Positions 1 to 62,324 of a stretch of 62,324 bases of DNA are shown piece after piece; the first letter of the stretch is position 1; each line of letters begins with the position of its first letter. The stretch comes from an uncultured Bacilli bacterium (GTDB lineage Bacteria > Bacillota_I > Bacilli_A > RF39 > UBA660). The stretch spans positions 73,502 to 135,825 of the forward strand of contig CANRDL010000001.1 in the NCBI GenBank assembly GCA_947629405.1, read 5' to 3'. The translations under genes were made by a program, and so were the position numbers. Below the pieces are notes generated by a model, which did not search any database, had not been told where the DNA came from, and worked only from the letters and a program-made list of their open reading frames with translations.

Positions 1-2
1 TT

Positions 3-872
3 GTATCAATAGTGGGAAGAGCAAATACGGGTAAAAGTACTTTATTAGATTGTATTTTACAAAAAAAAGTAGCCATTACATCATCAAAACCCAATACAAC
101 TAGAAATATAATTCAAGGAATATATAATGAAGACGATTGTCAAATTGTTTTTGTCGATTCTCCTGGTATTTCTTCTCCTAAAAACAAATTAGGAAAAATT
201 TTAAATAAAGAATCTCTTTCTTTATTAAACGATGTTGATGCAATAATTTTAGTAGTTGATGGTTCTACTGCTTTAGGACCAGGCGATAAATATATGATAA
301 ATGCATTAAATAATTCTGATGTTCCAGTTATTTTAGCGATAAATAAAATTGATAAAATTAGTAAAGAAAACATTTTGTTTAAAATAAATGAATATAAAGA
401 TTTATATTCTTTTTCGGAAATAGTACCAATAAGTGCTAAAACTAATGATAATATTGAAAGATTAATTGAAGTAATAAAAAAATATTTGACAGATAATATT
501 AAATATTTTGAAGATGATTTATATACAACTAACAGTATAAACTTTATGATTTCTGAATATGTACGCGAAAAATTATTAGAAGTATGTGAACAAGAAATAC
601 CTCATAAAATAACTTGTTCAACGGTTTACTATAAAGAAAAAAAAGATATTATTGAATGTGGAGTAAATATTATTGTTGATAGAGATTCTATAAAAAAAAT
701 AATTATTGGCAAAAAAGGAACTCGTTTAAAAGAAGTAGGGATTGCTGCTCGAAAAGAAATTGAAGAATTGTTAGGTAAAAAAGTTTATTTAGAACTTCGA
801 GTTAAAACAATAAAAAACTGGCTTGATAAAGACAAATATTTAGATAATTTAGGTTTTAAAAATAATGAATAA
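3..872 (+). CDS. era: GTPase Era, 5' end cut by the window edge
   Basis: The frame is open to position 3. It reads VSIVGRANTGKSTLL (P-loop) at the start, then DSPG and NKID GTPase motifs and a C-terminal KH-like region. The era / small ORF / recO order is typical of Bacillota. Confidence 0.9.
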   Translation, partial: VSIVGRANTGKSTLLDCILQKKVAITSSKPNTTRNIIQGIYNEDDCQIVFVDSPGISSPKNKLGKILNKESLSLLNDVDAIILVVDGSTALGPGDKYMINALNNSDVPVILAINKIDKISKENILFKINEYKDLYSFSEIVPISAKTNDNIERLIEVIKKYLTDNIKYFEDDLYTTNSINFMISEYVREKLLEVCEQEIPHKITCSTVYYKEKKDIIECGVNIIVDRDSIKKIIIGKKGTRLKEVGIAARKEIEELLGKKVYLELRVKTIKNWLDKDKYLDNLGFKNNE

Positions 873-917
873 AATTTTTTAATATTTCCCAATATATAAT
901 TAGAGGAGGAAATTTGC

Positions 918-1007
918 ATGAAAGATAAATATTGGGAATTATTTAAAAAAACAGGAAAAATTGAATATTATTTAAAATATAAAAGAAGTGAAAAAAATAA
1001 TGATTAA
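918..1007 (+). CDS. YqzL-like 29-aa miniprotein, not in the ORF track
   Basis: GAGGAGGA lies 7 nt upstream of ATG 918. It translates to MKDKYWELFKKTGKIEYYLKYKRSEKNND. Its stop overlaps the recO ATG (ATGATTAA). It sits between era and recO, as yqzL does. Confidence 0.55.
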   Translation: MKDKYWELFKKTGKIEYYLKYKRSEKNND

Positions 1008-1734
1008 AAAAATAAAAGGAATTATAGTTTCAACGACGCCATTTAAAGAAACTTCTAAAATTTTAAATGTCTTAACTGAAGATGGTAAAATAGTTTCAAT
1101 GATGGCAAGAGGAGTTAAACAAGTAAAAAATGTTTTGCGAAGTAAAACTAATAATTTTACTTATGGCTATTTTTATACATATTATAAAGAAGATAAATTA
1201 TCAACTCTTACTAATGTTGATATAATTAATGATTTTGAAAATATAAAAAATGATTTAGAATTAATAAGTTATTTAAACTATTTAGTTGAACTTTCCGAAA
1301 AAGTTGCTAAACAAACAACAAGCAATAATATTTTTGATTTACTAATAACCGCATTAGAAAAAATAAATGATGGCTTTGACCCAATTATTATTAAAAATAT
1401 TTTAGAAATTAAATTTTTAGATTATTTAGGTTTGAAATTAAATTTAGATAATTGTAATAATTGTGGAAGTAATAAAGATATTGTAACTATTTCATCATCT
1501 CTTGGTGGTTTTATTTGTAAAAATTGTAATGTGGAGAATCATACTACTAATTTAAAAACAATTAAGATGATTAGAAATTATTATTATGTTAACTTATCTT
1601 CTATAAGTAAATTAAATATTTCCGATGATGTAAAATTAGAAATTGATAAATTTTTAGATGAAATGTATGAAGATTATTCTGGATTATATATTAAATCTAA
1701 AAAATTTTTAAAAAATATTGTTAACTTAAATTAA
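1000..1734 (+). CDS. recO: DNA repair protein RecO
   Basis: The N-terminal OB-fold-like stretch IKGIIVSTTPFKETSKILNVLTEDGKIVSMMARGVKQ is present, plus a CNNCG...CKNC zinc motif. The start is moved from GTG 988 to ATG 1000 because of the overlapping upstream miniORF. Confidence 0.85.
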   Translation: MIKKIKGIIVSTTPFKETSKILNVLTEDGKIVSMMARGVKQVKNVLRSKTNNFTYGYFYTYYKEDKLSTLTNVDIINDFENIKNDLELISYLNYLVELSEKVAKQTTSNNIFDLLITALEKINDGFDPIIIKNILEIKFLDYLGLKLNLDNCNNCGSNKDIVTISSSLGGFICKNCNVENHTTNLKTIKMIRNYYYVNLSSISKLNISDDVKLEIDKFLDEMYEDYSGLYIKSKKFLKNIVNLN

Positions 1735-1752
1735 ATAAGTTATAATATAATT

Positions 1753-1888
1753 AAATAAGTGTTGACGGGTGTTGGAAAACCAAGAGCTATATAATTTAAA
1801 GTGATTCTTATTTTAGAATAAGTAGGGTGGAACCGCGGAAAATAATTTTCGTCCCTATATTTTAAAATAAGAATCATTTTTTTTAGAA
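1753..1888 (+). promoter_or_regulatory. T-box leader upstream of glyQS, compact and atypical
   Basis: The T-box core TAGGGTGGAACCGCG (1823-1837) pairs with CGTCCCTA (1850-1857). UGGA would pair with a U73-CCA acceptor end, as in tRNA-Gly. A 14-bp perfect helix (1802-1815 with 1863-1876) is followed by T8. A possible promoter TTGTTA-17-TATAAT lies at 1718-1746. Stem I and the specifier could not be resolved. Confidence 0.65.
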
Positions 1889-1899
1889 AGGGAGATATT

Positions 1900-3270
1900 A
1901 TGAAAGAATTTAAAATGGAAGATTTAGTTAATTTTTGTAAACAATATGGGTTTATATTTCAAGGAAGTGAAATATATGATGGGCTTGCAAATACTTGGGA
2001 TTACGGTCCCCTTGGCAGCAGATTAAAAAATAATGTAAAAGATGCTTGGCGTAAAAGATTTATTCAAGAAAGAGAAAACGCTTATGAACTTGATGCCGAT
2101 ATATTAATGCACCCTAAAGTATGGGAAGCAAGTGGTCATGTTGCCTCATTTTCTGATCCTTTACTTGACTGTAAAGAATGTAAAACTAGACATCGCGCTG
2201 ATAATTTAATTAATGATTTTACTAATTCATCTATTGGTGATAGTATGACTAATGAAGAAAGAGTTAAATACATTAAAGAAAATAATATTAAATGTCCAAA
2301 GTGTGGCAAGGCAAATTTTACGGATATTAGAGAATTTAATTTAATGTTTCAAACAAGTAGAGGAGTTACTAATGATTCTAAAAATACAATTTATTTAAGA
2401 CCGGAAAATGCTCAGGGTGAATATGTTAATTTTTTAAATGTTCAAAGAACAATGCGATGCAAATTACCATTTAGTATTGGTCAAATTGGTAAAGCTTTTC
2501 GAAATGAGATAACTCCTGGTAATTTTACTTTTAGAACTATTGAATTTGAACAAATGGAATATCAAACTTTTTGTAAAGAAGGACAAGATACAAAACTATA
2601 TGATTATTTTAAAGAATATGGTAAACAATTTTTTATTGATTTAGGAATAAAAGAAAGTGATTTAAGATTTCATGATCATGAAAAATTAGCTTTTTATGCT
2701 AAGGCAGCTTGTGATATTGAATATAAATTTCCTTTTGGTTGGGGAGAAATTAATGGAACGCATAATCGAACTAATTATGATTTAAAAAGACATCAAAAAT
2801 TTTCTAATAAGTCAATGGAATATTTAGATCCTGAAACAAATGAAAAGTATATTCCTTATGTTATTGAATCAACATATGGATTAGATAGAACTTGTTTAGC
2901 TTTACTTTTTAATGCGCATACTATTGAAACTTTAGAAGATAATACAACTAGAGAAGTTATGAAATTCCATCCATTTATTGCTCCTTATAAAGCATCAGTT
3001 TTACCCCTTGTAAAAAAATATCATGGAGAAAAAGCAAAAGAAATTTATCAAAAATTATCTAAATGCTTTATGTGTGATTATGATGAAGCCGGATCAATTG
3101 GTAAAAGATATAGAAGAGCGGATGCGGTTGGAACCCCATTTGTTATTACAGTTGACGATGAAACATTAGGCTCTAATTTAGTTACAATTCGAGATAGAGA
3201 TACAATGAAACAAATTAAAATAAATGTAAATGACATAGAAAATTATGTAAAAGAGAAAATAATTTTTTAA
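1900..3270 (+). CDS. glyQS: glycine--tRNA ligase (single-chain alpha2 type)
   Basis: 456 aa. The N-terminal FIFQGSEIYDGLANTWDYGPLG, the class II core and the anticodon-binding C-terminus are present. A GGAG ribosome-binding site lies upstream, and the gene is preceded by a T-box. Confidence 0.95.
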   Translation: MKEFKMEDLVNFCKQYGFIFQGSEIYDGLANTWDYGPLGSRLKNNVKDAWRKRFIQERENAYELDADILMHPKVWEASGHVASFSDPLLDCKECKTRHRADNLINDFTNSSIGDSMTNEERVKYIKENNIKCPKCGKANFTDIREFNLMFQTSRGVTNDSKNTIYLRPENAQGEYVNFLNVQRTMRCKLPFSIGQIGKAFRNEITPGNFTFRTIEFEQMEYQTFCKEGQDTKLYDYFKEYGKQFFIDLGIKESDLRFHDHEKLAFYAKAACDIEYKFPFGWGEINGTHNRTNYDLKRHQKFSNKSMEYLDPETNEKYIPYVIESTYGLDRTCLALLFNAHTIETLEDNTTREVMKFHPFIAPYKASVLPLVKKYHGEKAKEIYQKLSKCFMCDYDEAGSIGKRYRRADAVGTPFVITVDDETLGSNLVTIRDRDTMKQIKINVNDIENYVKEKIIF

Positions 3271-3332
3271 GTTTTTATTGCATAGAAAAAATATAAATGC
3301 TATAATTACCTTGATACTAGGAGGTTTTTCGT

Positions 3333-3761
3333 ATGAAAAATAAAAAAGGTTTTACTTTAATTGAATTACTTGCTGTAATAGTAATTTTATCAATATTAAT
3401 ATTAATTGCTTTACCAAGTGTTTTAAATATAATGAATAAAGCAAGAAGAGATGCATTTAAAGACGAAGCGGCATCAATTGCTTCTGCTGCTGAAAATGCC
3501 TATGCAGTAGAAGATGTATCATTAAGTGATTGTACAATTACTTATGAAGATTTAGTTACTAATAAATATATCAATAAAAAAGAAAATATAGCTGCTAGTT
3601 TTAGATTTGTTGATGGAACAATTACTGAAATTGAAGTAACTGATTCAAATACAAAATTAAAGGCATCAGGTACCACAAAAAATGATATCAAAGTTACAAA
3701 AGAAGATAATTTAAGTGAAGCTCCAAATGGTGAAGGAACTTGTAATATAGGAGGCGAGTAA
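3333..3761 (+). CDS. prepilin-type N-terminal cleavage/methylation domain protein (type IV pilin or pseudopilin)
   Basis: MKNKKGFTLIELLAVIVILSIL is a canonical class III signal (G-FTLIE). There is an AGGAGG ribosome-binding site. Confidence 0.8.
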   Translation: MKNKKGFTLIELLAVIVILSILILIALPSVLNIMNKARRDAFKDEAASIASAAENAYAVEDVSLSDCTITYEDLVTNKYINKKENIAASFRFVDGTITEIEVTDSNTKLKASGTTKNDIKVTKEDNLSEAPNGEGTCNIGGE

Positions 3762-3792
3762 TCGTCTTTTTTTTATTTTATTAAATTTTTTA

Positions 3793-3821
3793 TTGACAAG
3801 TGTATATTATACACTTATAAT
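3793..3821 (+). promoter_or_regulatory. sigma-A type promoter TTGACA-17-TATAAT with a 19-bp palindrome filling the spacer
   Basis: TTGACA is at 3793-3798 and TATAAT at 3816-3821. The perfect palindrome AAGTGTATA-T-TATACACTT is at 3798-3816. Confidence 0.6.
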
Positions 3822-3841
3822 TTAATTGTAAGGTGATAATA

Positions 3842-4516
3842 ATGGAAGTGAGAAATAAACTTTATAAAAATCAAGGAATACATGTAATTACAGCCCTTTT
3901 TACTGTAGAAGAAGGAATTACGAAAGTTTTACTTATTAAAAGAAAAAATAATCCTTTTAAAGGTGATTGGGTTTTAACTGGTGGAGCATTATATAATAAT
4001 GAAGATTTAGAAGAAGGTGCTTACCGAGAAATAAAAGAAAAAACAGGAATTGAAAACATTAATATAAAACAATTTAAAGCTTTTGGTAAAGTTAATCGTT
4101 CTCCCGTTATGAGAATGGTGGCTATTGGTTTTATTGGAGTTATTGATTGGAAAAGTGTTAAAGTTTTAAGAGAAACAAAAAATACATCTAATGCTGATTG
4201 GTTTCCCATTGATAAAATTCCCCCTCTGGGATTTGACCATGAAGAGATATTACACGATGCCCTTATTCAGTTACAAAAAGAAATTGTTAAAAGTAATATT
4301 TTAAAAAGTTTATTTCCCGATGGTGTAACCTTACCAGAACTTCAAAAAACATATGAAGCAATTTTAAATAAAAAATTTGATCGTCGAAATTTTCGCAAAA
4401 AAATGTTAAATTTAGATTTAATTGAAGATACCAATAAAGTTGATAAATTTGAAGGTAATAAACCCGCTAAAGTTTATAAATTTAAAGAAAATATAAAAGG
4501 TAAAGATATATTTTAA
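3842..4516 (+). CDS. nrtR: Nudix-related transcriptional regulator (NrtR-like): Nudix domain plus C-terminal winged helix
   Basis: The Nudix box GALYNNEDLEEGAYREIKEKTGI has its second catalytic Glu replaced by Lys. The C-terminal LPELQKTYEAILNKKFDRRNFRKKML...KPAKVYKF resembles the NrtR wHTH. ATG 3842 is preferred over GTG 3833 because of AAGGTG 7 nt upstream. Confidence 0.65.
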   Translation: MEVRNKLYKNQGIHVITALFTVEEGITKVLLIKRKNNPFKGDWVLTGGALYNNEDLEEGAYREIKEKTGIENINIKQFKAFGKVNRSPVMRMVAIGFIGVIDWKSVKVLRETKNTSNADWFPIDKIPPLGFDHEEILHDALIQLQKEIVKSNILKSLFPDGVTLPELQKTYEAILNKKFDRRNFRKKMLNLDLIEDTNKVDKFEGNKPAKVYKFKENIKGKDIF

Positions 4517-4540
4517 AATATATTTTTATTTTGTTCAGCT

Positions 4541-4559
4541 ATGTGTACTAAATACACTT
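4541..4559 (+). promoter_or_regulatory. second copy of the GTGTA-N5-TACACTT inverted repeat (putative operator)
   Basis: ATGTGTACTAAATACACTT has the same half-sites and spacing as the site at 3798-3816. It lies upstream of the 4627-6866 operon. Confidence 0.4.
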
Positions 4560-4626
4560 TAGGAGGTGATTTTATTTAATAAGATATTAAATTAACAATT
4601 ATGAATGATTTAAGGAAGGTGATGTT

Positions 4627-5184
4627 ATGATTTATTTAATGAGACATGGACAAGATGATGAAAGATACATTGGTGGCTGGAGTAACAATCCATTAATTTA
4701 TAAAGGTATAAATGAAGTAAAAGACAGTGCATTTTGGATAAAAAATAATTTAAAAATAAAAAAAATTATAAGTAGTGATATTCAAAGGGCCAAAGATACA
4801 GCATTAATTATAAATAAAGAAATTAATGTAGATATATCTTATAATGATTTTTTTCGCGAACAAAATAAAGGATTATTAAATGGAATGAATGCTAAATTAG
4901 CATATTTTAAGTATCAACAATTTCTAGATAATCTTAATATTTTGTCTAAATTTCCATCTGGTGAATCATTGTATGATTTATATCAAAAAATTCAAAATAA
5001 TCTAGATAAAATTTTAACAATTGATGATGATACACTTATTATCACCCATCGTGGTGTTATAAATATGCTTTATTATATTTTAAATAATATCGAACTTGAT
5101 ATGAATAAAAAAAGATTTAATGTTGATACTGCTTCCGTACATGAACTTAATGTAAAAAAGAAAAAAATTAGAAGGGTTTGGTAA
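4627..5184 (+). CDS. histidine phosphatase family protein (phosphoglycerate mutase-like)
   Basis: The N-terminal LMRHGQ (RHG catalytic motif) and a later ITHRGV motif are present. There is an AAGGAAGGTGA ribosome-binding site. Confidence 0.8.
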   Translation: MIYLMRHGQDDERYIGGWSNNPLIYKGINEVKDSAFWIKNNLKIKKIISSDIQRAKDTALIINKEINVDISYNDFFREQNKGLLNGMNAKLAYFKYQQFLDNLNILSKFPSGESLYDLYQKIQNNLDKILTIDDDTLIITHRGVINMLYYILNNIELDMNKKRFNVDTASVHELNVKKKKIRRVW

Positions 5185-5187
5185 AAA

Positions 5188-6291
5188 ATGATAAAAAAAA
5201 TATGTTTAACTGGGGGACCTGGGGTTGGTAAAACTTCCGTACTTAATAAAATTAAAGAATATTTTACACCTTTAGGATTTAAAGTAATAATTTGTGATGA
5301 AACGGCTACTTATTTTATAAATAAAGGTATAAAACCTTTTGGCGATGGCAAAATTGATATAGTTAATTATCAAAAAATTATGATAAAGTTTCAAACTGCT
5401 AAGGAAGAAATTTTTGATTATATTGCTAAAATAATTCCTGGTGATAATGTATTAATTGTTTATGATCGCGGAACAATTGATAATTTTGCGTATATAAATA
5501 ATGAAGAATCAAAAGAAGTGTTAAATGAAAGTTGTAATAAAAATTTTGTAGATTTAATGAATCAATATGATTTAGTAATTGCTTTAGTCGGTGAGAAAAA
5601 ATTTTATACAACAGAAAATAATAAAGCAAGAAGTGAAGATCCAAATACCGCTTTGAAAATGGGAAAAGAAAATTTAAAAAATTGGTTAGGACATAATAAT
5701 TTAAAGATTGTCTTGCCAAAGGATACTATTGAAGAAAAAATAGATGAAGTATTAAATATTATTGCTGAAGAATTAAATCAAAAGCAAATAATAAGACAAG
5801 AGAAATTTCTAATAGATTTAGCAAATACAAATATTGAACATATATATCAAATTGGTAAAAAAAAGGAGATTACTCAAACTTATTTAATAAGTAAACCTAA
5901 TATTGAAAAGCGATTAAGAAAAGAGATTTTTAATGAATGTGAATCATACTATTTAAGTGTTTTTAAATTAAATAAAGATGGAACAAAAACTACAATAAGT
6001 GTAAAAGAAATTACTAAAAATATATATGATACTTTAATAGAATTTAAAGATGAAGAAAAACAAGATATTATAAAAACCAGAATTTATTTTAATCATAATG
6101 GACAATATTTACATTTGGATATATTTTCTAAAGATTCTCTTGGAATATTAGAGATAAATGTTAATAAAAATGAAAATTTAAGTATACCTAATTTTATTAC
6201 AGTAATTGAAAATGTTACTAATAATTTTCAATATTATAATAAGAACTTAGCAAATAAGAATTACCAAAAAGTTAAGAAGGAGCAAAAATGA
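5188..6291 (+). CDS. AAA_28-type ATPase (NadR-kinase-like P-loop) fused to a CYTH-like domain
   Basis: The P-loop is GGPGVGKTS, and DRGTIDNFAY is typical of the AAA_28 family. The C-terminal half runs QEKFLI...TQTYL...EKRLRK...YLHLDIFS...LEINV, which resembles a CYTH tunnel fold. Confidence 0.6.
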   Translation: MIKKICLTGGPGVGKTSVLNKIKEYFTPLGFKVIICDETATYFINKGIKPFGDGKIDIVNYQKIMIKFQTAKEEIFDYIAKIIPGDNVLIVYDRGTIDNFAYINNEESKEVLNESCNKNFVDLMNQYDLVIALVGEKKFYTTENNKARSEDPNTALKMGKENLKNWLGHNNLKIVLPKDTIEEKIDEVLNIIAEELNQKQIIRQEKFLIDLANTNIEHIYQIGKKKEITQTYLISKPNIEKRLRKEIFNECESYYLSVFKLNKDGTKTTISVKEITKNIYDTLIEFKDEEKQDIIKTRIYFNHNGQYLHLDIFSKDSLGILEINVNKNENLSIPNFITVIENVTNNFQYYNKNLANKNYQKVKKEQK

Positions 6292-6866
6292 TAAAGACAT
6301 TTACAGGACCTATGCATAGTGGAAAATCATCATCTATGTTGCGGGAATATTTTAAAATTTGGAATAAGGAACATATAATTTGTTTTAAACCTAAAATTGA
6401 TAATAGAGATTTAGGAGTAATCAAGAGTAAAAGTTTTAATAAGAGTATTGAGGCAATATGTATTAATAATTTTGAAGATATTTTGCCTTATATTAACGAT
6501 TCTATAAAAAATATTTTTATTGATGAAGTGCAATTTATAAAAGGAAATGTTAATATTTTAAATTACTTATCTCTTGCTTATGATATAAATATTTATGTTG
6601 CTGGTTTAAATATTACTAGTGATTTAAAAGGCTTTTTATGTATGCCCCAAATTCTTGCTATAAGCGATGAAATTGAAATAATTAAAGCGAGTTGTTATGA
6701 TTGTGGTAAAGATGCTTCATATACTTATTATGAAGGAAAAAAAGATAATGATATAAAAGTAGGAGATGATAATTATTATCCCCTTTGTGCTAATTGCTAT
6801 AGAAAAAGAGTTGGCAATGATGAATTAAATAATTACTTTTCTAATTTATTTGAAATAAGAAAATAA
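6288..6866 (+). CDS. tdk: thymidine kinase
   Basis: TGPMHSGKSS P-loop, FIDEVQF motif, and C-terminal CYDCG...CANC zinc motif. Confidence 0.9.
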   Translation: MIKTFTGPMHSGKSSSMLREYFKIWNKEHIICFKPKIDNRDLGVIKSKSFNKSIEAICINNFEDILPYINDSIKNIFIDEVQFIKGNVNILNYLSLAYDINIYVAGLNITSDLKGFLCMPQILAISDEIEIIKASCYDCGKDASYTYYEGKKDNDIKVGDDNYYPLCANCYRKRVGNDELNNYFSNLFEIRK

Positions 6867-6870
6867 TAAC

Positions 6871-6899
6871 TTGCAATTATTTCTTTTTTTTTCTATAAT
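6871..6899 (+). promoter_or_regulatory. promoter TTGCAA-17-TATAAT for the Ser T-box operon
   Basis: TTGCAA is at 6871-6876 and TATAAT at 6894-6899, with a 17-nt spacer. Confidence 0.6.
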
Positions 6900-6905
6900 A
6901 AACTT

Positions 6906-7107
6906 ATAAATCGTTAATGAAAGATCAGTAGTTTATTTTTATTTTTAAAGAGAGTTAGTGGTTGGTGAAAACTAATAAATAAAAATTTATGAATCTCCTT
7001 TCAAGAGTAGTTAATAACTACCGGTTATAAGCCGTTATCTAAAATTAAGTAAAATAAAGGATGGCACCGCATTTATTTGCTCCTTAAGCAATAAAAGTGG
7101 TGTTTTT
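6906..7107 (+). promoter_or_regulatory. T-box riboswitch, serine specific
   Basis: Stem I elements are present (AGAGAG...GGTTGGTGAAAAC distal region). GAA-TCT-C at 6991-6997 gives a Ser specifier (UCU, or the overlapping UCC). Stem II-like hairpins follow. The T-box core is AAGGATGGCACCGC (7057-7070), closed by TCCTT (7081-7085). UGGC matches the G73 discriminator of tRNA-Ser. The competing terminator pairs 7065-7081 with 7087-7102 and ends in T5. Confidence 0.85.
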
Positions 7108-7150
7108 AAATTAAAAAAATATTATTATGAAATTTGTGATGGTGATAATA

Positions 7151-7627
7151 ATGAATAAAGATACAAATGAATTTGAAAAAGCGGAAATACTGGTTCATGA
7201 ACTTTTTAAAGATAAAGTAGATAAAGGTGGAAACCGTTATTTAGTGCATTTATATAATGTGTCGTCAAAAGGTATAAATGATTTAGAAAAAACAGCGGGA
7301 TTATTACATGATGTCATTGAAGATATTGATTTTGTTGATGAAGAACATTTACTTAAATTAGGATTTTCAAAAGAAGTAGTCCAAATAGTAAGTATAATTA
7401 CCAAAAGAGAAAATGAATCGTATAATGATTATATTGATAGACTTATTAAGAGTAATAATTTAAATGTTTTACATATAAAAAAAGCTGATTTAGAACATAA
7501 TATGGATTTAGAAAGAATAAATAATCCTACAATTAAAGATAGGGAAAGAAATAGAGTTAAATATCAACCAAATTATCAAAAAATAATGAATAAAATAGAA
7601 GAAATGGAGAGAGATTATATATGTTAG
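7151..7627 (+). CDS. HD domain protein of the RelA/SpoT hydrolase (HD_4) type, candidate small alarmone hydrolase
   Basis: GGNRYLVHLYNV, AGLLHDVIEDI and KKADLEHN match the conserved motifs of SpoT/Mesh1-type hydrolase domains. ATG 7151 follows GGTGA; the alternative start is ATG 7127. Confidence 0.65.
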   Translation: MNKDTNEFEKAEILVHELFKDKVDKGGNRYLVHLYNVSSKGINDLEKTAGLLHDVIEDIDFVDEEHLLKLGFSKEVVQIVSIITKRENESYNDYIDRLIKSNNLNVLHIKKADLEHNMDLERINNPTIKDRERNRVKYQPNYQKIMNKIEEMERDYIC

Positions 7628-8913
7628 ATATTAAATTTATAAAAGAAAATAGTGAATTAGTAAAGGAAAATATAAAAAAGAAATATCAAAATGATAAACT
7701 TTGTTTAGTTGATGAAGCAATTGATTTGTATGATTTAGTTTGTAAACTTAAATTAGAAGGTGATGAACTTAGGGCCAGAAGAAATAAATTATCGGATAAA
7801 ATTGGTGAGCTTTATAAAAATAATCAAAAAGAAGAAGCAGAAAATCACAAAAAATTAGTTGTCGAAATTAATGAAAATTTAAAACAAATTGAAAATCGTG
7901 AAGAAAGTTGTAATAAAGAATTAAAAGAAAGATTATTAGTTATTCCTAATATTATTGATCCTTCTGTACCAATTGGTAAAGATGATAGTGATAATGTCGA
8001 AATAAAAAAATATGGAAAACCAAATGTTCCAAATTATGAAATACCTTATCATACAGATATTATTGATACATTTGAAGGATTAGATAAGGATAATGCTAGC
8101 GGTAGAACATCTGGAAATGGTTTTTATTATTTAATGGGTGATATTGCTCGTCTTCATTCAGCTATGCTTGCTTATGCTAGGGATTTTATGATTGATAAAG
8201 GATTTACTTATTGTATACCACCTTTTATGATTAGAAGTGATGTTGTAGATGGCGTTATGAGTTTTGATGAAATGGAAGCGATGATGTATAAAATTGAAGG
8301 AGAAGATTTGTATTTAATTGGTACTTCCGAACATTCAATGATAGGTAAATTTAAAGATCAAATAATTGATGAAAAAGATTTACCATTAACATTGACTTCA
8401 TATTCTCCATGCTTTAGAAAAGAAGTAGGAGCTCACGGAATTGAAGAAAGAGGATTATATCGTGTCCATCAATTTGAAAAAGAAGAAATGATTGTGATTT
8501 GTAAGTCAGAAGATTCAATGGATTGGTATAATAAAATGTGGAAATTTACTGTAGACTTTTTTAGAAGTTTAAATATTCCAGTTAGAACATTAGAATGTTG
8601 TAGTGGAGATCTTGCTGATTTAAAAGTAAAATCTTGTGATGTTGAAGCATGGAGCCCAAGACAACAAAAATACTTTGAAGTAGGATCTTGTTCAACTCTT
8701 GGCGATGCCCAAGCAAGAAGATTAAAAATTCGTGCAAAAGGTGAAAAAGAAAATTATTTAGTTCATACTTTAAACAATACTGTTTTGGCATCACCTAGAG
8801 GATTAATTGCATTTATTGAAAATAATTATCAAGAAGATGGCTCAATTAAAATTCCTAAAGTTTTAAGACCATATATGGGCGGAAAAACTAAAATACAAAA
8901 AAATAAGGATTAA
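7621..8913 (+). CDS. serS: serine--tRNA ligase
   Basis: An N-terminal coiled-coil arm is followed by a class II core (TSEHSM, CFRKEVGAHG, NNTVLASPR). The start overlaps the preceding stop (ATGTTAG). Confidence 0.95.
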   Translation: MLDIKFIKENSELVKENIKKKYQNDKLCLVDEAIDLYDLVCKLKLEGDELRARRNKLSDKIGELYKNNQKEEAENHKKLVVEINENLKQIENREESCNKELKERLLVIPNIIDPSVPIGKDDSDNVEIKKYGKPNVPNYEIPYHTDIIDTFEGLDKDNASGRTSGNGFYYLMGDIARLHSAMLAYARDFMIDKGFTYCIPPFMIRSDVVDGVMSFDEMEAMMYKIEGEDLYLIGTSEHSMIGKFKDQIIDEKDLPLTLTSYSPCFRKEVGAHGIEERGLYRVHQFEKEEMIVICKSEDSMDWYNKMWKFTVDFFRSLNIPVRTLECCSGDLADLKVKSCDVEAWSPRQQKYFEVGSCSTLGDAQARRLKIRAKGEKENYLVHTLNNTVLASPRGLIAFIENNYQEDGSIKIPKVLRPYMGGKTKIQKNKD

Positions 8914-8939
8914 TTTATTTTAAATCCTTATTTTTTTTA
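8902..8939. terminator. bidirectional intrinsic terminator between serS and the ZIP transporter gene
   Basis: AATAAGGATT (8902-8911) pairs with AATCCTTATT (8923-8932). An A-run lies on one side and a T-run on the other. Confidence 0.6.
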
Positions 8940-9743
8940 TCCTAAAGCAACATCTAAGGCCATCATTATACAAAAACCGATTAGTATAATAAAAGCCATA
9001 ATATTTTTATTTTCTCCTTTTTGACATTCCGGTATTAACTCTTCAACGACAACATATATCATAGCCCCTCCGGCAAATGCTAAGCAAAATGGTAATAATA
9101 ATCTTATTTTCATGATTAATATTGCTCCAAGTAAAGCTGAAATAGGCTCAACTATAGCACTAATTTGCCCCCAGAAAAAGGCTTTTTTTCGTGAAAATCC
9201 TTCTCTTAATAAGGGAAGAGAAATGGCACTTCCTTCGGGGAAATTCTGAATTCCAATACCCATAGCTAAAGCAAATGCTGCTGCAAGTGTTGCACCGTCT
9301 AAATTATAACCTATGGATCCAAAGGCTACTCCAATGGCTAATCCTTCAGGAATATTATGAATTGTTATAGAAAAAACTAAAAGCCAAATTCTTTTTAAAC
9401 TATTATTTTTATTAGAATTTTTCGAAAATTTATTTTGAAAATGATCAAATATTTTATCACAAATAAATAAAAATAATCCCCCAAATAATACACCTATAAC
9501 TAAAGTTAACCAGACACATAAATGTAAATTTTCGGCCATATTAATTGCCGGTGCGATAAGAGAAAAAAAAGATGCAGCAATCATTACCCCGGCAGCAAAC
9601 GAAACCATACTATCTAATATAATTTTTTTCGGTCTCTTAAATAAAAATACGACTGCCGCTCCTAATGTTGTAATTAAATATGTAAATATGGCTGAAATTA
9701 ACGCTTGCATCGGATGTGGCAAGTTAATAATAAACTCTTTCAT
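8937..9743 (-). CDS. zupT: ZIP family metal (zinc) transporter
   Basis: Polytopic membrane protein with HNIPEGLAIGVAFG and IQNFPEGSAIS motifs. Confidence 0.85.
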   Translation of the reverse strand: MKEFIINLPHPMQALISAIFTYLITTLGAAVVFLFKRPKKIILDSMVSFAAGVMIAASFFSLIAPAINMAENLHLCVWLTLVIGVLFGGLFLFICDKIFDHFQNKFSKNSNKNNSLKRIWLLVFSITIHNIPEGLAIGVAFGSIGYNLDGATLAAAFALAMGIGIQNFPEGSAISLPLLREGFSRKKAFFWGQISAIVEPISALLGAILIMKIRLLLPFCLAFAGGAMIYVVVEELIPECQKGENKNIMAFIILIGFCIMMALDVALG

Positions 9744-9831
9744 TAATACACCTCTTTTTTAATATATGAATGGATATTTTTTTTGCCTAGGCAACTATTT
9801 TATGATAAAATTGTTGATGGAGTTGATATTC

Positions 9832-11256
9832 ATGAAATTTCCAAATATACAAGAAGAAAGAAAAAGAGAAAAAAATGAAAAAATTAATGTAATTTATCAA
9901 AAAAATAATTATCCTAAAGATATATTTAAAAATAAAAAATTTTTACTTAAAACATATGGTTGCCAAATGAATGTTCATGATTCGGAAATCATTAAAAAAT
10001 ATTTAACTGATTTAGGATTTTTGGAAACTAAAAATGAAAAAGATGCCGATTTGATTCTTTTAAATACTTGTGCGATAAGAGAGAATGTTTATGACAAAGT
10101 ATATGGATTTTTAGGAAGATGTAAACATTTAAAACAAGAAAAAAAGGATTTAATAATTGGCATATGTGGCTGTATGGCCCAAAGTGAAAAAGTATGTAAA
10201 ACTATCTATGAAAAATATAAATTTGTCGATATTGTTTTTGGGACTCATAATATTTATATATTGCCTAAATTATTAATAGAAAAAAGTAATAAATTAAATA
10301 TTGAAGTTTTATCTAATGACAATAATATTTATGAAAATTTTGAATATAACAGAGATTCAAAGTATACTGCGTGGGTAAATATTATGTATGGTTGTGATAA
10401 ATTTTGTACTTATTGTATAGTTCCTTATACTCGCGGAAGACAGAGAAGTAGAAAACATGAGGATATTATAAAGGAAGTTCAAGATTTAATAAAAAAAGGT
10501 TATCAAGAAGTAACTTTATTAGGGCAAAATGTCAACGCTTATGGAAAAGATAGAGAAAATGAAATCAAGTTTTCTGAATTATTGCAAAAAGTCAGTGATT
10601 TAAAAATACCAAGAATTAGATTTGTTACTTCCCACCCATGGGATTTTACTGATGAAATGATAGATGTAATTGCCAAAAATGACAATATTATGCCATATAT
10701 TCATTTACCACTTCAATCTGGTAGTAATAAAATCTTACAAAAAATGAATCGTCGATATACGAAAGAAGAATATTTAGAATTATTTAATAAAATTAAAAAT
10801 AAAATAAAAAATGTTGCTATTACTACCGATATCATAGTAGGGTTTCCTAATGAATCAGAAGAAGACTTTAATGATACATTAGATATAGTTAAAAAATGCC
10901 AATTCGACAGTGCTTTTACCTTTATTTTTTCGAAAAGAGAGGGTACACCAGCATCCGTAATGCCTGATAAAGTTTCTAAAGAAGAAAAAGAGCAAAGGCT
11001 TCAAAAATTAAATGAATTAATTAATAAATTTTCCCTTAAAAAAAATAAAGAATATTTAAATAAAATATGTAAAGTATTAGTTTTAGGCGTAAGTGAAAAA
11101 GATCAAGACAAAGTATATGGTTATACAGAAACAATGAAATTAGTAAATATTAAAGCACCAAAAGATATAATCGGTCAAATTGTTGATGTAAAAATTACTG
11201 ATGCCAAAAGTTTTAGTTTAGATGGCATATTAAAAATCGACATAAATCGTAAATGA
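9832..11256 (+). CDS. miaB: tRNA-i6A37 methylthiotransferase MiaB
   Basis: KTYGCQMNVHDSE (UPF0004 domain), radical SAM CDKFCTYCIVP motif, and a C-terminal TRAM domain. ATG 9832 was chosen (GGAG upstream); the ORF track starts at 9766. Confidence 0.9.
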   Translation: MKFPNIQEERKREKNEKINVIYQKNNYPKDIFKNKKFLLKTYGCQMNVHDSEIIKKYLTDLGFLETKNEKDADLILLNTCAIRENVYDKVYGFLGRCKHLKQEKKDLIIGICGCMAQSEKVCKTIYEKYKFVDIVFGTHNIYILPKLLIEKSNKLNIEVLSNDNNIYENFEYNRDSKYTAWVNIMYGCDKFCTYCIVPYTRGRQRSRKHEDIIKEVQDLIKKGYQEVTLLGQNVNAYGKDRENEIKFSELLQKVSDLKIPRIRFVTSHPWDFTDEMIDVIAKNDNIMPYIHLPLQSGSNKILQKMNRRYTKEEYLELFNKIKNKIKNVAITTDIIVGFPNESEEDFNDTLDIVKKCQFDSAFTFIFSKREGTPASVMPDKVSKEEKEQRLQKLNELINKFSLKKNKEYLNKICKVLVLGVSEKDQDKVYGYTETMKLVNIKAPKDIIGQIVDVKITDAKSFSLDGILKIDINRK

Positions 11257-11285
11257 TTTATGTTATTTTTTTATTGGTGATAAAT

Positions 11286-11732
11286 ATGAAAAAATTTTTG
11301 GCAATTTTTATAGTATCAGTTTTAGTTGGCAGTGTCTTTGCTTTTGTCTTATTTAAAAAATCGGATCATAATATTGAAGAAGTTGTAAACATTCAAAATT
11401 CTTATACGGCTTTTCAACTTGGTGTTTATAAAAATTTAGATAATGCTAAAAATAAAAGTAGTCAATTTAAGGGAAGTATAATTTATTATGATAAAGATTT
11501 TTACCGAGTTTATTTTTCTATTTTAAAAAGTAATTCGGGAATATCTAAAATGGACGATTATTTAAAATCCCAAAATATTAATTATTATAAAAAAGAAATT
11601 AATATAAATGATGAAAAATTTATTGATTTAGTAAATAATTATGAAAAAGTATTAATAAATACGGCTGATGAAGAAGTATTTTTAACTACTAATCAAAAAA
11701 TATTACAGGAATATGAAAAGTTAAATGTCTAA
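11286..11732 (+). CDS. membrane-anchored SPOR-like domain protein
   Basis: An N-terminal TM helix is followed by YTAFQLGVYKNLDNAKNKSS...FYRVYFSIL, which resembles a SPOR fold signature. The start is at ATG 11286, after GGTGA. Confidence 0.45.
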   Translation: MKKFLAIFIVSVLVGSVFAFVLFKKSDHNIEEVVNIQNSYTAFQLGVYKNLDNAKNKSSQFKGSIIYYDKDFYRVYFSILKSNSGISKMDDYLKSQNINYYKKEININDEKFIDLVNNYEKVLINTADEEVFLTTNQKILQEYEKLNV

Positions 11733-12411
11733 ACTTATTAAAGATTTGCCAATATCAGAAAAGCCGAGGGAAAGATTAATTAAATATGGGGTTAGCAATT
11801 TGTCTAATGAAGATCTATTAGCTATTATTTTAAGAACTGGTACTAAAAATATTTCTGTCAAAGATTTAGCATTAGATATTTTAAATTATGCTAAAGATAT
11901 AAGAAATTTAAAATATTATTCTTATAAAAAGTTTATTAATATAAATGGAATAGGTGAAGTTAAAGCAATAACCCTATGTGCCGCAATTGAACTGGGAAGA
12001 AGAGTATATTTAGATAAAGATTGTATTAATATTAAAATTAATTCTACTAAGAAAGTTTATGAACTTTTTAAAGATTACTTCCAAAATGAGTACCAAGAAA
12101 TTTTTTTGGTTTTATATTTAGATACTCAAAAAAATTTAATTGAAAAAAAGGTCTTATTTAAAGGTACTCTTAATCAAAGTATTGCTCATCCTCGAGAAAT
12201 ATTTAAATATGCTTATCTTACTTCTGCACAAGCTATCATTTGTATTCATAATCATCCTAGTGGTAATCCAAATCCTTCAAAACAAGATGATATATTTACT
12301 AAAAAAATTATCGAAATTGGTAAACTTTTACAAATTGATGTTTTAGATCATATAATTATGGGAAATAATATATATTATAGTTACTTTGAACATGGAAAAG
12401 TGGGGATTTAA
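11725..12411 (+). CDS. radC: RadC-like JAB domain protein
   Basis: EKPRERL...LSNEDLLAIILRTGT at the N-terminus and the HNHPSGNPNPS JAMM motif. Confidence 0.9.
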   Translation: MSKLIKDLPISEKPRERLIKYGVSNLSNEDLLAIILRTGTKNISVKDLALDILNYAKDIRNLKYYSYKKFININGIGEVKAITLCAAIELGRRVYLDKDCINIKINSTKKVYELFKDYFQNEYQEIFLVLYLDTQKNLIEKKVLFKGTLNQSIAHPREIFKYAYLTSAQAIICIHNHPSGNPNPSKQDDIFTKKIIEIGKLLQIDVLDHIIMGNNIYYSYFEHGKVGI

Positions 12412-13094
12412 TGAAAAAATTTATTAAGTATGGTTATTATTTAATTGTCTTACTTTTATTATTTATTTTTAAGAATCCAATTAGTTATGCTTTTAAAAAT
12501 ATTAATTCATTTTTTCAAAAAGATTCTAAAAATAATGTCCAATTAGAACTTTTAAAAGCGGAAAATAAATCATTAAAACAAGAATTAAAAAATATAAAAA
12601 ATTTTAACAAAGATAATTATGATAAATTTAATTATGTTGATTGTAAAATTATTGAAAGAAATATATATGATTTTTATGATTATATAATAATTGATAAAGG
12701 CAGTGAAAATGATATTAAAAAAGATAGTGCCGTTATTTCCGAAAAGGGGTTAATTGGCATTGTTGAAAAAGTATATAAACTAAATTCTAAAGTTAAATTA
12801 ATTACATCTGAAGATATAAATATATCAATAAAAATAAATGATACTTATGGAGTAATAGATAATTATAATAGAGATAAAAATTACTATGAAGCAACGGTAA
12901 CCAAAGATTCTAATATTAAAATAAATGATGAAATATATACATCAGGTTTAGGAATAATTCCCAGCAATATTTATATTGGTTATGTAACAAAAATTATAAA
13001 AAGCAATATAAAAGATAAAATTTATTTTAAAACTAAAAATAATATAAACGAATTAAATAATTTAATAGTTATAAAAGGAAGTAAAAATGTTTAG
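12411..13094 (+). CDS. mreC: rod shape-determining protein MreC
   Basis: TM anchor, a coiled coil (LKAENKSLKQELKNIK), then IIDKGSENDIKKDSAVISEKGLIGIVEKV. It sits after radC. Confidence 0.8.
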   Translation: MKKFIKYGYYLIVLLLLFIFKNPISYAFKNINSFFQKDSKNNVQLELLKAENKSLKQELKNIKNFNKDNYDKFNYVDCKIIERNIYDFYDYIIIDKGSENDIKKDSAVISEKGLIGIVEKVYKLNSKVKLITSEDINISIKINDTYGVIDNYNRDKNYYEATVTKDSNIKINDEIYTSGLGIIPSNIYIGYVTKIIKSNIKDKIYFKTKNNINELNNLIVIKGSKNV

Positions 13095-13494
13095 TTTATT
13101 TTTAGATGTAGCAATTTATAATTTAACCAATTATTCATCATTTTTTGTTTTATTTCCCATTTGTTATTTTTCCATCAAAAAAGAGTGGTATAAAATTTTA
13201 ATATTAGGAATAATAGTTGATATTTTGACTTCGACATGGTTAATAAATTTAGCAATATTTATGTTTATATATTTTTTTAATTATTTTTACTTTAAAATAT
13301 TTAATTTAAAATTTATTACATATTTGATTTTAATATTATTAAATTATATTATTTTTAGTTTTTTATTATATTTGATTAATAATTACAATTATTTAGAATT
13401 TGCTTATTTATTTAAATATTTATTTAATAACTTAATTATTAATATAATTTACTATTTATTAAATTATAAATTTGTGTTAAAATTAAATAAATAA
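13087..13494 (+). CDS. mreD: rod shape-determining protein MreD (by position and topology)
   Basis: Small polytopic membrane protein that overlaps the mreC stop. Confidence 0.5.
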   Translation: MFSLFLDVAIYNLTNYSSFFVLFPICYFSIKKEWYKILILGIIVDILTSTWLINLAIFMFIYFFNYFYFKIFNLKFITYLILILLNYIIFSFLLYLINNYNYLEFAYLFKYLFNNLIINIIYYLLNYKFVLKLNK

Positions 13495-13517
13495 AATTAA
13501 AGGATTGTGAATTATTT

Positions 13518-13958
13518 ATGATATTTTTTTTAAGTAATGTATTTAATATTTTTAGTTCTCTTTCATTTATCGACATTGTATTTTTTAGTTTAATTTTAAT
13601 TTTAATTATTTCCTTTGTAGGAATGGTTTATTTTGTGAAAATAAACAAAAAATTAATAAATTTAGAAATACAAGAAAAAACAAATAATTCATTAAAAGAT
13701 GAACTAAAAGATAACGATGATGAAATAACTCATTATGAAGATGATCAAGAAAAAACAGCGATAATTAGTTATTCAGAATTAATAAAAAATGCTAATCGTA
13801 ATAAAATTGTATATGAAGAAAAAAGTACTCAAGAAAAAGATCCTGATATTTCAGTCAAAAAAATAAATGTTAAAGAAAACGATCAAAAAGATTATGTAAT
13901 AAATTTAGAAAAAGAAGAGGAATTTTTAAAAGAATTAAAAAATTTACAGTCAAAATAG
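13518..13958 (+). CDS. hypothetical membrane-anchored acidic protein
   Basis: N-terminal TM helices are followed by a D/E/K-rich tail. No motif was recognised. Confidence 0.45.
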   Translation: MIFFLSNVFNIFSSLSFIDIVFFSLILILIISFVGMVYFVKINKKLINLEIQEKTNNSLKDELKDNDDEITHYEDDQEKTAIISYSELIKNANRNKIVYEEKSTQEKDPDISVKKINVKENDQKDYVINLEKEEEFLKELKNLQSK

Positions 13959-14035
13959 ATTTTAATTAAAGGAAATTACTTGTTTTAAAATATTATTTAT
14001 TATATAATACTAATATGCTTTAAAGGAGGAATATT

Positions 14036-15280
14036 ATGAAAAATGTTCATAATGTAGAAATTAAAATTAACGGTTCAGAATGGGAAAATATTCTAGATAC
14101 TGTTTTTAAGAAAAAACAAAAAGAGGCAAAAGTTGACGGCTTTAGAAAAGGAACTGTTCCAAAGGATATTTATTTAAAAAAAGTAGGTATTCAATCTTTA
14201 TATGCAGATGCTATTGATATCGCTATGAATTCTGCTTATAAAAAAATTCTTACAGAACAAAAATTAATACCTGAATGTGAACCAAAAGTTGATATTAAAA
14301 ATATTAATGAAAAAGAAGTTATTTTTGAATTTACAATCATAACAAAACCCGAAATAAAATTAGGTGAATATAAAAATTTAGGAATAAAGAAGGATAAAAT
14401 TACTGTTACTAAAGAAGAAATAGAAAAAGAAATAAACCAATTGAAAACTAAATATGCTGAAATTGTAGTTAAAGAAAATGGCTCTGTAGAAGATGGAAAT
14501 ACTGCAGTTATTGATTTTGAAGGTAAAGTAGATGGAAAAGTTTTAGAGGGAGGAACTGGCAAAGATTATCCTCTTGAAATTGGTTCAAATACATTTATAC
14601 CAGGATTCGAAAGTGGTCTTGTAGGTATGAAAGTTGGCGAAACAAAAGATTTGAATTTAAAATTCCCAGAAAATTATACCGAAGATCTTAAAAATAAAGA
14701 TGTTGTTTTTAAAGTTACAGTTAAAGAAATAAAAGAAAGAATTTTACCAGATCTTAATGAAGATTTTTATAAAGATTTAGGTTATGATGATGTAAAAGAT
14801 TCTAAACAATTTGAAGAAAAAATAAAAGCAGAACTTAAACATCGTAAAGAACATCAAGTTGAAGATAAATATCTTAATGATTTAATGGAAAAAGCTATTT
14901 CTAATATGAAAATAGAACTTAATGAAGAAATTATTCATGATGAAATTCATCGAATGATTCATCAATATGAAGAACAACTTAAAATGCAAGGTTTATCAAT
15001 TGAACAATATTTACAATTTACTAATTCTAAAATGGAAGATTTAGAAAGTCAAATGAAACCTGAAGCTGAAAATAGAGTAAAAGCTCGTTATTTACTTGAA
15101 GAAATTGCCGTTAAAGAAAATATTAAAATTACAGAAGATGATGCTAAGAAAGAAGCTAAAAACATGGCTTCAAGATATGGCATGGAAGAAGCAGAATTTT
15201 TAACAGCATTTGGTGGACTTGAAGTTGTTAAGTATGATTTAAAAATGCGTAAAGCAATGGATATTTTAAAAGAAGAGTAA
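14036..15280 (+). CDS. tig: trigger factor
   Basis: The N-terminal ribosome-binding motif GFRKGTVP and a central FKBP-type PPIase (IDFEGKVDGKVLEGG...FIPGFE) are present. Confidence 0.95.
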   Translation: MKNVHNVEIKINGSEWENILDTVFKKKQKEAKVDGFRKGTVPKDIYLKKVGIQSLYADAIDIAMNSAYKKILTEQKLIPECEPKVDIKNINEKEVIFEFTIITKPEIKLGEYKNLGIKKDKITVTKEEIEKEINQLKTKYAEIVVKENGSVEDGNTAVIDFEGKVDGKVLEGGTGKDYPLEIGSNTFIPGFESGLVGMKVGETKDLNLKFPENYTEDLKNKDVVFKVTVKEIKERILPDLNEDFYKDLGYDDVKDSKQFEEKIKAELKHRKEHQVEDKYLNDLMEKAISNMKIELNEEIIHDEIHRMIHQYEEQLKMQGLSIEQYLQFTNSKMEDLESQMKPEAENRVKARYLLEEIAVKENIKITEDDAKKEAKNMASRYGMEEAEFLTAFGGLEVVKYDLKMRKAMDILKEE

Positions 15281-15295
15281 AGCTCTTCTTTTTTT
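15270..15295. terminator. bidirectional terminator between the convergent tig and sigK genes
   Basis: AAGAAGAG (15270-15277) pairs with CTCTTCTT (15283-15290), followed by a T-run. Confidence 0.6.
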
Positions 15296-16001
15296 ATAAA
15301 ATATTATCTGATTTAATAAATTCTCTTAACATTTTAGTAATGGCTCTTTTTTCAATGCGGGATACATAACTTCTAGATATTCCCATTTCTTTAGCTATTT
15401 CTTTTTGAGTCATTTCTTTTTTATTATTAAGACCATAGCGTTTAATTATAATTTCTTTTTCTCGGCCTTTTAAATCAGTTAAATATTTTTTTAAAAGATT
15501 TACATTATTTTTAAGATGAATAGAATCGGCATAATCTTCTGATTCATCTTTTAATACATCTATTAAATTTATTTCATTACCTTCTTTATCATAACCGATA
15601 GAGTCATTTAAAGAAACATTATTATTATTTTTTTTATTTTGTCTAAAATACATTAATATTTCATTTTCAATGCATCTTGCAGCATAAGTAGTTATTTTAG
15701 TTTTTTTATCGTTTGAATAAGAATCTATTCCTTTTATTAATCCAATTGTACCAATAGAAATTAAGTCATCAGTATCAGTATTTTTTGTATCAAATTTTTT
15801 TACAATATGCGCTACTAATCTTAAATTATGTTCAATTAGTTTATTACGGGCTTCCTTATTTCCTTTAATCATTAAATCAATATATTTTTTTTCATCTTCT
15901 GGACTTAGTGGATCAGGGAAAACATTATTGGAATAACTACCAGTAAAAAACATAGCATTTTTAACAATTTCAATTAAAATATTTAAAAACATTAAATTCA
16001 C
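15294..16001 (-). CDS. sigK: sporulation sigma factor SigK (pro-sigma-K), uninterrupted
   Basis: [46 protein letters not shown]...[17 protein letters not shown]...[16 protein letters not shown] is very close to the Bacillus SigK sequence as I recall it. A hydrophobic pro-peptide of about 22 aa is present. Confidence 0.85.
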
Positions 16002-16338
16002 TCCTAATAAATTATATTTAATTAATATGTCAAAATACCAAAATAATAATGTTAACTTTACATGATTTTACATGAAAATTCTATTTTTTTATAGTACAAA
16101 ATGATATAATACTTAGAGATGGGTGGGAAGTATATAATACAGATTATCTAAATATAAATTTAAAACTAAAAATATTGAAAATGATTTATTAAAATATGAA
16201 AAAAATTATGTGTTATTTAATATAATAATATATATATGACATTTGATATATGATAAAATTGTAGGAATGTTTTTTATTATATGCTAAAGAAAATTCATAT
16301 TATTAAAATGAATAGGAATTAAAAGGAGAAATTGAAAA

Positions 16339-17670
16339 ATGATTGAAAATAAAAAAATATTAATTCAGGGAATGGCTCGAAGCGGTGTTTCTGTTGCTAG
16401 ATTGCTGGCTAAATATAACAATGACATTACTATTACAGATTTAAATGAACAAGATAATAATTTAATAGAAGAACTAAATAATTTAAAAATAAAAGTTGTC
16501 ATAACTAAAAATCAAGATGAACTTTTAGATGAAAGTTTTGATTTGCTTGTTAAAAATCCGGCAATTCGAAAAGATAATAAAACTGTCCTAAAAGCGAAAG
16601 AATTAGGAATTCCAGTAATTAATGAAATAGAAGTTAGTTATAAATTTTTACCTAAGGATGTTAAAATAATCACAATAACAGGCTCAAATGGTAAAACTAC
16701 AACTACTACTATGGTTTATGAATTACTTAAGCGTACTAACAAATGTGTTCATCTTGGTGGAAATATAGGGATACCTTTTTCTAGTTTTGTTGAAAAAGTT
16801 AAAAGTAATGATATAGTTGTTTTAGAAATATCTGACCATCAATTATGTGATATGTATGAATTTAAATCAGATATAAGTGTAATTACTAATCTTAGTAAGG
16901 TTCATTTAGATTTTCATAATGGCTATGAAGAATATAAACAAGTAAAGAAAAAAATATTTAATAATCATGATAAAGATTCAATAGCAATATTAAATTCTTC
17001 AGATAATGATGTTTTAACACTTACGAGTGATATTCCGTCTAAAAAAATATATTTTTCTTCAACTAAAGTTGCTGATGCATATCTAAATAATAATAAAATA
17101 ATATATAATAATGAAGAAGTAATTGATTGTGATGATATAAAACTTAAGGGTAAACATAATTATGAAAATATTATGGTTGCCATAATAATTTCCAAAATGT
17201 TTAATGTTAAAAATCAAGATATAAAAGAATTTTTAAAGGAATTTGGTGGGGTAGAACATCGATTAGAATATGTAAAAACCATTAATGGTATTAAATTTTA
17301 TAACGATTCCAAAGCAACGAACAATAAATCTACAATTATTGCTCTTGATTCTTTTGTAGAACCAACTATATTAATTATGGGTGGATTGGATCGAAATATT
17401 CCTTTTGATGAATTGGCTACTCATCTTAAAAATGTAAAAAAAGTTGTATGTTATGGTGAAACTAAAAATAAAATTGCAGATTTTTGTCAAAAAAATAATG
17501 TTGATGTTATTGTATTAGATAATCTAAGAGAGGCAACTCATAAAGCGTATGAAAATGCCGTATCAGGTGATGTCATATTACTTTCTCCAGCATGTGCTTC
17601 ATGGGATCAATATAAATGTTTTGAAGATAGAGGAGAAGAATTTAAAAAAGAAATAAATTTATTAAATTAG
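16339..17670 (+). CDS. murD: UDP-N-acetylmuramoylalanine--D-glutamate ligase
   Basis: GMARSGVSVARLL and ITGSNGKTTTT motifs, with Mur ligase central and C-terminal domains. Confidence 0.95.
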   Translation: MIENKKILIQGMARSGVSVARLLAKYNNDITITDLNEQDNNLIEELNNLKIKVVITKNQDELLDESFDLLVKNPAIRKDNKTVLKAKELGIPVINEIEVSYKFLPKDVKIITITGSNGKTTTTTMVYELLKRTNKCVHLGGNIGIPFSSFVEKVKSNDIVVLEISDHQLCDMYEFKSDISVITNLSKVHLDFHNGYEEYKQVKKKIFNNHDKDSIAILNSSDNDVLTLTSDIPSKKIYFSSTKVADAYLNNNKIIYNNEEVIDCDDIKLKGKHNYENIMVAIIISKMFNVKNQDIKEFLKEFGGVEHRLEYVKTINGIKFYNDSKATNNKSTIIALDSFVEPTILIMGGLDRNIPFDELATHLKNVKKVVCYGETKNKIADFCQKNNVDVIVLDNLREATHKAYENAVSGDVILLSPACASWDQYKCFEDRGEEFKKEINLLN

Positions 17671-17683
17671 GAGGGTATAATAT

Positions 17684-19036
17684 ATGTTAAATATTAAGTT
17701 AGATTCAAGAAAAGTAATTCCTGGTGATACATTTGTTGCCATAGTAGGTAGAGAAAGTGATGGACATAATTTTATTGATTCAGCTATTAAAAATGGGGCA
17801 ACAAAAGTTATAGTATCAAAAGATAAAGATTATGGTGTTGAAAAAGTAGTTGTTGATGATACTTTGCAATATTTAAAAGAATACCTAAAAGAAAAATATG
17901 CTGATAAAATAAATTCAATTAATTTAATTGGGGTAACGGGAACTAATGGAAAAACAACATCAAGTTTTATGGCCTATGAACTTTTAAAAAAATTAGGCAA
18001 AAATGTAGCTTATATTGGAACAATGGGTTATTATTTTCAAGATGAAATAAAAGAGTTAGATAATACTACTCCTAATATTATCGATTTATATGATTTAATT
18101 TTATCATCTATTGATAAAGGTTGCGATACTATTATAATGGAAGTTAGTTCTCATGCTTTAGATCAAGACAGGATATATGGTTTTAAATTTAATATTGCCG
18201 CCTTTACTAATCTAACACAAGACCATCTGGATTATCATAAAACAATGGAAAATTATTTAAATTCAAAATTAAAAATATTAGATCATTTAAAAGATGATGG
18301 TGTAATTATTGTAAATAATGATGATGATTATGCTAAATATTTTAAAAAGAAAAACTATAAAACGATTAGTTTTGATAATGGAGATTATTTAATTACTAAT
18401 TATAAAGATAAAGATATAAGTATGGAAATTGAATTTACTTATTTAGAAAGGAATTATCAAGTTAATTTAAATTTAAAAAGTAAATTTAATGTTTATAACT
18501 TTATGATAACTCTAGCAATAATAAATAATTTAGGATATAAAATTGAAGATATTTTAAATGTAACTTCAGTTATTAAAGCACCTAAAGGAAGATGTGAACA
18601 AATTAAAGTTAAAGATGGAATAGCAGTTGTTGATTATGCTCATACCCCTGATGCCGTTTTAAAAATAATTACTGCCTTTTCTGAAAATAAAAAAGGAAAA
18701 ATAATTACTTTAATAGGTTGTGGAGGAGATAGAGATCCTAAAAAAAGACCAATTATGGGAAAAATTGCTACTGAAAAATCTGATTATGTAATTTTTACCA
18801 ATGATAATCCTCGTACTGAAGATGAAAAAAATATTATGAAAGATATTCTCGATGGTGTAAAATTAAATAATTATGAAGTAATTTATGATAGAAAAGAAGC
18901 AATTAACAAAGGTATATCTTTAATAAATAAAAATGATATATTATTAGTTTTAGGTAAAGGACATGAAAATTATCAACTTATTGGTAAAGTAAAACATCAT
19001 TTTGATGATATGGAAATAATTAAAAATGCATTATAA
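17684..19036 (+). CDS. murE: UDP-N-acetylmuramoyl-L-alanyl-D-glutamate--2,6-diaminopimelate ligase
   Basis: LDSRKVIPGDTFVA and GVTGTNGKTT motifs are present. The DNPR motif (TNDNPRTED) suggests meso-DAP specificity. Confidence 0.9.
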   Translation: MLNIKLDSRKVIPGDTFVAIVGRESDGHNFIDSAIKNGATKVIVSKDKDYGVEKVVVDDTLQYLKEYLKEKYADKINSINLIGVTGTNGKTTSSFMAYELLKKLGKNVAYIGTMGYYFQDEIKELDNTTPNIIDLYDLILSSIDKGCDTIIMEVSSHALDQDRIYGFKFNIAAFTNLTQDHLDYHKTMENYLNSKLKILDHLKDDGVIIVNNDDDYAKYFKKKNYKTISFDNGDYLITNYKDKDISMEIEFTYLERNYQVNLNLKSKFNVYNFMITLAIINNLGYKIEDILNVTSVIKAPKGRCEQIKVKDGIAVVDYAHTPDAVLKIITAFSENKKGKIITLIGCGGDRDPKKRPIMGKIATEKSDYVIFTNDNPRTEDEKNIMKDILDGVKLNNYEVIYDRKEAINKGISLINKNDILLVLGKGHENYQLIGKVKHHFDDMEIIKNAL

Positions 19037-19051
19037 AAAATATAAATTTAA

Positions 19052-19081
19052 AAAGATTATTTACTAAAATAATCTTTTTTT
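19052..19081 (+). terminator. intrinsic terminator after murE
   Basis: AAAGATTATT pairs with AATAATCTTT as a 10-bp stem with a 6-nt loop, followed by a T-run. Confidence 0.7.
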
Positions 19082-19121
19082 CATAATAAAACTCCACAAT
19101 AATGTGGAGTTTATTTCAATT

Positions 19122-19198
19122 TGGTGGAGAATAAGGGACTCGAACCCTTGACCCTCTGCGTGCAAGGCAGATGCTCTAGCCAACTGAGCTAATTCCCC
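19122..19198 (-). tRNA. tRNA-Ala (anticodon UGC), CCA encoded
   Basis: The reverse complement folds as a cloverleaf. The acceptor GGGGAAU/AUUCUCC contains the G3:U70 Ala identity pair. The anticodon loop is CUUGCAC, the T-loop is TTCGAGT, and the 3' end is ACCA. Confidence 0.9.
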
Positions 19199-19214
19199 AA
19201 AAGAGAACATATTT

Positions 19215-19243
19215 AATATATCATATTAAAACTAAACTTGCAA
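19215..19243 (-). promoter_or_regulatory. promoter for tRNA-Ala, TTGCAA-17-TATATT on the minus strand
   Basis: On the minus strand, TTGCAA is at 19243-19238 and TATATT at 19220-19215. The spacer is 17 nt. Confidence 0.5.
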
Positions 19244-19340
19244 GAAAAAGTTAATAATTTAGACAAAATAATTCTTTATCTTTTAAAATATGAAAAAAAT
19301 TGTTATAATAAATAAAAATAGAGAGAAAAGATGTGATTCC

Positions 19341-20423
19341 ATGAAAAGTGCTTATATTCATATTCCTTTTTGCAAAAAAATTTGCACTTATTGTGATTTT
19401 TGTAAAATGATTTACAACAATTCATGGATTATGCAATATTTAGATGCTTTAGAAAGCGAAATTAATGATAACTATGATGGTGAAAAGTTAAAATCTATTT
19501 ATATTGGTGGTGGAACGCCATCATGTTTAAATAATGATGAACTAATCAAACTTTTTAATATTATTAATGTTTTTCAAAGAGATGAGGACATAGAATTTAC
19601 TTTTGAATGTAATTTATGTGATATAAATGAAAATTTATTGGGTATACTTAAAAAAAGTGGGGTCAATAGATTAAGCATCGGGATTGAATCATTTGATTCT
19701 AGATTACTAGAAATTATGAATCGTTCAGCTGATTATGACGATGCTTTATCTAAAATAAATTTATGTCGTAAAATGGGATTTGAAAATATTAATATTGATC
19801 TAATATATGGATTTAATATTGAGGATGTAAGCATGTTAAAATCGGATATTAAAAAGATATTAAAATTACAACCGGAACATATTTCAACTTATTCACTAAT
19901 AATAGAAGATAATACGCAAATGGGTATCAGTAAAATAAAACCAATTGATCAAGATTTAGATGCAAAAATGTATGATACTATATGCAAAATGTTAAAAAGA
20001 AAAGGTTACAATCATTATGAAATAAGTAATTTTTCTAAAATTGGTTATGAATCTTTTCATAATATAAATTATTGGAAAAATAACGAATATTATGGTTTTG
20101 GCCTTGGAGCACATGGATATATAATGGGTTTTAGATATGAAAATACTAGAAGTTTAAATGATTATCTAAAAGGAAAATTTCACTTAAAAGAAAATATTTT
20201 ATCTAAAGAAGAAAAAATGCAAAATGAACTAATGCTTTCACTTCGTCTAAAAAAAGGGATTAACATAAAAGAATTTTATCATAAATTTGGTACAAATATT
20301 CAACAGGTTTTTGATTTTAATGAAGTTATAAATAATAAAGATATTATTTATAAAAATGGCTATATTTTTATACCTGAAAATAAATTTTATGTTATGAATG
20401 AAATTTTACTGAAATTATTATGA
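19341..20423 (+). CDS. hemW: radical SAM heme chaperone HemW (HemN-like)
   Basis: MKSAYIHIPFCKKICTYCDFC is the CxxxCxxC motif in its typical N-terminal position, and a HemN_C-like tail follows. The ORF track starts at 19290, but no ribosome-binding site is visible there. Confidence 0.8.
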   Translation: MKSAYIHIPFCKKICTYCDFCKMIYNNSWIMQYLDALESEINDNYDGEKLKSIYIGGGTPSCLNNDELIKLFNIINVFQRDEDIEFTFECNLCDINENLLGILKKSGVNRLSIGIESFDSRLLEIMNRSADYDDALSKINLCRKMGFENINIDLIYGFNIEDVSMLKSDIKKILKLQPEHISTYSLIIEDNTQMGISKIKPIDQDLDAKMYDTICKMLKRKGYNHYEISNFSKIGYESFHNINYWKNNEYYGFGLGAHGYIMGFRYENTRSLNDYLKGKFHLKENILSKEEKMQNELMLSLRLKKGINIKEFYHKFGTNIQQVFDFNEVINNKDIIYKNGYIFIPENKFYVMNEILLKLL

Positions 20424-20434
20424 GGAGGAAATTT

Positions 20435-21343
20435 ATGAAAAAACTAATTATATTTATAGTATTATTAATTATTAGTTTTTTTAATATTGAAAATTGTTTA
20501 GCCATTGAAGAACCGGAAACATCTTCAAGTATTAGTTCCCAAGAACCAGTTGAAGAATCTAAAGAAGTTTCCTCATCAAGCGAAATTTCTTCAAGTGTAA
20601 AATTATCTAATGATGCTAATTTAAAATCATTAAAAATTAACAATGGAGTTTTATCTCCAAACTTTAGTCCCAATACTACCAATTATTCTTTAACAGTTAA
20701 TGAAAATATTTCTTCTGTAACCTTTAGTGCTTCTTGTAATAACTGTAAGTCAATATCAGGACTTGGTTCTTTTAAAGTATATAATGGTACAAATAATCAT
20801 ACTATAAAAGTAGTTTCCGAAGATGGACTAAATACCAAAACTTATAATATATATATTACTAAAAAAGAAAGTAACAACGAAATTGATAATTCGGTATCAG
20901 CTGATTTAAAAAGCTTAAAAGTAAGAGGCTATAAAATTTCTCCGGAATTTAGCAAATTAATAAATGAATATACTGTTACCATTAATAAAGGAGAAAAATC
21001 AATTTATATAGATTATGAAGCAGTTGAAAATGAAGCTATAGTTACTATTAAAGGAAATAAAAATTTAAAAATTGGAGTCAATAAAATTACTATAATAGTA
21101 ACCAATGGCAAAAAAGAACAAGTTTACTATTTAACTGTTAATAAAGAAAAAGCAAAAACTAAATCAAAAATTGATAAAAATACCAAAACTAATAGTAAAA
21201 AGAAAGATTATATTTTAATATCTATTATATGTGGAAGTGCTTTATTAATAATTTTAATTGCTTGGTATTTTATATTTATGCATAAAAAAGTATCTTTAAA
21301 AAGAAAAGTTAAAAAATTAAAAAAAAAAATAAATGAGAAATAA
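20435..21343 (+). CDS. secreted, C-terminally anchored protein with two cadherin-like beta-sandwich modules
   Basis: A signal peptide follows the AGGAGG site, and there is an S/E-rich linker. Two modules start LKSLKINNGVLSPNFSPNTTNYSLTV and LKSLKVRGYKISPEFSKLINEYTVTI. The C-terminus has a TM helix and a basic tail. Confidence 0.6.
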   Translation: MKKLIIFIVLLIISFFNIENCLAIEEPETSSSISSQEPVEESKEVSSSSEISSSVKLSNDANLKSLKINNGVLSPNFSPNTTNYSLTVNENISSVTFSASCNNCKSISGLGSFKVYNGTNNHTIKVVSEDGLNTKTYNIYITKKESNNEIDNSVSADLKSLKVRGYKISPEFSKLINEYTVTINKGEKSIYIDYEAVENEAIVTIKGNKNLKIGVNKITIIVTNGKKEQVYYLTVNKEKAKTKSKIDKNTKTNSKKKDYILISIICGSALLIILIAWYFIFMHKKVSLKRKVKKLKKKINEK

Positions 21344-21383
21344 TTTTTCAAACATCTAATAATATTTATTAGGTGATTTTTTT

Positions 21384-22037
21384 ATGAAGTTAATTGCTCA
21401 TCGTGGTCTTTATGGGGAAAATATTAAAGAAAATACAAAAAGGGCGTTTAAAGAAGTTTTAAAAAATAAAAAATATGTTGGTGCCGAATTTGATATACAT
21501 GAAACTAAAGACCATAAATTTGTAGTAATTCATGATTCGTTAATAAATAGAACGAGTAATGGAAAAGGTTTAGTAGCAAATTTAACATATAAAGAATTAT
21601 TAAAATATAATTTTGGCAGTTCAAAATATCCTGAAAAAATACCACTTTTGGAAGAAGTATTAAATATTTTAAAAAATAAAATTAAAGTAATTGAGATAAA
21701 AAATGTTATAAGTTTTAATTCTTTAAATAAAATTTTAAGTAAATATGAAAATATATATGTAGCTAGTTTTTATAAAAGAAATATTTTAGCATTAAAAGAT
21801 TTTAATCCCAAATATAAATTAGGTATTTTTAATAATCTGTTTAATGCTCAAGATTCTTATAAACCTTATAATTTTATTGGGATTTTTTATAAATTAGCTA
21901 CTAAAAATATTGTTAATTTTTTTAAAAATGAAAATATGGAAATTTTTTTATTTGGTATAAAAAGTATGCAACAAATAAAAAATATACAAAATAAAAATAA
22001 TTTTTATATAATTATTGATGAAAATTATTTGAAGTAA
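21384..22037 (+). CDS. glycerophosphodiester phosphodiesterase family protein
   Basis: IAHRG...ENT..AF...EFDIHETKDHKFVVIHD is the GDPD signature. Confidence 0.85.
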   Translation: MKLIAHRGLYGENIKENTKRAFKEVLKNKKYVGAEFDIHETKDHKFVVIHDSLINRTSNGKGLVANLTYKELLKYNFGSSKYPEKIPLLEEVLNILKNKIKVIEIKNVISFNSLNKILSKYENIYVASFYKRNILALKDFNPKYKLGIFNNLFNAQDSYKPYNFIGIFYKLATKNIVNFFKNENMEIFLFGIKSMQQIKNIQNKNNFYIIIDENYLK

Positions 22038-22081
22038 GTAGGAAAATAAGATATAATATTTTATAGTAAAGGAAGATAGTT

Positions 22082-24385
22082 ATGAAAAGTGATAATGAGT
22101 TAGAAATATTGATGCATAATCATGAAATAAAGGATAATGCTGCCAATATAATTAAAACTACTAAAAAATTAGTAGAAGAATTTGCCGATTCTTTGGAATT
22201 AAAAGATAAATTAGTACTTGAAGGAGCTATCTCAGAATTAAAAAATGCTTTAATAGCCAATGATATTGAACAAATAGAGGAAAAAGCGGAAGTTTTAAAA
22301 GCTATTGCAATTGAAGTATCAGATAAAATTTATGATGGTCATATTGACAATGCCCAAGAATTTGAAGAAAATAATGAAAATGATGTTAAAGACGATAATA
22401 AAGAAAATGATGACACTAATGCTGAGAATAAGAAATCTGACGATGATAAAACTAAAAAATCCTCTAAAGAAGATGATTCAGAAAACGAGGATGATGCTAA
22501 ACCTGACAAGAAAAAAAAGAATAAAAAAGGTAAAAAGTCCGATAAAAAAGATAAAAAAAAGTGGAAAGATTTTAGTAAAAAGAAAAAAGCCTTAATCATA
22601 ATTATTCCGATAGTTATTATAATTTTAATAATTTTAAGTTATTTCTTATTTATAAGAAAAGATAATGTTTTAAATGAAGATAATTACTATTATAAAAATG
22701 GTGTTTTATATTTTAAAAACTCTGATGGAATGGAAATTGGTAAATATAAATGTCAAAACAAAAATGCTGATTTATGTATGGTAGCTAATGAATTTGATGA
22801 TGATAAATTTGATAAAGTTCAAAATGTTTTAAAAAATAATCAAAAATTTTATGTAAGAAGTAAAATATATTATGATAGATATGTATTTATATTTGATAAT
22901 AGTAAAAAGTCAGCAAAAAAAATTATCCTATATGATATTAAAAAATCTAAAAATTTAAAAACATTTTATGGTGTTAAATCATATGTATTAAATAAAAAGA
23001 ATTATATTGTTGTGAGAAATAAAAAAAATAAAGAATTTTTAGTAGACATCAACAAAAATAAAATAGAAGTTTCTAAAGATGTATATGATTATATAGGAAT
23101 AATTACAAAAAATAAATCAAAATTAAATTATATTATAAAAAATGATGAAGTATATAGTATTTTAGATTCTTCTAAAGTATCTCTTTATGAAGGAAAGGGT
23201 ATAATCAAAAATTATAATGATGATTATGTTGTAATTTCTGATGATAATGAATATAAATTAATCGATTATAAAGGTAATGAAAAAGATTCTAAAGCTGATT
23301 ATATTTCGTTATATAACGATTTTTATGTATATATTAAAGATAATATTATGAATTTATATACTTATGATAAAGTTAAATTAATTCCTGAAGATATTAAATT
23401 AAATAATAAATATTACAATAAAATAAATACAATTAAAGATGGTAAAGTAGTAAGTTCTAAACAGGCATTCTCTATTAGTTATAAAAATAATGAGATTAAT
23501 ATTACAGTATATAAAAATAATAAAAAAACTACTAAGAAGTTTGATCTTAATGAATTACTTTTAAATTCTAAATTATCTTATTATTCTTACAGTGATAAAA
23601 ACTTATATTTTTATAAAGATAAAGAAAAGACTGAATTATTAGGTAAATATACATGCTCAAATAAAAATACTATAACTAAAGATAGTAATAAATTAAATTC
23701 ATGTTATATTTTCTCATCATCTAATTTTAAAGAACATATATTTTCATCAAGATATGTATTTGTAAAAGATGGTAATAATGTTAACTTGTATGATATCTCT
23801 ACTAGCAAAACTTTAAATACATATTCCGATTTAAAAGCTAGTGTAAATAATAATTTTTATATAAATGATATTGTTTATGTTACCGTTATTGATAATAGTA
23901 ATAAACAAGGACTTATAAAAATTCAAAAATCTAATATTGATAATTTAATTAACCCTAAGTATGAATTTTTAGAAATGATTAATGAAAAATATGTAAAAGT
24001 AAAAGAAAATTCTTCTTATAAATTACTAGATATAAATGGTAAAAATTTAACTGCTAATTATAAAAATAATTTTTATGCTATAAAAAATTCTAGTTCTCGC
24101 TATGAGGTATATTCTTTTGAAAGTAATAGACAAATTAGCGGGGAATTTACTAATGTTAAATTTTATGATAAATATGTCGCTGTTGTAAATGATAATAATA
24201 TTTTACTTTTATATAATTATAATGCTGATAGATTAATAGATGGTGTAGGTGTAGCATCTAAAAGCAATTTTGATATAACTGATAATGGTTCAACAACAGT
24301 AATTTCTTCTGGTGGCAATAGCTATGTATATAATAATTCTTCTATACCTTGGTTAAAAATTAATAAAGGTGAGGAAAATGAATAA
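22082..24385 (+). CDS. large single-pass membrane protein: helical N-domain, K/D/E-rich tract, TM helix, and a repetitive beta-rich ectodomain (WG-repeat-like)
   Basis: The TM segment ALIIIIPIVIIILIILSYFLFI is at about aa 170-192. Motifs recur, such as EYKLIDYKGNE, SYKLLDINGKNL and GKY[KT]C.NKN. It is paralogous to the next gene. Confidence 0.5.
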   Translation: MKSDNELEILMHNHEIKDNAANIIKTTKKLVEEFADSLELKDKLVLEGAISELKNALIANDIEQIEEKAEVLKAIAIEVSDKIYDGHIDNAQEFEENNENDVKDDNKENDDTNAENKKSDDDKTKKSSKEDDSENEDDAKPDKKKKNKKGKKSDKKDKKKWKDFSKKKKALIIIIPIVIIILIILSYFLFIRKDNVLNEDNYYYKNGVLYFKNSDGMEIGKYKCQNKNADLCMVANEFDDDKFDKVQNVLKNNQKFYVRSKIYYDRYVFIFDNSKKSAKKIILYDIKKSKNLKTFYGVKSYVLNKKNYIVVRNKKNKEFLVDINKNKIEVSKDVYDYIGIITKNKSKLNYIIKNDEVYSILDSSKVSLYEGKGIIKNYNDDYVVISDDNEYKLIDYKGNEKDSKADYISLYNDFYVYIKDNIMNLYTYDKVKLIPEDIKLNNKYYNKINTIKDGKVVSSKQAFSISYKNNEINITVYKNNKKTTKKFDLNELLLNSKLSYYSYSDKNLYFYKDKEKTELLGKYTCSNKNTITKDSNKLNSCYIFSSSNFKEHIFSSRYVFVKDGNNVNLYDISTSKTLNTYSDLKASVNNNFYINDIVYVTVIDNSNKQGLIKIQKSNIDNLINPKYEFLEMINEKYVKVKENSSYKLLDINGKNLTANYKNNFYAIKNSSSRYEVYSFESNRQISGEFTNVKFYDKYVAVVNDNNILLLYNYNADRLIDGVGVASKSNFDITDNGSTTVISSGGNSYVYNNSSIPWLKINKGEENE

Positions 24386-25343
24386 AAAAGCCTTTATAGC
24401 TACAACGGTGGCTTTAATATTATTTTTTATTGCTATTACCATATTAAGTTCATTTTTAAATAATCAAAAATCTTTAAATCAAGAAGTTAAAAAAGCAGAA
24501 GTTCCCGTAAAAACTTTAACTTTTAAAGATTCTTTTAATAAAACTATTGGTACTTATAAATGTCATTATAAAAATTGTGATTATGCAATGACTAAAATAG
24601 ATGATGATAGCTATAGTTTAGAATATTTGGTAAGTGAAGAACAAATATATGAAGATATTATTAATGATCGTTTTGCTTTAATTGAGGATTATAATGATGA
24701 AAATGATCGAAAGACTATAATATATGATATTCAAAATAATTCTAAATATATGACGGTTGATTCTATTAAAACATATAATATTGATTTAGAAAATAATTAT
24801 TTTATATTTAGTCAAAATAATAAATATGGTATTGTTAATTTAGGTGATAATCCCAAAATTTTATTTAATGCTAATTATGATTATATTGGGGTATCTAATC
24901 AAGTTGATCCTACTAAAAATAAACTTATTGCTGAAAAATTTGCCGCAATGCAAAATAATAGATGGATGATCATTGATCTATCAGGTAATGCTTTGTCGCC
25001 AATTTTTAATTCTCCAATCGCTAATTATAATGGTTTATATATTACGACAATTGAAAATGGAAAATATAAACTTTATGATTATGATGGAAAAGAGTATTTT
25101 AGTAATATAGATAAAGATTATATTAGTTTTACAGCCAAATTTGTAAATATTGTGCGAAATAAAAAATTACAAGTTATCGACCCTGCTACTAATAAAATTA
25201 TTGTAAATAATATAGATCTTGAAAAAGAAAATTATAATTATGGAAATTCATTTAATATCAAAGTTGAAAATAATAAACTAATTGTATTAATTTTTAGCAA
25301 TTCTAATAATACTAAAAAACTTTCATTTGATATTAAGGATTAA
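24378..25343 (+). CDS. membrane-anchored paralog of the preceding ectodomain (WG-repeat-like)
   Basis: An N-terminal TM anchor is followed by IGTYKCHYKNCDYAM, NNKYGIVNLGD and KYKLYDYDGKEYF, which match motifs in 22082-24385. ATG 24378 follows GGTGAGG. Confidence 0.5.
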   Translation: MNKKAFIATTVALILFFIAITILSSFLNNQKSLNQEVKKAEVPVKTLTFKDSFNKTIGTYKCHYKNCDYAMTKIDDDSYSLEYLVSEEQIYEDIINDRFALIEDYNDENDRKTIIYDIQNNSKYMTVDSIKTYNIDLENNYFIFSQNNKYGIVNLGDNPKILFNANYDYIGVSNQVDPTKNKLIAEKFAAMQNNRWMIIDLSGNALSPIFNSPIANYNGLYITTIENGKYKLYDYDGKEYFSNIDKDYISFTAKFVNIVRNKKLQVIDPATNKIIVNNIDLEKENYNYGNSFNIKVENNKLIVLIFSNSNNTKKLSFDIKD

Positions 25344-25440
25344 AAAGTAAAAAATTAATAGTTTAATTTTTTACTTTTTTAGTATAATAATTTGACTGAT
25401 AAATTTATATATTATATAATTTTAAAGGGAGATTTAGTAT

Positions 25441-26442
25441 ATGGAAACAAATATTTTTATCCCAGGAAGATTATGCCTTATTGGCGAACATTCTGATTGG
25501 GCAGCTATCAAAAATCAAAAATATGGATATGCAATTGCTACAATTTTAAAAGAAGGTATTTATGCTAAAGTTTCCAAAAATGATAAAATTATTATTTGTG
25601 ATAATAAAAATGTTATTTTAAAATCTGATTTATCATTAAAACAATTGGAACAAAATTTAAAAGATAAGTATTTAAAATATATTGCTAATGCATGTTATTA
25701 TATTTTAAATAATTATAATGTTGGTGGAATAAAAATAAATATATATAAAACCACTTTATTAGTAAAAAAAGGTTTAGCATCTTCAACAGCAATTATTTTA
25801 ACAATAATTGAATCATTTAATGAAGTATATAATTTAAAATTATCTAAAAAGAAAAAAATGCAAATTGCATATGATGTCGAACATTATCTTGGTTCAAAAT
25901 GTGGAATGTTAGATACAATTTGTGCATATAAAAATGGTACTTATTTAATTGAATTTAGAAAAACTAAAACATTAATTAGTAAAATAGATATTAGTAAAAA
26001 ATTTTATTTTATATATGCTGATTTAAATAAAAGTAAAAATACATTAAAAATATTATCCGATTTAAATAATAATTTTGATAAAAGTAAAAAAATGCAAAAA
26101 TTTTTAGGAATTCATAATGAAAGATTTGTGAATAAAGCAATAGAGTATTTAAAAAAAGGAGATTCTTTAAAATTAGGAAAAGTCATGGTAGATTTTCAAA
26201 AAGAATTTGATAAAAGTTTAATTCCTGCTTCAAAATATTTGGAGGCTCCATATTTGCACAAGTTATTAAATGATAAATTTATTAAAAAGAATTCTTACGG
26301 AAGAAAAGGCATTGGTTCAGGTGGTGATGGTGGTATTCAAATATTAGCCAAATCCAATCTAGCCCAAAAAGAAATTATAAATTATTTAAAAGAAAAATAT
26401 GATATTAATGCTATAAGTTTAGTATTAGAAGAGGAGAAGTAA
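25441..26442 (+). CDS. GHMP family sugar kinase (galactokinase-like)
   Basis: PGRLCLIGEHSDW is a galactokinase-type signature, and KKGLASSTAIILT is the GHMP ATP motif. Confidence 0.7.
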   Translation: METNIFIPGRLCLIGEHSDWAAIKNQKYGYAIATILKEGIYAKVSKNDKIIICDNKNVILKSDLSLKQLEQNLKDKYLKYIANACYYILNNYNVGGIKINIYKTTLLVKKGLASSTAIILTIIESFNEVYNLKLSKKKKMQIAYDVEHYLGSKCGMLDTICAYKNGTYLIEFRKTKTLISKIDISKKFYFIYADLNKSKNTLKILSDLNNNFDKSKKMQKFLGIHNERFVNKAIEYLKKGDSLKLGKVMVDFQKEFDKSLIPASKYLEAPYLHKLLNDKFIKKNSYGRKGIGSGGDGGIQILAKSNLAQKEIINYLKEKYDINAISLVLEEEK

Positions 26443-26444
26443 AT

Positions 26445-27368
26445 ATGGATTTAATTAGTTTAGTAGTACCTGTTTTTAATGAAGAAAAAACTATTCCCAT
26501 TTTTTATAAGGAATTTAATAAATTAAAGAAAAAAATGAAGAATGTTAAATTTGAATTAATATTTGTGGATGATGGCTCTAAAGATAATACGAAAGATGTG
26601 ATTAAAAATATTGCCAAAAATGATAAAATTGTAAGATATATAATTTTTTCTCGTAACTTTGGCAAAGATGCAGCAATGTTTGCTGGTTTGGAAGCTTCTA
26701 AGGGAGATTATACAACTACTATGGATGTAGATTTACAAGATCCACTAGATTTATTAATTCCAATGTATGATGCTGTAAAAAGTGGAGAATATGATTCAGC
26801 TGCAGCTTATAGGATATCGCGTAAAGGTGAAAGTTATATTAGAAGTTTTTTTGCTCATATGTTTTATAAATTAATGAAAAAAATAACAAAATTAGATATA
26901 AAAGATGGAGCAAGAGATTATCGTTTAATAAATAAAAATATGAAAAATGCTGTTTTACAATTGAAAGAAAAAACTCGATTTATAAAAGGTATCTATGAAT
27001 GGGTCGGTTTTAAAACTAAATGGATATCTTATGAAAATATAAATCGGGTAGAAGGAAAAACAAAATGGTCTTTTTGGAAATTATTTAAAAATTATATTGT
27101 AGGAATTACTGCTAATTCTAATTTAATTTTAACTTTAATTACTTTTTTAGGAATTTTATTTTGTTTAACTTTTGGATTACTATTAATATTATTTTTATTA
27201 TTATCTTTAGTTAATTCTACCAATTTAATAATTTTATTTGGATGTCTATTTACTGGTATTATTTTAATTGCTTTAGGTATAGTAGGTAATTATATTTCCA
27301 AAATTTATATTGAAACCCAAAACAGGCCAATATATATTGTAAAAGAAACAGAAAAAGAAATGAAATAA
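26445..27368 (+). CDS. GT2 polyprenol-phosphate glycosyltransferase (GtrB/ArnC-like)
   Basis: ISLVVPVFNEE and FVDDGSKDNT motifs, a DVDLQDP motif, and two C-terminal TM helices. Confidence 0.85.
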   Translation: MDLISLVVPVFNEEKTIPIFYKEFNKLKKKMKNVKFELIFVDDGSKDNTKDVIKNIAKNDKIVRYIIFSRNFGKDAAMFAGLEASKGDYTTTMDVDLQDPLDLLIPMYDAVKSGEYDSAAAYRISRKGESYIRSFFAHMFYKLMKKITKLDIKDGARDYRLINKNMKNAVLQLKEKTRFIKGIYEWVGFKTKWISYENINRVEGKTKWSFWKLFKNYIVGITANSNLILTLITFLGILFCLTFGLLLILFLLLSLVNSTNLIILFGCLFTGIILIALGIVGNYISKIYIETQNRPIYIVKETEKEMK

Positions 27369-27379
27369 TCATTTCTTTT

Positions 27380-28801
27380 TTATCTTATTTTATATGGAGT
27401 TGAATCTACACTTTTTATGTATTTTTTAACATTAATATTTTTTTTACTATATACTGTATTTTTATTATCACTAGAATATTTATAGTTTAAATATGTGCTA
27501 TCACAATATAAAAATTGAAAACTATAAAGGCGTCGATATTCAAAATAGGGAATATGGTATTTATTATCGTAATTTGGGCAACGAATATTTTCTTCGTTAT
27601 TTAAAATTTGTTTATCGATATATTTTTCTCTTATAACATTATAAGAGTTATAATCTATATATAAAAATCTTAATAACAAGCTATATATTAATAACAAAAG
27701 TATTTGTAATATTAATATTAAATTAATATATTTTATTTTAGTTATTCTATTTATAATAAAATAATTTATATAAAAAATAATTATATTAAAAAAACTAAAT
27801 GATATTAATAAAAGTGAACGAATTTCAACATATTTGCCAACTACTTGAGAAAAAAGAGCAATGGACGAAATAGCTAAATTTATAATTAAAATATTATAAT
27901 TTTTGGATAATATTTTTTTCTTTTTTAATTTGCAATAAATAAAGTAAAGTATAGTTAAAATTAACGTAATAAATAATATTAAAATGAAGTATTTAAAAAA
28001 ATTAATAAACATTTTATTTTTAGTAATAATTGCCCATTCTGCATTATTAAATGCATTTATTCTTATCTTTGTCGATTCAGAACAAACCATAATTAAAAAA
28101 CAAGTTGCAGTACATAGAGGAGCTCCAATAGTCCACTTTAAAATTTTTTTATTTTTCTTATAATAAAATAAAGCAGTTATTATCATATAAGTTATTAAAA
28201 CTGGAACTATATTTTCGGTAGAAAATCCTGCGATTAAAAACAAAATATAAAATAAAATTAATTTTATTTTCTTATCCTTAAATATATTTTTATTTTCTTG
28301 TAAATATCTAAAAGGAATACCTGCCAGCAAAACTATAATTGTATCAAATAGTTGATTAAAAGTTCCTGCTTCCCATAAAAATATTTCTGAAAATGCTGGA
28401 GTTAAAAAGAAAATTAAAATACTACAAAAAAGCAATAATACGGAATAATTTTTAATTTTTTTAATATTACCAAATGTGTAAAATAACATAAGATTACTAA
28501 AAATTACAAAATTTAAAGAGCTTACTATATAAAAAATATATTTTGGGAAACTACCAACAATAAAATATACTGTTTCTCCAATTCTTAAATTCCAATATAT
28601 TGCCCGGTTATAAATATGTCTTACTGTTTGTAAAAATGTTAATCTTGGTGTATAAAGATATGTATTAGCTAAACTGTTATCAATCCCAATTTGTTTTATC
28701 ACTGTTAAAATAATTAAATAGCATATTACTATAAATAAGTTTGTTAAAATTATATTTTTGTATTTTTTTAAATATTTTAATATATTTTGCAAATTAATCA
28801 C
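27380..28801 (-). CDS. polytopic membrane protein, possibly a GT-C-type glycosyltransferase (inferred from context only)
   Basis: 473 aa with more than 10 predicted TM segments. It is adjacent and convergent to the GtrB-like gene. No motif was recognised. Confidence 0.35.
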   Translation of the reverse strand: MINLQNILKYLKKYKNIILTNLFIVICYLIILTVIKQIGIDNSLANTYLYTPRLTFLQTVRHIYNRAIYWNLRIGETVYFIVGSFPKYIFYIVSSLNFVIFSNLMLFYTFGNIKKIKNYSVLLLFCSILIFFLTPAFSEIFLWEAGTFNQLFDTIIVLLAGIPFRYLQENKNIFKDKKIKLILFYILFLIAGFSTENIVPVLITYMIITALFYYKKNKKILKWTIGAPLCTATCFLIMVCSESTKIRINAFNNAEWAIITKNKMFINFFKYFILILFITLILTILYFIYCKLKKKKILSKNYNILIINLAISSIALFSQVVGKYVEIRSLLLISFSFFNIIIFYINYFIINRITKIKYINLILILQILLLLIYSLLLRFLYIDYNSYNVIREKYIDKQILNNEENIRCPNYDNKYHIPYFEYRRLYSFQFLYCDSTYLNYKYSSDNKNTVYSKKNINVKKYIKSVDSTPYKIR

Positions 28802-28904
28802 TCACTTCTTTAAATATATTTTATCATACTAAATAACAAGTTGCGAGATAAATACTTTAAAATGTATAATTATTTTGTTATAATTATTTTAATGGTGGTA
28901 AAAA

Positions 28905-30218
28905 ATGAAAGATAAAAAAGAAATAGCAAAAATTTTTAGTAATGTATCTTTTTATTTGGGAATTATATATTGTTTATTACCCTTTTTTTATTCGTTAATG
29001 AATTTATATGATAATAATAGTGCTTCTAACTTTCGTTATATGTTTATGGCTATTATTGGTAGCATTGCCTTGTTTTCATTTATAATTTATATTATTTTTT
29101 TAAAAAGAAATTGTAAATTAACTTTTAAAAATATTTTACCTTTAATTTTATTAATTTCTTTTTTAATTTGGTCATTTATTTCTTCTTGTTTATCCAATAA
29201 TAAAAGTATTTCTTTTTTAGGAACAGATTATCGCAAAGAGGGATTTTTAACCTATCTTTTCTATGGTGGATTTATTGGTATAGGGGCAATGATTAATGAT
29301 AAAAATAAATACAAAATATTAGCTAATATCATATTAATAACAGCAATTTATGGTGGAGCAATAAATTTATTAGGAAATGAAATTTCGCTTAAACTTTTTG
29401 CAACAAATCCTTATGCTGGTTTTTTTCATCATTTTAATCACTTTGCTTATTTTTTAAATATTTGTATTTTTATAGCAATTTTATTAATGTTAGATGCAAA
29501 AAAAATATTATTTAAATTATATTATTTTATAGTTTATATATTTTTGTTATTTATTTTAATTATTAATAATACCTTTGGTGTATATTTAGCAATTTTATTT
29601 TCAATTATTATTTTAATAATATATTTAATAAAAAATAAATTGTATAAATATGCCATAATAATATTTTTACCGTTTTTAATTTTATCTTGTATTTTAAAAG
29701 CTGATAATTATCAATATAATAAAACTATTGTTTTTGATAATTTTGTTGATCTTGGTTATGATTTAAAAATACTTACTAATAATTCCAAAAATACTGAAAA
29801 TAATATAAATTCTGAAATAGTAAATATTGATTCTGTTGGTAGTGATCGGGGTGGACTATGGAGAAATGGTTTAAATTTTATAAAACAAAAACCATTGTTT
29901 GGTTATGGTCCAGATAACTTAGAAAGCGAATACAATAAATTAAATATTGATATGGATAGAGCCCATAATTTGATAATTCAATTAGCAGCAACAACAGGAA
30001 TAATAGGATGTTTATTTTATTTTAGTAGTTTATTTGTAATACTTATTTATAATTTTAAAAGAAATAAATTTACGTTAGCTATTTCTTTAATAATTGTTTC
30101 TTATTTAATTTCTTCAATGTTTGGTAATTCTATGTATACTATATCTCCTTATTTTATGTTGTTGTTTGGAGTTTTAATTGGTATAAATTTGCGTTGTGAT
30201 GGTGATAATTATGTATAA
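28905..30218 (+). CDS. O-antigen ligase/polymerase (Wzy_C-like) family membrane protein
   Basis: Polytopic membrane protein with a large loop containing SDRGGLWRNGLNFIKQKPLFGYGPDN, then RAHN. Confidence 0.7.
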   Translation: MKDKKEIAKIFSNVSFYLGIIYCLLPFFYSLMNLYDNNSASNFRYMFMAIIGSIALFSFIIYIIFLKRNCKLTFKNILPLILLISFLIWSFISSCLSNNKSISFLGTDYRKEGFLTYLFYGGFIGIGAMINDKNKYKILANIILITAIYGGAINLLGNEISLKLFATNPYAGFFHHFNHFAYFLNICIFIAILLMLDAKKILFKLYYFIVYIFLLFILIINNTFGVYLAILFSIIILIIYLIKNKLYKYAIIIFLPFLILSCILKADNYQYNKTIVFDNFVDLGYDLKILTNNSKNTENNINSEIVNIDSVGSDRGGLWRNGLNFIKQKPLFGYGPDNLESEYNKLNIDMDRAHNLIIQLAATTGIIGCLFYFSSLFVILIYNFKRNKFTLAISLIIVSYLISSMFGNSMYTISPYFMLLFGVLIGINLRCDGDNYV

Positions 30219-30813
30219 AAGATTTTTAAAAAGATGTTTTGATATATTAATTTCATTGTTATTAATTATTATTCTTTCTCCACTTTTTTTATGTATATAT
30301 ATACTTATTAAAGTAAGTTCACCTGGAAAAGTAATATATAAACATAAAAGATATGGTTATAAGGGTAAAATCATAACTATTTATAAATTTAGAACAATGG
30401 TTGAAAATGCTGAAACTTTAGAGAAAAAATTTAATTTATCTCAAAAAAAGGAATATTTCGAAAATTTTAAATTAAAAAATGATTTTCGTATCATAAAAAA
30501 TGGTAAGTTTTTGCGAAAATATTGTTTAGATGAGTTGCCTCAATTATTTAATGTATTAAAAGGAGATATGAGTTTAGTTGGTCCGAGACCAATAGTAAAA
30601 AGAGAGCTTGATAAATATAAAACTAAAAAGAATAAATTATTAAGTATAAAACCTGGGCTTACTGGTCTTTGGCAAATAAATAAAAATAAAATTACTAATT
30701 ATAAAAAAAGAATGGAAACAGAACTATTTTATGTAGATAATTATAATTTTTTACTAGATTTGGAAATAATTTTTTTGACATTAATTTTTATATTTAAAGG
30801 AAATGACTATTAA
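30211..30813 (+). CDS. undecaprenyl-phosphate sugar-1-phosphate transferase (bacterial sugar transferase family)
   Basis: KRCFDILISLLLIIILSPLF, YKFRTM and LDELPQLFNVLKGDMSLVGPRP motifs. ATG 30211 follows GGTGA. Confidence 0.9.
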   Translation: MYKRFLKRCFDILISLLLIIILSPLFLCIYILIKVSSPGKVIYKHKRYGYKGKIITIYKFRTMVENAETLEKKFNLSQKKEYFENFKLKNDFRIIKNGKFLRKYCLDELPQLFNVLKGDMSLVGPRPIVKRELDKYKTKKNKLLSIKPGLTGLWQINKNKITNYKKRMETELFYVDNYNFLLDLEIIFLTLIFIFKGNDY

Positions 30814-30837
30814 TAAATAAAATTTTAAGGAGTAAAT

Positions 30838-31806
30838 ATGAAATATTCAATTTTGATTGCTGTTTATAACAAAGAAAAATATTTAGATAAATGTTTAGAT
30901 TCTATCTTAAATCAAACATATAAAAATTATGAGGTAATTGTTTGTGATGATGGCTCAACTGATAATAGTTATAATTTGTTAAAAAAATATAATATTAAAT
31001 TATACAAAAAGAAAAATAGTGGAGTATCGGATACAAGAAATTTTTTAATAAGTAAAGTAAGAACAAAATATTTTTTATTTGTTGATGCTGATGATTATAT
31101 TTCTAAAGATTTATTAAAAACTATAGATAAGTATGATAATAAAAATTACGATATATTAAGTTTTAGTGGAAAAGAAATTGATGAAAATGGAAAAATTTTA
31201 GATATATTAAATAAAGGAAAATTTTCTTGTAATGGAGAAAAAGCAATTAAAAAATTGATTTATAATAAAGCCTATTTTGATGTACCTTGGGGATATTGTT
31301 ATAATACAAATTATTTTAAAAGTTTGCATCTTTCTTATCCAAAGGGAAGAGTACATGAAGATTTTTATTTGACCCCTCTTGTTATAACTAATGCTAAAAA
31401 AATTATTGGTATCCAAAAATATTTATATTATTATGTCCAAAGTAAACAGAGTATAGTTAGAGGAAATAATAAAGCAATGTTAAATAAAAGAAAAGCAGAT
31501 ATGCTCTTTAATTATAAATTATTATGTGATACAGTTAAAAATAGTAATTTTAGTAGAAAAACTAAAGAGGACTTATATGTTTTTGCATTAAGAACCGCTT
31601 TATATTTTTGTAAATCATTAAAACTAAAAGATAAATTATCTTTTTTAAAAGAAATTAATAAAAGTGAAAATGCTAAACATTTTCGTTTTCCTAACGATGG
31701 TAGAGTAAAAAAATTCTTATTAAATATTAATTTAAGTTCATATTTAATTATAGGAATACCTTATTATAATTTAAAAGAAAAAATAAAGAGAGTGATTAAG
31801 AAATGA
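30838..31806 (+). CDS. GT2 family glycosyltransferase
   Basis: YSILIAVYNKEKYLDKCLDSILNQTYKNYEVIVCDDGSTDNS and a DADD motif. Confidence 0.85.
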   Translation: MKYSILIAVYNKEKYLDKCLDSILNQTYKNYEVIVCDDGSTDNSYNLLKKYNIKLYKKKNSGVSDTRNFLISKVRTKYFLFVDADDYISKDLLKTIDKYDNKNYDILSFSGKEIDENGKILDILNKGKFSCNGEKAIKKLIYNKAYFDVPWGYCYNTNYFKSLHLSYPKGRVHEDFYLTPLVITNAKKIIGIQKYLYYYVQSKQSIVRGNNKAMLNKRKADMLFNYKLLCDTVKNSNFSRKTKEDLYVFALRTALYFCKSLKLKDKLSFLKEINKSENAKHFRFPNDGRVKKFLLNINLSSYLIIGIPYYNLKEKIKRVIKK

Positions 31807-32462
31807 TTGGTAATGATTGGGATGTAATTTTAAATAATGTATATCAAAGTACAGGTTTTAAAAAATTTATAAAAGTAGTTAATCATGAATATGCAACTAA
31901 AACTATTTTTCCTAAAAAAGGACACATATTTAATGCTTTAAAATTAACGCCATATAAAAATGTTAAAGTAGTAATAGTAGGGCAAGATCCTTATCATGGT
32001 ATTAATGAAGCGCATGGACTTTCATTTTCAGTACAAAAAGAAATAACTCTTCCACCTTCTTTAAAAAATATTTTTAAAGAAATAAAAGATGATTTAGGAA
32101 TTATTGAACCTAATTGTGGGGATTTAACTAAATGGGCTAAAGAAGGAGTATTACTATTAAACTCTGTTTTAACAGTGGAAAAAGATAAACCTGCTTCTCA
32201 CAAAAATTTAGGATGGGAACGCTTAACTGATTATATAATAAAAAAAGTTAATGAAAAAAATGAACCAGTTGTTTTTATATTATGGGGCAATTTTGCTCGA
32301 AATAAAAAGAGCTTAATAAATAGCTCTAAACATTTAATAATTGAATCTGCTCATCCATCTCCATTTTCTGCCCGTTATGGTTTTTTTGGCAGTAAACCTT
32401 TTTCTAAAACAAACGAATTTTTAAAGAAAAATAATATTAAACCTATTGATTGGCAACTATAA
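31803..32462 (+). CDS. ung: uracil-DNA glycosylase
   Basis: GQDPYHG, AHGLSFSV and HPSPFSA motifs. Confidence 0.95.
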   Translation: MIGNDWDVILNNVYQSTGFKKFIKVVNHEYATKTIFPKKGHIFNALKLTPYKNVKVVIVGQDPYHGINEAHGLSFSVQKEITLPPSLKNIFKEIKDDLGIIEPNCGDLTKWAKEGVLLLNSVLTVEKDKPASHKNLGWERLTDYIIKKVNEKNEPVVFILWGNFARNKKSLINSSKHLIIESAHPSPFSARYGFFGSKPFSKTNEFLKKNNIKPIDWQL

Positions 32463-33008
32463 TTTAAAATCATCAATAATTTCATCATTCATATTTTTAC
32501 CATCAAAAAAGTTTAAAACTTTAATATGATGATTTTTGGCTACTAAATTAGAAGGGAAACTTCTAATTATTTTATTTAATTCTGTAGTGTATTTATTATA
32601 AAAACTTTTTGTCGCTTCTAACTTTTCATCAATCTCTAAAATTGTTTCTTTAATTTTAGAGATTTCTTTATTATTTTCTAAAACTTTATAATCATTTGTA
32701 ATTTGGTAAGCTAAATTACAATTTTCACATAATTCACGATCTAAAGAAAAATTAGATATATTTTGATTTTTTAACTCATCAAATTTATTAAAAGTATTTT
32801 TATCTATATCAGTTTTACTATTAATAATTTTGACAATTTTGGAAATATTATCATATTTTTTTCGCAATGTTTCATCTATGATGTTTTCGGCTTCTTGAAT
32901 TTTTAAGATTAATTTTTGAATATTATTATAAATTGTTATATATATAATACTAAGAATTCCAATTATTATAATTATTATTAATAAAATTATTATTAATTTC
33001 ATTTTCAT
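32457..33008 (-). CDS. lemA: LemA family protein
   Basis: An N-terminal TM helix and the C-terminal YNKYTTELNKIIRSFPSNLVA, which is typical of LemA. Confidence 0.75.
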   Translation of the reverse strand: MKMKLIIILLIIIIIIGILSIIYITIYNNIQKLILKIQEAENIIDETLRKKYDNISKIVKIINSKTDIDKNTFNKFDELKNQNISNFSLDRELCENCNLAYQITNDYKVLENNKEISKIKETILEIDEKLEATKSFYNKYTTELNKIIRSFPSNLVAKNHHIKVLNFFDGKNMNDEIIDDFKL

Positions 33009-33052
33009 TACATCCTTTACTCTTAAATTATATCAAATTATAGATAGTTTTT

Positions 33053-33766
33053 CTATAACTTTATTATTGTTTCTAATGCTAATTTTATCATATCGTTTAA
33101 ATTTTTTTCCCGCATTTCAGCCGTAATTTTTTTCTTTTCAAATTTGGAATCAACTACTGTGACAATTGCACTAGAATTTTTATTTAAATATTTAGAAGTA
33201 GCAAATAAGCCAAAAGCTTCCATTTCCGAAATTAATATATCTTTAGGAGCTTTTTTTAAATATTTATCAATGTTTATATATAAATCCAAAACATCAGTAG
33301 TATATATCATTCCTCTTTTATAGGGTAAATTTAATTTTAAAGCTTCTTTTTCAAGTAAATTATTGATTTTTTTATTACCATATAAAATATTATCATTACT
33401 ATCATTTAATATTTTATTAAAAGTAGAAAGAGAGTAAGCGGAATCAGCAATAACTATATCATTAATCTTTACTTCCTTTGATAATGCACCACTTGTACCA
33501 ATTCTAATAATATTTTTAACATTATAAAATTTATATAATTCATAAGCATATATTCCTACACTTGGTATACCCATACCACTTGATGCGACTGTTACTTTTT
33601 TACCTTTGTAAGTTCCTGAATAAATTAACATATTTCTTGTATCATTGACCAGTTTAGCATCTTTTAAAAAATTTTGAGCAATATATTTTGCCCTTAAAGG
33701 ATCACCTGGCATTATAACATTTTTATAAATATTTTTTTTATCGGTAACGATGTGAATTGGTTTCAT
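33053..33766 (-). CDS. deoD: purine nucleoside phosphorylase, DeoD type
   Basis: MPGDPLRAKYIAQNFL, GTYKGKKVTVASSGMGIPS and IRIGTSGA motifs. Confidence 0.9.
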   Translation of the reverse strand: MKPIHIVTDKKNIYKNVIMPGDPLRAKYIAQNFLKDAKLVNDTRNMLIYSGTYKGKKVTVASSGMGIPSVGIYAYELYKFYNVKNIIRIGTSGALSKEVKINDIVIADSAYSLSTFNKILNDSNDNILYGNKKINNLLEKEALKLNLPYKRGMIYTTDVLDLYINIDKYLKKAPKDILISEMEAFGLFATSKYLNKNSSAIVTVVDSKFEKKKITAEMREKNLNDMIKLALETIIKL

Positions 33767-33831
33767 AATTTTCCTACTTTCTATTTTGATTATATCTTAT
33801 ATTTTTGTTATAATCAACTTAGGTGGTAAAA

Positions 33832-34950
33832 ATGAGTAAAGTTATTGCAGAAATTAAAAATAATTTATTACAAAGAGAAAAATTTCTTTCAAAATATGCA
33901 ACTAAAAATTCTGATGCTATATATTTAAAAAATATTGATTCTGATTATCGTTTATTTTTTTATAAAGATATTGATAAAATTATTCATTCTTTATCATATA
34001 CAAGATATGTTGATAAAACGCAAGTATTTACTTTTAAAGATAATGATAATTTATCAAAAAGAATAATCCATGTGCAACTAGTAAGTAAAATTGCTAGAAC
34101 AATAGGCAGAGCATTAAATTTAAATGAAGATTTAATTGAAGCAGCTGCTTTAGGTCACGATCTAGGTCATGTTCCTTTTGGTCATTTAGGAGAAAAATAT
34201 TTAAATGAAATATCTTTAAGAAATAAGGAAGGATATTTTAATCACAATATTCAAAGTGTAAGAGATTTGTTATTTTTAGAAAACAAAAATATTTCAATTC
34301 AAACCTTAGATGCTATAATGTGCCATAATGGAAATTTTGAAAGTAATATATTTAAGCCTAAGAAAAAAACTATAGAAGAATTTTTTAAAGAATATAATGA
34401 AAGTTATCAAAATAAAACACTAATAAAAAAGTTAGTTCCCATGACTTTAGAAGGATGTGTTGTTAGAATTTCCGATATTATTGCTTATTTAGGTCGAGAC
34501 ATTGAAGATGCAATTGATTTAGGTGTTTTAAAAATTGAAGACATTCCTAAAGATATTACTGAAGTTTTAGGAAAAACTAATAAACAAATAGTAAATACTA
34601 TAGTAAGTGATGTTATTGAAAATAGCTATCAAAAAGATTACATTAAATTATCAGACAAGGTTTTTAAGGCTATTAAACAATTAAAAAAATTTAATTATGA
34701 ATATATTTATAATAAGGCCAATACCGAAGAAGAAAAACAAGAATATCAAAAAATGATTGAATATTTATTTAATATTTATTTAGAACAACTTAATAATAAT
34801 TGTCATAATTCCGATATTTATAAGATATTTTTAGATACAATGAGTGATGAATATCTAAAAAATAATTCTAAGGAAAGAATAGCAATTGATTTTATTGCTG
34901 GGATGACTGACGATTTTTTAGTAAATGAATACAAAAAATATAATAAATAA
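33832..34950 (+). CDS. dGTP triphosphohydrolase-like HD domain protein
   Basis: RIIHVQLVSKIARTIG and AALGHDLGHVPFGH motifs, and a C-terminal DFIAGMTDDF. ATG 33832 follows AGGTGG. Confidence 0.85.
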   Translation: MSKVIAEIKNNLLQREKFLSKYATKNSDAIYLKNIDSDYRLFFYKDIDKIIHSLSYTRYVDKTQVFTFKDNDNLSKRIIHVQLVSKIARTIGRALNLNEDLIEAAALGHDLGHVPFGHLGEKYLNEISLRNKEGYFNHNIQSVRDLLFLENKNISIQTLDAIMCHNGNFESNIFKPKKKTIEEFFKEYNESYQNKTLIKKLVPMTLEGCVVRISDIIAYLGRDIEDAIDLGVLKIEDIPKDITEVLGKTNKQIVNTIVSDVIENSYQKDYIKLSDKVFKAIKQLKKFNYEYIYNKANTEEEKQEYQKMIEYLFNIYLEQLNNNCHNSDIYKIFLDTMSDEYLKNNSKERIAIDFIAGMTDDFLVNEYKKYNK

Positions 34951-34985
34951 ATTAAAATTATATATAATAAGAAAGGAGGAATATT

Positions 34986-36269
34986 ATGAAATATCAAGAA
35001 TATAAAGGAAATTCTTTTAATTTATATACAATTAAAACTGATAAGTTTAAAAATTGTCAAATTGAAATTATTTTTCGAAATAATATTAAAAAAGAAGATA
35101 TAACTAAAAGAATTTTTTTATCATATATATTAACTGAAGCGACTAAAAAATATAATACTCATAAACTTTATAAAGAACGATGTGAAGATTTATATAATTT
35201 ATATTTATTTGTTCAAAATAATAAAATTGGTAAAACAATTCATACAACTTTTAAAGCCGATTTTTTAAATCCTAAATATGCTATGGATGATCTTTTAACT
35301 GATGTAATCAAAATGCTAAGAGAAGTTATTTTAAATCCTAATGTTATCAATGATGCTTTTGATAAAACTTCTTTTGATATTGTGAAAAATGATATGATTG
35401 ATGAAATAAAATCAGAAAAAGATTCTCCAATGCGTCATGCAATCTTAAAGTTAATTGAAAATATAGATGAAGATTCTGCCTTAAATATTAGAATAGATGG
35501 TTATTTAGAAGATTTAGAATTAATAACCCCAGAAAGTTTATATAAATATTATAAAGAATTTATTGCTAATGATTTATGTGATATTTTTGTAATTGGGGCC
35601 CTTGATATGGATGAGGTAAATGATAAATTTAGAAAAATATTTGATCTTTCATCAATTAAAACTAATAAATTTATCTATACCGAGGAATTAAAAACTAGAA
35701 AAAAAGTAAAAGAGGTAAATGAAGAAACTAAATTAAAACAATCTAGACTGGTTGTAGGTTACAATCTTATCAATTTAAATGATTATGAAAGAAATATCGT
35801 AATGTTTTTACTTAATATTATTTTAGGTGGAGGAAGTCTTGATTCAAAATTATATCAAAATCTTCGTCAAAAAAATGCTTTATGTTATACATGTAGTAGT
35901 ATGTATCAAAAAAATAATAGTTTAATAATTATTACGACAAGCATAGATGCTAAAAATTATAAAAAAGCAGTAAGATTAATAAAGAAATCTATTTTAGATT
36001 TAAAAAAAGGTAATATTTCCAAAAATGAAATAATTGATGCTAAAAGAAATATCATTGAGTCTCTAGATATGAATAGTGACATTGCTGATGCTTTACTTGC
36101 TAATTATATTTTTCATATATATTTAGATATGCCCCTTATAGATGAAAGAAAAGTGGAATTTCAAAAAGTAACTAAAAAAGATTTAATTAATGTAGCAAAA
36201 AAGATTAAATTAAATACTATATTTTTACTAAAAGATGGAGGTTACAATGAAAAAAATAACTCTAAATAA
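34986..36269 (+). CDS. M16 (insulinase) family peptidase-like subunit lacking the HxxEH motif
   Basis: Its size and its pairing with the next gene support the call. No HxxEH motif is present. The C-terminal M16 domain pattern LGGGSLDSKLYQNLRQKNALCY is present. Confidence 0.65.
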   Translation: MKYQEYKGNSFNLYTIKTDKFKNCQIEIIFRNNIKKEDITKRIFLSYILTEATKKYNTHKLYKERCEDLYNLYLFVQNNKIGKTIHTTFKADFLNPKYAMDDLLTDVIKMLREVILNPNVINDAFDKTSFDIVKNDMIDEIKSEKDSPMRHAILKLIENIDEDSALNIRIDGYLEDLELITPESLYKYYKEFIANDLCDIFVIGALDMDEVNDKFRKIFDLSSIKTNKFIYTEELKTRKKVKEVNEETKLKQSRLVVGYNLINLNDYERNIVMFLLNIILGGGSLDSKLYQNLRQKNALCYTCSSMYQKNNSLIIITTSIDAKNYKKAVRLIKKSILDLKKGNISKNEIIDAKRNIIESLDMNSDIADALLANYIFHIYLDMPLIDERKVEFQKVTKKDLINVAKKIKLNTIFLLKDGGYNEKNNSK

Positions 36270-37548
36270 TATCGATGAAGAAATTTTATATGAAAAATCA
36301 TCTGCTGGTTTAGATATTTTTATGTTACCAAATAAAAAAGTAAAAAGTTTTTATATAACTTTAAATGTTAAATATGGTTCTTTAATCACATCATTTAAAG
36401 AAAAAAAAGCTAAGAAGTTTATAAATGTTCCAAATGGTATTGCCCATTTTATAGAGCATATGAAATTTTATCAACCAAATGGTGTAACGGCTCATGAATA
36501 TTATAATAAATTAGGTTCAAGTATAAATGCTGCAACTTCTTATAGATATACTTTTTATGAAGTGTATGCAACAACAGAATTTAAAAAGAATTTAGATTAT
36601 TTACTTGAATATGTTTATACTCCCTGTTTTAAAAATGCCGATATTAAAACGGAAAAGGGAATTATAAAAGAAGAAATAAAAATGGGAATAGATAATCCTT
36701 CAACTATGCTTTATATGACAACAAATGAGCTTTTATATCAAAAAGATAATATGAAATATAGTATTGCTGGAGATGTGGAAGATATAAATAAAATTAATTC
36801 TAAAATGCTTCAAGAAGTATACGATCATTTTTATAAACCAGATAATATGTTTTTAGTAATTACAGGTAATTTTAATCCTGAATTAGCTGTTGCGATGATC
36901 AATGAAAAAATGAAGTCATTAAAATTTAGCAATATAGGGGAAGTTGAAATAAAAAAAATTAAGGAACCTTCTACAGTTTCTTTAGATGAAAAAATATTTA
37001 ATATGGATGTAACTTTTCCTAAATTAAAATTATCCTATAAAATGCCCTATAAAAATTTTTCTAAATTAAATCTTACAAATCCGGAATTGTCAGCCTATAT
37101 TAATATTATTTTGAAAAATAAATTTGGTATAACTTCTTCATTTTATCAAAAATTAAATGAAGAACAGTTATTAAGTAGCGGCCTTTATTATAGTTGTCTT
37201 ATTAGAAAAGAAAAAGATTATATTATTATATCTATTGAGACTGAAACTAAGTATCCTGATGATATTCGTAAAAAAATAATAGCTAATTTAAAAAATTTAA
37301 AAGTTGATGAAAAAATACTTGAACGAAGTAAAAAAATATTAATAAGTAATGCGGTTTTAAGAACTGATTCTATTCAAGTTATGAATGCCTCAATTCAAAA
37401 TGACATAGTGATGTTTGATGAAATTATGCAAGATGAATACCAAATGTATAAAAATTTAAATATGACTACTTTAAATAAAGTTCTTAAATGTTTAAATTTT
37501 TCTAAAAAAGTATATGTTCAAATTAATCCAATAGATAATCAAGACTAG
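36247..37548 (+). CDS. M16 family zinc peptidase (active-site subunit)
   Basis: GIAHFIEHMKF carries the HxxEH zinc motif. ATG 36247 follows GGAGG. Confidence 0.85.
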   Translation: MKKITLNNIDEEILYEKSSAGLDIFMLPNKKVKSFYITLNVKYGSLITSFKEKKAKKFINVPNGIAHFIEHMKFYQPNGVTAHEYYNKLGSSINAATSYRYTFYEVYATTEFKKNLDYLLEYVYTPCFKNADIKTEKGIIKEEIKMGIDNPSTMLYMTTNELLYQKDNMKYSIAGDVEDINKINSKMLQEVYDHFYKPDNMFLVITGNFNPELAVAMINEKMKSLKFSNIGEVEIKKIKEPSTVSLDEKIFNMDVTFPKLKLSYKMPYKNFSKLNLTNPELSAYINIILKNKFGITSSFYQKLNEEQLLSSGLYYSCLIRKEKDYIIISIETETKYPDDIRKKIIANLKNLKVDEKILERSKKILISNAVLRTDSIQVMNASIQNDIVMFDEIMQDEYQMYKNLNMTTLNKVLKCLNFSKKVYVQINPIDNQD

Positions 37549-37572
37549 TTCTTGATTTTTTTTTTAAAATAA

Positions 37573-37795
37573 ATTCGACAAAAAATGGCAAAAATTTCCA
37601 CAAAAACTTGACAGGGGGGGGTCTATTATATAATTTCCTTAGAAAGTAAGGAAATACTATGAAGAAAAATAAACTAAAAGTAGAATTAAAAAAATATCTT
37701 AGCCAAAAAGAAAAGATAAAAAATACCTTTATAAGCTCATGTATTATTCTAGTAGTCCTTACTTTTTTTATCTTTATAACATATTCATACTTTAT
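37573..37795 (+). repeat. copy 1 of a 223-bp direct repeat (promoter plus the first 137 nt of coding sequence)
   Basis: It matches 38926-39148 at a constant offset of 1353 nt. I saw only 3 substitutions, all upstream of the -35 element. The 137 coding nt are identical. Confidence 0.9.
37608..37634 (+). promoter_or_regulatory. TTGACA-G8-TCTATTA-TATAAT promoter with a homopolymeric G tract in the spacer
   Basis: TTGACA is at 37608-37613, the G8 run at 37614-37621 and TATAAT at 37629-37634. The spacer is 15 nt as sequenced. Confidence 0.65.
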
Positions 37796-38924
37796 AAATA
37801 AAACAGGAGAAATAGAAGTAGGAAATTTTAATTCAAGTATACCTGATGTTGAAATAATAAATAAAGAAATAGTTAAAAATACCAATAATCGACAAGTTAT
37901 ATATACAATAAAAAATAACTCAAGTAGTTATACGTATTCTTATAGTTTGTTTTATAAAATAAAAGGAACTAGAATAGCAAGTATATTTTATAAAATACCA
38001 AGTAAAGAATATTCCCATCCGGAAGGAATAATAAAACCAAATGAAACTAAAAAAATATTTCTTTTATCAAGTCCGGATACCAATCATTCTTATTTACAAA
38101 ATGATTTAACCACCGATTCTTGGGATTTTCAACTTTATAGTGGATATGAATATTCAAAGCCTAAAATAGAAGGAGGATATCAAAAAATAAATTATTCTTT
38201 ACTTTCAGAAACTGCTGAATTAAAAAATTTAAATCCATCAATAGGAACATTATCTCCTAACTTTAATTCAAGTACATTAAGTTATGAGTTACATATTCCA
38301 TCTTCTGTAACTATAACTACTATAGAGTTAACTCCAGAAATATCTAATAATGGTGAAATAGATGATAAAACAATTACTATATCGTATAATGCAAATACTT
38401 ATAGATATAATGTAGATAAAAAAATAAAATTATATGCTGAAGATGGAACTTATTTAAAAACATATACGATTAGTACTATAATAAGGGATGTTGATAATGA
38501 TGAAGATTTAAATAAAATATTTGGTAACGGAAAAATACAAAGTATTGTTTTTTTAAGTCGAAATAATCAACCAATTTTTGTAAATGGTACAAATATAGGA
38601 TTTGAAGCTGGCTCAACTCTAACTATCTATGTTCCTTTAAAGTATCAAAATTTAACAACATTTAAAAATTGTATTATAAAATGGTCATATGTAGATGGAC
38701 AAAATTTTCTTTATGAAAATAACAAAGATTGGTATTATTCTTCTACAATTGTTACTGAATCTGGAGGAATATTAAATCATTACGATTCAACTAGTTTTGC
38801 TATTCCTGGTGATTATAATTATTATGAGTTAATGGGACTTACCTATGATTTACATATTGATTATTATCGATATGGGCAACATAGCACTGGTCCAACTTAT
38901 CATATAAAATTTAAAACTCATTAA
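37659..38924 (+). CDS. signal-anchored surface protein, variable family member 1 (contains a cadherin-like beta-sandwich-type module)
   Basis: The basic N-terminus plus TM anchor (aa 1-46) is identical to the next gene. A LKNLNPSIGTLSPNFNSSTLSYELHIP module and the shared KLYAEDGTY block are present. The C-terminal third is unique. Confidence 0.7.
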   Translation: MKKNKLKVELKKYLSQKEKIKNTFISSCIILVVLTFFIFITYSYFINKTGEIEVGNFNSSIPDVEIINKEIVKNTNNRQVIYTIKNNSSSYTYSYSLFYKIKGTRIASIFYKIPSKEYSHPEGIIKPNETKKIFLLSSPDTNHSYLQNDLTTDSWDFQLYSGYEYSKPKIEGGYQKINYSLLSETAELKNLNPSIGTLSPNFNSSTLSYELHIPSSVTITTIELTPEISNNGEIDDKTITISYNANTYRYNVDKKIKLYAEDGTYLKTYTISTIIRDVDNDEDLNKIFGNGKIQSIVFLSRNNQPIFVNGTNIGFEAGSTLTIYVPLKYQNLTTFKNCIIKWSYVDGQNFLYENNKDWYYSSTIVTESGGILNHYDSTSFAIPGDYNYYELMGLTYDLHIDYYRYGQHSTGPTYHIKFKTH

Positions 38925-38925
38925 G

Positions 38926-39148
38926 ATTCGACAAAAAATGGCAAATTTTTCCACAAAAGCTTGACAGGGGGGGGTCTATTATATAATTTCCTTAGAAAGT
39001 AAGGAAATACTATGAAGAAAAATAAACTAAAAGTAGAATTAAAAAAATATCTTAGCCAAAAAGAAAAGATAAAAAATACCTTTATAAGCTCATGTATTAT
39101 TCTAGTAGTCCTTACTTTTTTTATCTTTATAACATATTCATACTTTAT
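38926..39148 (+). repeat. copy 2 of the 223-bp direct repeat
   Basis: See copy 1. It starts 2 nt after the stop codon of the first paralog. Confidence 0.9.
38961..38987 (+). promoter_or_regulatory. second TTGACA-G8-TATAAT promoter
   Basis: TTGACA is at 38961-38966, the G8 run at 38967-38974 and TATAAT at 38982-38987. The spacer is 15 nt. Confidence 0.65.
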
Positions 39149-40307
39149 CAAAAATTCTGGAGAAATAGATGTAGGAAATACTTATGCAGCAATACCAAAT
39201 AAGGATGTTACAATAATAAAAAGAGGAGAAGAAGTTCCAAATAGTAATAATCAACAATATATATATACAATCAAAAATAATTCCCATACAAATACCTATT
39301 CATATAATTTAAGTTATCAAGATAAATCATCAGGTCGTTTTCGTAAAATATATTATAAAATACCAAGTAAAGAGTATTCTCATCCAGAAGGAATAATTAA
39401 AGCTGGTGAGGAGAAAAAAATTTATTTAATATTTGAACAGGGGATAACCAAAGAAGTATTAGGAGAAATATACAATCAAAATGGTGTATGGAATGGAACA
39501 ACAGGACCTTTTTATTTTAAAGTATTTTCAAATTATGAGTATACACCACCTAAAGTAGAAGAAAATTATGTAAAAATAGAATATTCACCTCTTTCAGAAA
39601 CTACTGAATTAACCGATTTAAAAAGTTATAGTGTTGGCTATTTAATCCCATTATTTAATAGTAATATTTTAAATTATGATTTATATCTCCCAGAATATTA
39701 TTCTGATGAAGCAGTTTATTTTAAACCCACTTTAACCAATAATGGTAAAGTTTTAAATAATAAAATTGATATATATGGCAATAGTTATAGATTTAACCGA
39801 GAAATAAAATTATATGCTGAAGATGGAACATATGTAAAAAGTTATAAAATAAATAATATAAATGAAAAAGAACCAAAAGGTAATATATATAGAATTTGGA
39901 TGGAAAGTGCTCAAGGTAAAGTTTTAGGTGAAGCATTTCCTGGTAAATTATCTAGTAATGAAAATTCTAAAATAGTTGATGTAACTTTATCAGTTAAAAA
40001 TAGTGAAACAACTGAAAATTATATATATTTTAATTTCACAGATTTTAATAATTATTTAAAAAAATATTATAGAAATTATTATGTTTTCTCTGTCGAAAAG
40101 TTAATTGGCAATAATTATGCTGATACTTCAGCTTCAGATCTTTTTGATCCAACTGGAAAAATATATGAATCTAGAGATTCATTAAAATTTAAACTTCATC
40201 ATTTCTTCTATAGTGACAAATATCAAATAAAAATATATATAAATTCAACATCTTCAAGTAATTTACTTAAAACATATAATATTTCATTTCAATCTCAAAA
40301 TTCTTAA
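39012..40307 (+). CDS. signal-anchored surface protein, variable family member 2
   Basis: The N-terminal 46 aa are identical to member 1. The middle is moderately similar (YYKIPSKEYSHPEGIIK, LSETTEL, KLYAEDGTY). The C-terminal third is unrelated. Confidence 0.7.
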   Translation: MKKNKLKVELKKYLSQKEKIKNTFISSCIILVVLTFFIFITYSYFIKNSGEIDVGNTYAAIPNKDVTIIKRGEEVPNSNNQQYIYTIKNNSHTNTYSYNLSYQDKSSGRFRKIYYKIPSKEYSHPEGIIKAGEEKKIYLIFEQGITKEVLGEIYNQNGVWNGTTGPFYFKVFSNYEYTPPKVEENYVKIEYSPLSETTELTDLKSYSVGYLIPLFNSNILNYDLYLPEYYSDEAVYFKPTLTNNGKVLNNKIDIYGNSYRFNREIKLYAEDGTYVKSYKINNINEKEPKGNIYRIWMESAQGKVLGEAFPGKLSSNENSKIVDVTLSVKNSETTENYIYFNFTDFNNYLKKYYRNYYVFSVEKLIGNNYADTSASDLFDPTGKIYESRDSLKFKLHHFFYSDKYQIKIYINSTSSSNLLKTYNISFQSQNS

Positions 40308-40360
40308 TTTCATATTTATTTTTTTTAAAAAATTTATTAAAATTAATTATGGTGATATTA

Positions 40361-42490
40361 ATGAATAAAGAAATAATAGATGAAATTAGTCAAAGTGAAA
40401 ATATTATGCCAAAACAAATTGAGGCAGTTTTAAAATTATTAAGTGAAGGTAATACCATTCCTTTTATTGCTAGATATAGAAAAGAAGCAACTAATAATTT
40501 AAATGAAGAAGAAATTAGAAAAATAGAAATAGTTTATACTGCTAAATTAAATTTACTTAACAAAAAGAACGATGTAATTAGATTAATTGATGAAAAGGGT
40601 TTATTAACTGAAGAAATTAAAAATAATATTTTGAATGCAACTAAATTAGTGGAAATTGAAGATATTTATCGACCTTTTAAAGAAAAGAAAAAAACGAAAG
40701 CAACCGAAGCGTTAAACAATGGTTTAGAGCCACTTGCTAAAATGATATTATCTTTTCCTACCAATGGTGATATTAATTCATTATGTCAAAAATTTATTAA
40801 TGACAAAGTAAAAACTATAGAAAAAGCAGTCGAAGGTGCTTCATATATTATTGCTGAATGGATTTCAGATAATGCTAGTTATCGAAAGTATATTAGATCA
40901 AATATATTTAAATTTGGCATATTGATAGCTAAATTAAAAAAAGATGCTGTAGATGAAGATAGTAAATATGCAATGTATTATGATTATGAAGAACCAATAA
41001 AGTCTATTAAGCCACATCGAATATTAGCTATAAATAGAGGTGAAAAAGAAAAAATATTAACAGTATCAATCAAAATAGATAATAAATATATACTTGAAAA
41101 TTTAGAAAGAAAAATAATAAAAAATCCTAATAGTTTTGTTTGCGATATTGTAAAAAATTCTATATCAGATGCTTATAAAAGATTAATTTTTCCTAGTGTC
41201 GAAAGAGAAATTCGAAAAGAATTAAAGGAAAAAGCGGAAGAAAAAGCAATTGAAAATTTTTCAGAAAATTTAGAAAATCTTTTATTAACGCCACCAATTA
41301 AAGAAAAGGTTGTTTTAGGATTTGATCCGGCTTATAGAACAGGTTGTAAATTAGCAGTTTTAGATAAAATGGGAAATGTTTTAGAAATTGCGGTAATTTA
41401 TCCTACTAAGCCTAATGAAAAAATTAAAGAATCAGAAGAAATATTACTTAAACTTATTGATAAATATAATATTGATGTTATTGCTATTGGTAATGGAACA
41501 GCATCTAGAGAAAGTGAAAAGTTTGTTGCTAATACAATAAAAAAAGCAAATAAAAAAGTTGAATATGTTATAGTTTCAGAAGCAGGAGCATCAGTATATT
41601 CTGCATCTTCATTAGCAATTTCCGAATTTCCTAATTTATCCGTAGAAAAAAGAAGTGCTATAAGTATTGGAAGAAGACTTCAAGATGCTTTATCAGAACT
41701 GGTTAAAATAGATCCAAAAAGCATAGGTGTAGGACTTTATCAACATGACATTACAAGTAAAGCTTTAGATGAATCATTAAATTTTGTGGTGTTAAAAACC
41801 GTTAATAGTATTGGGGTTAATTTAAATACTGCATCTGCTTCTATTCTTTCCTATATTTCCGGACTTACTAAAAAAGTTATTAAAGAAATAATTGATTATC
41901 GAAAAGATAATAAATTTAAAAAAAGAGAAGATTTAAAAAAATTAAAATCTGTAAATGAAAAAATATATGAACAATCAATTGGTTTTTTAAGAATAATTGA
42001 TGGGGAAAATATTTTAGATAAAACTTCTATACATCCGGATTATTATGATAAAGTAAATAAAATGTTAGAAGATTTACAAATTAATCTAAAAGACATTGGT
42101 CAAGAAAATATAAAAGAAAAAATAAGTAATGTTAATTATGAAGATTATGGACTTGATAAGTATACTTTTTCCGATATAAAAAAATCATTAATAAGTCCTA
42201 TGTGGGACCCTCGAGATAATTTAGCAGCTCCTATTTTAAAAAGTGATATTTTAACTATTGATGATTTAAAAATAGGTGATACATTGCAAGGTACTGTTAG
42301 AAATGTTGTAGATTTTGGTGCATTTATTGATATTGGATTACATAATGATGGTTTAATTCATGTATCAAAAATATCTAATAATTATATAAAAGATCCCAAA
42401 GATATTTTAAGTGTGGGGCAAATTGTTGAAGTAAAAGTAATTGATATTAATAAAGAAAATGAACGAGTATCATTAAGCATGATAGAGTAA
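40361..42490 (+). CDS. tex: Tex-like transcription accessory protein with a C-terminal S1 domain
   Basis: IPFIARYRKEATNNL, a YqgF-like GFDPAYRTGCKLAVLD motif, HhH repeats, and a C-terminal S1 domain (GTVRNVVDFGAFIDIG). Confidence 0.9.
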   Translation: MNKEIIDEISQSENIMPKQIEAVLKLLSEGNTIPFIARYRKEATNNLNEEEIRKIEIVYTAKLNLLNKKNDVIRLIDEKGLLTEEIKNNILNATKLVEIEDIYRPFKEKKKTKATEALNNGLEPLAKMILSFPTNGDINSLCQKFINDKVKTIEKAVEGASYIIAEWISDNASYRKYIRSNIFKFGILIAKLKKDAVDEDSKYAMYYDYEEPIKSIKPHRILAINRGEKEKILTVSIKIDNKYILENLERKIIKNPNSFVCDIVKNSISDAYKRLIFPSVEREIRKELKEKAEEKAIENFSENLENLLLTPPIKEKVVLGFDPAYRTGCKLAVLDKMGNVLEIAVIYPTKPNEKIKESEEILLKLIDKYNIDVIAIGNGTASRESEKFVANTIKKANKKVEYVIVSEAGASVYSASSLAISEFPNLSVEKRSAISIGRRLQDALSELVKIDPKSIGVGLYQHDITSKALDESLNFVVLKTVNSIGVNLNTASASILSYISGLTKKVIKEIIDYRKDNKFKKREDLKKLKSVNEKIYEQSIGFLRIIDGENILDKTSIHPDYYDKVNKMLEDLQINLKDIGQENIKEKISNVNYEDYGLDKYTFSDIKKSLISPMWDPRDNLAAPILKSDILTIDDLKIGDTLQGTVRNVVDFGAFIDIGLHNDGLIHVSKISNNYIKDPKDILSVGQIVEVKVIDINKENERVSLSMIE

Positions 42491-42545
42491 GATAAATATC
42501 TTGATAAGCGAACAAATATATGGTATTCTTAACTTAGGTGATAAT

Positions 42546-43100
42546 ATGTATAACTATATTAAAGGAATAATAACAGAAATTAATCCTGGTTATATTGTTT
42601 TAGAAAATAATAAAATTGGATTTCAAATTACCGTAGCGAATCCTTATTCCTATATCGAAAATGAAGAATATAAAATTTATATTTACAGTCATATAAGAGA
42701 AGATGAATATACTTTATATGGCTTTCAAACTGAAGAAGAAAAGGAACTATTTTTAAAATTTATTAATGTAAAAGGGTTAGGACCTAAAGTTGCCATCGCC
42801 TTACTTGCTAATGGAAATGTTTCAGGCATTAAAGATGCAATTGAAAGAGAAAATATTTTATATTTAAAAAAATTTCCTAAAGTAGGGGAAAAACTTGCTA
42901 GACAAATTATTCTTGATTTAAAGGGAAAATTAGTAAAAAAAGAAAATACAGTTATTCAAGGTGATTATGAAGAATTAATATCCGCTTTAGAAAATTTAGG
43001 ATATAAAAGAAGTGATATTAATAAAGTATTACCTAATATAAACACTATTGATAAAGTTGAAAAACAGATAAAAGATGCTTTAAAATTATTACTTAAATAG
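42546..43100 (+). CDS. ruvA: Holliday junction helicase subunit RuvA
   Basis: [28 protein letters not shown] and the HhH motif [12 protein letters not shown] 42546 follows GGTGA. Confidence 0.9.
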
Positions 43101-43108
43101 GAGGGTTT

Positions 43109-44104
43109 ATGGCTAAAAGTATATTAAGTGAAAATATTATTTCCAATGATGACAAAGATGAATTATTGCGTCCCCAATATTTAAGTGAATATGTTGGGCA
43201 AAAAGAAATAAAAGAAAATATTGATGTATTTATTAAAGCTTGTAAAATGCGTGATGAAGTTTTAGATCATGTTCTTTTATATGGTCCTCCAGGTTTAGGA
43301 AAAACAACTTTAGCTCATATTATTGCCAATGAGCTTGGTACCAATATAAAAACTGCCAGTGGCCCTTCAATTGAAAAAAGTGGTGATCTAGCTGCCATAT
43401 TATCTACTTTAGAACCGGGAGATGTATTATTTATTGATGAGATACATCGTATGCCTAAATATATTGAAGAAATATTATATCCAGCTATGGAAGACTTTGA
43501 ATTGGATATTATTATTGGCAATGAAGGTTCTAGTCGAAGTATAAAAATAGATTTGCCACCATTTACTTTAGTTGGAGCAACTACTAAAGCGGGAGATATA
43601 TCTTCTCCCTTAAGAGATCGTTTTGGAATAGTATGTAAATTAGAATACTATAAAACATCTGAACTAGTAGATATAGTAAAAAGAACTAGTAGAGTTTTAT
43701 CATCTAGTATAAATGATGAAGCAGCTAAAATTATTGCCTCAAGAAGTAGAAGAACACCGCGTATTGCCAATCGATTATTTAAACGAGTTAGAGATTTTGC
43801 ATTAGTTGAAGGTAAAAATGTAATTGATGAAAATATCAGTGAACAATCTCTTAAAAGATTAAAAGTTGATGATTATGGATTAGATAAAAATGATCAAGAT
43901 TATTTGCTTAGTTTAATTAACAAATTTAATGGAGGACCTGTGGGTGTTGAAACTTTAGCTTCTTCAATTGGCGAAGAAGTATCTACCTTAGAAGATGTTA
44001 TTGAACCATTTTTATTACAGGAAGGATTTATTAAAAGAACTCAAAGAGGAAGAATAGCAACTGATAAGGCTTACCAACATTTTAATATTGAAAAAAATGT
44101 CTAA
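43109..44104 (+). CDS. ruvB: Holliday junction helicase RuvB
   Basis: [12 protein letters not shown], the [12 protein letters not shown] Walker A motif, FIDEIHR, and the arginine finger region. Confidence 0.95.
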
Positions 44105-44177
44105 AAATAAGATGTTTTTTTATTCTATTGAATCTAATTTTAGATTATGCTAATATAATTTTTGAAAAGAGTGGCAT

Positions 44178-45191
44178 ATGAAAAAGAAAAATTATTTATT
44201 TTTTTTAATATTTATATTTTTAGTTGTAATTTATAGTTATTTTAATGTAATTTATTATCATAAGCAAAATGAAAAGGCTGATGCAGTTGCCCTTAAAAGT
44301 TTTGAAAAAATTATAAAATTAGAAATAAAAGAAAAAAAACAGAAACAAGAAAAAGAAAAGAAAATAAAGAAATGTCTTGCTAGCAAAGATCAATTTACAG
44401 AAAAAAATTATAATGTTAATCTACAAACTAAAATAAACCAATTAAATGAATATTTAAATAATAATTATAATTATGCATTGGTATATCATGAATTAAATGA
44501 TAATTTTGGATTAACAAAAAATGAAAATATATCTTTTTATGGTGCTAGTATTATTAAAGTTACTTTGGCAATTTATATATATGAAAAAGCTGAAAATGAT
44601 GAATCTATTTTGAATAAAACAATAACCTATTCTTCAAAATATTATAAAGGAGGAGCCGGTGTTATTAAAAATAATATTCAATCATCATATCCAGTTAGAG
44701 ATTTAATAAAATATATGATTGAAGATAGTGACAATATTGCTTTTATGATGCTTTATAATAACTTTAATATTAATGATATTAGAAATTTTTGGAATAATTA
44801 TGGAGCAACCAAAACATTTGTTGGAAGTGATGAATTTGGATATATAACAGCAAACGATACAAAAATATATATGAATGAGTTATACAATTATTTAAATACT
44901 AATACCAAATTATCAGAAGAACTTGGAAATTATTTTTTAGCGGCATCTAAAAATTCTTATATAGCTAAAAATATTAATAAACCAGTATATTTTAAATATG
45001 GAGAAACTTCTCCATATTATCATGAAATAACTATTATAAAAGATGAAAATCCTTATATATTAAATATATTGACTACTAAATTTCCCAATAATCATATTAA
45101 TTTTATAAATAATGTTACTAATTATGTAAGTGATATTCATAAAACATATTTTGATAATAAAAAAGAATATTGTTATGAAAAATATAATTAA
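44178..45191 (+). CDS. membrane-anchored class A beta-lactamase-like serine hydrolase
   Basis: A TM anchor is followed by the S-x-x-K motif (GASIIKV) and an SDN motif (EDSDNIAF). The third box is the KTG-like FKYGE. Confidence 0.6.
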   Translation: MKKKNYLFFLIFIFLVVIYSYFNVIYYHKQNEKADAVALKSFEKIIKLEIKEKKQKQEKEKKIKKCLASKDQFTEKNYNVNLQTKINQLNEYLNNNYNYALVYHELNDNFGLTKNENISFYGASIIKVTLAIYIYEKAENDESILNKTITYSSKYYKGGAGVIKNNIQSSYPVRDLIKYMIEDSDNIAFMMLYNNFNINDIRNFWNNYGATKTFVGSDEFGYITANDTKIYMNELYNYLNTNTKLSEELGNYFLAASKNSYIAKNINKPVYFKYGETSPYYHEITIIKDENPYILNILTTKFPNNHINFINNVTNYVSDIHKTYFDNKKEYCYEKYN

Positions 45192-45243
45192 AGAATAGAC
45201 AAATTATTCTTTTTTATTTATAATTAATTTTGGATGTGACTAT

Positions 45244-46272
45244 ATGAATACAAATGATTTTGATTATGAATTAGATGAAAAAAAGATTGCTCAAACACCT
45301 CTTAAAGATAGAAGTGATTCTAAATTAATGGTTTTAAATAGGGAAAATGGTGATATAAAACATGATATTTTTAAAAATATAAAATCCTATTTAAAAAAAG
45401 GAGATGTCTTAGTTTTAAATGATACTAAAGTTATTCCCGCCAGATTAATTGGTATTAAAGAAGAAACTAATGCTTTAATTGAATTATTATTACTAAAAGA
45501 TTTGGGTAATAATATTTGGGAATGTCTTTCTAAACCTTTTAAAAGATTACATGAAAATACAATTATTTCTTTTGGCGAAGGAATTCTAAAAGCGAAGGTA
45601 ATAGAAAAAAAAGAAGAGGGGATAGTTCATGTAAAATTAATATATGCAGGAATTTTATATGAAATTTTAGATAAACTAGGAACAATGCCACTTCCTCCAT
45701 ATATTCATGAAAAATTACAAGATCAAAATCGTTATCAAACAGTATATGCTAAAAATATCGGTTCGGCAGCCGCACCAACTGCTGGGCTTCATTTTACCAA
45801 AAAATTACTTAAAGAATTAGAAGATTATGGAATAGAAATTTTATATGTTACTTTACATGTGGGGCTGGGAACATTTAGACCAGTTGAAGTAGAAGATGTA
45901 AAAAAACATCATATGCACAGTGAATTTTATATGATGAATAAGGATGTAGCAGATAAATTAAATAAAGCAAAAAAAGAACATCGAAGAATAATTTCTGTGG
46001 GAACTACTACTTGCCGTGTATTAGAAACAATCATGCATAAATATAATGAATTTAAAGAAAGTAGTGGAGAGACAGATATATTTATTTATCCTGGATTTGA
46101 TTTTCGGGCAATTGATTGTCTTATTACTAACTTTCATTTACCTAAAAGTACATTATTAATGTTAGTAAGTGCTTTTTCTTCAAAAGAAATTATCTTAAAA
46201 GCATATAAAAAAGCATTAAATAGTGATTATCGATTTTTTTCTTTTGGTGATGCCATGTTTTTATATAAATAG
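45244..46272 (+). CDS. queA: S-adenosylmethionine:tRNA ribosyltransferase-isomerase
   Basis: FDYELDEKKIAQTPLKDRSDSKLMVL, AAPTAGLHFT and VGTTTCRVLE motifs. Confidence 0.95.
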   Translation: MNTNDFDYELDEKKIAQTPLKDRSDSKLMVLNRENGDIKHDIFKNIKSYLKKGDVLVLNDTKVIPARLIGIKEETNALIELLLLKDLGNNIWECLSKPFKRLHENTIISFGEGILKAKVIEKKEEGIVHVKLIYAGILYEILDKLGTMPLPPYIHEKLQDQNRYQTVYAKNIGSAAAPTAGLHFTKKLLKELEDYGIEILYVTLHVGLGTFRPVEVEDVKKHHMHSEFYMMNKDVADKLNKAKKEHRRIISVGTTTCRVLETIMHKYNEFKESSGETDIFIYPGFDFRAIDCLITNFHLPKSTLLMLVSAFSSKEIILKAYKKALNSDYRFFSFGDAMFLYK

Positions 46273-46391
46273 AATACTGCAATATTGATTTTTTACAAAG
46301 ATATGTAAAAATATGTAAAAAAAAAAGAGAATTTTAATAATTTTACATAATAAATATGTTATACTTTTTATATAATAAGGAGGATAAAAAT

Positions 46392-46853
46392 ATGGAAAAA
46401 GCAAAAACTAATGAGTTGGTTGATAATGTAGCTAATGAAATTTTTAATCATTTGCTTATAAAAAATTTAGAAAGAGATTGTAAAGGTAGAATGACTATGC
46501 TACAAAGTGTAGCTTATACTTATCCAAATTTAGGTCTTAAAGAAGGAAGTTCAAAAGATATTAAAATTACTGAATTAGTTAATAAAAAAATTGATGAATA
46601 TGAAGAAACAAAAAATGTTTCTCAAGTACCTGAAGAACAATTAAATAATATTGCTGAACAAGTATTTAATCTTAAATTACAAAAAGAATCAGAAAAAAAT
46701 GATCCTGATTCAGCAATGTCATTATTGATAAGTGCAGCACTTGGTTATCCTAATTTTGGAATTAGAATTGGAACAATCGATGATAAAGTATTAACGGAAT
46801 TAATTAATGCAAAGGTTAATGAATATAATAAATCAAAAAACAAAACCATATAA
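46392..46853 (+). CDS. hypothetical protein with an internal tandem duplication of about 65 aa
   Basis: AAGGAGGA lies before ATG 46392. The two halves align: VANEIFNHLL...YTYPNLGLKEGSSKDIKITELVNKKIDEYEETKN against IAEQVFNLKL...LGYPNFGIRIGTIDDKVLTELINAKVNEYNKSKN. Confidence 0.55.
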   Translation: MEKAKTNELVDNVANEIFNHLLIKNLERDCKGRMTMLQSVAYTYPNLGLKEGSSKDIKITELVNKKIDEYEETKNVSQVPEEQLNNIAEQVFNLKLQKESEKNDPDSAMSLLISAALGYPNFGIRIGTIDDKVLTELINAKVNEYNKSKNKTI

Positions 46854-47403
46854 TTCTCTATATGATTTATTAAATGAATATGCCGATGATGATATTAACT
46901 TTTTAAAAAATACAAAAGAATATAAAGATTTAGATAATTATTTTAAATCTTTTTTTGGTGTTGATTTTACCTATGACCAAATTCACAAATTATTTTATAA
47001 TTGTTTTATTTATAAAAATTATATAATAAAATTTTCATCGCAAAAAATTCCTATAAATTTAGAAAAAATGCCAGAATTAGTAAATAGTTATTTTCGCCAA
47101 AATTATACCTTTAAGGATGAAGATATCATAAAATTAAATTTAGGAGTAGAAATTCAGAAATATTTAAAAAATGCCAGTTATTGTAATGAAGAAGAAATAT
47201 TTCAACTTTACAAATCACTTAGAAACAAAGGATACATATGGATGGATGCAAACATAGGAAATGCCTTAAAATATAAAGATAAATGTTATATAGTCGATTT
47301 AGAATTTATATATCCAGAAAAAGAGGCTATTTATATTAATCAGTCTAAAATGTCTAAAGAATTTGAAATAAGATATAAAAATGAAAGTTCTAATTACAAA
47401 TAA
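46807..47403 (+). CDS. hypothetical protein, weakly protein-kinase-fold-like
   Basis: YIIKF (possible VAIK-type Lys) and GYIWMDANIGNAL...YIVDLEF (possible catalytic and DFG-like Asp) are present. The start is uncertain (46807 or 46819) and overlaps the previous gene. Confidence 0.45.
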   Translation: MQRLMNIINQKTKPYNSLYDLLNEYADDDINFLKNTKEYKDLDNYFKSFFGVDFTYDQIHKLFYNCFIYKNYIIKFSSQKIPINLEKMPELVNSYFRQNYTFKDEDIIKLNLGVEIQKYLKNASYCNEEEIFQLYKSLRNKGYIWMDANIGNALKYKDKCYIVDLEFIYPEKEAIYINQSKMSKEFEIRYKNESSNYK

Positions 47404-47412
47404 AAAAATTAA

Positions 47413-47883
47413 CTATGATAAGTTAATCTTTTTTTCTTCAAAAAATTCTTTATTACCCATTCTATTAAGTCTTTCCGAATATTGTTTTTCAATTTCAAGA
47501 AAACTTTCATTATAAAATCCATAACTTCTGAAAAATAATTTTTCAAAAGTTTTGCTATCTTTAGTTAATTTTTTCATTTTTAAAGCCGTCAGTTTTGGAT
47601 CAATAGCTTCAATTAAAAATATTGCCTTTTCATATTTTTTTTTGAAAAAAAATTGTTTTGAAGTTGTATCATTATTTAAAAAGAATATTAATTTATAATA
47701 AAAATCAGTTTTAATTTTGTTATTTTGAAAATATGGCCTACTTAATACTAATGAAATATAATTACGTATTTCTTCTAGTCTTTTTGGATTAATATCTTCA
47801 TCAAAATTATTGTTATTATAAAACTTTTGATTTTCAGACTTTTTTCTTAGTTCTATTTTATAAGCATTAAAAATATTTTTCAT
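47413..47883 (-). CDS. hypothetical protein
   Basis: 156-aa ORF on the opposite strand within the queA-tgt gap. No motif was recognised. Confidence 0.45.
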   Translation of the reverse strand: MKNIFNAYKIELRKKSENQKFYNNNNFDEDINPKRLEEIRNYISLVLSRPYFQNNKIKTDFYYKLIFFLNNDTTSKQFFFKKKYEKAIFLIEAIDPKLTALKMKKLTKDSKTFEKLFFRSYGFYNESFLEIEKQYSERLNRMGNKEFFEEKKINLS

Positions 47884-47927
47884 AATATAATCCCCCTTTT
47901 TTAATCCTCGCTATTATACAAAAATAA

Positions 47928-49403
<1,476 letters not shown>

Positions 49404-49407
<4 letters not shown>

Positions 49408-49775
49408 GTTTGTTTTTTATTAACTCCAATAATACTTCCAAAAATTATACTAATTAAAATTATTATTAGATATAAAATATTACTAAAGTAGAGAGGAAAA
49501 TTTAATATTCGACCAAATATGAATAAAATTAAAATTATGGGAACTCCATATTTTAGGCCAACTAAAAGGCCTTTTTTTTGACTTTTTATTCCTCTTTGAA
49601 TACCAAAAAGTATTGAATAAACGATTACTAGTAAAAAATTTAATATTGATAAAACAAAATCATTAATTATATATATATAATTAAATAATGAAAAAATTAA
49701 TATGCTTATTACAAATAATAAAGTAAAGAATAATAATTTTTTATGTTTTAAAATAAAATTTTTCAAAATAATCAC
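49404..49775 (-). CDS. small polytopic membrane protein, function unknown
   Basis: Four predicted TM helices. No motif was recognised. Confidence 0.5.
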
Positions 49776-49840
49776 CTAATAAATAATATGTATGTTTAAA
49801 AAAACTATTCATGAAACATAATAATAATGGTGATATTTTT

Positions 49841-50488
49841 ATGGAAATTTTTACAATACTTTATCGAACATTCTTTTTTTATTTTTTTATAGTTGTCTGT
49901 TATAAATTAATGGGAAAAAGAGAAATAGGACAACTAGGCGTAATTGACCTTATTGTTTCTATCCTTATTGCTGAAATGGTTGCCATAAGTATTGAAAATA
50001 CGAATAAGACTATATTGCAAACAGTCTTGCCAATTTCTCTTTTAGTTTTATTGGAAATTATTTTAGCTTTTATTTCTTTAAAATCAAAAAAAGTAAGAAG
50101 GGCACTTTCTCCGCATCCTTCCATAATAATTTTAAATGGTAAAGTTAATTACAAAGAAATGGTTAAACAAAGATATACTTTAGAAGATTTATTGTTACAA
50201 CTTAGACAAAAAGATATTAGAAGTATTGAAGAAGTCGAATATGCTATTCTTGAATCAAATGGTAAATTATCCGTATTTAAATATGGAATATTAAAAATAA
50301 AAAAAGATTTACCTTTGCCTTTAATAGTTGATGGATCAATTCAATATAAAGCATTAGAATATTTAGATAAAACTAAAGAATGGTTAATTCATAATTTAGA
50401 TAATCAAAATTTAGAAGCAAAAGATATCTTTTATGCTTTTTATAAATCTTCAAAATTTTACATTATTAAACAAGATGAAGTCAAATGA
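49841..50488 (+). CDS. DUF421 (YetF-like) membrane protein
   Basis: MGKREIGQLGVIDLIVSILIAEMVA is typical of DUF421. ATG 49841 follows GGTGA. Confidence 0.75.
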   Translation: MEIFTILYRTFFFYFFIVVCYKLMGKREIGQLGVIDLIVSILIAEMVAISIENTNKTILQTVLPISLLVLLEIILAFISLKSKKVRRALSPHPSIIILNGKVNYKEMVKQRYTLEDLLLQLRQKDIRSIEEVEYAILESNGKLSVFKYGILKIKKDLPLPLIVDGSIQYKALEYLDKTKEWLIHNLDNQNLEAKDIFYAFYKSSKFYIIKQDEVK

Positions 50489-51129
50489 AAAAAATTATTT
50501 TAATAATATTTATTTTAGTTATTTCTTTATCATATAAAGAAGAAAAAGTTGTAAATAATAATATTAATTCTAAATATATCGCTCTTACCTTTGATGATGG
50601 TCCAAATAATAAAACTACTCCGAGATTATTAGACGAATTAAAAAAAAGAAATATTCAGGCTACATTTTTTGTTTTAGGCTTGCAAGCTGAAAAATATCCA
50701 GAAATTACTAGAAGAATAGTTAATGAAGGTCATACTATTGGAAATCATACATACAATCATTATAATTTATCTCGACTTTCTTTTTTAGAAGCCCAAAATG
50801 AATTACAGAAAACTTCTGATGTTATTTTTTCTATTACATCTATTTATCCTAAATATTATCGTCCAAGTTATGGTTCAATTAAAAAAAATCAAATAAATAA
50901 AATAAATTTAAAATTAGTTAGGTGGACATTAGATTCAAAAGATTGGCGCTATCAAAATACACCACGAATAGTAAAAAAAGTTTTAAATGAAGTTGATGGT
51001 AATGAAATAATTTTGATGCATGATATATATGATACCAGTGTTGATGCGGCAATAGAAATTATTGATAAATTAACCGTTCAAGGATATAAATTTGTCACAA
51101 TTGATAAATACTTACAGGTTTCGACATAA
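50485..51129 (+). CDS. polysaccharide deacetylase (NodB homology domain)
   Basis: IALTFDDGPN, ATFFVLG, GHTIGNHTYNH and RPSYG motifs. Confidence 0.9.
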   Translation: MKKIILIIFILVISLSYKEEKVVNNNINSKYIALTFDDGPNNKTTPRLLDELKKRNIQATFFVLGLQAEKYPEITRRIVNEGHTIGNHTYNHYNLSRLSFLEAQNELQKTSDVIFSITSIYPKYYRPSYGSIKKNQINKINLKLVRWTLDSKDWRYQNTPRIVKKVLNEVDGNEIILMHDIYDTSVDAAIEIIDKLTVQGYKFVTIDKYLQVST

Positions 51130-51168
51130 TTTTTATTTTAATTTTTATATAATATCTTAGGTGATAGT

Positions 51169-51588
51169 ATGGAGAATAAAATTAAAAAATTTGAAGATAA
51201 TTTTCAAAGAGTATATAATAATGTAAGTAAATATAAATATGATGCAGCATCTAATAATATTTCCATTTATTTTTTTGAAATGGTGGATAGAATTAATTGT
51301 TATATATTACCTAAAGATATAAATTTTAATATTGTAAGTGAAATAGAATTTTTAAAATATTTTCGGGATAAATGTATTAAAATAATAGGTATAAAAAGAG
51401 AAAATTTAAATAAATTAATAGTTAATTTAATAAATAGATATAATCTATCATTTGCTAATTTTAATTTTATAAAGGAAAATTTAGAATATGACTATCTTTT
51501 AGGATATATTAAAAATAGTGGGGAATTTGCTACAAATACTAATGTTTATATTCATTATCCTACAAAACTTATTAAAGCTAAAAAATAA
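51169..51588 (+). CDS. hypothetical protein
   Basis: 139-aa ORF with a GGTGA ribosome-binding site. No motif was recognised. Confidence 0.45.
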   Translation: MENKIKKFEDNFQRVYNNVSKYKYDAASNNISIYFFEMVDRINCYILPKDINFNIVSEIEFLKYFRDKCIKIIGIKRENLNKLIVNLINRYNLSFANFNFIKENLEYDYLLGYIKNSGEFATNTNVYIHYPTKLIKAKK

Positions 51589-51661
51589 TAATTATATTTG
51601 GCTTTTTTTGTTGGCTTAAAAATAATAAATAATATGGTATAATTTAATTGGGGATGAAGAT

Positions 51662-52294
51662 ATGGAAGTAGAAATTAATAATAAAATATATAAAGTAATA
51701 ATTATTCGTAAAAAAATAAAAAATGTTTATTTTCGAATAACTGATGATTTAGAAATTCAAGTTTCGGCCTCTCGATTAATTCCAAGTATGGAAATTAAAA
51801 ATTTAATTATAAAAAATGTTAAAGCAATAAAAAAATTAATTGATATTAAGGAACGAGAATTAGAAAGTAATAAATATTTTTATTATTTAGGAAATAAATA
51901 TAATATCATTTATGATAATACAGCAAAGCCCTATTTTGAGAATGATAATATTCATGTTCGAAACGAAGATAAATTAGCGAAATTTTATAAAGAAGAAGTG
52001 AAGAGAATATTTACTAAAAGAGTTAATGATATAAAAAATGATTTTAAGAATCTCCCTAATTTCACTTTGAAATTTCGCAAAATGAAAACTAGATGGGGTG
52101 TATGCAATTATAAGGATAATATAATTACTTTGAATACTGAGTTGTTAAAAAAAGAAGCAACTTTGTTAGACTATGTTATAATTCATGAATTATGTCATTT
52201 CTATCATCATGACCATTCGAAATCATTTTGGCAAGAGGTAAGCATTCATTATCCTTATTATAAAATGGCCCGAAAAATGCTTAGAGATATTTAA
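51662..52294 (+). CDS. YgjP-like (DUF45/M48-related) metal-dependent hydrolase
   Basis: RWGVCN and VIIHELCHFYHHDHSKSFW (HExxH) motifs. Confidence 0.8.
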   Translation: MEVEINNKIYKVIIIRKKIKNVYFRITDDLEIQVSASRLIPSMEIKNLIIKNVKAIKKLIDIKERELESNKYFYYLGNKYNIIYDNTAKPYFENDNIHVRNEDKLAKFYKEEVKRIFTKRVNDIKNDFKNLPNFTLKFRKMKTRWGVCNYKDNIITLNTELLKKEATLLDYVIIHELCHFYHHDHSKSFWQEVSIHYPYYKMARKMLRDI

Positions 52295-52337
52295 AAGAGT
52301 AAAAATTTATGATACAATTGTTATGGGAGTTATTGCT

Positions 52338-53063
52338 ATGGAAAAAATAATATCTTTAGATAATTCATATATAAAAAAAATAAGAAAATTAAAAAATAAA
52401 AAATATCGTGATCAATATAAGCTATTTTTAGTAGAGACTCCTCATCTTATAAAAGAGGCTTATAATGCTCATGTTTTAGAAGAAATTATATCTTTAGATA
52501 AACCATCTTTTCCCGTAAATTATCGATTAGTTGACCAAAAAGTAATAAAGAGTATTACATCTTTAAGTGATATTCCAAAAGAGATTGGTATAGTTAAATT
52601 TAAAAAAGAAGAAGAAATAAAAAATAAAGTTTTAATGCTTGATAATATTCAAGATCCAGGTAATTTAGGTACAATTATAAGAAGTAGTTTAGCTTTTAAT
52701 ATTGATACTATAATCCTATCTAATAATTCGGTGGATTTATATAATCCTAAAGTGATTAATGCTACCCAAGGAACATTATTTCAAATTAACATTATAAGAA
52801 GAGATTTAAAAGAGACAATTAATGAATTAAAAAATAAGGGGTTTATAATTTATGGAACAGATGTAAATAATGGAATTGCGATTGAAAGTGTCAAAAAGCA
52901 AGAAAAAGAAGCCTTTATATTAGGTAATGAAGGAAATGGTATATCTGAAGATATAAAAAATAAAGTTGATAAAAATATTTATATACAGATTAATAAAAAA
53001 TGTGAATCATTAAATGTTGGAGTAGCTGCTTCTATTATTTTATATGAATTAAATAAAAGGTGA
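52338..53063 (+). CDS. TrmH/SpoU family RNA 2'-O-methyltransferase
   Basis: LDNIQDPGNLGTIIRSS, LGNEGNGIS and SLNVGVAASIILYE motifs. Confidence 0.85.
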   Translation: MEKIISLDNSYIKKIRKLKNKKYRDQYKLFLVETPHLIKEAYNAHVLEEIISLDKPSFPVNYRLVDQKVIKSITSLSDIPKEIGIVKFKKEEEIKNKVLMLDNIQDPGNLGTIIRSSLAFNIDTIILSNNSVDLYNPKVINATQGTLFQINIIRRDLKETINELKNKGFIIYGTDVNNGIAIESVKKQEKEAFILGNEGNGISEDIKNKVDKNIYIQINKKCESLNVGVAASIILYELNKR

Positions 53064-53067
53064 TAAT

Positions 53068-53556
53068 ATGGATTATAAATTTATAGGTAAAATAGTATCA
53101 ACTCATGGAATTAAAGGTGAATTAAAAATTATAAGTAATCTTGAATATAAAGATAAATTATTTAAAGAAAATACTTACATTTATCTTGGTGATAATAAAG
53201 AAAAACATCAAATTAAAAGCTATCGAATACATAAAAATTACGATTTGATAACTTTAGATAATTTAAATAATATTAATGATGTATTAAAATATATTAATTT
53301 AAAAGTTTATAAAGATCGCAAGGATATTTTATTAAATGATGGTGAATTTTTTTATGATGATCTAATTGGCTATGATGTTATATTTAATAATAATAAAATT
53401 GGAAAAATAGTGGATTATGATAATAATACTCCTAATTTATTATATAAAATTGCTGGTGATAAAAATTTTTATATTCCTATTAATGGACCATTTATTAAAA
53501 ATATAAATAATAAAAATAAAGAAATAATAGTAGAAGATATTGGAGGTTTATTATGA
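53068..53556 (+). CDS. rimM: 16S rRNA processing protein RimM
   Basis: IGKIVSTHGIKGELKI at the N-terminus and a PRC barrel C-terminus. It sits before trmD. Confidence 0.9.
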   Translation: MDYKFIGKIVSTHGIKGELKIISNLEYKDKLFKENTYIYLGDNKEKHQIKSYRIHKNYDLITLDNLNNINDVLKYINLKVYKDRKDILLNDGEFFYDDLIGYDVIFNNNKIGKIVDYDNNTPNLLYKIAGDKNFYIPINGPFIKNINNKNKEIIVEDIGGLL

Positions 53557-54215
53557 AAATTGATATTCTTTCTTTATTTCCCAATATGTTTACTGGTTTT
53601 TTAAATGAATCTATTATTAAAAGAGCAATAGAGAAAAAGAAAGTAGAAATAAATATTATAGATTTTCGAACATATTCTAAATTAAATAATAATCAAGTAG
53701 ATGATACCCCTTATGGTGGTGGGCCAGGAATGGTCTTAAGATGTGAACCAATATTTGATTGCATTGATGACATTAAAACAAAAGATTCTAAAATTATTTT
53801 ATTAACTCCTGATGGAAAAAAATATAATCAAAAAATGGCTGTAAATTTAAAAGATGAAAAACATTTAATTATTATTTGTGGCCACTATGAAGGTTTTGAT
53901 GAAAGAATAAGAACTTTAGCAGATATAGAAATAAGTATTGGAGATTATATTTTAACCGGTGGCGAAGTTCCCGCAATGACAATAACTGATAGCATTGTTA
54001 GACTATTAGATGAAGTAATAAATAAAGAAAGTATTTGTGATGAATCTTTTAATAATAATTTACTTGATTATCCAACATATACTAAACCAAGAAGTTATAG
54101 AGGATTAAATGTTCCAGAAGTATTACTTTCCGGAGATCATAAAAAAATAGCCGAATGGCGAAAAAATGAACAAATAAAAAGAACACAAGAAAAAAGACCA
54201 GATATAATAGAGTAG
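53553..54215 (+). CDS. trmD: tRNA (guanine37-N1)-methyltransferase
   Basis: MKIDILSLFPNMF, YGGGPGMVL, CGHYEGFDER and GGEVPAM motifs. Confidence 0.95.
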   Translation: MKIDILSLFPNMFTGFLNESIIKRAIEKKKVEINIIDFRTYSKLNNNQVDDTPYGGGPGMVLRCEPIFDCIDDIKTKDSKIILLTPDGKKYNQKMAVNLKDEKHLIIICGHYEGFDERIRTLADIEISIGDYILTGGEVPAMTITDSIVRLLDEVINKESICDESFNNNLLDYPTYTKPRSYRGLNVPEVLLSGDHKKIAEWRKNEQIKRTQEKRPDIIE

Positions 54216-54223
54216 GTGATATT

Positions 54224-54658
54224 ATGGCAAGTTTTTTAATAAAAAGGACTGTTAAAACCAGTAAAATTATTAAAGTAGTAAAAGTAAAAGATAACAGTTA
54301 TGAATTTAAACCTAAAACAGGTTCTGTAAAAAAATTAATAGTAACTGATCCTTTAATAATCCAAAAAATATTAGTAGTTAAATTTAGTAATGCGATAGAT
54401 AAACTTGCTAAAAAAATATACTATTTTATAAATATTGGCGAAACTGATGATACTGATAGTGGAATTTTACTTGGGGAAATTAATAGACTTAGGGGAATTT
54501 TACTTAATAAATATCAAAAATATTTAAATAAAATGCAAGAAGAATATTTTTTAGAACAGTTAAGAATGTTAGAATTACAGCTTAGAAGTAGTCAATTTAA
54601 TTTTAATTATCATGATGAATATATACAAGAAGAAAGAAGAAGTCGTGGAGGTAAATAA
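54224..54658 (+). CDS. hypothetical protein inserted between trmD and rplS
   Basis: 144-aa ORF with GGTGA upstream. No motif was recognised. Confidence 0.45.
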   Translation: MASFLIKRTVKTSKIIKVVKVKDNSYEFKPKTGSVKKLIVTDPLIIQKILVVKFSNAIDKLAKKIYYFINIGETDDTDSGILLGEINRLRGILLNKYQKYLNKMQEEYFLEQLRMLELQLRSSQFNFNYHDEYIQEERRSRGGK

Positions 54659-54665
54659 TTTAAAC

Positions 54666-54695
54666 TTGAAAAACATATTATTATTGTGATATAAT
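54666..54695 (+). promoter_or_regulatory. extended -10 promoter upstream of rplS (TTGAAA-18-TGaTATAAT)
   Basis: TTGAAA is at 54666-54671, TG at 54687-54688 and TATAAT at 54690-54695. A leader of about 85 nt follows before rplS. Confidence 0.55.
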
Positions 54696-54787
54696 CTTAT
54701 TGCTTTTGTAATAAAGCTTAAATGCAATCCGCTGAATTTAGTTTATGATTACATGGATAATATTATATAGAAAGGAATGATTTTAAT

Positions 54788-55132
54788 ATGGCTAATTTAG
54801 TAGATAAAATTAACCAAAAACAAATTAAACCAAATATTCCTGAGTTTAGAGTAGGCGACACAGTAAGAGTCGATGTATGGGTTAAAGAAGGAAAGAAAGA
54901 AAGAATCCAAGCTTTTGAAGGTGTAGTTGTTGCTAAAAAAGGTGGAAGTGTAACTGAAACTTTTACAGTACGTAAAAAAAGCTATGGAGTAGGAGTTCTT
55001 AGAATTTTTCCTGTTAATGCTCCAAGTATTGATAAGATTACTGTTGTTAGAAAAGGTAAAGTAAGACGTGTTAAACTTAAAGGTATATTAAAAGGAATGA
55101 AAAAAGAATTTAAAATTCCTGAAAGAAATTAA
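54788..55132 (+). CDS. rplS: 50S ribosomal protein L19
   Basis: [47 protein letters not shown]. Confidence 0.95.
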
Positions 55133-55173
55133 GGTTTCCTTAATTTTTTTTAAATTGAAAGAGAGTATGATTT

Positions 55174-55659
55174 ATGAAAATATTAAAAGAAATAATTCCT
55201 TATGTAATAGTAGTTATAGTAGTTATACTAATTAGAACATTTTTAGTAACGCCAATTAGAGTAAATGGAAGTAGTATGTATCCAACCTTAAAAGATAAAG
55301 AAATAATGATTTTAAATAAAATTGGTAAAACTGTAAATGGCATAGACCGTTTTGATATAGTTGTATTAAAAGAAGATGATTATTTAATTAAAAGAGTTAT
55401 TGCGCTTCCTGGAGAAAAAATATCTTGTCAAAATGGAAATATTTATATTAATGGCAAAAAATTAAAAGATAAATATGGTTCAGGATTAACTTCTGATTTT
55501 GAACCAATAGAAGTACCTAAAAATTCTTATTTTGTAATGGGTGATAATAGAGAAAATTCTAAAGATTCAAGATATATTGGGCCTATTAATAAAAATGAAA
55601 TTAAAGGGAAAACTTCATTTATTTTATTTCCATTTAAAAATTTTGGAAAAGTTGATTAA
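55174..55659 (+). CDS. lepB: signal peptidase I
   Basis: VNGSSMYPTL (catalytic Ser), KRVIALPGE (Lys), and GDNRENSKDSR. Confidence 0.9.
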   Translation: MKILKEIIPYVIVVIVVILIRTFLVTPIRVNGSSMYPTLKDKEIMILNKIGKTVNGIDRFDIVVLKEDDYLIKRVIALPGEKISCQNGNIYINGKKLKDKYGSGLTSDFEPIEVPKNSYFVMGDNRENSKDSRYIGPINKNEIKGKTSFILFPFKNFGKVD

Positions 55660-55683
55660 GAGGATTAGAAATAAGGTATAAAT

Positions 55684-55806
55684 ATGAAAAATGTATTAGT
55701 AACAGGTGGATGTGGAGGCATTGGCTCTGCAATTGTTGATGAACTTATAAAAAATGGATATAACCCAATTGTAACTGACATAAATAAAGAAAATATAAAA
55801 AAATAA
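55684..55806 (+). pseudogene. 40-codon remnant of a short-chain dehydrogenase/reductase N-terminus
   Basis: It translates to MKNVLVTGGCGGIGSAIVDELIKNGYNPIVTDINKENIKK then stops. The TGGxGGIGxAI Rossmann motif is present, but the catalytic part is missing. Confidence 0.6.
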
Positions 55807-55879
55807 AAGAAAAATATATTAAAAACTAGCAAAATTTATATCAAAATGAAACTTTAAATATATAAAATTAACAAACAAA

Positions 55880-55910
55880 AGTAGATACATTAAAATGTGC
55901 CTACTTTTTT
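55880..55910 (+). terminator. intrinsic terminator downstream of lepB and the SDR remnant
   Basis: AGTAGATACAT pairs imperfectly with ATGTGCCTACT (one mismatch and one G-U pair), followed by T6. Confidence 0.55.
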
Positions 55911-55967
55911 AATTTAAATAGGTTTAAAATAATTTATTTTTGCCATATTAATAACAGGAGGAAATTT

Positions 55968-56159
55968 ATGACACAAAAAGAATTAGATTATGTTGAAGAT
56001 GCTATTAAGCATGAAAAAAATTTAGCATCAATAATTACTGAATCAATTGAAGTGTTAGAAGATGAAAAAATTGTATCATTTATGCAAAAACAACTAGATG
56101 ATCATAAATCATTACATAAAAAATTAATGAATTTATTGGAGGAAAAGAAAAATGAATGA
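55968..56159 (+). CDS. small helical protein co-transcribed with the CotF-like gene
   Basis: 63 aa with an AGGAGGA ribosome-binding site. It overlaps the next start. Confidence 0.55.
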   Translation: MTQKELDYVEDAIKHEKNLASIITESIEVLEDEKIVSFMQKQLDDHKSLHKKLMNLLEEKKNE

Positions 56160-56400
56160 TAAATTAATTATGGAAAATTATTTATTACTTTTAAAAAGTA
56201 CTGTAGAAGTATTTGTTCATGGAACTTTAGAAAGCTCTAATCCCGATGTAAGAAAATTATTAAAAAAAGGATTAGATATGATTATGCAAGCGCAAGCAGA
56301 TACATATGATACAATGACTAATAATGGTTGGTATACTATAAACAATGTCCAACTTGATTCTATAAATCAAACAATTCAGAATATTCAAAGTGAAAATTAA
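56152..56400 (+). CDS. spore coat protein F (Coat_F) family protein
   Basis: ENYLLLLKSTVEVFVHGTLESSNPDVRKLLKKGL...NNGWY resembles the Coat_F signature. Confidence 0.7.
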   Translation: MNDKLIMENYLLLLKSTVEVFVHGTLESSNPDVRKLLKKGLDMIMQAQADTYDTMTNNGWYTINNVQLDSINQTIQNIQSEN

Positions 56401-56425
56401 AGTAAACTTTTTGTTTACTTTTTTT
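56401..56425 (+). terminator. intrinsic terminator after the CotF-like gene
   Basis: AGTAAAC-TTTTT-GTTTACT followed by T6. Confidence 0.65.
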
Positions 56426-56448
56426 AATAATATTAATATAAAAATTAT

Positions 56449-56476
56449 TTGACAAATTATCATAATATGTTAATAT
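56449..56476 (+). promoter_or_regulatory. candidate promoter TTGACA-16-TAATAT for the giant repeat gene
   Basis: TTGACA is at 56449-56454 and TAATAT at 56471-56476. Confidence 0.45.
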
Positions 56477-56560
56477 ATAATTTAAAGAATTGGGCTTTAT
56501 ATTATTTATATTTTGCTGTTAAAAAGGGTATTTAAAAAAATTTTTTACTGAGGGAATTAT

Positions 56561-59500
56561 ATGAAATTAGATACTATTTATACTTATTTTAGTGATTATT
56601 CAGAAGAAAATGTAAATAAAATGTTATCATTTCTAACTGATAAAGAAATGGAGTTAATTAAAATTAGGTTTGGAAATAACTTAAAGGAGCAATTAGATAG
56701 TCAAAACGTTCCTAAAAAAGTTAATACTTCGAAATTTTATAATGAATTTTATAAATCACTAGTTCCAAAAATGAGAAATATTCTTAAAGAACTTACTAAA
56801 AATAATAATTTTTCTGAAGAAAAAATTAACGCTGCTATTAAATTATATTATAAAATTCATAAAAATTTATTTGTTTCTGATGATTTAGTTTATAATAGAG
56901 TGAAAATTGGTAAATATCTTCTTTCTAAAAAAAAGGAATATCATAATAAGACTATAGATATTGAATCATTTATTTTTCTTGACTCTTTAAATATGATATG
57001 GGATATAAATAAATTTAATTTAATAAATAGCTTAAAGTATCTAACAAATATAAAATCAGAATTATTATCTACTTTAAATAAAATTGTAAATAATTATGAT
57101 GAAAGTTCTATTGCCCATTTATTAGTTTTTCTTTATAAAAATAAACTAAATAATTATACCTTTTTAAATTGTTTATACGATGCCTCAGTAATATGTCCAA
57201 TTTTGAACAAAAAATTAACTGATGAGGAATACAAAATTTCAATTTTATATTTTAATAATATTGATTTAAATATTATTTTAAACGCATTTAATATTACCAA
57301 AGAAGAATTTAATAATATTAGAAAAAAATCATTAGATATTATTGTAAATAATTCTAGGTTATTAAAAATTAATTTAATTAATAAATCTTTGAAAAATATT
57401 AAACCAATATCAATTGAAAAAACAAAAGATCAAAATTTAAAGATAGATAATTTTAAACCAATTAATAAAAAAGTTACTAAATCTGTCCAACCTGAAAAAA
57501 TAGAAAATAAAAATTTAAATTTAGGTAATACTCCACAAATTAATCATAATGTAAAATCAAGTAAAAAATCTGGTCCAAAATTAAAGAGTATATATGAGCG
57601 ACTATCAGAATATCCACGTGAAAAAGTTGATGAAGTATTAGATAAATTATCCCAGTACGATAAAGAACTACTTAAAATTAACTATGGTGAAGATTTAGAG
57701 CATCCGAAAAGAAATTCAAATTGTAGTAAATATCAAAAAAATAAACTAAATAATATTCTTATACCCAAAATGAAAGATGCTTTAGAAAATCCTGAAAATA
57801 TTGATAGTATTTTAGCTCAAAAAAGTGGGACAAAATTAAAAAGTATATATGAGCGACTATCAGAATATCCTCGAGAAAAAGTTGATGAAGTATTAGATAA
57901 ATTATCTTCGAAAGATAAAGAATTAATTAAAATGAGCTATGGTGAGGATTTAGATAATCCTAAAAGGAATCCAAATTTTAGTCAATATCAAAGAAATAAG
58001 TTAAATATTATTCTTATACCCAAAATGAAAGATGCTTTAGAAAATCCCGAAAATATTGAAAATATATTTGCTAAAAAATCTGGTCCAAAATTAAAAAGTA
58101 TATATGAACGACTATCAGAATATCCTCGAGAAAAAGTTGATGAAGTATTAGATAAATTACCTTCAGAAGATGAAGAATTAATTAAAATGAGCTATGGTGA
58201 AGATTTAGATAATCCTAAAAGAAGTAAAGAGTTTAATGCTTTATACTCGACTAAATTAAATAATATTCTTATACCCAAAATGAAAGAGGCTTTAGAAAAT
58301 CCGGAAAATATCGATAATATATTTGCTCGAAAAAAACGTAATAAAAAATTAAAAAGTATATATGAACGATTTTCAGAATATTCACGTGAACAAGTTGATG
58401 AAGTATTAGACAAGTTACCTCAAAAAGACGAAGAATTAATTAAAATGGGCTATGGTGAAGATTTAGATCATCCGAAAAGAGATCCTAATTTTAGTCAATA
58501 TCAAAAAAATAAACTAAATAATATTCTTATACCCAAAATGAGAGAGGCTTTAGAAAATCCTAAAAATATTGAAAATACATTTGCTAAAAAAGGTGGTCTA
58601 AAATTAAAAAGTATATATGAACGACTATCAGAATATCCTCGAGAAAAAGTTGATGAAGTATTAGATAAATTACCTTCAGAAGATAAAGAATTAATTAAAA
58701 TTTGTTATGGTGAAGATTTAGATCATCCTAAAAGAGGGGAAAAATTTAATCATTGTAATAAAAATAAATTAAATAATATTCTTATACCCAAAATGAGAGA
58801 AGCTTTAGAAAATCCCGAAAATATTGATAATATATTTGTTCGAAGAAAAAGTGGACCAAAATTAAAAAGTATATATGAACGATTTTCAGAATATTCACGT
58901 GAACAAGTTGATGAAGTATTAGATAAGTTATCTCCAAAAGACGAAGAATTAATTAAAATATGCTATGGTGAAGATTTAGATCATCCTAAAAGAAGTAAAA
59001 AATTTGAAAATTTTCATTCATACAGAATAAATAATATTCTTATTCCAAAAATAAAAGAGGCTTTAGAAAATCCTGAAAATATTGATAATATATTTACTCA
59101 AGAAAGTTATGAAAAACTAAAAAGTATATATGAACGACTATCAGAATATTCACGTGAACAAGTTGATGAAGTATTAGATAAATTACCTTCATATGATAAA
59201 GAATTAATTAAGTTATGTTATGGTGAGGATTTAGATCACCCTAAAAGAGATCTGAGTTTTAAACGATATCATAAAAATAAACTAAATAATACTCTAATAC
59301 CAAAAATGAAAGAAGCTTTAGAAAATCCGGAAAAAATTGATAATATATTGACTAAAAAAGGTGGTCCAAAGTTAAAAAATATATATGAACGATTATCAAA
59401 ATATCCTAGAGAAAAAGTTGATGAAGTATTAGACAAGTTACCTCCAAAAGACAAGAAAATAATTAAGATGTGTTATGGTGAAGATTTAGAGCATCCGAAA

Positions 59501-61207
59501 AGAGATCCGAATTTTAGTATATATCATAAAAATAAACTAAATAGTACTATTATACCTCAAATGAGAGAAGCATTAGAAAACCCTGAAAATATTGATAATA
59601 TATTTGCTCAAAAAAATGGTTCAAAACTAAAAAGTATATATGAACGACTATCAGAATATCCACGTGAACAAATTGATGAAGTACTAGATAAGTTACCTCC
59701 AAAAGACGAAGAATTAATTAAAATATGTTATGGCGAAGATTTAGATCATCCTAAAAGAAGTAAAGAGTTTAAAGTCAATCATTCAAGTAAACTAAATAGA
59801 ATTCTTATACCTCAAATGAAAGAAGCTTTAGAAAATCCTAAAAATATCGATAATATATTTGCTCAAAAAAGTGGGACAAAATTAAAAAGTATATATGAGC
59901 GACTTTCAGAATATCCACGTGAGAAAGTTGATGAAGTATTAGACAAGTTATCTTCAAATGATAAAAAATTAATTAAGTTATGTTATGGTGAAGATTTAGA
60001 TCATCCTAAAAGAAGTGAAAATTTTGTTATTTCTAATTCAGTTAATTTAAATATATCAATTTTACCAAAGATAAGAAAAGCTTTAGAAGATCCTAAAAAT
60101 ATTGATAATATATTAGCTCCAAAAAAATGTGGACCAAAATTAAAAAGTATATATGAACGATTTTCAGAATATTCACGTGAACAAATTGATGAAGTATTAG
60201 ACAAGTTACCTCCAAAAGACGAAGAATTAATTAAAATTTGTTATGGTGAAGATTTAGAGCATCCTAAAAGAAATCCAAGTTTTAGTCGTTATCATAAAAC
60301 TAAACTAAACAATAATCTTATACCTCAAATGAAAGAAGCTTTAGAAAACCCTGAAAATATTGATAATATATTTGCTCAAAAAAGTGGGACAAAATTAAAA
60401 AGTATATATGAACGGTTATCCAAATATCCACGTGAACAAATTGATGAAGTACTAGATAAGTTACCTCCAAAAGACGAAGAATTAATTAAAATATGTTATG
60501 GCGAAGATTTAGATAATCCCAAAAGAAGTAAAGAATTTGAAAAAATTCATTCATACAGAATAAATAATATTCTTTTACCAAAGCTGAGAAAAATTTTAGA
60601 AGATCCTGAAAATATTGATAGCATATTAACAAAAAAATGTGGTCCAAAATTAAAAAGTATATATGAACGACTATCAGAATATCCTCGAGAAAAAGTTGAT
60701 GAAGTATTAGACAAGTTACCTCCAAAAGACAAGGAAATAATTAAAATATGTTATGGTGAGGATTTAGATCACCCTAAAAGAGATCCAAGTTTTAGTTTAT
60801 ATCATAAAAATAAACTAAATAATATTCTTATACCAAAAATTAAAAAAAATTTAGAAAATAAAAATAAAATAAATTATGAATACAAATTATCTCCAAATTC
60901 AACAGATACTAAATTAAAAAATATCATAATAGAAAATGATTTGAAATTAAACAATTTTGGAATATTATTAACCGGTGAATTAAATAACGATGAATTATTA
61001 ATAGCGTTATTAAAATTTGGGGTTAATATTTCTATAAAAGACATAGCTAATTATTTAAATATTAAGGAAATGGATGTAAAAAAAATCATTAAAAAAGTTT
61101 TAATAATATATAAAAAGAATATTAATCAATATATAGATAATATTGTTAAGGATATTGAAAATAATAAAGAACCTTTTGATGAAAGTAATATACATTTATT
61201 AAAATAA
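56561..61207 (+). CDS. 1548-aa repeat protein: a diverged N-terminal unit, a helical region with an HTH-like segment, 13 tandem 85-86-aa sigma-70-region-4-like modules, and a C-terminal region-4-like HTH
   Basis: A single uninterrupted ORF with a GAGGGA ribosome-binding site. No signal peptide or TM helix is present. The unit consensus is KLKSIYERLSEYPREKVDEVLDKLPPKDEELIKICYGEDLDHPKR-x10-LNNILIPKMKEALENPENIDNIFAQKSG. The C-terminal ISIKDIANYLNIKEMDVKKIIKKVL is HTH-like. Confidence 0.8.
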   Translation: MKLDTIYTYFSDYSEENVNKMLSFLTDKEMELIKIRFGNNLKEQLDSQNVPKKVNTSKFYNEFYKSLVPKMRNILKELTKNNNFSEEKINAAIKLYYKIHKNLFVSDDLVYNRVKIGKYLLSKKKEYHNKTIDIESFIFLDSLNMIWDINKFNLINSLKYLTNIKSELLSTLNKIVNNYDESSIAHLLVFLYKNKLNNYTFLNCLYDASVICPILNKKLTDEEYKISILYFNNIDLNIILNAFNITKEEFNNIRKKSLDIIVNNSRLLKINLINKSLKNIKPISIEKTKDQNLKIDNFKPINKKVTKSVQPEKIENKNLNLGNTPQINHNVKSSKKSGPKLKSIYERLSEYPREKVDEVLDKLSQYDKELLKINYGEDLEHPKRNSNCSKYQKNKLNNILIPKMKDALENPENIDSILAQKSGTKLKSIYERLSEYPREKVDEVLDKLSSKDKELIKMSYGEDLDNPKRNPNFSQYQRNKLNIILIPKMKDALENPENIENIFAKKSGPKLKSIYERLSEYPREKVDEVLDKLPSEDEELIKMSYGEDLDNPKRSKEFNALYSTKLNNILIPKMKEALENPENIDNIFARKKRNKKLKSIYERFSEYSREQVDEVLDKLPQKDEELIKMGYGEDLDHPKRDPNFSQYQKNKLNNILIPKMREALENPKNIENTFAKKGGLKLKSIYERLSEYPREKVDEVLDKLPSEDKELIKICYGEDLDHPKRGEKFNHCNKNKLNNILIPKMREALENPENIDNIFVRRKSGPKLKSIYERFSEYSREQVDEVLDKLSPKDEELIKICYGEDLDHPKRSKKFENFHSYRINNILIPKIKEALENPENIDNIFTQESYEKLKSIYERLSEYSREQVDEVLDKLPSYDKELIKLCYGEDLDHPKRDLSFKRYHKNKLNNTLIPKMKEALENPEKIDNILTKKGGPKLKNIYERLSKYPREKVDEVLDKLPPKDKKIIKMCYGEDLEHPKRDPNFSIYHKNKLNSTIIPQMREALENPENIDNIFAQKNGSKLKSIYERLSEYPREQIDEVLDKLPPKDEELIKICYGEDLDHPKRSKEFKVNHSSKLNRILIPQMKEALENPKNIDNIFAQKSGTKLKSIYERLSEYPREKVDEVLDKLSSNDKKLIKLCYGEDLDHPKRSENFVISNSVNLNISILPKIRKALEDPKNIDNILAPKKCGPKLKSIYERFSEYSREQIDEVLDKLPPKDEELIKICYGEDLEHPKRNPSFSRYHKTKLNNNLIPQMKEALENPENIDNIFAQKSGTKLKSIYERLSKYPREQIDEVLDKLPPKDEELIKICYGEDLDNPKRSKEFEKIHSYRINNILLPKLRKILEDPENIDSILTKKCGPKLKSIYERLSEYPREKVDEVLDKLPPKDKEIIKICYGEDLDHPKRDPSFSLYHKNKLNNILIPKIKKNLENKNKINYEYKLSPNSTDTKLKNIIIENDLKLNNFGILLTGELNNDELLIALLKFGVNISIKDIANYLNIKEMDVKKIIKKVLIIYKKNINQYIDNIVKDIENNKEPFDESNIHLLK
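57569..60893 (+). repeat. 13 in-frame tandem repeats with a period of 255 nt (three units of 258 nt)
   Basis: Unit starts were read at 57569, 57824, 58079 ... 58592 ... 60638. The span from the first to the last start is 3069 nt, which equals 9x255 + 3x258. Confidence 0.9.
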
Positions 61208-61233
61208 TATTACCCTATTTTAAATTTATATAA

Positions 61234-61256
61234 AGCAGGAATAAAATCCTGCTTTT
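61234..61256 (+). terminator. intrinsic terminator after the giant repeat gene
   Basis: AGCAGGA-ATAAAA-TCCTGCT followed by TTT. Confidence 0.7.
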
Positions 61257-61333
61257 GTAATCTTTACTTTATAAATAATTATAAATATATTATAATTAAA
61301 TAACATAAGGCTAATAAACTATAAGGAGATAGA

Positions 61334-62056
61334 ATGAAAGATAAGATAAATAAATTTAAAGAATGGATAGAAGAAAGTGATAATATTGTCTTTTTTGGTG
61401 GGGCAGGCGTATCTACTGAAAGTGGTATTCCTGATTTTAGAAGTAAGGATGGTTTATATAATCAGCATTATAAATATCCACCAGAAGTAATACTTAGTCA
61501 TACATTTTTTATAAATAATACTGAGGAATTTTATTGTTTCTATAAATCTAAACTAAATAGTTTAAAATATAATCCTAATATTACTCATATTAAATTAGTA
61601 GAACTTGAAAAAAAAGGAAAACTACAAGCGATAGTAACTCAAAATATAGATGGGCTTCATCAAAAAGCAGAATCTAAAAAAGTTTTGGAATTACACGGAA
61701 GTATTTACAGAAATTATTGTATGAATTGCAAAAAATTTTATGATGCTAAATATGTATTTAAAAGTAAAGGTATTCCTAAATGTTCATGTGGAGGAATTAT
61801 CAAACCAGATGTAGTACTTTATGAAGAAGGGCTAGATGAAACAACTATAGAAAATGCCATTAGAGTAATTCAAAATGCCGACATGTTGATTATTGCGGGA
61901 ACTTCTTTAACTGTATATCCGGCAAGTAGTTTGATAAATTATTTCAAAGGCAAAAAATTAGTTTTAATTAATAAAGACAGTACTCCTTATGATAATAAAG
62001 CAGATTTAGTAATAAATGATAGTTTAGGAAAAGTTTTTTCTAAAATACAATTTTAA
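61334..62056 (+). CDS. cobB: NAD-dependent protein deacylase (Sir2 family)
   Basis: GAGVSTESGIPDFRS, QNIDGLH, the zinc ribbon CMNCKK...CSCGG, and GTSLTVYPA. Confidence 0.9.
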   Translation: MKDKINKFKEWIEESDNIVFFGGAGVSTESGIPDFRSKDGLYNQHYKYPPEVILSHTFFINNTEEFYCFYKSKLNSLKYNPNITHIKLVELEKKGKLQAIVTQNIDGLHQKAESKKVLELHGSIYRNYCMNCKKFYDAKYVFKSKGIPKCSCGGIIKPDVVLYEEGLDETTIENAIRVIQNADMLIIAGTSLTVYPASSLINYFKGKKLVLINKDSTPYDNKADLVINDSLGKVFSKIQF

Positions 62057-62148
62057 AAAATTTATAGATAATGATATAATATAATAAAATTTAATATAAA
62101 TTTGTATAGAATACTTTTAGTATAAAAATAAATTAGGATGGTATAAAT

Positions 62149-62324
62149 ATGTTTTATGTGGCACAATTATTTGGAATAATAGCATTAGTAGTTCTTGTAA
62201 TGAGTTTTCAAAAAGATAAAAAAGGTACTTTATTAAAATATCAAATATTTTCAAGTTTACTATTTGCTTTGCAGTATTTATTTTTAAATGCAATTTCAGG
62301 ATGTTTAATGAATTTAATGTCATT
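62149..62324 (+). CDS. YgjV-like inner membrane protein, 3' end cut by the window edge
   Basis: AGGATGG lies before ATG 62149. It translates to MFYVAQLFGIIALVVLVMSFQKDKKGTLLKYQIFSSLLFALQYLFLNAISGCLMNLMS, and the frame is open to the window end. This is preferred over the antisense ORF in the track. Confidence 0.5.
   Translation, partial: MFYVAQLFGIIALVVLVMSFQKDKKGTLLKYQIFSSLLFALQYLFLNAISGCLMNLMS

Follow-up and report, generated by a model that had tools for sequence, protein, structure and literature searches.

The locus considered here raises the question of why a bacterial gene would encode a long tandem array of nearly constant units that differ from one another mainly in one short patch, and what that patch might do. 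The window (the whole stretch of DNA that was analysed, 62,324 nucleotides) comes from an uncultured gut bacterium that is very AT-rich. The array-bearing ORF encodes, in order, a degenerate unit (unit 0), an N-terminal helical region, a low-complexity linker, 13 units and a C-terminal domain with a sigma-4-like helix-turn-helix (HTH). The features are as follows:

56449..56476, + strand: promoter-like site 5' of the ORF, TTGACA, 16 nt and a TG-extended TAATAT (consensus scan only, 10/12 matches, TG before the second hexamer)
56561..61207, + strand: whole ORF, 1548 aa, from the ORF list (Pfam Sigma70_r4_2 1.9e-35 and Sigma70_r4 8.1e-29, summed over units)
56564..56800, + strand: unit 0, a degenerate 14th unit (aa 2-80) carrying 5 extra residues in its variable region, from alignment with the units
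56813..57430, + strand: N-terminal region, aa 85-290, no family match, weak sigma-4-like HTH at about aa 218-258
57578..60901, + strand: 13 tandem units (Tandem Repeats Finder, anchoring, alignment and AF2 models)
60902..61204, + strand: C-terminal domain, sigma region-4-like HTH at about nt 60980-61102 (Pfam, NCBIfam and phmmer)
61232..61255, + strand: terminator-like hairpin of 9 pairs with a T-rich stretch after it, 25 nt past the stop codon (consensus scan)

The protein lacks a sigma core, regions 2 and 3 being absent, and consists of the array with two sigma-4-like HTH segments flanking it. The unit HMM matches aa 3-94 (unit 0), and unit 0 is similar to the units of the family member P0003 (BLASTP E 5e-10). 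The region of aa 85-290 has no match in Pfam or PHROG and is limited to two near-identical strains; its aa 218-258 segment matches the sigma region 4 of P0003 weakly (BLASTP E 0.029). The C-terminal HTH matches Pfam Sigma70_r4 over profile positions 5-45 of 50 (E 0.01) and NCBIfam sigma-70 models with E values of 0.001-0.006, and the domain that contains it is common to P0003 and 30-odd other family members (phmmer matches in 36 of 153 family proteins). By sequence inspection, a signal peptide-like N-terminus is absent, and the 1548-aa protein is cytoplasmic.

The initial annotation described 13 repeat units. Unit boundaries were set by anchoring on KLK.IYER, which recovered 13 tandem units, each 85-86 aa (255-258 nt) long, with starts at nt 57578, 57833, 58088, 58346, 58601, 58859, 59114, 59369, 59624, 59879, 60137, 60392 and 60647; Tandem Repeats Finder places the array at 57564-60859 with a period of 255, 12.9 copies and 81% matches. 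The high nucleotide similarity that had been reported among units was borne out by pairwise identities of 72-89%. The ten residues at unit positions 46-55, hereafter the variable patch, read in every unit exactly as they had been listed:

57713..57742, + strand: unit 1, NSNCSKYQKN, D-type variant
57968..57997, + strand: unit 2, NPNFSQYQRN, D-type
58223..58252, + strand: unit 3, SKEFNALYST, S-type
58481..58510, + strand: unit 4, DPNFSQYQKN, D-type
58736..58765, + strand: unit 5, GEKFNHCNKN, intermediate
58994..59023, + strand: unit 6, SKKFENFHSY, S-type
59249..59278, + strand: unit 7, DLSFKRYHKN, D-type variant
59504..59533, + strand: unit 8, DPNFSIYHKN, D-type
59759..59788, + strand: unit 9, SKEFKVNHSS, S-type
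60014..60043, + strand: unit 10, SENFVISNSV, S-type variant
60272..60301, + strand: unit 11, NPSFSRYHKT, D-type
60527..60556, + strand: unit 12, SKEFEKIHSY, S-type
60782..60811, + strand: unit 13, DPSFSLYHKN, D-type

The two recurring classes noticed at the outset are both real. Units 2, 4, 8, 11 and 13 follow the D-type pattern [DN]P[NS]FS.Y[QH]K[NT] with units 1 and 7 as variants, units 3, 6, 9 and 12 follow the S-type pattern SK[EK]F....[HS][SY] with unit 10 as a variant, and unit 5 is intermediate. There are essentially two patch types and not a multi-letter code. F49, which lies inside the patch, is invariant in 12 of the 13 units, and at positions 51-55 Tyr, His, Gln, Asn, Lys and Ser are frequent and none of the 65 residues is Asp or Glu.

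Where these units come from is the most firmly answered part of the question. Pfam Sigma70_r4 and Sigma70_r4_2 match each unit over profile positions 1-29 only. A search of PDB sequences with the unit profile found SigA/RpoD region 4 with an E value of 0.006 and FliA over unit positions 13-70, and an hhalign comparison of the unit family with sigma region 4 gave a probability of 82% (E 1e-6). Sigma-70 region 4 (PF04545 Sigma70_r4, PF08281 Sigma70_r4_2) is the -35-binding domain of bacterial sigma factors, and the units are homologous to it over region 4.1 and the first 4.2 helix (motif L..[RK][ED]..hh.h[RK][YF]G), which each unit retains as ...L..K[DE].ELIK..YGEDL.... In some family arrays the units retain the full canonical HTH, and one of these matches an NCBIfam sigma70-ECF model through to the end (E 1.3e-10). 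The array is therefore very probably a series of tandem domains derived from sigma region 4, as is also indicated by the many family members that are themselves sigma factors. The units differ from region 4 in that the first HTH helix is shortened by six residues, leaving a proline-containing loop, in that they have gained a fifth helix and, at the N-terminus, a family-specific I-Y-E-x-F-x-x-Y motif, and in that the domain occurs 2-19 times in tandem instead of once. A Foldseek search gave no significant match to solved region 4 structures (best E 2.8, TM 0.3-0.39).

In the AF2 model of one unit (pLDDT 86.7) helices are predicted at positions 5-8, 14-23, 26-36, 51-70 and 72-80, with a loop at 37-50. 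After the loop comes one long helix that is homologous to, and collinear with, the sigma recognition helix and keeps its hydrophobic register and its K/R-rich C-terminal half; the extra short helix follows. Within the variable patch, 46-48 are loop residues, F49 is a buried anchor, 50 caps the helix and 51-55 are the first five residues of that helix (its first 1.5 turns). The patch is predicted to be ordered, with a pLDDT of 87-90 in this model. In the alignment F49 corresponds to the turn hydrophobic residue of the HTH, and positions 51, 52, 53 and 55 correspond to the TRERxR residues of P0003's own region 4, equivalent to E. coli R584, E585, R586 and R588. Sigma-70 R584, E585 and R588 have been implicated in reading the -35 element (PMC2613000). 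A three-unit AF2 model has a pLDDT of 92.9 and a pTM of 0.53, with confidence dipping at the linkers, and in these models the units look like beads on a string and not a solenoid.

In uncultured low-GC gut Bacilli the unit profile has matches to 1239 cluster representatives. Their arrays hold 2-19 units, and this family of array proteins is undescribed. Among the 150 best family members, 52 have a full sigma core fused to the array (Pfam-checked), and the array then sits nearly always at the C-terminus of the sigma factor. The same region varies more than the rest of the unit in 37 of 39 other, independent family arrays. Across the family, the units have an acidic part (columns 1-44, mean charge -2.6) and a basic one (columns 45-66, +3.1), and a whole unit is close to neutral, with a net charge between -5 and +5. 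The basic columns in the family and the lack of acidic residues at positions 51-55 in this array are hints of nucleic-acid binding; the near neutrality of whole units and the loss of the HTH in them speak against a DNA-reading view. In most other arrays the long helix starts with L-T-K-E-E, which is acidic where sigma has R-E-R and therefore unlike a DNA-reading surface.

The claim that variation is concentrated in the patch between nearly invariant flanks was upheld. Column entropy is 1.3-3.1 bits at positions 46-48 and 50-55 as compared with 0-1 bit in most scaffold columns, and positions 46-55 have the highest dN among all 76 possible 10-codon windows. dN/dS was calculated by the Nei-Gojobori method for all unit pairs with bootstrap 95% intervals. 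It is 1.44 (0.94-2.61) at positions 46-55 and 0.24 (0.16-0.36) in the scaffold, with dS being 0.44 in both, so that the patch is elevated relative to the scaffold; the patch value is not significantly greater than 1 since its interval includes 1. The inter-unit linker (positions 80-85) varies at least as much, its dN/dS being 2.65. Relaxed constraint can thus account for part of the signal. The initial annotation mentioned neither the linker variability nor the degenerate 14th unit, nor that the patch ratio is not significantly above 1.

The location of the unit differences, mainly at the site where the ancestor touched DNA, suggests that each copy may bind something different. The variable patch probably makes functional contacts and is not simply a free loop, and a region-4-derived array with variable ligand-contact patches is the best overall explanation, held at about even confidence. 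The identification of the ligand as DNA is more tentative. If the patch is a ligand-contact surface, neighbouring units would have different binding preferences on a constant fold and each would serve as an independent reading head, with the units strung flexibly together. The favoured ligand would be double-stranded DNA near promoters, where the array might add multivalent DNA contacts and graded specificity. In the sigma-fused relatives such contacts could extend promoter recognition, and in the stand-alone 1548-aa protein the array may work jointly with its own two HTH segments.

A somewhat unlikely alternative is that the patch is the least constrained surface segment of the unit, a remnant of the lost helix plus the start of the next one, with no separate function. 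The two classes would then be a frozen record of array growth, for example by duplication of a block with D-type and S-type units, and the pattern would look sharp because gene conversion erases differences elsewhere. The even higher linker dN/dS and the patch interval that includes 1 are as this alternative would have it, as is the variation of many exposed scaffold positions, which family-wide vary as much as the patch. A history of three-unit blocks is hinted at by the order of classes (D D S / D G S / D D S / S D S / D), but the periodicity is barely visible in nucleotide identity, which is 82.5% at lag 3, 82.1% at lag 2 and 80.7% at lag 1. The comparison within and between classes counts against a segment without function. 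The dN/dS is 2.15 between classes, 0.78 within D-type patches and 0.25-0.54 within S-type patches, and the dS of S-type patches (0.84-1.4) exceeds that of the scaffold (0.35-0.39). Patches within each class are under purifying selection and are not a drifting loop. The confidently predicted order of the patch and its biased composition, described above, point the same way.

The strain comparison bears on both readings. The patches have the same nucleotide sequence in three strains that differ elsewhere in the gene. Between strains, changes number 0/130 (amino acids) and 0/270 (nucleotides) in the patches and 30/975 and 58/2025, respectively, outside them, where they cluster in tracts that flank the patches of units 9 and 13. 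Among unit pairs, scaffold distance and patch distance are uncorrelated (Mantel r -0.11). Two strains have 13 units and the third has 9, the remaining units being in unchanged order. It is shown by these data that the array evolves in concert, with unequal recombination altering unit number and gene conversion maintaining scaffold likeness; the 10-residue patch escapes conversion and persists as two old types under purifying selection. The zero patch changes are weak evidence in themselves, as there is little point divergence within the gene (about 0.6% in units without conversion), and the scaffold changes between strains go back to no more than two or three conversion events. Conversion tracts could be excluded from the patches by sequence divergence alone, which is a further point for the least-constrained-segment alternative. 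One strain's copy of the gene has a frameshift near the 5' end, and as unit number also varies, the full array is not strictly required.

Less likely again is that the units are protein-binding mimics of region 4 that dock on the beta-flap tip, anti-sigma factors or activators, with the patch selecting among partners and the array serving as a scaffold or decoy in transcription control and not as a DNA reader. The beta-flap and proteins such as AsiA bind to surfaces made up of region 4.1 and the first 4.2 helix, and these two elements are the best conserved part of the unit. The units also lack the HTH, have an acidic N-terminal half and are fused to sigma factors in the 52 of 150 best relatives noted above. 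However, the conserved residues lie mostly in the hydrophobic core, which makes surface mimicry conjectural, and a use for 13 to 19 flap-binding copies per chain is hard to see. The neighbours of array genes (UvrC, DUF2207 and tRNA synthetase genes) differ by locus and include no conserved partner gene.

The initial annotation read the units as modular recognition repeats with the logic of TALE, PUF or ankyrin proteins. The part of this reading that stands is a localised, ordered patch, more variable than the scaffold and aligned with the DNA-reading start of the sigma recognition helix, which is unchanged between strains while conversion rewrites the scaffold on both sides; the part that does not stand is the solenoid, and the equally variable linker and the presence of only two types weaken the reading further. 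A rigid superhelix with patches on one face that reads one base or short step per unit is very improbable. The units do share with such proteins tandem repetition, a constant framework, variation at fixed positions and recurring patch types. TALE, PUF and ankyrin proteins are continuous solenoids in which helical hairpins of 33-36 aa pack through a rigid interface between repeats, whereas these units are autonomous 85-aa domains of five helices whose relative orientation is not confidently predicted (the three-unit pTM being that given above). Their linkers are constant neither in sequence nor in length (units are of 85 or 86 aa) and have lower model confidence, the main patch types are only two, strains with 13 and 9 units coexist, and neither the one-unit nor the three-unit model has a structural match to any solenoid. 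As an analogy of function only, an array of separate domains of the C2H2 zinc-finger kind is more apt. These are likewise small autonomous tandem domains with short linkers and a near-constant scaffold, their paralogous variation is concentrated at the start of one helix, and unequal recombination drives the evolution of the array so that unit number varies. The units here are non-homologous to zinc fingers, are 85 aa and not 28 aa long, have no metal ligands conserved in the family and have variable instead of conserved linkers, and DNA binding is only conjectured for them.

That the patch is a hypermutated or phase-varied segment, as the target of a diversity-generating retroelement or an antigenic-variation cassette on a surface protein, is scarcely credible: localised amino-acid diversity in a repeated gene would fit, but the diversity is among paralogous units and not alleles, neither a signal peptide nor an anchor is present in the protein, whose homologues, the sigma factors, are cytoplasmic, and active variation is effectively refuted by the nucleotide identity of the patches in the three strains.

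The other known family that the protein resembles is the MG284/MPN403 family C-terminal domain (NF045770), for which the whole 1548-aa protein obtains a score of 42.6 bits (cut-off 37.3). The score sums 13 partial matches that cover only profile positions 3-26 of 57, and a single unit gives an E value of 0.15 or nothing. A literature search found no paper on the function of the MG284/MPN403 family. The likeness lies in the LS..[DE]K..I.L.YG helix, and both are from low-GC organisms of the Bacilli/Mollicutes type.

The array gene encodes a protein of 1548 residues that is a tandem array of a remodelled derivative of sigma-70 region 4, one that has lost the helix-turn-helix (HTH). Sigma region 4 is among the best-studied bacterial DNA-binding domains and occurs, as far as is known, once per sigma factor, at its end, whereas the units of the array family lack the first HTH helix and are present in 2-19 copies. 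The DNA that carries the gene is very AT-rich (18-29% GC per 2 kb) and looks like ordinary chromosomal DNA, and the array ORF is probably its own transcription unit, with a promoter-like site and a terminator-like hairpin. The features of the locus are as follows:

53553-54215, trmD
54224-54658, 144-aa ORF between trmD and rplS, without a Pfam match
54788-55132, rplS
55174-55659, type I signal peptidase gene
55780-55825, A-rich 23-nt tandem duplication, intergenic, 3' of the signal peptidase gene
55968-56400, 63-aa ORF and an overlapping 82-aa Coat_F-domain ORF (E 2e-14), directly upstream of the array gene
56449-56476, promoter-like site of the array ORF
56561-61207, + strand, array ORF
61232-61255, terminator-like hairpin of the array ORF
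61334-62056, SIR2-family gene of 240 aa, downstream of the array gene

Tandem Repeats Finder placed the array at 57564-60859 (period 255 nt, 12.9 copies, 81% matches), and anchoring on the motif KLK.IYER gave 13 units of 85-86 aa each; a 14th, degenerate unit is present at aa 2-80. The 13 decapeptides listed in the initial annotation were all recovered exactly in the translated units, and the variation is indeed concentrated at unit positions 46-55, hereafter the patch. Positions 46-48 and 50-55 have column entropies of 1.3-3.1 bits, and most other columns are at 0-1 bit. Although F49 lies inside the patch, 12 of the 13 units share it, and the six-residue linker between units (80-85) is as variable as the patch in column entropy. 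The entropy and dN/dS profiles both describe variation at fixed positions on a constant framework, and the main patch types, D-type and S-type, are only two.

dN/dS of unit regions (Nei-Gojobori over all unit pairs, with bootstrap 95% intervals)
Patch (46-55): dN/dS 1.44, interval 0.94-2.61, dS 0.44
Scaffold: dN/dS 0.24, interval 0.16-0.36, dS 0.44
Linker (80-85): dN/dS 2.65, interval 1.41-6.19, dS 0.28

Positions 46-55 have the highest dN among all 76 possible 10-codon windows. A comparison of dN/dS between the patch and the scaffold had been proposed as a check on the localised variation, and since both dN/dS (1.44 vs 0.24) and dN are higher in the patch, the observation stands. A patch dN/dS above 1 is not established, given the interval of 0.94-2.61. 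The linker value further indicates that a high dN/dS in the array gene can also reflect absent constraint. One of the two main rival explanations is that the patch is an unconstrained loop and that its two classes are a record of duplication history.

Distances between units in the scaffold and in the patch are uncorrelated (Mantel r -0.11), and the closest relatives can be units of different classes (units 9 and 11 are 88% identical).

Patch and scaffold divergence within and between patch classes
Within D-type: patch dN/dS 0.78, patch dS 0.29, scaffold dS 0.48
Within S-type: patch dN/dS 0.25-0.54, patch dS 0.84-1.4, scaffold dS 0.35-0.39
Between classes: patch dN/dS 2.15, patch dS 0.54, scaffold dS 0.44

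As the dS of S-type patches exceeds that of the scaffold, these patches predate their scaffolds. Homogenisation has affected the scaffold but not the patches. These results demonstrate that the array evolves in concert, except for the patch, which has been kept in two old types. It may be that the divergent sequence itself blocks conversion in the patches. A three-unit super-repeat, suggested by the order of the classes, is not established, as the unit identity of 82.5% at lag 3 is barely above the 80.7% at lag 1 and 82.1% at lag 2. At unit position 35, the first four units have N, S, S and G in turn and units 5-13 all have Cys, a 5'-to-3' gradient unrelated to patch class.

The array was compared with those of two near-identical strains. 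Relative to P0001, the array protein of the first strain, 0 of 130 patch residues are changed and 30 of 975 elsewhere; nearly all of these changes are states present in other units, and 13 of them fall within one unit. Relative to the DNA of the strain that carries P0002, 0 of 270 patch nucleotides are changed and 58 of 2025 elsewhere, and the changes are grouped in tracts that flank the patches of units 9 and 13 on both sides. The P0002 strain has nine units (1, 2, 3 with the tail of 5, 6, 7, 8, 9, 12 and 13) with the order kept, which indicates that unit number changes by in-register deletion. Ongoing hypermutation of the patch is ruled out by the unchanged patches, and a diversity-generating or phase-variable cassette is dismissed on the same counts. 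Point divergence is ~0.6% in unconverted units vs 2.1% in the flank, and the comparison was rejected as proof of selection because the divergence is too low and the conversion events are too few. The P0002 strain also has one additional A in a run of A residues that follows about codon 71 (at about 56773 here; L002:4359-4700 in that strain), which splits the gene into a 75-aa ORF (P0004) and a 1093-aa ORF and may be a real frameshift, homopolymer phase variation or an assembly error. The N-terminus of P0001 differs again from both.

The descent of the units from sigma region 4 was established with several profile comparisons. Pfam Sigma70_r4 and Sigma70_r4_2 match all units over the first 22-29 profile positions only, so that the region 4.1 helix and the first helix of region 4.2 are present up to the [RK][YF]G motif; the HTH used for -35 binding (helices 3 and 4) was not found in the units, as the Pfam and NCBIfam matches end before it. 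A unit profile searched against PDB sequences found region 4 of SigA/RpoD (E 0.006, match kEqledvLdtLtdrEenvLrLRFG) and also FliA over unit positions 13-70, and hhalign of the unit family against region 4 from sigma factors that belong to the family gave a probability of 82% and an E of 1e-6. Units that keep both the canonical HTH and the N-terminal motif of the family occur in five family proteins, P0118, P0132, P0079, P0044 and P0108 (for example ...RYGLNNHPITKTKSIAQQFNITSGTMSQRITRIKKQIKK), and one HTH-bearing unit matches NCBIfam sigma70-ECF to the last profile position (E 1.3e-10). The HTH-bearing units, which stand beside short units in these arrays, appear to be intermediate forms that link region 4 to the remodelled unit.

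A bridging alignment was built from HTH-bearing, short and array-protein units, region 4 of P0003 (a distant sigma-fused relative) and what we take to be the sequence of E. coli sigma-70 region 4. Compared with the HTH-bearing sister units, P0003 and E. coli, six residues of the first HTH helix (helix 3) are deleted in the short units. On our assumed E. coli sequence, F49 of the array is the hydrophobic residue of the turn (V582), residue 50 is the helix cap (T583), and residues 51, 52, 53 and 55 correspond to R584, E585, R586 and R588. Five hydrophobic anchors are in register, namely 49, 57, 61, 62 and 65 with 582, 590, 594, 595 and 598. These anchors, together with the bridge provided by the HTH-bearing sister units and P0003 region 4, led us to prefer this alignment over the global hhalign register, which pairs the start of the long helix with HTH helix 1 and has zero confidence in that half. 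R584, E585 and R588 have been implicated in reading of the -35 element (PMC2613000). The patch is thus a remnant of the HTH turn together with the DNA-reading start of the recognition-helix homologue.

An AlphaFold2 model of one unit, built on a 97-sequence alignment of units, has a pLDDT of 86.7 and a pTM of 0.70. It predicts helices at 5-8, 14-23, 26-36, 51-70 and 72-80 and an ordered loop at 37-50, without a helix-turn-helix. Helical periodicity and homology to sigma region 4 suggest that positions 51, 52 and 55, with 1.9-3.1 bits among units, are exposed and that positions 53 and 54, which vary least among the helical positions in the patch (1.7 and 1.3 bits), are nearer the core. The best Foldseek match of the one-unit model in the PDB was SigA region 4, which was non-significant (E 2.8, TM 0.29-0.39), and there were zero significant fold matches for the one-unit model against viral structures or for the three-unit model against the PDB. 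In the three-unit model, pLDDT is 92.9 and dips at the linkers (10-residue block means of 77-78), which also vary in sequence and length. The best description of the units on these models is one of well-folded beads joined by short strings. The initial annotation had likened the units to TALE, PUF or ankyrin-type recognition repeats. The idea of a constant framework with a localised specificity patch holds, but the solenoid architecture does not: those proteins are built from helical repeats of ~33-36 aa in one continuous superhelix, whereas the units of the array are five-helix beads of 85-86 aa with a three-unit pTM of 0.53, and no solenoid was found among the fold matches of either model. 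A zinc-finger-like array of separate heads is the closer analogy.

The array protein belongs to a large undescribed family that is often fused to sigma factors. Word-indexed searches returned few relatives, so that the family is visible only via an exhaustive profile search: the full protein found the two near-identical strains (P0001, 98% identity; P0002, 84% over the aligned part) and P0003, and the unit profile found one fragment only. The exhaustive search gave 1239 cluster representatives at E <=0.001 and 759 at E <=1e-10. Among the best 150 relatives, arrays have 2-19 units (median 5), and 52 carry the full sigma core with regions 2 and 3 in the same chain (Pfam-confirmed), the array being C-terminal to the core in 48 of them and N-terminal in the other 4. 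In P0003, a complete sigma factor (regions 1.2, 2, 3 and 4) precedes eight units, after which comes the C-terminal HTH domain that the array protein also has. Sigma70_r2 and Sigma70_r3 were not found in the array protein with Pfam, and no part of it resembles the P0003 sigma core. One locus (L015:4143-5684) joins units to a short sigma factor with regions 2 and 4 only, which indicates that the array module pairs with more than one sigma class. Upstream of the sigma-array fusions, dnaG was sought as a check for a primary sigma factor, and the neighbours were instead UvrC, DUF2207 and tRNA synthetase genes.

The public names of relatives, from Bacilli metagenome-assembled genomes (MAGs), are only 'hypothetical protein' or 'sigma-70 family RNA polymerase sigma factor'. 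A genome scan with a tight alignment found 40 loci, with two in some MAGs; the organism studied here was missed because its units read CYGEDL rather than RYGEDL. The hosts are nearly all uncultured Bacilli, Tenericutes, Mycoplasmatota or Erysipelotrichaceae MAGs from rabbit, ruminant, mouse and human guts. Two loci, L007 and L026, lie in MAGs labelled Methanobrevibacter and Muribaculaceae, and these labels are most likely binning errors and not true hosts. Pfam, NCBIfam and PHROGs contain zero models for the unit, and beyond weak sigma region 4 matches they contain none for aa 85-290 or the C-terminal domain. The 57-position model of the MG284/MPN403 C-terminus (NF045770) scores 42.6 bits against the whole protein, above its cut-off of 37.3, as the sum of 13 partial matches to profile positions 3-26; single units give an E of 0.15 or no match. 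Literature searches returned nothing relevant on MG284/MPN403, on such arrays or on sigma factors of these lineages that carry C-terminal repeats.

Localised variation extends to the family. In 37 of 39 other arrays, variability is higher at profile columns 45-54 than over the remainder of the unit (median ratio 1.37, about 2.1 in the younger arrays P0010 and P0016), and the most variable 10-column stretch starts at columns 37-56 in 39 of 39, never in the N-terminal part. The long helix starts with L-T-K-E-E in most units of other arrays, unlike in the array protein, where patch positions 51-55 have zero acidic residues and are rich in Tyr, His, Gln, Asn, Lys and Ser. Family units have an acidic N-terminal half (mean charge -2.6) and basic columns 45-66 (+3.1).

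We infer that units differ from one another through the patch, which would serve as their contact surface. DNA is the favoured ligand because the domain derives from sigma region 4, its long helix is basic, the chain has two sigma-4-like HTH segments and arrays are often fused to sigma factors. The assignment is a tentative one, as the HTH is lost, whole units are near neutral and other arrays have acidic residues at patch positions. The other main rival explanation is that the units are a protein-binding scaffold that mimics region 4. With DNA as the ligand, the array might be a programmable multi-head DNA reader made from the -35-reading domain, which in its full form we consider improbable. 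The diversified start of the recognition-helix homologue in each unit would prefer a different short DNA step. In the many relatives with 2-19 heads placed C-terminally on a complete sigma factor, the heads would carry promoter recognition far upstream of -35, and the stand-alone array protein would be a sigma-independent DNA-binding derivative.

Many uncultured gut Bacilli have a remodelled sigma region 4 multiplied to 2-19 copies, which are often part of a sigma factor. If the arrays bind DNA or RNA polymerase, transcription initiation or its regulation in these organisms would be unlike that of model bacteria, and if the sigma-fused arrays extend recognition upstream of -35, they would select promoters in a way that is not known from the bacteria studied so far. 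The architecture would surprise researchers of bacterial transcription. If the patch is an unconstrained loop, the finding shrinks to a new domain family without an assigned role. Because the variation is confined to the -35-reading positions of the ancestor, each unit is clearly testable by patch exchange. Concerted evolution is also clearly exemplified by the array: the framework is homogenised and the patch, functional in the favoured reading, is spared.

The surroundings of the gene vary among relatives. The Coat_F ORF next to the array gene hints at spore-forming ancestry of this organism of ~23% GC. In the related strain (L002:1088-3665), two additional genes, for a short-chain dehydrogenase and an ABC transporter, separate the signal peptidase gene from the Coat_F pair; they are missing here at about 55818-55821, a 2.4-kb indel. 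A second SIR2-family gene (L001:14211-14933) lies ~2.6 kb downstream of the P0003 gene, and the presence of a SIR2-family gene near both array genes may reflect loose conservation of the neighbourhood.
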